From Alphaproteobacteria bacterium (GTDB lineage Bacteria; Pseudomonadota; Alphaproteobacteria; RF32; CAG-239), in contig JAZNSB010000012.1 in assembly GCA_045590955.1 (NCBI GenBank), forward strand, positions 1 through 46,307: a DNA stretch of 46,307 nucleotides. The letters run 5' to 3'. How positions within the stretch are numbered: the stretch's first letter is position 1; every line of letters starts with the position of its first letter. Both the position numbers and the translations under genes were made by a program. This document shows, piece by piece, positions 1-46,307 of the stretch. Below the pieces are notes generated by a model. It had not been told where the DNA came from and did not search any database. It saw nothing but the letters and a program-made list of their open reading frames with translations.

Positions 1-84
1 CTTTTTGACGGACAATTGGTATCATTTGATACTTATGACGACAATGGTAAGCCTGCCGCAGAAAATGTGGTGGTATTAGCCTAA
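1..84 (+). CDS. Cold-shock domain protein, C-terminal fragment (5' truncated by window edge)
   Basis: Frame 1 reads LFDGQLVSFDTYDDNGKPAAENVVVLA*, matching the CspA-family C-terminal pattern (L.EGQ.V.F....GK.AA.NV). Stop TAA at 82-84. Not in the ORF track. Confidence 0.75.
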   Translation, partial: LFDGQLVSFDTYDDNGKPAAENVVVLA

Positions 85-90
85 AATGCA

Positions 91-120
91 AAAAAAGCAC
101 TCCAAAAGGAGTGCTTTTTT
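91..120. terminator. Intrinsic terminator, bidirectional type
   Basis: AAAAAAGCACTCC-AAAA-GGAGTGCTTTTTT perfect inverted repeat with A/T tracts, just after the csp stop. Confidence 0.9.
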
Positions 121-261
121 GTTTTACTCTTATAGAGCTTATTAAGGTTGGTGCAATGATTTTTTTTATTTCTGATTTTTTGCAAATCACTGATTTGACT
201 CAAATAGAGTCTGGCTAAGGGATTGCGGAAAAATTTTTTTGCATTTTTTTGATTATTTTGC

Positions 262-290
262 TTTACAAATATCACCAAATATGTTAAAAG
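262..290 (+). promoter_or_regulatory. Candidate sigma70 promoter for the rpsJ leader
   Basis: TTTACA(262-267)-N17-TAAAAG(285-290); an alternative is TTGCTT(258-263)-N16-TATGTT. Weak match in AT-rich DNA. Confidence 0.35.
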
Positions 291-318
291 GCACGCACGC
301 AAGGGTGAGTAAGGTTTT

Positions 319-484
319 GAGAATCGATGCGCCCATTGATATAAAACATATTGTAATACCTATACTGTTGCAGTGTTTTTTCCTTGAAAAACAAAAGGTT
401 GTTGCAACGAGAAGGCATACTGAACAGCATGTATTACAGAGTTTAACGTTTAGATGACAAATGGAAAGCATCTCGCTTTTTTTT
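319..484 (+). ncRNA. Candidate structured RNA (rod-like hairpin) or rpsJ leader, ending in a U-tract
   Basis: Nested pairings GATGC 326-330/GCATC 468-472, CCATT 333-337/AATGG 460-464, TGTAATAC 352-359/GTATTACA 431-438, CTGTT 365-369/AACAG 423-427, CAGT 371-374/ACTG 419-422; T8 at 477-484. Confidence 0.45.
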
Positions 485-511
485 GTTATCTAGTTATAAG
501 GTAAAGTAGAA

Positions 512-823
512 ATGATAGATACACAAAATATAAGAATTCGCCTTAAAGCTTTTGATCACAGATTGCTTGATCTTTCTACAAAAGAAATTGTGAGCACAGC
601 CAAAAGAACAGGGGCAAATGTTAGAGGTCCAATACCTCTTCCAACAAGAATCGAGAAGTTTACGGTAAACCGTTCTCCTCACGTGGATAAAAAGTCTCGT
701 GAACAATTTGAAATCAGAACACACAAGAGACTTCTTGATATTGTAGATCCAACACCGCAGACAGTTGATGCATTGATGAAATTGGATTTGGCTGCCGGCG
801 TAAATGTTGAAATAAAACTTTAG
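512..823 (+). CDS. rpsJ: 30S ribosomal protein S10
   Basis: [14 protein letters not shown]...GPIPLPT...[20 protein letters not shown]. Confidence 0.99.
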
Positions 824-831
824 TTAACAAT

Positions 832-857
832 GTTGGCTTTTGAAATACAAAGTCAAC
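832..857 (+). other. Intergenic hairpin rpsJ-rplC
   Basis: GTTGGCTTT-TGAAATAC-AAAGTCAAC, 9-bp stem with one G.U pair, no U-tract. Confidence 0.55.
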
Positions 858-880
858 CAATTGAAAAGGAAAAATAAATA

Positions 881-1618
881 ATGCGTACGGGTTTAATCGC
901 AAAGAAGCTGGGAATGTCCCGCATTTTTGAAGTAGACGGATCTCATACTCCGGTTACTATTCTTAGTGTGGAAGATTTGAAGGTTGTTGCAGTAAAAACT
1001 CTTGATAAGGACGGTTATAGCGCAGTTCAGCTCGGAACTGGCGCTGCAAAGCCAAACAGAGTTTCAAAAGCCTTGAAAGGACATTTTGCAAAAGCTAATG
1101 TAGAACCAAAGAAAAAATTGGCAGAATTTAGAGTTTCTGAAGACTGCTTGCTTTCTGTTGGTGATGAATTGTCCGTTGAACATTTTGTTAAAGGACAATA
1201 TGTTGACGTTTGCGGAACATCAATCGGTAAAGGTTTCGCAGGTGTTATGAAAAGACATAATTTTGCCGGTTTGGAAGCATCTCACGGTGTTTCAATTTCT
1301 CACCGCTCTCACGGATCAACTGGTCAAAGACAAGATCCTGGTAAGGTGTTTAAGGGCAAAAAAATGGCCGGACATATGGGTAATGAAAGAGTTACCGTGC
1401 AAAACCTTAAAATTGCCGACATTGATGTGGCAAATGGTTTGATTATGGTAAAAGGTGGTGTCCCCGGATGTGATAATTCTTGGGTTTACATTACTGATGC
1501 TGTTAAGAAAGTGGCTAATGTTACATTGCCAACACCAGCCGGTTTGAAAAAAATAGCTGAGCCTGTTGCTCCTGTAAAGGAAGCTGAAGCAGCTCCTGCT
1601 GAAGAGATTAAAGAATAG
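881..1618 (+). CDS. rplC: 50S ribosomal protein L3
   Basis: [13 protein letters not shown]...[34 protein letters not shown]; Ala/Glu-rich C-terminal tail. Confidence 0.99.
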
Positions 1619-1628
1619 GAGTTTGAAA

Positions 1629-2249
1629 ATGAAACAGGACATCTTTAATTTAGATAATCAAAAAGTCGGTTCAATTGAACTGGATGACTCTATTTTCGGA
1701 GTAGAGGTTCGTGCCGATATTTTGCACAGAGTTGTAAACTGGCAATTGGCTATGCGCCAATCAGGTTGTCACAGCACTAAAGGTCGTTCAGATGTTGCTT
1801 TGACCGGATCTAAACCTTTCAAACAAAAAGGTGGCGGTCGTGCACGTCAAGGTTCTTACAAAGGCACACAATTCAGAAAAGGTGGTATTGTGTTTGGTCC
1901 TGTTGTAAGAGACCACTCTCATGATTTGACCAAAAAATTCAGACAACTTGGTCTTAAAACAGCTCTTTCTGCAAAATTAAAAGAAGGAAATTTGTTGGTT
2001 ATTGATGAAGCAAAACTTGCTCAGCCAAAAACAAAAGAATTGATTGCAAAATTAAATTCTTGCGGTTTGAACAACTGTTTGTTCATTGATGGTAAAGAAG
2101 TTGATATCAATTTTGCATTGGCATCAAGATCAATTGTTGGTGTAGATGTATTGCCAACCGTTGGTGCAAATGTTTATGATATTTTGAAAAAAGAAAAATT
2201 GGTTTTGACTAAGGATGCAGTTGCTTGTTTAGAGGAGAGATTGAAATGA
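1629..2249 (+). CDS. rplD: 50S ribosomal protein L4
   Basis: HSTKGRSDV...[18 protein letters not shown] 1629 follows SD AGGAG and is preferred over the TTG 1623 of the ORF track. Confidence 0.98.
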
Positions 2250-2566
2250 AAAAATCTGAAAAAACAACAAATAATGTAACTACAAAAATGTATGATACAT
2301 TAACTCGTCCGATTATTACCGAAAAATCTATGTTGTCTTCTGAAGCAGGCAAGGTGGTTTTTGAAATTCCGTCTTGGGCAACAAAAGACGATGTTAAAAA
2401 AGCTGTTGAAGCAATTTTTAACGTAAAGGTTACAAAGGTAAATACAATCAATCAACTGGGTAAACAAAAACGCTTTAAAGGTCAGCTCGGTAAACGTTCT
2501 GATGTTAAGAAAGCTTTGGTTAGCCTGGCTGAAGGTCAAAACATTGATGTTACAACAGGAATATAA
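2246..2566 (+). CDS. rplW: 50S ribosomal protein L23
   Basis: RPIITEKS...[18 protein letters not shown]...[17 protein letters not shown] 2246 overlaps the rplD stop (ATGA). Confidence 0.98.
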
Positions 2567-2569
2567 GAT

Positions 2570-3406
2570 ATGGCACTGAAAAAATATAAGCCCACTTCAC
2601 CGGGTTTGCGTCAGCTGGTTAGTGTTGACAAAAGCGAGCTCTATAAAGGAGCACCGGAGAAATCCCTGACAAAAGGTTTGACCAAGACAGGTGGGCGCGA
2701 TAATTTTGGTCACGTTACAAGTCGTAGAATTGGTGGCGGTCATAAGCGTAAATATCGTCTTATTGACTTTAAACGCAACAAATACGATGTTGAAGCAACT
2801 GTAGAAAGAATTGAGTATGATCCAAACAGATCATCATTTATTGCTCTTATCAATTATACAGATGGAGAAAAAGCATATATTTTAGCTCCACAAAGATTGA
2901 AAGCCGGCGATAAAGTAATTTCTTCTGCAAAAGCAGATATTAAACCGGGTAATGCTATGCCTTTGAAGAGTATGCCTGTTGGTACCATTATCCACAACGT
3001 TGAACTTAAAGTTGGCAAGGGTGCTCAATTGGTTAGAGCTGCCGGCTGTTATGCTCAGCTTGTTGGTAAAGATGCAGGTTATGCTCAATTGAAGCTTAAC
3101 TCCGGTGAATTGCGTTTGGTTAGAGAAGAATGTTTGGCAACAGTTGGTGCCGTATCTAACCCAGACAACCAAAATAGGTCACTTGGTAAGGCCGGTAGAA
3201 ACAGATGGTTAGGTAATCGTCCGGTTTCTCGTGGTGTTGCCATGAACCCTGTAGATCACCCGCACGGTGGTGGTGAAGGTCGCACATCAGGCGGTCGTCA
3301 TCCAGTTACTCCATGGGGTAAACCAACTAAGGGTTATAAGACTCGTTCTAACAAACAGACGGATAAATTCATTATGAGAAGCCGTCATCAAAACAAGAAG
3401 AAATAG
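2570..3406 (+). CDS. rplB: 50S ribosomal protein L2
   Basis: [14 protein letters not shown]...[18 protein letters not shown]. Confidence 0.99.
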
Positions 3407-3418
3407 GGAGAATAAACT

Positions 3419-3712
3419 ATGACACGTTCCGTATGGAAAGGACCTTTTGTTGATGGTTATCTCTTGAAAAAAGCAGATAAAGCTAGAGAGTCTGGTCGTA
3501 ATGAAGTGATTAAGATTTGGTCTAGAAGATCTACATTGTTGCCACAATTTGTTGGTTTAACTTTTGGTGTTCACAATGGACATAAGTTTATACCTGTATT
3601 GGTAACAGAAGAGATGATTGGTCACAAATTTGGTGAATTTGCCCCGACACGTACATTCTACGGTCACGCAGGCAATAAGAAAGCAGAAAGAGGAGGAGCA
3701 CATGGAAAATAA
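3419..3712 (+). CDS. rpsS: 30S ribosomal protein S19
   Basis: [10 protein letters not shown]...[21 protein letters not shown]...[11 protein letters not shown]. Confidence 0.99.
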
Positions 3713-4052
3713 GAAACAGGCAAAAGCTGTTGCTTTATCTTTGAGAACTTCTCCAAGAAAACTTAATTTGGTAGCACAATCAATTAGAGGATTGGATGTT
3801 TCTAAGGCAATTGCAGAACTTACTTTTTCAAAGAAAAGAATTGCAAAGTCAGCTTTGGAGGTTTTACAATCAGCAATTGCTAATGCTGAAAACAATCATC
3901 AGCTCAACATTGATAAGCTTTATGTTAGTGAAGCTTATGTTGGAAAGAGCTTGGTTATGAAACGTATGAACGCTAGAGCCAGAGGAAGAAGCGCTAGAAT
4001 TTTGAAGCCTTTTTCTAATTTGACAATAGTAGTTTCAGAGCGAGGAGAATAA
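3702..4052 (+). CDS. rplV: 50S ribosomal protein L22
   Basis: [14 protein letters not shown]...SAIANAENN...RARGR. ATG 3702 follows SD AGGAGG; overlaps rpsS by 11 nt. Confidence 0.98.
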
Positions 4053-4054
4053 AG

Positions 4055-4723
4055 ATGGGACAGAAAGTAAATCCTACAGGTCTTCGTTTAGGTGTTAACC
4101 GCACATGGGATTCTCGCTGGTATGCAGATGAAGAATATGTTGGTTTTCTGCATGAAGATTTGAAGATTAGAGAATTCTTGAAAAAGAAATTAGCTCAAGC
4201 AGGTGTTTCAAAAATTGTTATTGAACGTCCACAGAAAAAAGCAAGAGTTACAATTCACTCAGCACGTCCGGGTATTGTAATCGGTAAAAAAGGTCAGGAT
4301 ATTGAATTTTTGAGAAAAGATATTCAAAAAATGACATCTTCTGAAGTTCAACTTAACATTTTGGAAGTTAGAAAACCTGAACTTGATGCAAAATTGGTTG
4401 CAGAAAGTGTTGCACAACAATTGGAAAGACGTATTGCTTTCCGTAGAGCAATGAAAAGAGTTATGCAGTCAGCTTTGCGTTTGGGAGCAGAAGGTATAAA
4501 AGTAAGTTGTTCCGGTCGTTTAGGCGGTGCAGAAATTGCAAGAACAGAGTATTACAGAGAAGGAAGAGTTCCTTTGCATACTTTGAGAGCCGACATTGAT
4601 TATGGCACAGCTACTGCTCATACAACATATGGTGCTTGTGGTGTAAAAGTTTGGATCTATAAAGGTGAAATTATGTCACACGATCCTATGGCACAAGACA
4701 AGAAACTTGCTGAGCAGAAATAA
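4055..4723 (+). CDS. rpsC: 30S ribosomal protein S3
   Basis: [13 protein letters not shown]...[11 protein letters not shown]...[12 protein letters not shown]...[14 protein letters not shown]. Confidence 0.99.
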
Positions 4724-4739
4724 GAGAGGATAGAAGAAA

Positions 4740-5180
4740 ATGTTAAGTCCGAAAAGATTAAAGTTCCGTAAGCAGCATAAGGGTCGTATTCACGGCGATG
4801 CTAAAGGCGGATCAAGCTTAAGTTTTGGTTCATACGGCTTAAAAGCTCTTACTCCGGAAAGAATCACAGCTCGTCAAATTGAGGCAGCTCGTCGTGCAAT
4901 TACTCGTGAGATGAAGAGGTTGGGTCAGTTGTGGATTAGAATTTTTCCAGACGTGCCTGTGACAGATAAACCTGCCGAGGTGAGAATGGGAAAAGGAAAA
5001 GGCGCTCCGGAATACTGGGCATGTCGTGTAAAACCGGGCAGAATAATGTTTGAAATCGGTGGCGTTTCTGAAGAAGTTGCCAGAAAAGCATTTGCCTTGG
5101 GTGCAGCAAAATTACCTGTAAAGAGTAAAATTGTATGCAAATTGAACTCAGATGCAAGTAAGGAGAAGCAAAATGGTTAA
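4740..5180 (+). CDS. rplP: 50S ribosomal protein L16
   Basis: [16 protein letters not shown]...[12 protein letters not shown]. Confidence 0.99.
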
Positions 5181-5367
5181 AACAAAAGATCTTCGTGCGA
5201 TGAGCATTGACGAACTGGAAGCTAAATTGCTTCAAAATAAGAAAGAGCAGTTTAACATGAGAGTTCAAAAAGCAACAGGACAATTGACCAATACGGCCAA
5301 TGTTAGAAAGTTGCGTCGTGAAATTGCAAAAATCAACACGCTCATAGCAGAGCGCAAGAAGAATTAA
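5173..5367 (+). CDS. rpmC: 50S ribosomal protein L29
   Basis: [11 protein letters not shown]...[15 protein letters not shown]...[12 protein letters not shown] 5173 follows SD AAGGAG. Confidence 0.97.
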
Positions 5368-5382
5368 TAAAGGAGAAATGTT

Positions 5383-5619
5383 ATGCCTAAAAGAATTCTT
5401 CAAGGTGTTGTTGTAAGTGATAAACAGGACAAAACTGTCGTAGTAAAAGTTGAACGCCAGATTATGCACCCTGTTTATAAGAAGTTCATCAAAAAGAGCA
5501 AAAAATATGCTGCTCATGATGAAAATAACCAGTTCAAGATTGGAGATGAGGTAAAGATTATTGAATCTAGACCAATATCAAAGAACAAGACTTGGACAGT
5601 TTTAGTAGATAACGCCTAA
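5383..5619 (+). CDS. rpsQ: 30S ribosomal protein S17
   Basis: [18 protein letters not shown]...HDENN...[16 protein letters not shown]. Confidence 0.99.
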
Positions 5620-5639
5620 GAAGTGAAAGGAATTATGTT

Positions 5640-6008
5640 ATGATTCAAATGCAAACCAACCTGGATGTAGCAGATAATTCTGGTGCACGCAAGGTGCAGT
5701 GCATTAAAGTTCTTGGAGGTTCCAAGAGAATGCACGCTTCTGTTGGTGACATTATTGTTGTGTCTGTAAAAGACGCTATCCCAAGAGGTCGTGTTAAAAA
5801 AGGCGACGTTCAAAAGGCAGTAATTGTTAGAACAGCAAGTGATATTAGACGTAAAGACGGAAGCGTTATCCGTTTTGATTCAAACGCAGTTGTTTTGGTA
5901 AACAAAGATGGAGAACCAATTGGAACTCGTATTTTTGGCCCTGTTACCAGAGAACTGAGAAACAAGAAATTTATGAAAATAATTTCATTAGCACCGGAGG
6001 TATTATAA
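5640..6008 (+). CDS. rplN: 50S ribosomal protein L14
   Basis: [27 protein letters not shown]...GTRIFGPV. Confidence 0.99.
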
Positions 6009-6325
6009 TGCCAAAATTGAAAATTAAAAAAGGTGATAAAGTAATAGTTTTATCTGGCGAAGATAAAGGTAAAACAGGAGAGATTATTAAGGCAATGCCA
6101 AAAGAAAATAAAGTTTTGGTAGCCGGTATTAATCTTGTAAAAAGACACACCAAACCCAGCCAAGAGAATGCTGGCGGCATTATTAGCAAAGAGGCTCCTA
6201 TTTGTGCTTGCAAAGTAGCTCTTGTTGACCCTAAAACAGGAAAAGCAACAAAAGTCGGCTACAAAATTGAAAAGGACAAAAAGGTAAGAGTTGCTCGTAA
6301 GTCCGGTGAAGTAATCGATAAATAA
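6008..6325 (+). CDS. rplX: 50S ribosomal protein L24
   Basis: [20 protein letters not shown] (KOW motif)...KEAPI. Confidence 0.99.
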
Positions 6326-6336
6326 GGGAAACTTTT

Positions 6337-6876
6337 ATGACAAATTTTAGAAATTTATATGAAAAGTCAATAAAAAAGTCTCTTGTGGAAAAATTCGGTT
6401 ACACAAATCCACATGAGATTCCAAAGTTGACAAAGATTGTTCTCAACATGGGCATTGGTGAAGCCGTTGCGGACAAGAAAAAATTAACAAACGCTATGGA
6501 AGAAATGGCTTTGATAGCAGGTCAAAAACCGGTTGCAACAAAAGCCAGAAAATCTATTGCAACCTTCAAACTTAGAGAAGGAATGCCAATCGGATGTAAA
6601 GTTACTTTGCGTTCTGACAGAATGTATGAGTTTTTGGAGAGATTGGTAAATATAGCTCTTCCTCGTGTAAGAGACTTCCACGGTATTAACGGTAAAAACT
6701 TTGATGGTAGAGGCAATCTTGCTTTTGGAATAAAAGAACAGATCATCTTTCCGGAAATTAACTATGATAAAGTTGAAAACATTATCGGAATGGATGTGGT
6801 TATTTGTACTTCTGCAAAGACAGACGAAGAAGCAAGAGCTTTATTAACTGCTTTCAATTTACCATGTAAGAAATAA
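6337..6876 (+). CDS. rplE: 50S ribosomal protein L5
   Basis: [11 protein letters not shown]...[16 protein letters not shown]...ALPRVRDF...FDGRGN. Confidence 0.99.
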
Positions 6877-6887
6877 GGAAAAAACTT

Positions 6888-7193
6888 ATGGCAAAAACAA
6901 GTTCAGTTTACAGAAACTTAAAAAGACAGAAGATGGCAGAAAAATTTGCAAATCGTCGTCGTAAGTTGAAAGAGATTGTAATGGATAAAACAATCGCTCC
7001 TGAGGAGAGATTCCAAGCAACTCTTAAATTAGCAGAATTGCCAAGAAACTCTGCAAAGATCAGATTTAGAAATCGTTGCAAGTTGACAGGTCGTTCACGT
7101 GGGTATTACAGAAAGTTCGGTTTGGGCAGATCAGAGCTCAGAGATATGGCCGGATTTGGTGAAATACCCGGTTTGGTAAAATCAAGCTGGTAA
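6888..7193 (+). CDS. rpsN: 30S ribosomal protein S14 (long form, lacks Zn-ribbon Cys set)
   Basis: 101 aa; [22 protein letters not shown]...[11 protein letters not shown]. Confidence 0.99.
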
Positions 7194-7206
7194 GGAGATA
7201 AGTATA

Positions 7207-7605
7207 ATGTCTATGTCAGATACTTTGGGCGATATGCTCACACGCATTAGAAACGCACAAAGAGCTAGAAAAAATGAGGTTGTTACTCCTGCTTCTCGCT
7301 TGCGTGAAAATGTGTTAGAAGTTCTCAAAAAAGAAGGATTTATATTGGGTTATGAAAGATACAATGTACGTCCTGGCGTTGATGAGATCAAAATTAAGTT
7401 GAAGTATCATGAAGGTGCTTCCGTAATAAAAGAAATATACCGCGTATCTACTCCGGGCAGAAGAGTTTATTCTTCAGTTAAAGATTTGCCTAGAGTATAT
7501 AATGGTTTGGGTATTTCAATCATTTCTACACCACAAGGTGTTATGAGTGATAATGATGCCAGAAAAGCCAACGTTGGCGGTGAAATTTTGTGTCAGGTAT
7601 TTTAA
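7207..7605 (+). CDS. rpsH: 30S ribosomal protein S8
   Basis: DMLTRIRNA...VSTPGRRVY...[14 protein letters not shown]. Confidence 0.99.
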
Positions 7606-7617
7606 GGGAGAAAACAG

Positions 7618-8157
7618 ATGTCTAGAGTTGGAAAATATCCTGTTATTGTCCCTGCCGGTGTGGAAGTTGTTATTGACAACAATACCGTTAAGGCAAAAGG
7701 CAAACTTGGTGAATTGCAGTTTACTTTTAATGCAGACCATGTTGATGCAAAATTAGAAGAAGGAAAAATCTGCGTTAGCAAAAAACACGAAACAAAAGAA
7801 GCAGCTATTTTGTGGGGAACTACAAGAGCGCAAATTAATTCGATTGTTAAAGGTGTTAGCGAAGGATTTGTGAAAGATTTGGAATTGGTAGGTGTGGGTT
7901 ATAAAGCAAGAGTTGAAGGAACAAAAAAATTGGTTCTTTCTTTGGGCTTTTCTCATGATGTTAATTTTGAAATTCCTGAAGGAATTAAAGTTGTTTGCGA
8001 ATCTCCAACACAAATCAAAATCAGTGGTGCAGATAAACAATTGGTTGGCCAAGTTGCTGCGGAAGTTCGCGCATATAGAAAACCAGAACCATATAAAGGT
8101 AAAGGTGTGAAGTATGTTGGCGAATATGTACGTCGCAAAGAAGGCAAAAAGAAATAA
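7618..8157 (+). CDS. rplF: 50S ribosomal protein L6
   Basis: MSRVGKYPV...[10 protein letters not shown]...[11 protein letters not shown]. Confidence 0.99.
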
Positions 8158-8168
8158 GGATAGGTAAC

Positions 8169-8531
8169 ATGAATACGCCAAAAAAATTGTTTGAAAAAAG
8201 AAAACAACGCGTAAGAACAACATTGAAGAATGTAGCGAATGGAAAGATGAGATTGTCTGTATTTCGCTCAGGAAAACATATGTATGCGCAAATAATTGAC
8301 GACACTAAAGGTGTTACTGTTGCTTCTGCTTCTACATTAGATAAAAGTGTTAGAGAAGTTATCAAAAAAACAGCTAACATTGAAGCTGCTGCTTATATTG
8401 GAACAACTTTGGCAAACAAAGCCGTTAAATGCGGTATTAACGAAGTTGTGTTTGATAGAGGCGGTTATATCTATCACGGAAGAGTTAAAGCTTTGGCTGA
8501 CGCAGCAAGAGCTGCCGGTTTGAAGTTCTAG
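8169..8531 (+). CDS. rplR: 50S ribosomal protein L18
   Basis: [18 protein letters not shown]...[28 protein letters not shown]. Confidence 0.99.
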
Positions 8532-8541
8532 GAGAAAGCGA

Positions 8542-9102
8542 ATGACACAAGTAAATGCTAGAAAAGAAGACAAAAAAGTTGAAGAATTGGTTGAAAAACT
8601 GGTTCATGTCAATCGTGTAGCCAAAACTGTAAAAGGTGGTCGTAATATGTCTTTTGCTGCTGTTGTGGTAGTAGGAGATAAGAAAGGCCGCGTTGGATAC
8701 GGAAACGGTAAAGCTGCTGAAGTTCCAGAAGCAATTACAAAAGCAACCAACGAAGCTAAGAAAAACATGATAAGAGTTCCTTTGAGAGAAGGCAGAACTT
8801 TGCATCATGACGTTGCCGGTCGTTTTGGAGCAGGAAAGGTTTATTTGAGAACAGCTCCTGCCGGTACCGGAATTATTGCCGGTGGTGCTATGCGTGCTAT
8901 TTTTGAAGTTTTGGGCATTCAAGACGTTGTTGCAAAATCTTTGGGATCTAACAATCCTTATAACATGATTAAAGCAACATTTAATGCTCTTGAAGCAATC
9001 AATTCTCCAAGAATGGTAGCAGCTAAACGTGGTAAAAAAGTTGGTGATATTGTTTCTCGCAGAGAAAATGCTCCGACAAAACCTGTTGCTGAGGAGATGT
9101 AA
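8542..9102 (+). CDS. rpsE: 30S ribosomal protein S5
   Basis: [12 protein letters not shown]...[14 protein letters not shown]...[11 protein letters not shown]. Confidence 0.99.
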
Positions 9103-9104
9103 TT

Positions 9105-9287
9105 ATGGCTGAAAAAACAATCAAAGTTACACAAGTAAACAGCAAAATAGGGCACAGCGCTGATCAGAAAAAAACTTTAATCGGTTTGGGTTTGAAAAAA
9201 ATGGGAAAAACTTCTGTTTTGAAAGATACTCCAGCCGTTAGAGGAATGATCAAAAAAGTTGCTCACCTGGTAAAAGTTGAAGAGTAA
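9105..9287 (+). CDS. rpmD: 50S ribosomal protein L30
   Basis: [11 protein letters not shown]...LIGLGLKK...[20 protein letters not shown]. Confidence 0.98.
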
Positions 9288-9296
9288 ACTTTAGTT

Positions 9297-9324
9297 CTGT
9301 AAAGGAGTTTTTACTCCTTTACAG
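9297..9324. other. Perfect 12-bp intergenic hairpin rpmD-rplO
   Basis: CTGTAAAGGAGT-TTTT-ACTCCTTTACAG; no downstream U-tract. Confidence 0.8.
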
Positions 9325-9359
9325 GCAAGTTTGAAACAAATAAATTAAGGTGAAATGAC

Positions 9360-9815
9360 ATGAAACTTAATGAATTAAAAGACAATAATGGTGCAAGACA
9401 AGCTTCAAAACGTATCGGTAGAGGTATCGGTAGCGGAAAAGGTAAGACATCAGGAAAAGGTCATAAAGGTTATAAGGCTCGTTCAGGTGCTTCCGTTAAT
9501 GGTTTTGAAGGCGGTCAAATGCCAATTTATCGTAGATTGCCAAAACGTGGTTTTAAAAACCATTTTGCTAAAGAATATGCAATTGTTAATTTGGATAAAA
9601 TCCAAAAAGCAATTGATGCCGGCAAATTAAATGCAAATGAAGTTAATGTTGAAACACTTACTTCAGCAGGTTTGGTAAACAAAACTTTGGATGGTGTACG
9701 TTTGTTGGCAAGAGGAGCTGTAACAGTAAATGTAAATATTACAGTTAACTCTGCATCTAAAGCTGCAATTGCTGCAGTTGAAAAAGCAGGCGGCAAAGTA
9801 AACGTTGACGCTTAG
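9360..9815 (+). CDS. rplO: 50S ribosomal protein L15
   Basis: [20 protein letters not shown]...[18 protein letters not shown]. Confidence 0.99.
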
Positions 9816-9837
9816 TTTTGAATTAAGCAATGAAAAT

Positions 9838-9869
9838 AAAAAAGAGCTGCAAAATGCGGCTCTTTTTTT
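9838..9869 (+). terminator. Intrinsic terminator after rplO
   Basis: AAAAAAGAGCTGC-AAAAT-GCGGCTCTTTTTTT. Confidence 0.85.
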
Positions 9870-10026
9870 GTATGTAGGATGTGCAAAAAGTTATAAATTT
9901 AAATAATGTCGGGATAAAATTAAATTAGTTGCATAAAAAATTTTTTGTTGTATTAATATCTTGACTTAAAATAGCAGAACTTATGTTCAATGCTTTGTTT
10001 TAAATAAAAAATATGAGGAAAAAATA

Positions 10027-11379
10027 ATGGTATCATTAGCAGAAAAAATGGCATCGGGAATTGATGCTTCAGTGTTTGGAAAAGCCGAAGATCTGAAAAA
10101 AAGATTGTGGTTTACTTTTTGGGCATTGGTAGTTTTTAGATTAGGAACTTTTATTCCTTTACCGGGAATAGATCCGCACATTTTGTCTGATATTTTTGCA
10201 CAAAATTCAGGCGGAATTTTGGGGATGTTTAATATGTTTTCCGGTGGAGCTTTGGAGCGTATGACCATTTTTGCATTAAACATTATGCCATATATTTCTG
10301 CGTCCATCATTATTCAGTTGGGACAATCTGTTATTCCTTCTTTGCAAGCTTTGAAAAAAGATGGTGAAGCAGGACACAGAAAAGTTACTCAATATACAAG
10401 AATTTTAACGGTTTTGATTACTATTATTCAAGGATATGGTATAGCTGTTGGTTTGGAAGGAATGAGAGGTTCTACCGGAATGTCTGCAGTAATTGACCCA
10501 GGTTTTGTCTTTCGTTTTACCACAATTGTTTCTTTGGTTGGTGGAACAATGTTTATTGTTTGGCTTGGTGAACAAATGACATCAAGAGGTGTTGGAAACG
10601 GTTCTTCATTGATAATTACTGCCGGTATTATTTCCGGAATTCCGGGGGCATTGGCTCAAACATTTGAATTGGGAAGAGTTGGTTCTATGTCAATTGGTCT
10701 TATTTTGGGCTTGATTGTAATGGCAGCCGCTTTGATTTACGTGATTGTTTTGGTTGAAAGGGCTCAAAGAAAAATTTCAATTCAATATCCAAAGAGAAAT
10801 ATGGCTTTTGGTGCAAATTCTCAAGAAACATCTCATTTGCCGTTAAAGATTAACCCAACAGGTGTTATTCCACCGATTTTTGCCAGCTCTTTATTGTTGT
10901 TGCCGATCACAATTGCAAATTTGAGCGCAGAAAATGGTCCTGCATGGGTGCAGACATTAAGTCAAGTGTTGGGACATGGCAAACCTTTGTACTTGTTGTT
11001 GTATTCTGCATTGATTATGTTTTTTGCATTTTTCTATACCGCAGTTGTATTTAACCCAGAAGAAACAGCAGAAAACTTGAAAAAGCATGGCGGATTTATT
11101 GCCGGAATAAGACCTGGAAGAAATACTGCCGAATATCTTGATTATGTAATTACAAGATTGACTGTATTGGGTGCTATATATTTGACAGCATTGTGTATTT
11201 TGCCTGAAATTTTAATCTACAAGCTTTCTGTTCCGTTTATTTTGGGAGGAACGACATTGCTTATCGTTGTTCAGGTTACAATGGACTTTATGGCACAAAT
11301 TCAGTCTCATTTGATTGCATATCAATATGAATCTTTGATTAAAAAAGCCTCTTTGGCAGGAAAAAAACGTAGAAGATAG
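10027..11379 (+). CDS. secY: Preprotein translocase subunit SecY
   Basis: FALNIMPYISASII...WLGEQMTSRGVGNGSSLII...GVIPPIFASSLL...GGTTLLIVV. Confidence 0.99.
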   Translation: MVSLAEKMASGIDASVFGKAEDLKKRLWFTFWALVVFRLGTFIPLPGIDPHILSDIFAQNSGGILGMFNMFSGGALERMTIFALNIMPYISASIIIQLGQSVIPSLQALKKDGEAGHRKVTQYTRILTVLITIIQGYGIAVGLEGMRGSTGMSAVIDPGFVFRFTTIVSLVGGTMFIVWLGEQMTSRGVGNGSSLIITAGIISGIPGALAQTFELGRVGSMSIGLILGLIVMAAALIYVIVLVERAQRKISIQYPKRNMAFGANSQETSHLPLKINPTGVIPPIFASSLLLLPITIANLSAENGPAWVQTLSQVLGHGKPLYLLLYSALIMFFAFFYTAVVFNPEETAENLKKHGGFIAGIRPGRNTAEYLDYVITRLTVLGAIYLTALCILPEILIYKLSVPFILGGTTLLIVVQVTMDFMAQIQSHLIAYQYESLIKKASLAGKKRRR

Positions 11380-11388
11380 GAAGGTAAA

Positions 11389-12048
11389 ATGGCTAAAAGA
11401 ACAAATTTGATTTTGACAGGTGTGCTTGGTAGTGGAAAAGGAACGCAGGCAGCGGTTTTGTTGGAAAAAATGAAGGTTCCTCATCTTTCAACCGGAGATA
11501 TGTTGAGGGCAGAAGTGGCAAAAGGAAGCGAACTTGGTTTGCAAATTAAAGAAGTTTTACAAACAGGCGGGTTGGTTTCTGATGATATGGTAATAGAAAT
11601 GGTTTCTGCCAGATTAGATGAACCTGATTGTGCAAACGGATTTATTTTAGATGGTTTTCCAAGAACTTTGGAACAAGCTAAACGTTTGGATGAAGTGATG
11701 AAGAAAAAAGGCTTAAAGATTGATCTTGTTGTAAACATGGAAGTTCCGGAAGATGTTGTTATGGCAAGAATTTTAGGTCGTTTTTCTTGTGCAAAATGTG
11801 GTGCAGGATATAACGACAGATTTAGAAAACCAAAAGTAGAAGGCGTTTGTGATAAGTGCGGTTCAACAGAATTTACAAGACGAATCGATGACAATGAGGA
11901 GTCTGTAAAAACAAGATTGAAAAACTATCATGAGCAAACAGCTCCGATTTTGCCATATTATGAAGCACAAGGTTTGCTCTATAACATAGACGGAACAAGG
12001 CCTTTGGACGAAACAAGAGATGAAATTTTGCAACATTTGGGCTTATAA
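11389..12048 (+). CDS. adk: Adenylate kinase with Zn-type LID
   Basis: GSGKGTQA, HLSTGDMLR, GFILDGFPRT; LID has C-x2-C...C-x2-C (CAKC, CDKC). Confidence 0.99.
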   Translation: MAKRTNLILTGVLGSGKGTQAAVLLEKMKVPHLSTGDMLRAEVAKGSELGLQIKEVLQTGGLVSDDMVIEMVSARLDEPDCANGFILDGFPRTLEQAKRLDEVMKKKGLKIDLVVNMEVPEDVVMARILGRFSCAKCGAGYNDRFRKPKVEGVCDKCGSTEFTRRIDDNEESVKTRLKNYHEQTAPILPYYEAQGLLYNIDGTRPLDETRDEILQHLGL

Positions 12049-12104
12049 TATAGTTTAAAGTGTTGAAAGATTTGAAAAAAATAAAAAATAATGAAAAGTT
12101 GTGG

Positions 12105-12132
12105 TTGACACTAAAAAATTATGGCATATAAT
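12105..12132 (+). promoter_or_regulatory. sigma70 promoter for rpsM-rpsK-rpoA-rplQ
   Basis: Exact consensus TTGACA(12105-12110)-N16-TATAAT(12127-12132). Confidence 0.85.
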
Positions 12133-12201
12133 CCGCAATAATTTTGAAAAGTGGTGATCAAACTTTTTGAATGGTTAATTTTATAGAAATGGAGAGTAAA
12201 T

Positions 12202-12573
12202 TTGGCTCGTATAGCTGGTGTAAATATCCCAACTGCCAAGAAAGTTAATGTCGCACTGACATACATTCATGGAATCGGGAAGAAAACTGCTCAAGACATT
12301 TGTGACAAAGCTGGTATTGAGTGTGACAGTAGAGTTCATCAACTTACTGATGATGATGTTTCAAAAATCAGAGAAGTTATTGACAATGAAGGAATCCTTG
12401 TAGAAGGTGAATTGCGCAGAGAAGTAGGTGTTAATGTTAAAAGACTTATGGATTTGGGCTGCTACAGAGGTTTGAGACATCGTAAAGGCTTGCCTGTTCG
12501 TGGACAAAGCACAAAACAAAATGCAAGAACACGTAAAGGTAAACGTAAAACTGTTGCAAATAAGAAGAAATAG
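12202..12573 (+). CDS. rpsM: 30S ribosomal protein S13 (TTG start)
   Basis: ARIAGVNIP...ALTYIHGIG...[17 protein letters not shown]; SD GGAG upstream of the TTG. Confidence 0.99.
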
Positions 12574-12586
12574 TTGAGGGAAGCAA

Positions 12587-12979
12587 ATGGTAAAAGCAGA
12601 AACGCAACGTGTTAAGAAAAAAGAGAAAAAGAATATCACAACAGGTGTTGCCCATGTGAATTCTACTTTTAATAACACAAGAGTAACAATTACAGATGCT
12701 CAAGGCAATACAGTTGCTTGGTCAACTTCTGGTGCACAAGGTTTTAAAGGTTCTAGAAAATCTACTCCTTATGCTGCTCAAATTGCAGCAGAAGATGCCG
12801 GTAGAAAAGCACAAGAACATGGAATGAAAACTTTGGAAGTGGAAGTTAAAGGCCCAGGTTCTGGAAGAGAATCTGCCATTAGAGCATTGCAGGCAATTGG
12901 TTTTACAATCACAGTAATTCGTGATGTTACTCCAATTCCGCACAATGGTTGCAAAATGAGAAAAAGACGTCGTGTCTAA
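12587..12979 (+). CDS. rpsK: 30S ribosomal protein S11
   Basis: HVNSTFNNT...[14 protein letters not shown]...[13 protein letters not shown]...[10 protein letters not shown]. Confidence 0.99.
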
Positions 12980-12992
12980 TTCTTTTTTGAGT

Positions 12993-13024
12993 GTGAGGCT
13001 TTAAATAAAGTCTCACGGTTTTTT
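12993..13024 (+). terminator. Terminator- or attenuator-like hairpin between rpsK and rpoA
   Basis: GTGAGGCTTT-AAAT-AAAGTCTCAC followed by GG-TTTTTT. Confidence 0.55.
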
Positions 13025-13050
13025 GTTAAATATATAAAAGGATTAATTCC

Positions 13051-14061
13051 GTGATTAGAAAAAACTGGCAAGAACTTATTAAACCAACTAATTTAGATGT
13101 GGTTGCTGGCGACAATGGTAACGTAGCTAAAGTGGTTGTTGAGCCCCTGGAAAGAGGTTTTGGTCTAACATTGGGAAATGCGCTGAGAAGAGTGTTGTTG
13201 TCTTCTTTGAGAGGTGGCGCTGTTACATCTATTAAAATTAATGGTGTATTACATGAATTTTCTGTTATCCCAGGTGTTAGAGAAGATGTTACAGAAATTG
13301 TGCTGAACATTAAAGGTTTGGCAATTGCTGTTCATAATGAAGGTCAGAAAATGATGACATTGAAAGCTGAAGGCCCTTGTGTGGTTACAGCGGCAATGAT
13401 TGAAACTGGTCATGATGTGGAAATTAAAAATCCTGATCACTTTATTTGCACATTGGATGCAGGTGCAAAATTGAATATGGAATTGACTGTAGATACAGGT
13501 AAAGGTTATGTACCTGCATTTATGAATAAGTCTGCAGATGCGCCAATTGGTGTAATTCCGGTAGACGCAATTTATTCACCTGTAAAAAGAGTGTCTTATA
13601 AAGTAGACAATACTCGTGTTGGTCAGGCAACAGACTATGATAAATTGACTTTGGTTGTTGAGACAAACGGCGTTATTTCTCCGGAAGATGCAGTTGCTTT
13701 GTCTGCAAGAATTTTGCAAGAACAATTGAAGCCGTTTATTAACTTTGATGAACCTGAACCAGAAGTTGAAGCAGAAAAAGAAGAGTTGCCATTCAACAAA
13801 AATCTGTTGAAGAAAGTTGAAGAACTTGAACTTTCAGTGCGTTCTGCAAACTGCTTGAAAAACGATAATATCGTTTATATTGGTGATTTAGTTCAGAAAA
13901 CAGAAGCAGAGATGCTTAGAACACCAAACTTTGGTAGAAAATCTTTGAATGAAATTAAAGAAGTTTTGGCAAAAATGGGAATCCATTTGGGTATGGATGT
14001 TCCAGGATGGCCTCCAGAGAACATTGAAGATTTAATCAAACGTTGTGATGAGCACTTCTAG
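13051..14061 (+). CDS. rpoA: RNA polymerase alpha subunit (GTG start)
   Basis: [23 protein letters not shown]...LHEFS...GVREDV...[12 protein letters not shown]...[11 protein letters not shown]. Confidence 0.99.
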
Positions 14062-14163
14062 TTTTTGAATGTGTTATTTGCAAATATGCATCTCGCGTGG
14101 TATTTGCATAGTTAATTATCCGCTTTGCCCGTGCAAAGCATCAGAGAAAAGAAAGGTAATGTT

Positions 14164-14679
14164 ATGAGACATGGAATGAAACATAGAACATTGAATATGC
14201 CTTCAAATCAAAGAAGAGCATTGTTCGCTAACTTAACAAACGCTCTATTAACACATGAGCAAATTACAATTACTTTGCCAAGAGCAAAAGAATTGAGAAC
14301 TTTTGCAGATAAAATGATTACTTTGGCAAAGAAAGGTCAACTGAGTAACAGAAGACAAGCTTTGGCATTTTTGCGTGACGAAACTGTTGTATCTAAGCTT
14401 TTCTCTGTATTGGCTGACAGATACAAAGACAGAAACGGTGGTTATACAAGAGTATTGAAAGCCGGTTTCAGATATGGAGATTGTGCTCCCATGGCTGTTG
14501 TTGAGTTGGTTGATAGAGATGTTAATGCTAAAGGAGCTAAGGATTTGGCTCGTGTAGCTGCAGAAAAAGCTGCTAAATTGGCAGAACAAAAAGGTGAAAC
14601 AGCTCCGGTAAAAGAAGAACCAAAGAAAAAAGCTGAACCAAAAGAGAAAAAAGCAGCTAAAGCAAAAAAAGAAGACTAA
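14164..14679 (+). CDS. rplQ: 50S ribosomal protein L17 with Lys/Ala/Glu-rich C-terminal extension
   Basis: MRHG...[15 protein letters not shown]...[25 protein letters not shown] 14164 follows SD AAGG. Confidence 0.98.
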
Positions 14680-14693
14680 GCTTTTTATAAGGT

Positions 14694-14733
14694 AAAAAAA
14701 AAGACGAGTTGTGAAAATAGCTCGTCTTTTTTT
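14694..14733. terminator. Intrinsic terminator after rplQ
   Basis: A-tract-AAGACGAGTTG-TGAAAA-TAGCTCGTCTT-T-tract. Confidence 0.9.
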
Positions 14734-14783
14734 GACTTTTTTGATCTAATCTTTTGTTGATTTTTTGACACAAAAGTAGTAGG

Positions 14784-15710
14784 ATGTTGCCAAAATTAAT
14801 TATTTACGTAATAAACACAAAGAATATGAGAAAGAACTATTATGGAGAGAATTGGCCAGAGTTGGTTGATTCTGCAATGGGATTGGGAACTGCAAAATTG
14901 CAGAGTATCTTAAGTTCAGGAAATGTTAAGCAATCTGATTTGAGGTATGTTTTTGAGCGTTTTGCCCTTCCTAAAGATGTTTTAGCAAAGATGTTATATT
15001 TGGTAGATGTCAAATATATTAGATCTTTTTGTAAGCATCAGAACTCGGTTGCTTTACATGAAGTTGTCAGAGAAAATAACGTTGCCGACTTCAGTAAAAT
15101 AATGGAATGTTTGAGGGATATTGTTCCAGAAAACAAAGTTTGGGAAGCGCTTGAAAAAGGCGATAAAAAGGCTTTGAAAAAAATCATCAAAAACCAGTCG
15201 TTGACAGAAAAACAGGTTTTATGTCTTCTTGACAAGAATCTTGGTTTGATTGAATTTTACTGGGATAGGCACAGGTTACCACGAAAAGCCATTATCAAAA
15301 TTTTGAGAATGCCGGTAGATCAAAGAAACGATCGGGGATTGGAGCTTTTTGCTGCAAATTTAAGCAAAGAATTCTGTTCTTTGGATTATCAAAGTTGTGC
15401 CGATATATTATCAATTGATGATGAGCAGGTGGAAAAATTCTTTGCAAACTATGTAAAAAACCAAGAGTCGTTAAAGGTGTTTGCGTATATGAAAGTATAT
15501 GATGAAAGAGCCTTTAAGGTGTTGTCTGATGTGGTGTTGCCCAAAGAAGCTTGTATGAAATTGGACCCATATCCGGTGCTCAAAACGATGTATAAAAACT
15601 TGGCTTTTCATGCTGTAGCGTTAGGTACTTTGATGAACCAAGTTAATGAAGTTCAGTTGGATTTTGAAGCATATCCTTTTGAAAGGATTGATGCAAAAGT
15701 GGAGTCGTAA
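14784..15710 (+). CDS. Hypothetical protein, probably alpha-helical repeats (start may be ATG 14826)
   Basis: 308-codon ORF with no recognised family; internal similarity LRYVFERFALPKDVLAKML vs LIEFYWDRHRLPRKAIIKIL. Confidence 0.7.
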   Translation: MLPKLIIYVINTKNMRKNYYGENWPELVDSAMGLGTAKLQSILSSGNVKQSDLRYVFERFALPKDVLAKMLYLVDVKYIRSFCKHQNSVALHEVVRENNVADFSKIMECLRDIVPENKVWEALEKGDKKALKKIIKNQSLTEKQVLCLLDKNLGLIEFYWDRHRLPRKAIIKILRMPVDQRNDRGLELFAANLSKEFCSLDYQSCADILSIDDEQVEKFFANYVKNQESLKVFAYMKVYDERAFKVLSDVVLPKEACMKLDPYPVLKTMYKNLAFHAVALGTLMNQVNEVQLDFEAYPFERIDAKVES

Positions 15711-15754
15711 TATACGGCTCCACTTGGAGTTTTAAAAAAAAATAAAAATTTATC

Positions 15755-15783
15755 TTGTTTTAGGTCTAATTTTGTGGTATATT
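15755..15783 (+). promoter_or_regulatory. Candidate sigma70 promoter of carD
   Basis: TTGTTT(15755-15760)-N17-TATATT(15778-15783) with extended -10 TG. Confidence 0.5.
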
Positions 15784-15825
15784 GCAATCGTTTCACTAAA
15801 AAACAAAAGAACAAGGAATTAGGAT

Positions 15826-16332
15826 ATGGTAAAGAAAATTTCCTCATATAGTGCTTTTAACTCCGGAGAATTTGTGGTTTATCCTGCCCATGGAGTAGGT
15901 AAAGTTTCTGACATTTCAACACAGAAAGTGGCCGGAAGTGAGTTGGAATTGATTGTGGTTAATTTTGCTAAAGACAAAATGACTCTCAGAATCCCAATGG
16001 CAAAAGCAGAAACGTCTGGCTTGAGAAAAATTTCTGAAGCTTCTACATTGAGTGAAGCTTATGGAATTTTGAAAGGTAAGCCAAAGTTGAAAAAAGTAAT
16101 GTGGTCAAGAAGGGCGCAGGAATATGAAAACAAAATAAATTCCGGCAATCCTATTGCTATTGCTGAGGTTATAAGAGATTTGTATCGCAGTGAAAATTTG
16201 GCAGAACAATCTTATAGTGAACGTCAGATATATGAACAGGCGTTTGACAGATTGGCAAATGAAGTGGCTGTGTGTGAAAATATCTCTTATGAAGATGCTT
16301 CTGCAAAGTTAAATACAGCACTTTTGAAATAG
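15826..16332 (+). CDS. carD: CarD/CdnL family transcription regulator
   Basis: GEFVVYPAHGVGKV...KMTLRIP...GLRKIS...WSRRAQEYENKINSGNPIAIAEVIRDL...SYSERQIYEQA. Confidence 0.95.
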   Translation: MVKKISSYSAFNSGEFVVYPAHGVGKVSDISTQKVAGSELELIVVNFAKDKMTLRIPMAKAETSGLRKISEASTLSEAYGILKGKPKLKKVMWSRRAQEYENKINSGNPIAIAEVIRDLYRSENLAEQSYSERQIYEQAFDRLANEVAVCENISYEDASAKLNTALLK

Positions 16333-16353
16333 TAAATAAATTTTAGAAAAGGT

Positions 16354-16388
16354 AAAAAAATCGGAACTGAAAAGTTCCGATTTTTTTT
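16354..16388. terminator. Intrinsic terminator after carD
   Basis: AAAAAAATCGGAACT-GAAA-AGTTCCGATTTTTTT, perfect stem with GNRA loop. Confidence 0.92.
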
Positions 16389-16474
16389 GTGAATAACATT
16401 GTGTATAAAAAAATCTCAACCTTGCGAATCATTTCTCTTTTTTTATGATATCTTTGTTAACAAAGGGGAGAATT

Positions 16475-16882
16475 ATGATATTAGAAGATGATTTGAAAGT
16501 GGCTCAAACAGGTAGAATAATTGTTTCTGCTTGTCCGTTTATGTCACAGGAAGCGCAGGCCGAGCAAGTTGGTTATTATTTGTGTATTGAGAATCAATCT
16601 CCTTCAAAAATTCATATTTTGAGCAAAGATTGGCATATTACTGATGAAAAGGGTAATATGTATTGTGATAATTCAGTTGGTTTTGACGGAGAAATTCCGG
16701 CGTTGGAACCAGGTGAATGTTTTGAGTTTAGTTCTGTTGCTCCAAAAATTTCTCCAAACGCAGTGTTTTATGGAACATGTCAGATAAAGTCTGATGAAGA
16801 TTCTTGTGTTAAAGATATAAAAATACCTGCGTTTTCTTTGAATCCGCAGGTATCTATGAGCAATGCAGGATATTTGAATTAA
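16475..16882 (+). CDS. ApaG (DUF525)-like protein, divergent
   Basis: YYLCIENQS...KDWHITDEKG...GFDGEIPALEPGECFEFSS...IKIPAFSL follows the ApaG pattern. ATG 16475 follows SD GGGGAG (the ORF track starts at 16445). Confidence 0.8.
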   Translation: MILEDDLKVAQTGRIIVSACPFMSQEAQAEQVGYYLCIENQSPSKIHILSKDWHITDEKGNMYCDNSVGFDGEIPALEPGECFEFSSVAPKISPNAVFYGTCQIKSDEDSCVKDIKIPAFSLNPQVSMSNAGYLN

Positions 16883-17481
16883 TAGTAAATGGTTTCTATT
16901 TTTGCACCATCAACATATAATACAAGATATTGGTTTATTTTCTTTTCCATCTGTTCATTGAAGCTTTCAAAAAGCTTTTGAACCATACCACTCCAGTATT
17001 TTTCTTTTTCTGCCAAAGAAGTGTTGGCAGGGATGATTAATTCTCTCCATGTTTTAATTTGTGTTTCTGCACTGGATTTGTTATCTGTGTCTGTTACTTT
17101 AAGAACCACATCTAAAGTTGCACGATATTTAAGACTATCCGGTGTAAATAAATTTTCTCCTTTGATTAGTTCTTCTGTTACAGATGCATCATTTATGGTA
17201 AAAATTGCTTCACTGGCAGATGCAAAGTCTACGGCCTTTAGACGATCTGAAGCCCAAAGTTTGGCGGTTTTTTCAATTGAAACCGGAAATAAGTGTTCAA
17301 CGTTTGGTCTGGTAAAAGACGGTGAAAAAACGCTATCTATGGTTATTTTATTTACTTTCAAATTTATGGGAGCCTGTTGATTAAAACGAGGTTCGTTATA
17401 TGTTTCAATGTTTTGGGATGTGCTACATGCGCTAACAATTAATGTTAAGCAGGCAACAAAAAAAGAACATATTTTTTTCAT
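16879..17481 (-). CDS. Hypothetical lipoprotein
   Basis: MKK-led signal peptide with lipobox LIVSA-C; 200 aa. Confidence 0.8.
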   Translation of the reverse strand: MKKICSFFVACLTLIVSACSTSQNIETYNEPRFNQQAPINLKVNKITIDSVFSPSFTRPNVEHLFPVSIEKTAKLWASDRLKAVDFASASEAIFTINDASVTEELIKGENLFTPDSLKYRATLDVVLKVTDTDNKSSAETQIKTWRELIIPANTSLAEKEKYWSGMVQKLFESFNEQMEKKINQYLVLYVDGAKIETIYY

Positions 17482-17546
17482 GTTAAGTCTCCAAAAATCA
17501 ATTTTATGAAAATGTTACACAAAAGAGTTTAATATATGTTTAATGC

Positions 17547-17575
17547 TTGAAGATTGTTGTTCTTAAGTTTATGAT
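17547..17575 (+). promoter_or_regulatory. Candidate sigma70 promoter of recX
   Basis: TTGAAG(17547-17552)-N17-TATGAT(17570-17575). Confidence 0.5.
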
Positions 17576-17591
17576 TTAAGTGAGGTTGAAA

Positions 17592-18098
17592 ATGTTTGAG
17601 CAAAAGATAAAAAAAGCAAAAAAAATTACAAAACAAAGACTAAAAAACATTGCGCTGTATTATTTGCAGAGGTTTGAAACCAGCGAATCGAATTTGAGAC
17701 ATGTTTTAAACCGTCGTGTAAATAAATATATGCTGGAGAATCCGCAAGAAAATAAAGAAGTTTTTTTGCAATGGATTGATGAAGTTGTGAAAGAAACAAT
17801 GATTGCGGGTTATGTTGATGATGAACGTTTTGCAGAAATGAAAATCAGGGGCTATATTTTGGCAGGAAAACCCAAAAAATATATATGGCAAAAGCTCAAA
17901 CTTAAAGGAATTGATGATGCTCTTTTACAAAGACTATTAGATGAGCAAGAATGTGATGAGTTCCTTTTAGCAATTAATTTTGTTAAAAAGAAAAAACTGG
18001 GAATAAATCCGGAAAATTATCAAAAAGATTTAGCAAAACTTGTTAGGGCCGGTTTTGATTTGCGGACATCTCAAAAAGCTTTGAAAAATCAGGAATAG
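17592..18098 (+). CDS. recX: RecX family regulator (alphaproteobacterial type)
   Basis: RLKNIALYYLQRFETSESNLRHVL...GYVDDERFA...GKPKKYIWQKLKLKGI...LAKLVRAGF. ATG 17592 follows GAGGT. Confidence 0.85.
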   Translation: MFEQKIKKAKKITKQRLKNIALYYLQRFETSESNLRHVLNRRVNKYMLENPQENKEVFLQWIDEVVKETMIAGYVDDERFAEMKIRGYILAGKPKKYIWQKLKLKGIDDALLQRLLDEQECDEFLLAINFVKKKKLGINPENYQKDLAKLVRAGFDLRTSQKALKNQE

Positions 18099-18835
18099 AA
18101 AACTTCTTTTAAGTACAGTCCGCAAGCAGGTGCCGTTGGTCCGGCTGCGGAACGGTCTTTTTTTTCTAAAACAGATGCAATATCTTGAGGAGTTAAATGC
18201 CTGTCTCCAACAAGTTTTAATGTGCCTACCATATTTCTTACCTGATGATGTAAAAAAGAACGTGCAAAAAAGTGCAATTCTATTAAATCTTCTTTTTGTA
18301 TGATTTCTACTTTATCTAATGTTTTTATGGGCGATTTTGCTTGGCAACCTGATGCTCTAAAAGAAGTAAAGTCATGGTTGCCGAGCAAAAAGGCGGCACC
18401 TTCTTGCATGGCTTTTATATCTAATGGAAAACTTACCCACCAGACCAGATCTTTGTATATAACAGGTTGAGCTTTGCGGTTTAAAATTTTATATACATAT
18501 TCTTTGCCGGTGGCACTAAAACGGGCATGAAAATCCGGAGATGTTTTTTGCAAATCTATAATACTTACCGGAAAATTATGATTGCGTAGAGAAAAATTTA
18601 ATCCTTCTTTTAATTGATATTCGGAAGAGTTTGTTTCTATATCAAAATGAGCAACTTGTCCAAGAGCATGAACACCGGCATCTGTTCTTCCTGCCCCAAA
18701 AATTTGCGGGTTTTGGCGGGTTATGTCATAAACGGCTGTTTGTATGCAGTCTTGTACACTTAACCCTTCTTTTTGGTGTTGCCAACCAACTAATTGAGAG
18801 CCGTTATATTCTATGGTTATTTTATATCTGTTCAT
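18089..18835 (-). CDS. truA: tRNA pseudouridine(38-40) synthase
   Basis: RYKITIEYNG...GAGRTDAGVHALGQ...FHARFSA...SFLHHQVRNMVG...AGPTAPACGLYL. Start MNRY follows SD GAGGAG. Confidence 0.97.
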   Translation of the reverse strand: MNRYKITIEYNGSQLVGWQHQKEGLSVQDCIQTAVYDITRQNPQIFGAGRTDAGVHALGQVAHFDIETNSSEYQLKEGLNFSLRNHNFPVSIIDLQKTSPDFHARFSATGKEYVYKILNRKAQPVIYKDLVWWVSFPLDIKAMQEGAAFLLGNHDFTSFRASGCQAKSPIKTLDKVEIIQKEDLIELHFFARSFLHHQVRNMVGTLKLVGDRHLTPQDIASVLEKKDRSAAGPTAPACGLYLKEVFYS

Positions 18836-18952
18836 GTTCTCCTCAATACTACTGATTAGACTTGTGTTTTTGTTGTGAGTCAACATCTATTTTGATTTTA
18901 CAGTTTAGTTATTTTTTGTTAGAAAGAATAAAAGAAAAACTGGAGATTAAAC

Positions 18953-28068: not shown

Positions 28069-28557
28069 ATGAATAAACAGACAATAATTGAAGAAATTAA
28101 ACCAAACAGGCCTCGTCTGACGGAAACTTTATTGAAGTATAGTCAAACGGATACATTGTTATTTTTTTCTGATAATCAACAATTGTTTGAAGAGCAAAGA
28201 CAAAAATGGAATCCGTTTTTAAAATGGTATGAGCAATTTTTGCAGGCAGAAGTGAAACCAACACAATCATTAAAACCAGATGAAAAAAATTTAAAAATTT
28301 TACCAAAGCTGGAGAAGTTTTTTGAACAGATGTCTGATGAAGATTTTGCAAAAACATATTATTTGACTTGTAATATGCGTTCTGTTTGTTTGGGATTAGC
28401 GGTGGTTTGTGGTTCTTTTGATTTGGAAAAAGTTCTTGAAGCTGCTTTTTTGGAAGAAATATGGCAGTCAAAAGAATGGGGAGAAGATAATGAGCTTGCC
28501 CAAAGGAGAAAAGATCTTTTAGTTCAATCACAGAGGTTTTTGGAGTTGTTTGCTTAA
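28069..28557 (+). CDS. ATP12-family chaperone, N-terminally shortened
   Basis: LLKYSQTDTLLF...EQRQKWNPFLKW...SVCLGLAV...AAFLEEIWQSKEWGEDNE matches the ATP12 core; ATP12 is typically syntenic with rarA/rluA/asmA. Confidence 0.82.
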   Translation: MNKQTIIEEIKPNRPRLTETLLKYSQTDTLLFFSDNQQLFEEQRQKWNPFLKWYEQFLQAEVKPTQSLKPDEKNLKILPKLEKFFEQMSDEDFAKTYYLTCNMRSVCLGLAVVCGSFDLEKVLEAAFLEEIWQSKEWGEDNELAQRRKDLLVQSQRFLELFA

Positions 28558-28839
28558 ATGGAAGTGTTGTTAAATATAAGCGGAAGAGTTCAGCATGTGT
28601 GGTTTAGAAGCTGGGCTGTAAAAACAGCTTATGAAATAGGCGGAATTTCCGGCTGGGTTAGAAATATGGAAAATTCTGACGTGCAAATTTATATGAAAGG
28701 CAAAAGTAATGCCGTTGATATGATGATTGCAAAGTGTTATAGAGGACCGTTTTTGGCCAGGGTTGATAGAATTGATATAAAAACCAAAGATTTTGGCAGT
28801 TTGCCGGAAATTACAGAAGGCAAGTTTTTTCAATTATAA
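28558..28839 (+). CDS. acyP: Acylphosphatase
   Basis: ISGRVQHVWFRSW...SGWVRN...YRGPFLARVD; catalytic Arg and Asn present. Confidence 0.92.
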   Translation: MEVLLNISGRVQHVWFRSWAVKTAYEIGGISGWVRNMENSDVQIYMKGKSNAVDMMIAKCYRGPFLARVDRIDIKTKDFGSLPEITEGKFFQL

Positions 28840-28910
28840 AACTAATAGGATATTGTTTTTTGCAAGATGCATAAATATCTCTGTTGTGATAAATAATAAC
28901 GGAGGTAAAT

Positions 28911-29186
28911 ATGAATGTGGAAAGAACAAAAGAAAACCTATCTCAATGTAAATGTATGAAATGCCCATCTTATACAAATAAATGCAAATTTGAAAATATG
29001 TCCGAAAATTTGATGCATATGATGCAGAATTTAAAAGATACCAATCATTTTGAGGGCATGTTTTGTGCCTTTGAAAAAAGTAAATGCATTAAAGAAGATA
29101 AAGGCTGTTTGTGTAAAGAATGCCCGATTTACAAAAATTATGGGTTGAACAAAGAGGATTATTGTTTGCAAACAGGCGGAAAGTAA
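28911..29186 (+). CDS. Small Cys-rich protein, DUF2769-like
   Basis: CKCMKCPSY...FCAFEKSKCIKEDKGCLCKECPIY..YGL...YC; 10 Cys in 91 aa; SD GGAGG. Confidence 0.8.
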   Translation: MNVERTKENLSQCKCMKCPSYTNKCKFENMSENLMHMMQNLKDTNHFEGMFCAFEKSKCIKEDKGCLCKECPIYKNYGLNKEDYCLQTGGK

Positions 29187-29196
29187 AAGGTGTGTG

Positions 29197-30156
29197 ATGA
29201 TTTTTTCAAAATTGGTGAAACATTTTTTTGGAACACAAGAAAAACCAACGATTAATCCAAAAGTTAAATTTGAAAGTTCTGAAGCTCTTTTGTTTAATGC
29301 TCTTAATAAAGCAAATTCTTCTGCTCAGGCATACAGATACGCTTCTGAAATTGCAAAGAAATCGTTAGATTTGGATAAAAAAATAAAGGCCCTGAAAAGG
29401 GTATTAGATATTTGTGAAAAAGAGTATTCTTCTACAAGAATTGCGAATCCAAAATTAAATTTAATTATGAATTGGGCTTATGCCAATTTGGCAGATGTAT
29501 GGATGCAAAAAACCGTGGAGGAAGAAGATGTTGCAATAAAAAAAGAACAAACATCAAAAGCTTTGATGTATTATAATCTGGCTTATTCATATGCAAAAAC
29601 TAATGCAGATAAAATAAAAATTTTGCGCAAAATGGCAGTGATTTATCAGGCTATCGGCGAAGAAGAAAAGTGGTGGAAATCTATGGAAAATGTGGCCGCA
29701 CTTACACCTGATGATACCAAAAAAAACGTGTATGAAGAGTTGGCGCATTTGTCACCAACAAGCGAAAGAAAAAAGAAATATCTGGATATGGCTTTGCAAT
29801 ATGTAATGAATGAAAATACGTCGGTATTTAATAAATGTCAGACAACTTTGCAAATTGCCGAAGAGCTGAAACAAATTTATGTAAAAGACGGAGATTATGC
29901 AAGATTGGACAGAATTAATATGCTGATTGATAAGACAGCTTTGCTTTTGATTGATGACTTGGAACAAAAAATTTTAACGGAAGAAAGCAGGGAAAAAAAG
30001 ATTGAAATGGAAGTGAAGCTTTTGCGTTTTGAACAAAGGTATCTTAAACTTTCTGAAGAACAACACCAACAAAGAATAAAGCATATTTATTCTTTGATGA
30101 AAAGCGGTGAAAAAATCAGACTCAAAGAAGATGGGCAGTTTTTATATAAATCATAA
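29197..30156 (+). CDS. Hypothetical TPR-like helical protein
   Basis: WAYANLADVW...ALMYYNLAYSYA...ILRKMAVIYQAIG are TPR-like helix pairs; in-frame GTG at 29194. Confidence 0.7.
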   Translation: MIFSKLVKHFFGTQEKPTINPKVKFESSEALLFNALNKANSSAQAYRYASEIAKKSLDLDKKIKALKRVLDICEKEYSSTRIANPKLNLIMNWAYANLADVWMQKTVEEEDVAIKKEQTSKALMYYNLAYSYAKTNADKIKILRKMAVIYQAIGEEEKWWKSMENVAALTPDDTKKNVYEELAHLSPTSERKKKYLDMALQYVMNENTSVFNKCQTTLQIAEELKQIYVKDGDYARLDRINMLIDKTALLLIDDLEQKILTEESREKKIEMEVKLLRFEQRYLKLSEEQHQQRIKHIYSLMKSGEKIRLKEDGQFLYKS

Positions 30157-31521
30157 TGTTTGCAAAAACTCTTCTTTTTTGTGTTTTAACATTTCTTCAT
30201 TTTGAGCGCTAAGATTTGCCTTTTTTCTGGCAATGGTATATTGAGGTAACATGGCTTTTTGTTCTTCGGTGAAGTGAATGCGAATTGTTTTACCTTGTCC
30301 CGCAGAAACTTTTTGAGTAATTTGTCCGGTAAAAGCATCTTCAAAAGAGTCTAATGTCAGACAATAATTTTTTAAGCTGTTCGGTAATAAAAACTCTATG
30401 CTTTCTCCGGCTTCAATATAGTTTCTTAATTCAAACAATGCATCATTACCTTCCCATTTTACAATGGATCCGGCAAAAAGCCAGTCGCCAAGCGTTCTGG
30501 TATATTCATAATTTTGTTCTAAAGGGGTAATGGAGCCGTTCCAAAAACCTAAACAGTAGCCTCTGTTTTGCAAGCTGTCTAATTCCGGCATGTATTTTTG
30601 AAAATTCCAGTCAGAGGGGTTGTTGTAATAATCTTTTATGGCTTGAGAATATGCTCTTGCCACAACTCCGGCATAGTATTCTGTTTTGTTTCTGCCTTCC
30701 ACCTTTAGCGAATCGATACCAAGATCAAGAAGTTGGTTTAATTTTGGCATTAAACATAAATCTTTTGAGTTCATAACATATGAACCATGTTCGTCTTCTA
30801 TTAATTCATAAAGTTGATCAGGACGAAAATCTTCTTGCAATAAAAATTGAAACGAATCTTTGTTGTTTTCATCAATAACCAATTCTCTGACAGAACCGTC
30901 GTTTAATTTGACGTGGAGTTTATAGTGCCATCTGCAACAGTGAGCGCATTTGCCTTTGTTGGCACTGCGGTCTGCTAAGAAATTGGAGATGAGACATCTG
31001 CCGGAATATGACATACACATTGCTCCGTGCATAAATGTTTCTAACCTAATATCCGGACATTTTTGTCGTATTTCTTTGAGCTCTTCATAAGAAACTTCTC
31101 TGCCTAAAACGCATAGACTTGCTCCTAAAGAGTGCCAAAAGTTGACTGTATGAAATGAGCATACATTGGCTTGAGTTGATATGTGCAACTTTAATTCTGG
31201 TGCGTGTTCTTTAACAAAATGGAAAACGCCCGGGTCTGCAACAAGAACACCGTCAGGATTTAAAGTTTGTAAGGTTTTTACGAAATTGGGAAGTTTGGAA
31301 ATATCTTGGTTGTGAGCAAACAGATTTAAGGTAAGGTATATGCGTTTGCCTTTTGAATGAACAAAATCTATGCCTTGGGCAATATCTTCCATGGAAAAAG
31401 ATGACTGAGCTCTTAAGCTCATATCCGGAGTTCCGGCATATACAGCATCAGCACCATATAAAATGGCAGTTTTAAGTTTTGTTAAAGAGCCGGCAGGCAT
31501 TAAAAGTTCTGATTTTTTCAT
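30151..31521 (-). CDS. trhP: Peptidase U32 family, TrhP/YegQ-like tRNA hydroxylase
   Basis: ELLMPAG...YGADAVYAG...HISTQAN...ETFMHGAMCMSYSGRCLIS...GKCAHCCRW...SLKVEGR; Fe-S Cys set present. Confidence 0.88.
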   Translation of the reverse strand: MKKSELLMPAGSLTKLKTAILYGADAVYAGTPDMSLRAQSSFSMEDIAQGIDFVHSKGKRIYLTLNLFAHNQDISKLPNFVKTLQTLNPDGVLVADPGVFHFVKEHAPELKLHISTQANVCSFHTVNFWHSLGASLCVLGREVSYEELKEIRQKCPDIRLETFMHGAMCMSYSGRCLISNFLADRSANKGKCAHCCRWHYKLHVKLNDGSVRELVIDENNKDSFQFLLQEDFRPDQLYELIEDEHGSYVMNSKDLCLMPKLNQLLDLGIDSLKVEGRNKTEYYAGVVARAYSQAIKDYYNNPSDWNFQKYMPELDSLQNRGYCLGFWNGSITPLEQNYEYTRTLGDWLFAGSIVKWEGNDALFELRNYIEAGESIEFLLPNSLKNYCLTLDSFEDAFTGQITQKVSAGQGKTIRIHFTEEQKAMLPQYTIARKKANLSAQNEEMLKHKKEEFLQTL

Positions 31522-31602
31522 AAAGAAATTCCTTTTTATCTTCCAATCTTAAAATTATGTGGCATAATAACACCGTTTTGCGCAATTATAAAGGAAAATT
31601 TA

Positions 31603-32535
31603 GTGGATAAGGTAAAAAACAGGGTAATTATCATTGCAGGACCGACAGCTTCAGGAAAAAGCGCATTGGCAATTGATGTGGCAGGAAGCCTAAATGGTGT
31701 GGTGATAAATGCAGATTCACAACAGGTATATAAAGATACACCAATTCTTTCTGCTTGTCCGAGTGAAGAAGATAAAACTTTAGTAGAACATAGGCTGTAT
31801 CAAATTTATGAAGCTGAGCATCATGGAAATGTGGTTGATTGGTTAACTAAGGCCGTGGAAGAAATTAAAGATTTATGGGCAAATGATAAAATACCGGTAT
31901 TGGTTGGCGGTTCGGGAATGTATATTGATAATTTGCTGAATGGAGTAACACCAATTGAAGAAATATCTCAAGAAACTAAAGATTTAGTGGAGAAGCAAAT
32001 ACAACAAAACGGACTTAAGTTTGTTTATGATAAGCTTGATGAAGAAACAAAACAACAAATTCATGAAAATGATGCAACCAGAGTTTCAAGAGCATATGCA
32101 GTGTGGCTTCAGACAGGAAAAACATTGGCATATTGGCACTCTTTGCCAAAAATTAAAAAACTACCCGAAGCTAAATTTTTTGTGGTAAAAATTTTGCCAA
32201 GTGTTGAACAAACAGATGAATTTTGTGCGTTAAGGTTTGAAAAAATGATGCAAAACGGTGTGGTGGATGAGGTGAAAGTATTAAAAGCTAAAAATTTATC
32301 TAAAACATTGCCGGCCATGAAAACATTGGGAGTGCCGGAAATAATAGATTATTTGGAAGAAAAAATTTCTCTCGGTGAACTGGAAAATTTAATTAAATTA
32401 AGAACCAGGCAATATGCAAAAAGACAAAGAACATGGTTTGCAAATAAATTAAAAGCAGATGTTCAAATAAATGAAATTTATACAGGCCAAAAAAATCTGT
32501 TAAAAAACATTATAGACCTTGCACAAAAGGACTAA
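31603..32535 (+). CDS. miaA: tRNA dimethylallyltransferase (GTG start)
   Basis: IAGPTASGKS...INADSQQVY...VGGSGMY...TRQYAKRQRTWF. Confidence 0.98.
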   Translation: MDKVKNRVIIIAGPTASGKSALAIDVAGSLNGVVINADSQQVYKDTPILSACPSEEDKTLVEHRLYQIYEAEHHGNVVDWLTKAVEEIKDLWANDKIPVLVGGSGMYIDNLLNGVTPIEEISQETKDLVEKQIQQNGLKFVYDKLDEETKQQIHENDATRVSRAYAVWLQTGKTLAYWHSLPKIKKLPEAKFFVVKILPSVEQTDEFCALRFEKMMQNGVVDEVKVLKAKNLSKTLPAMKTLGVPEIIDYLEEKISLGELENLIKLRTRQYAKRQRTWFANKLKADVQINEIYTGQKNLLKNIIDLAQKD

Positions 32536-32562
32536 ACGATATAAAACAATTTATACAAATAA

Positions 32563-33624
<1,062 letters not shown>

Positions 33625-33648
33625 TTCCTTTTAAAAGGCAGATGCAAA

Positions 33649-34521
33649 ATGAAACGAAAGAGAAATTTGTTTGTTCATTTAGGTCAGATTAGACTTTTGA
33701 TGCAAAAATTTTCTCTTTTGTTGTTATTTGTGCTTGTCTTTTCTTTGATGCTTTTAGATAAAACAGAAAATGTTATTGCGACACAGGCAAATTCTTTTGC
33801 GGTTAGAGTGATGGCGCCGGTTGTTAATGTTTTGGTAAAGCCGGCAAATTTTTTTGCAGATGCTTATAAACACGTGGTAAATTTTGGTAAAACTTATGAA
33901 GAAAATAAGCAACTGAGAGCAGAAAATTTGGAGCTTTTGGTAATTAAAGGCAGAGTTACCGCTTTGGAAATTGAAAACAAAATACTTTCACAATTGTCAA
34001 ATTTTATTACTCCTGACGAGGTTTCTTTTGTAACCGCAAAAGTTTTGGCTGAAGAAAGTGATGCTTTTGCTCATTCTTTACTTGCGTATGTTGGAGAAAA
34101 CACTGAAGTAAAAAAAGGACATGTGGTTATGTCTGATAAAGGTGTAGTTGGAAGAATTGATAAAATTGCCGGAAAATATGCAAAAATTATTTTAGCCACA
34201 GATATTAACTCTAAAATACCCGTGTTGGTGGAACGCACAAGAGTAAAAGGAATGCTTTCCGGAGATAATACTCCTTTACCAAAAATGGATTTTTTGCCAC
34301 TGGATGCCGAACTTACTGTGGGAGATATTGTTATAACATCGGGAGTGGCAGGCGTTTTTCCTGCCGGATTGCCAATAGGAAAAATTGTCAGTGTAGAAAA
34401 ACATAATGTAAGAATTAAAATGTTTAGCGCAATTGACAGGTTGGAATATGTGAAAATCATCAATTATGATCTTGATGGATTAATAGATGAAAGCAAGAAA
34501 GAAGTGGTTGATGAAAAGTGA
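33649..34521 (+). CDS. mreC: Rod shape-determining protein MreC
   Basis: TM, coiled coil, KGVVGRI...DINSKIPVLV...ITSGVAGVFPAGLPIG. Confidence 0.96.
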   Translation: MKRKRNLFVHLGQIRLLMQKFSLLLLFVLVFSLMLLDKTENVIATQANSFAVRVMAPVVNVLVKPANFFADAYKHVVNFGKTYEENKQLRAENLELLVIKGRVTALEIENKILSQLSNFITPDEVSFVTAKVLAEESDAFAHSLLAYVGENTEVKKGHVVMSDKGVVGRIDKIAGKYAKIILATDINSKIPVLVERTRVKGMLSGDNTPLPKMDFLPLDAELTVGDIVITSGVAGVFPAGLPIGKIVSVEKHNVRIKMFSAIDRLEYVKIINYDLDGLIDESKKEVVDEK

Positions 34522-35029
34522 TGTAAAAGAAAATCTGATTGTATATGTAAAACACACCACCCCGTTGTTGGTGTCTTTGTTTTTATTGATTATGTCTTAT
34601 TTTTCAATGGGTGCTACCGTCTCAAATGATATTAAACCTTGTTTGGGTTTAATATGTATATATTTTTGGATGATATACAGGCAAGATATTTTCGGATTGG
34701 CGAGTGTTTTTATTTTAGGTTTTGTAAATGATATTATCAGCACGGCTCCGTTTGGAACAAATTTGTTTGAGGTTTTGTTGTTGTATGTTTTAATTAATAA
34801 TTTTTATAAGTTTATTAACGGAAAATCTTTTTTGGTCGTTTGGTGTGGTTTTGCTGTGTTGGCTTTGGCTGTGATGCTTTCTAAGTGGCTGTTGATATCT
34901 GTGTACTATGCACAGTTTTTGCCGTTGCATGTGTTGATGTTTTCTTTTTTTATGACTGTTGCATTTTATCCGTTAATAAGTCTGGTAAATTCTTTTGTTT
35001 CCGAAAAAATTATTGGAGATGAAGAATGA
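34511..35029 (+). CDS. mreD: Rod shape-determining protein MreD
   Basis: Multi-TM protein between mreC and mrdA; IYFWMIYR...VFILGFVNDIISTAPFG. ATG 34511 overlaps mreC by 11 nt. Confidence 0.9.
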   Translation: MKSDVKENLIVYVKHTTPLLVSLFLLIMSYFSMGATVSNDIKPCLGLICIYFWMIYRQDIFGLASVFILGFVNDIISTAPFGTNLFEVLLLYVLINNFYKFINGKSFLVVWCGFAVLALAVMLSKWLLISVYYAQFLPLHVLMFSFFMTVAFYPLISLVNSFVSEKIIGDEE

Positions 35030-36864
35030 ATAGAGATAACGATAAAGGTAAAATTCTAATTGCCAGAACAATGATTTTGATGCTGGTGGAGTTGCTTGTT
35101 TTCTTGGTTATTTTATGCAGAATATACTATTTGCAAGTTTATCAGGCAGATAAATATGCAACCATGGCCGATGAAAATAGAATTTCTACAAGATTAATTA
35201 TTCCGCCCAGAGGAATAATTACAGACAGAAACGGAATACAGTTGGCAAATAATCAGCAAAATTTCCAAGCATTGTTAATTGCGGAACAGGCAGTAAATGT
35301 AAAACAAACAATAGAAACGTTTAAAAAAATAATGCCACTTACGGAACATGAGGAAGAAAAAATATATAAAGATTTAAAACGTAAGAAAAAATTTATGCCG
35401 GTAAAAATAAAAGATAATCTTAAATGGGATGAAGTGGCTAAAATTCAATTGAATGCACCTGATTTGCCGGGAATTTTTATTGATGAAGGACTAACAAGAT
35501 ATTATCCGTTGGCAGAAAAAACCGCCCACGTTGTCGGATATGTTTCTTCTGTTTCCGATAAAGATGTAATAGACGATCCAATGTTGGAAATGCCGGGTTT
35601 TAAAATTGGTAAAACCGGAATGGAAAAGTTTTTTGAAAAAAAATTACGAGGCAATGGCGGTAGCTTGAAATTAGAGGTAAATGCATATGGCCGAATAATG
35701 AAACAAATAGAAAGAATTGACGGAAAAGCAGGAGATAATATAAAGCTGACTTTAGATGCCAGATTGCAAGAAACTGCTTTTGATGCTTTTGGACAAGAAA
35801 GCGGAGCTGCAGTGTTGTTGGATGTTCATACGGGAGAAATTTTAGCATTTGTTTCCGCACCGTCTTTTGATGCAAATAAAATGTCTCAGGGAATGTCAGG
35901 ACAAGAGTGGAATGAACTTATGAACAATGAAAAAAAACCATTGAACAATAAGGCAATATCAGGTCTGTATTCTCCGGGTTCTACTTTTAAAATGCTGGTG
36001 GCTTTGGCCGGGCTTGAAAATGCTGTAATTAAGGCGGCAACCCATGTTTTTTGTAACGGAAAAATGGAGTTTGGAAACCATTTATTCCATTGTTGGAAAG
36101 ATGAAGGTCACGAACATACAAATTTAATAGAAGCTTTAAAGCATTCTTGCGATATTTTCTTTTATGAAATTTCTCAAAGAATTGGAATTGATGAAATTGC
36201 AAGGTTTGCAAGAATGTTTGGTTTGGGGCAGATACATAATGTGGGATTGGAAAATGAAAAAAAGGGAATTATTCCTGATAAAAATTGGAAAATGGCCACA
36301 CATAAAGATAAATGGCAACAAGGAGAAACTCTTATTGCAGGAATTGGACAGGGATATATTTTAACAAATCCTTTGCAACTTGCCGTAATGACAGCAAGAC
36401 TGGTAAATGGCGGATATGAAATAAAGCCTACATTTTTGCCTTTGTCTCAAAATCAAAAAGAAAAAATTAAAAAAATAAATGTTTCAAACTATAATTTAGA
36501 ACTCATAAAAAAGGGTATGTTTGCCGTTGTAAATGAAAAAGAAGGAACTGCTTATTGGTCCAGATTTAATGTTAACGGTCAAAAAATGGCAGGTAAAACC
36601 GGAACTACTCAGGTTAGAAGAATTTCTCTGAAAGAAAGACAAACAGGAGTGCTTAAACAGGAAGAGCTGCCTTGGAAATTAAGAAATCATGCGTTGTTTG
36701 TAGGCTATGCTCCGGCACAGAACCCTAAATATGCATTGGCCGTTTTGGTAGAACACGGTGGTGGCGGTTCTACCGTGGCAGCTCCAATAGCAAAAAAAAT
36801 ACTGATGGAAGCCATACAACTGGATCCGACAAAACAGATTTTGGAGGCAACTGATGGATTATAA
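35026..36864 (+). CDS. mrdA: Penicillin-binding protein 2
   Basis: PPRGIITDRNG; SxxK (PGSTFK), SxD (HSCDIFF), KTG (GKTGTTQ). Confidence 0.98.
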   Translation: MNRDNDKGKILIARTMILMLVELLVFLVILCRIYYLQVYQADKYATMADENRISTRLIIPPRGIITDRNGIQLANNQQNFQALLIAEQAVNVKQTIETFKKIMPLTEHEEEKIYKDLKRKKKFMPVKIKDNLKWDEVAKIQLNAPDLPGIFIDEGLTRYYPLAEKTAHVVGYVSSVSDKDVIDDPMLEMPGFKIGKTGMEKFFEKKLRGNGGSLKLEVNAYGRIMKQIERIDGKAGDNIKLTLDARLQETAFDAFGQESGAAVLLDVHTGEILAFVSAPSFDANKMSQGMSGQEWNELMNNEKKPLNNKAISGLYSPGSTFKMLVALAGLENAVIKAATHVFCNGKMEFGNHLFHCWKDEGHEHTNLIEALKHSCDIFFYEISQRIGIDEIARFARMFGLGQIHNVGLENEKKGIIPDKNWKMATHKDKWQQGETLIAGIGQGYILTNPLQLAVMTARLVNGGYEIKPTFLPLSQNQKEKIKKINVSNYNLELIKKGMFAVVNEKEGTAYWSRFNVNGQKMAGKTGTTQVRRISLKERQTGVLKQEELPWKLRNHALFVGYAPAQNPKYALAVLVEHGGGGSTVAAPIAKKILMEAIQLDPTKQILEATDGL

Positions 36865-38017
36865 GTATTATGAAGCAGGCATAAAAAGCCAACAGATGAC
36901 CCTAAAAGAAAAAATTTTTAATATAAGTTTTTCTTATGTTATGCTTATTGTATTGTTGGCATCAATAGGAACTTTAATGCTTTATTCCGCAGCAAACGGA
37001 AGTTGGTATCCGTGGGCTATGCCCCATATTATAAGATTTATGGTGGCTTTTGCCATAATGATTGTTTTAGCGCTGGTTGATATTAAATTGATTGTAAAAT
37101 ATAGCTATACTTTTTATTTCATTTCTTTGCTGTTGCTGTTGGCTGTTGAAGTAACAGGACATATAGGAATGGGAGCTCAGCGCTGGATTAATTTTGGGTT
37201 GTTCAGGTTGCAACCGTCAGAGCTGATGAAAATTGCTTTGGTAATGGCTTTGGCAAAGTATTTTCATGGAGCTTCTTTACAAACAATTAAAAGCATAAGA
37301 GGAATAATTTTTCCGCTGATGTTGGCTTTTGTGCCGGCAGTGTTGATTGTAATTCAACCGGATTTGGGAACGTGCTTGTTGTTGTTATTTACAACAGCAA
37401 TAATTATGTTTGTTGTGGGAATTCAATGGTGGAAATTTGCAGCCGTGTTTGTTGCGGCAGTTGGTGCAATGCCTGTGGCTTGGCATTTTTTACATGACTA
37501 TCAAAAAGAAAGAGTGCTGACATTTTTTAATCCGGAAAGAGACCCGCTTGGAGCCGGCTACCATATTATTCAATCTAAAATAGCTTTAGGGTCAGGGGGA
37601 ATTTTCGGAAAAGGATTTTTAAATGGAACGCAAAGCCATCTTAACTTCTTACCTGAAAAACACACCGATTTTATTTTTACAATGTTGTCTGAAGAGTTTG
37701 GAATGATTGGTGCTTACTTTGTGTTGGCAATAAACATATTAATTGTTTTATACGGATATTTTTTTGCAATCAGAAGTGCAAGCTATTATGGAAAATTGTT
37801 GGCAATCGGTTTGGCTACAAATTATTTTTTGTATGTGGCAATTAACATTGCAATGGTTTTGGGCCTTTTACCTGTGGTTGGTATTCCTTTGCCCCTGATA
37901 TCTTATGGCGGAACGGTAATGCTATCTGTGATGGCAAGTTTTGGACTGATTTTAAATGTAAACATTAACAAGAATGTGTTTATGGGAAAAGGTGTGGGCG
38001 ACAGAAATGATTTGTAA
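36854..38017 (+). CDS. rodA: Rod shape-determining protein RodA (SEDS)
   Basis: GAQRWINFG..RLQPSELMK...QPDLGT...QSKIALGSGG...FLPEKHTDFIF...PLISYGGT. Confidence 0.98.
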   Translation: MDYKYYEAGIKSQQMTLKEKIFNISFSYVMLIVLLASIGTLMLYSAANGSWYPWAMPHIIRFMVAFAIMIVLALVDIKLIVKYSYTFYFISLLLLLAVEVTGHIGMGAQRWINFGLFRLQPSELMKIALVMALAKYFHGASLQTIKSIRGIIFPLMLAFVPAVLIVIQPDLGTCLLLLFTTAIIMFVVGIQWWKFAAVFVAAVGAMPVAWHFLHDYQKERVLTFFNPERDPLGAGYHIIQSKIALGSGGIFGKGFLNGTQSHLNFLPEKHTDFIFTMLSEEFGMIGAYFVLAINILIVLYGYFFAIRSASYYGKLLAIGLATNYFLYVAINIAMVLGLLPVVGIPLPLISYGGTVMLSVMASFGLILNVNINKNVFMGKGVGDRNDL

Positions 38018-38082
38018 TTGTTAGGCTTTTATTTAGAAATTTGTTTTATAATAAAAAATAGATTTTAGATATTGAGGTAAAA

Positions 38083-46307: not shown

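What the first reader, a model, noticed from the sequence alone, without database searches (positions are those of the whole stretch)
295..484. ~150-nt rod-like RNA and U8 tract in front of rpsJ: new ribosomal leader/attenuator or 6S-like RNA
Seen: five to six nested helices, all centred at about 395-399, form one long imperfect hairpin. An inner helix GTTTTTTC 375-382/GAGAAGGC 409-416 uses three G.U pairs, favouring the + strand. An AU-rich poorly paired zone (338-351 vs 439-458) interrupts the rod, and T8 follows the closing stem. Known: 6S RNA is a rod with a central bubble; the E. coli S10 leader is an L4-controlled attenuator; alphaproteobacterial rpsJ usually follows tuf. Inference: a lineage-specific S10 attenuator, or a stand-alone 6S-like sRNA with readthrough.
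Basis: partly seen in the sequence, partly recalled or inferred. Interest (0 to 1): 0.62.

Follow-up and report, generated by a model that had tools for sequence, protein, structure and literature searches.

The report
rRNA-like leader before S10 operon
The stretch is the untranslated 5' leader of the main ribosomal-protein (S10) operon, conserved as three hairpins across a family of uncultured gut Alphaproteobacteria, and its conserved single strands copy this lineage's own altered rRNA "boxA" signal, which suggests that ribosomal proteins and rRNA share one control factor.

Summary
The helices and the T8 run are in the sequence as described. The single 190-nt "rod" is not the conserved fold, and this is not a 6S RNA: a 6S gene above the Rfam cut-off lies on another contig.

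Window ~297-511 is the 5' leader of rpsJ, behind its own promoter (-35 at 262-267, extended -10 at 282-290). A covariance model finds one copy, always directly 5' of rpsJ, in 196 of 201 genomes of the order. It finds no genuine copy in 297 other Alphaproteobacteria, and Rfam has no match.

Covariation supports three hairpins:
- P1, 303-334.
- P2, 353-437.
- P3, 451-492. The T8 run is its 3' strand, not a conserved terminator tail.

They are joined by conserved single strands M1 (338-350), M2 (438-450) and M3 (491-506, overlapping the Shine-Dalgarno sequence).

The family's rRNA operons lack canonical boxA. At the homologous place they carry hairpin + GTTATA-N7-GTRAATAAG. M3, and more weakly M1, match that element.

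Best reading (about 0.5): a Nus-factor (NusB/S10) target that couples S10-operon expression to rRNA synthesis. No binding or transcript data exist. A classical r-protein operator is the main rival.

The parts
197..211 (.). Perfect DNA palindrome GACTC-AAATA-GAGTC (two GANTC sites), 51 nt upstream of the -35 box. Possible operator. Whether it belongs to the leader system is uncertain.
   Evidence: It is the only GACTC-N5-GAGTC in the 1.2-Mb genome. It is conserved at the same relative place in most genera of the family.
262..267 (+). -35 box TTTACA (TTGCAT or TTGCAA in relatives), preceded by an A/T-rich UP-like tract.
   Evidence: Conserved block TTGCWT-N17-TACAAG in about 60 relatives. The simple consensus scan did not call it.
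282..290 (+). Extended -10 box TGtTAAAAG (TGtTACAAG in relatives). A G+C-rich discriminator GCACGC follows. The predicted transcription start is near A297.
   Evidence: Conserved spacing and sequence in relatives. The start site is inferred and has not been mapped.
303..334 (+). Hairpin P1: 303-307 pairs with 330-334, and 313-317 with 321-325. Its sequence is variable; it plays a boxB-like role.
   Evidence: MFE of the segment. The mean z-score is -2.7 over 74 distinct leaders. In an ungapped subgroup alignment, 6 of 7 upper-stem pairs show changes on both sides, with 99.4% of cells paired against 32-44% when the partner is slid.
338..350 (+). M1, a conserved single strand GATATAAAACATA. It is the weaker of the two copies of the lineage's rrn boxA-type element.
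   Evidence: Nearly invariant columns in alignment A1. It matches 12 of 13 bases of the GTTATAAAACATA seen in the rrn spacers of L227 and L229. It is the second-best hit of the rrn-derived weight matrix in most leaders. It aligns on boxA columns in A4.
353..437 (+). Hairpin P2. The conserved base is 353-359 paired with 431-437.
   Evidence: Every base pair of the P2 base has compensatory changes, both in the MAFFT alignment and in the model-fitted alignment. The window segment has z = -3.0. Independent apex insertions occur in G021 and in G084/G097.
438..450 (+). M2, a conserved single strand AGAGTTTAACGTT joining P2 and P3.
   Evidence: Conserved GAGTTTAAC block in A1 and A2. No partner or ligand was identified.
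451..492 (+). Hairpin P3, 18 bp. 451-461 pairs with 482-492 and 463-469 with 475-481; the loop is 470-474. The base TAGATGAC/GTTATCTA is conserved. The T8 run (477-484) is its 3' strand.
   Evidence: MFE -16.5 kcal/mol, z = -5.4. The mean z-score is -4.75, and all 74 leaders score below -2. The base pairs covary. The upper part is variable but always paired.
491..506 (+). M3, TAGTTATAAGGTAAAG. It is the stronger copy of the lineage's rrn boxA-type element, abuts P3 and overlaps the Shine-Dalgarno sequence (AAGG, 498-501).
   Evidence: G, T, A, T and A of GTTATA are the only invariant columns of the leader besides one base of M1. It is the best site for a weight matrix built from rrn elements only. 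That site ranks 19th of 2.4 million positions in the genome, p = 8e-6 per position. Against shuffled copies of the leader, p = 0.008.
512..823 (+). rpsJ, encoding ribosomal protein S10 (= NusE). It is the first gene of the S10-spc-alpha cluster.
   Evidence: Pfam Ribosomal_S10, E = 8e-39. ORF list.

Best explanation
Window ~297-511 is the cis-acting 5' leader of the S10 ribosomal-protein operon. It is transcribed from its own rRNA-style promoter. It folds into three hairpins (P1, P2, P3) joined by conserved single strands M1, M2 and M3.

Two 'hairpin + single strand' modules, P1-M1 and P3-M3, copy the element that this lineage uses in its rRNA operons in place of canonical boxA. That element is a hairpin followed by GUUAUA-N7-GURAAUAAG, and it occurs in both the 16S leader and the 16S-23S spacer.

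Proposed mechanism: the factor that reads this element on nascent rRNA also binds the S10 leader. That factor is most likely NusB together with S10/NusE, acting with the other Nus factors on RNA polymerase.
- Bound at M1, near the 5' end, it would make polymerase resistant to termination through the long operon.
- Bound at M3, which overlaps the ribosome-binding site of rpsJ (the gene for S10/NusE itself), it would block translation initiation when free NusB-S10 is in excess. This would give feedback like that of boxA in E. coli suhB.

Shown:
- the conserved leader, its three helices and its taxonomic range;
- homology of the rrn element to boxA;
- sequence match of M3, and more weakly M1, to that element;
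- presence of nusB.

Inferred:
- the transcription start;
- the identity of the binding factor;
- antitermination and translational repression.
For: 1. Conservation and range.
- The leader is conserved directly 5' of rpsJ in about 60 family genomes that were inspected.
- A covariance model finds one copy in 196 of 201 genomes of the order.
- Among 297 other Alphaproteobacteria it gives one hit, E = 0.006. That hit lies antisense inside a HipA-like ORF and is spurious.

2. Structure.
- On a structure-blind MAFFT alignment, 80.5% of cells are paired against 39-49% when partners are slid.
- The covariation score is 0.388 against 0.175 or less, with 0 of 500 shuffles as high.
- RNAalifold keeps P2 and the P3 base, and every pair has compensatory changes.
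- P1 covaries in an ungapped subgroup.
- Mean segment z-scores are -2.7, -3.2 and -4.75.

3. The rrn element.
- It was found in 19 of 22 family 16S leaders, and in the spacers of 10 of the 11 loci whose 16S end was located, after tRNA-Ala in the three read in full.
- No canonical boxA was found in the leader or spacer of the three loci scanned for it.
- A predicted hairpin ends 4 nt or less before the element in 22 of 29 cases.

4. Homology to boxA.
- Outgroup Alphaproteobacteria have, at the same place, canonical G(C/T)TCTTTGA(C/A)A-TTGTGAA followed by the same processing-stem sequence.
- MAFFT puts the two elements in the same columns.

5. Match of the leader to the rrn element.
- A 16-nt weight matrix built only from rrn elements picks M3 as the best or second-best site in almost all of 60 leaders. 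M1 is usually the other.
- M3 lies 23-28 nt before the ATG in most leaders.
- Window M3 has p = 8e-6 per genome position and p = 0.008 against shuffled leaders. The median over 60 leaders is 0.008.

6. Machinery.
- nusB is present, at G000:C29:4966-5397, 93 bits.
- rpsJ encodes S10/NusE.

7. Precedent.
- BoxA lies within 50 bp of rpsJ in three gammaproteobacterial genera, from which NusE autoregulation was proposed (PMC5725501).
Against: - No transcript or binding data exist.
- The rrn element differs from canonical boxA at positions that are critical in E. coli (C4 and T6; PMC5725501). Whether NusB/S10 still reads it is an assumption.
- M1 has A where every rrn copy has T or C at position 2.
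- The motif is short and AT-rich in a 35% G+C genome. Eighteen sites in the genome score better than the window's M3, most of them inside ORFs.
- The 60 leaders are homologous, so their matches are not independent. The real significance is about 0.01.
- The full-length leader model does not hit rrn loci significantly (best E = 0.5).
- No canonical boxA lies next to rpsJ in the 29 readable boxA-word loci from 8 outgroup genomes. The link to rpsJ therefore has no support outside this family.
- P2 and M2, which are also conserved, play no part in this model.
Confidence: 0.5

Rival explanations
1. Classical ribosomal-protein feedback operator. A protein encoded in the operon, such as L4 as in E. 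coli, or L3, L23, L2, S19, L22, S3 or S17, binds the conserved P2-M2-P3 region. It then represses translation of rpsJ by blocking or trapping the 30S subunit next to the ribosome-binding site. On this reading the likeness of M1 and M3 to the rrn element is incidental.
For: - The location, the conservation and the narrow taxonomic range are typical of r-protein leaders (PMC7247131; rpsJ motif of Peptostreptococcaceae, PMC11109978).
- The conserved P3 base, with a fixed U.G pair, and the flanking single strands sit 6 nt from the Shine-Dalgarno sequence.
- P2 and M2 are conserved and are not explained by the Nus model.
Against: - The M2 and P3-base motifs (GAGTTTAAC, TAGATGG) were not found in the 16S or the first ~1 kb of 23S rRNA of three family genomes. 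CCGTCTA occurs once, in the spacer of one locus. The rest of the 23S was not available.
- This reading does not explain why the invariant bases of the leader are exactly those of the rrn boxA-type element.
Confidence: 0.27
2. Transcription attenuator. The upper part of P3 plus the U-rich 3' strand acts as a weak intrinsic terminator about 28 nt before the start codon. A protein, or modified RNA polymerase, sets the level of read-through. This can be combined with the Nus model: polymerase modified at M1 would read through P3.
For: - The layout resembles the E. coli S10 leader, which has hairpins and then a terminator about 30 nt before the rpsJ start (from my own knowledge of the literature).
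- 56 of 74 distinct leaders have 4 or more T before the 3' base of P3. The window has 8.
- Several genera can form an alternative proximal pairing (TTTTAGATG with CATCTAAAA) followed by a T run.
Against: - The terminator scan finds nothing at 451-492.
- The U run sits inside a longer helix and is followed by GCCGUCUA, not by a tail.
- 18 of 74 leaders have 3 or fewer T, and genus g13 has only a 7-8 bp P3 with no U run.
- The upper stems are poor in G+C.
Confidence: 0.12
3. RNA processing or stability element. The long, nearly perfect P3 hairpin (15-20 bp) is a substrate for a double-strand-specific RNase, and cleavage sets the half-life of the operon mRNA.
For: - P3 is an 18-bp near-continuous helix, and is 15-20 bp in most species.
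- Its base (AGAUGG/CCGUCU) loosely resembles the 16S processing stem (AGACGG/CCGUCU) of the family's rrn operons.
Against: - The resemblance to the processing stem does not track it. In genus g11 the rrn stem changed to AGGCAGU/ACUGUCU, while P3 of genus-g11 leaders stayed AGAUGGC/GCCAUUU.
- Genus g13 keeps only a short P3.
- No data on cleavage exist.
Confidence: 0.07
4. Stand-alone small RNA of the 6S type (a rod with a central bubble), with read-through into rpsJ.
For: The window sequence alone can be drawn as one long imperfect hairpin.
Against: - A 6S gene above the Rfam cut-off lies elsewhere in the genome.
- There is no Rfam hit here, even at E up to 10.
- The rod is not conserved. Relatives have three hairpins, and most lack the rod's core.
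- No terminator is present.
Confidence: 0.02

Closest known systems
BoxA/Nus-factor control of mRNAs: the E. coli and Salmonella suhB 5' UTR, and predicted boxA upstream of rpsJ in some Gammaproteobacteria (Baniulyte et al. 2017, PMC5725501)
   Same: - An rRNA-type boxA-like element lies within 50 nt of the start codon of a gene for a Nus factor. Here that gene is rpsJ, which encodes NusE.
- The proposed outcome is autoregulation by occlusion of the ribosome-binding site.
   Different: - The element matches this lineage's own diverged boxA (GUUAUA...), not the consensus GYTCTTTAANA.
- There are two hairpin-plus-box modules, embedded in a 165-215-nt structured leader that has two further conserved parts (P2 and M2).
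- Nothing has been tested experimentally.
rrn operon antiterminator (boxB hairpin, boxA, boxC) in the leader and spacer of rRNA operons
   Same: - The order is the same: promoter with a G+C-rich discriminator, then a hairpin, then a boxA-type single strand near the 5' end of the transcript.
- The sequence matches the family's rrn elements.
   Different: - It sits on a protein-coding operon.
- The second module overlaps a Shine-Dalgarno sequence.
- M1 deviates at position 2 from every rrn copy.
E. coli S10 operon leader (L4- and NusA-dependent attenuation plus translational control)
   Same: - It is a structured leader with several hairpins, about 170-215 nt long, directly 5' of rpsJ.
- The last hairpin lies about 20-30 nt before the start codon.
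   Different: - There is no detectable sequence or structure homology.
- There is no conserved intrinsic terminator.
- The ligand is unknown.
- It is restricted to one alphaproteobacterial order, not found in Gammaproteobacteria.
Other lineage-specific rpsJ leaders: the rpsJ motif of Peptostreptococcaceae (PMC11109978) and the S10 r-leader of Firmicutes (cited in PMC7247131)
   Same: Each is a conserved, covarying 5' UTR motif upstream of rpsJ, confined to a narrow lineage and presumed to be autoregulatory.
   Different: - The taxon is different.
- No Rfam family matched this region. Whether those two motifs have Rfam models was not checked.
- No mimicry of an rrn leader is mentioned in the passages of those two papers read here.

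Membership tests
6S RNA (Rfam RF00013) | Scores at or above the family's covariance-model cut-off | tested here: not met
   There is no Rfam match at gathering score in the window. There is no 6S hit even at E up to 10 in positions 1-900.
6S RNA (Rfam RF00013) | It is the genome's 6S gene, and the slot is not already filled | tested here: not met
   A 6S gene lies at G000:C41:33804-33960 (-). It scores 47.7 bits against a cut-off of 46.4.
6S RNA (Rfam RF00013) | A conserved rod with a central bubble | tested here: not met
   Relatives conserve three separate hairpins. The core of the rod, 360-430, is an insertion that most relatives lack.
E. coli-type S10 leader (L4 attenuator) | A leader with its own promoter directly 5' of rpsJ | tested here: met
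   A conserved promoter block and a leader of 143-224 nt precede the rpsJ ATG.
E. coli-type S10 leader (L4 attenuator) | An intrinsic terminator hairpin with a U tail before the start codon | tested here: inconclusive
   No terminator is called. The U run lies inside P3. It has 5 or more T in 27 of 74 leaders and 3 or fewer in 18 of 74.
E. coli-type S10 leader (L4 attenuator) | Binding and control by L4 | not testable with these tools
   This needs binding or reporter assays.
BoxA / Nus-factor target | Match to the canonical boxA consensus GYTCTTTAANA | tested here: not met
   By eye, the window's M3 (GTTATAAGGTA) matches 6 of the 10 specified positions and M1 (GATATAAAACA) matches 6 of 10. 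C4 and T6 are not kept in either. The consensus is from PMC5725501.
BoxA / Nus-factor target | Match to the boxA-homologous element of the organism's own rrn operons | tested here: met
   A weight matrix built only from rrn elements ranks M3, with M1 usually next. For the window, p = 8e-6 per genome position. Against shuffled leaders, p = 0.008. The elements fall in the same columns in A4.
BoxA / Nus-factor target | The reference element behaves like boxA: it is present in both the rrn leader and the spacer, follows a hairpin, and sits at the place of canonical boxA in outgroups | tested here: met
   The element is in 19 of 22 leaders and 10 of 11 spacers. A hairpin ends 4 nt or less before it in 22 of 29 cases. 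Outgroup boxA lies at the same place with the same downstream flank.
BoxA / Nus-factor target | Lies within 50 nt upstream of the regulated start codon (the criterion of PMC5725501) | tested here: met
   M3 starts 23-28 nt before the ATG in most leaders, and 21 nt before it in the window, at 491 against the ATG at 512.
BoxA / Nus-factor target | nusB and nusE are present in the genome | tested here: met
   The NusB domain scores 93.3 bits at G000:C29:4966-5397. rpsJ is in the window.
BoxA / Nus-factor target | NusB-NusE binds the RNA, and Nus factors affect expression | not testable with these tools
   This needs EMSA, ChIP or reporter assays.
Autoregulatory ribosomal-protein leader (generic r-leader) | A conserved structured 5' UTR of an r-protein operon, supported by covariation | tested here: met
   
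Autoregulatory ribosomal-protein leader (generic r-leader) | Mimics the mature-rRNA binding site of an encoded protein | tested here: inconclusive
   The M2 and P3-base motifs are absent from the 16S and the first ~1 kb of the 23S of three family genomes. The rest of the 23S was not available.

The most novel reading that the evidence does not exclude
This gut alphaproteobacterial order (probably GTDB RF32, family CAG-239) has rewritten its Nus-factor code. BoxA changed from GCUCUUUGACA to GUUAUAAAACA in both the rrn leader and the spacer. The order has also placed its main ribosomal-protein operon under the same code, through two hairpin-plus-box modules. One module loads the antitermination complex at the 5' end of the leader. 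The other lies over the ribosome-binding site of rpsJ (S10/NusE). A single RNA-binding complex would then couple rRNA transcription, r-protein operon transcription and S10 feedback.
Probability: 0.3. Interest if true: 0.75.

Novelty: new variant of a known kind. Interest (0 to 1): 0.58.

Why it matters
How bacteria outside the Gammaproteobacteria balance ribosomal-protein synthesis against rRNA synthesis is largely unknown.

- **A new RNA family.** This is a well-supported structured leader, in about 200 species of a common gut lineage, that is absent from Rfam.
- **A concrete ligand to test.** Its invariant bases point to the same factor that reads the lineage's diverged boxA on nascent rRNA.
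- **If confirmed, three results follow:**
  - natural evidence that S10/NusE autoregulation through boxA, so far only predicted from sequence in a few Gammaproteobacteria, exists in a distant lineage;
  - an example of co-evolution of boxA with its readers;
  - a case of a protein-coding operon built like an rRNA operon.
- **If the Nus link fails,** it is still a new lineage-specific r-protein leader. That is a useful but ordinary result.

Tried and rejected
- **Rfam.** The whole window was scanned at gathering score, and positions 1-900 at E up to 10. Nothing was found in 295-511 except one chance-level hit to an Aggregatibacter sRNA at 232-337, E = 6.
- **6S reading.** Rejected.
- **DNA search in relatives.** A search with the intergenic sequence found only short AT-rich chance matches. 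Homologues were found through rpsJ instead.
- **Whole-region fold.** It is marginal on both strands.
- **P1 and the upper part of P3.** RNAalifold could not recover them on the MAFFT alignment or on the model-fitted alignment, because their stems are out of register. They were assessed by z-scores and by a subgroup alignment.
- **Leader model against rrn loci.** The full-length model gave nothing significant. The best hit had E = 0.5, and one spacer hit had E = 2.1.
- **Canonical boxA.** None was found in the rrn leader or spacer of the three family loci scanned for it.
- **Canonical boxA near rpsJ in outgroups.** The S10 protein was searched (tblastn) against 29 boxA-word loci from 8 genomes, with no hit. 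Word counts were close to the reversed-pattern control, except in G040.
- **rRNA mimicry of M2 and the P3 base.** None was found.
- **Other boxA-type sites in the genome.** Most high-scoring sites lie inside ORFs. The intergenic ones have no obvious link to translation, apart from a weak site before infA at 9.6 bits. One full two-block match, at C19:17242, lies inside a repeat-protein ORF.
- **M1-M2 and M1-M3 pairing.** Only 4-5 A-U pairs are possible, and there is no usable covariation because the blocks are nearly invariant.
- **Likeness of the P3 base to the 16S processing stem.** It does not co-vary in genus g11.
- **One wasted search.** A search of relatives of G025 returned only the same family.
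Full report
**What is in the window.** The window is contig C12 of a 1.2-Mb, 35% G+C genome.
- Positions 1-81 encode the C-terminal end of a cold-shock-domain protein.
- A bidirectional terminator follows at 91-120.
- rpsJ, which encodes ribosomal protein S10 (also called NusE), starts at 512.
- The finding therefore lies in a 391-nt intergenic region directly 5' of the S10 operon.

**Check of the observation.** GTTTTTTC at 375-382 pairs with GAGAAGGC at 409-416 through three G.U pairs, and T8 is at 477-484.

The predicted fold of 295-484 is a multibranch structure. It is closed by 301-309 pairing with 472-480, and a long hairpin is centred near 397. That fold is only marginally better than shuffled sequence:
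- + strand: z = -1.86, with 7 of 200 shuffles as good;
- - strand: z = -1.66.

So the sequence features are confirmed. The single-rod reading is not established from this sequence alone.

**Not a known RNA, and not 6S.**
- Rfam gives no hit at gathering score in the whole window.
- It gives nothing relevant at E up to 10 in positions 1-900.
- The genome already has a 6S gene on another contig, scoring 47.7 bits against a cut-off of 46.4.

**Relatives.** DNA search with the intergenic region failed, so I located rpsJ in 60 genomes of the family and read the upstream sequence. All of them show the same architecture:
- an A/T-rich tract;
- TTGCAT, 17 nt, then TGtTACAAG, which is an extended -10 promoter;
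- a G+C-rich discriminator;
- a leader of 143-224 nt made of conserved blocks alternating with variable hairpins.

A covariance model (R1) built from 54 leaders finds exactly one copy in 196 of 201 genomes of the order. All inspected copies abut rpsJ. In 297 other Alphaproteobacteria it gives a single hit, E = 0.006. That hit lies antisense inside a HipA-like ORF and is spurious.

Record titles of matching public contigs are gut metagenome bins. They are named 'uncultured Alphaproteobacteria' or 'Azospirillum sp.', and come from human, Hadza, deer and sheep samples. I infer GTDB order RF32, family CAG-239, but did not verify the name.

**Structure.** On the structure-blind MAFFT alignment (A1), the three-hairpin model has:
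- 80.5% of cells paired, against 39-49% when the partners are slid;
- a covariation score of 0.388, against 0.175 or less;
- 0 of 500 shuffles as high.

RNAalifold independently keeps P2 and the base of P3. Every predicted pair shows compensatory changes.

P1 and the upper part of P3 vary too much in register for a global alignment, so I assessed them in other ways:
- All 74 distinct leaders fold P3 with z below -2. The mean z-scores are -2.7 for P1, -3.2 for P2 and -4.75 for P3.
- In an ungapped 13-sequence subgroup, 6 of 7 upper-stem pairs of P1 change on both sides, and 99.4% of cells stay paired.
- P3 is a 15-20-bp near-continuous hairpin in nearly every species. Its top is variable and its base, TAGATGGC/GCCGTCTA, is conserved.

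**Window coordinates.**

| Feature | Coordinates | Notes |
|---|---|---|
| -35 box | 262-267 | TTTACA |
| Extended -10 box | 282-290 | TGtTAAAAG |
| Predicted start | ~297 | inferred, not mapped |
| P1 | 303-334 | variable hairpin |
| M1 | 338-350 | GATATAAAACATA |
| P2 | 353-437 | base 353-359 paired with 431-437 |
| M2 | 438-450 | AGAGTTTAACGTT |
| P3 | 451-492 | 18 bp |
| M3 | 491-506 | TAGTTATAAGGTAAAG, includes the Shine-Dalgarno AAGG at 498-501 |
| rpsJ ATG | 512 | |

The rod's core (360-430) is an extension of the P2 apex that is specific to this genome's lineage. G021 and G084/G097 carry unrelated insertions of 50-60 nt at the same apex. The P2 tip is therefore a tolerated expansion site.

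The 'poorly paired AU-rich zones' are M1 and M2, the conserved junctions.

T8 is the 3' strand of P3. It pairs with the A-rich 459-469, and GUUAUCUA follows it, not a tail. The terminator scan finds nothing there. Across 74 distinct leaders the longest T run at that place is:
- 4 or more in 56;
- 5 or more in 27;
- 3 or fewer in 18.

Genus g13 has only a short P3 without a U run. A conserved intrinsic terminator is therefore not supported, although weak attenuation in some species remains possible.

**The link to rRNA operons.** The invariant bases of the whole leader are G, T, A, T and A of GTTATA in M3, plus one base of M1.

I looked for a boxA to compare with. The family's rRNA operons do not have the canonical sequence, as checked in three loci. 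Instead, 19 of 22 16S leaders carry GTTATA-N7-8-GT(A/G)(A/G)ATAAG about 140-170 nt before the 16S. So do the spacers of 10 of the 11 loci whose 16S end was located. In the three spacers read in full it follows tRNA-Ala. A predicted hairpin ends 4 nt or less before it in 22 of 29 cases.

Outgroup Alphaproteobacteria have, at the same place, canonical G(C/T)TCTTTGA(C/A)A-TTGTGAA, followed by the same AAGAG...CGTGGGCGGCGGT processing-stem sequence. MAFFT aligns the two elements in the same columns. The family element is therefore the diverged homologue of boxA: CTTTG has become ATAAA, and the flanks are kept.

A 16-nt weight matrix built only from these rrn elements was scanned over 60 S10 leaders. 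It picks M3 as the best or second-best site in almost all of them, and M1 is usually the other.
- In the window's own genome, M3 ranks 19th of 2.4 million positions (p = 8e-6). Most of the better sites lie inside ORFs.
- Against composition-matched shuffles of the leader, p = 0.008 for the window. The median over 60 leaders is 0.008.
- The leaders are homologous, so about 0.01 is the fair overall figure.

The context is also shared. In both the rrn operons and the S10 leader, the element follows a hairpin. In both, the promoter has a G+C-rich discriminator. M1 matches the spacer version, GTTATAAAACATA, at 12 of 13 bases, but it has A where every rrn copy has T or C.

**Mechanism proposed.** nusB is present in the genome, and rpsJ itself encodes NusE. 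[quoted passage not shown] BoxA within 50 bp of rpsJ was found in three gammaproteobacterial genera, which led to the proposal that NusE is autoregulated (PMC5725501).

By analogy, I propose that the factor reading the lineage's boxA-type element, most likely NusB-S10 with the other Nus factors, also binds the S10 leader:
- at P1-M1, to give termination-resistant transcription of the long operon;
- at P3-M3, over the ribosome-binding site, to give feedback on rpsJ translation.

These steps are inferred.

**Points against the proposal.**
- The element lacks the C4 and T6 that are critical in E. coli.
- It is short and AT-rich.
- M1 deviates at position 2.
- P2 and M2 have no role in the model.
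- The full-length leader model does not hit rrn loci.
- None of the 29 boxA-word loci read from 8 outgroup genomes lies next to rpsJ.

**Rivals.**
- A classical operator for an operon-encoded r-protein such as L4 is the main alternative (0.27). I found no mimicry of 16S or the 5' part of 23S by M2 or the P3 base, but I had only partial 23S sequence.
- A weak attenuator at P3 (0.12) and an RNase-processing hairpin (0.07) remain possible and could coexist with the main model.
- The 6S-like sRNA reading is effectively excluded (0.02).

**Comparison with known systems, and novelty.** Lineage-specific leaders upstream of rpsJ are a known kind. Examples are:
- the E. coli S10 leader;
- a Firmicutes S10 r-leader (PMC7247131);
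- the rpsJ motif of Peptostreptococcaceae (PMC11109978).

This one matches no Rfam family and occurs in a different phylum-level group. In the passages of the rpsJ-leader papers I read, none is said to resemble an rrn leader. What is new here is that its invariant bases copy the lineage's own, diverged boxA.

Earlier notes of this scan report boxA-like leaders before tuf-rpsJ or rpsJ in candidate-phyla-radiation bacteria. They agree in theme but are unchecked, and I did not test them.

I rate this as a new variant of a known kind, with interest 0.58. It is a solid new RNA family with a specific, testable ligand hypothesis, but no experimental support yet.

Noticed in passing
window 197-211: Perfect palindrome GACTC-AAATA-GAGTC, which carries two GANTC sites. 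It is the only GACTC-N5-GAGTC in the genome, and it is conserved about 50-65 nt upstream of the S10 -35 box in most genera. It is a candidate DNA operator or methylation-sensitive site.
   Followed up: partly
L225-L246 (rrn loci of family genomes): The family's rRNA operons lack canonical boxA. In both the 16S leader and the 16S-23S spacer they carry a diverged homologue, GTTATA-N7-8-GTRAATAAG. Outgroups keep GYTCTTTGAMA-TTGTGAA at the same place.
   Followed up: yes
L225-L245, about 35-50 nt before mature 16S: A second conserved rrn-leader block, AAATTCTTTATGAGTAAT, resembles canonical boxA at 9 of 11 positions. It lies inside the 16S processing stem region and is absent from most spacers. 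Its function is unknown.
   Followed up: no
window 291-296; rrn loci L225-L245: Both the S10 and the rrn promoters have a G+C-rich discriminator between the -10 box and the predicted start (for example TACAAG|GTGCTC|A and TATAAA|CCCACTC|A). The genome is only 35% G+C. This hints at shared stringent or growth-rate control.
   Followed up: no
window 360-430; L013 (G021); L272/L273 (G084, G097): The apex of hairpin P2 has taken independent, unrelated insertions of 50-60 nt in at least three genera.
   Followed up: partly
window 438-455: M2, (GAG)UUUAACAUUUAGA, matches the 3' two-thirds of the canonical alphaproteobacterial boxA and its flank (UUUGACAUUGUGA) at 10 of 13 bases. It also shares AGAGUUU with the 5' end of 16S. 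Both likenesses are weak, AT-rich and untested.
   Followed up: no
window 1-120: The contig starts inside a cold-shock-domain gene (Pfam CSD, E = 0.002). A strong bidirectional terminator follows at 91-120. In this family rpsJ is not preceded by tuf: upstream of rpsJ in G009 there is a small ORF on the opposite strand.
   Followed up: partly
L228 (G012:C17) versus L246 (G012:C8): Genome G012 has two 16S genes in different contexts. The C17 leader looks unlike the family's, so this may be bin contamination.
   Followed up: no
G040 and G029 (L280, L288, L303): G040 has 15 canonical boxA words against 3 for the reversed control. G029 has GCTCTTTGACATTGTGAA behind promoter-like sequences at several loci away from the 16S. 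BoxA may be used on other transcripts there.
   Followed up: no
G000:C38:1426 (-): A weak boxA-type site (GTTGTAATAAAAGG, 9.6 bits) lies 26 nt before the start of infA, the gene for IF-1. It is possibly chance.
   Followed up: no
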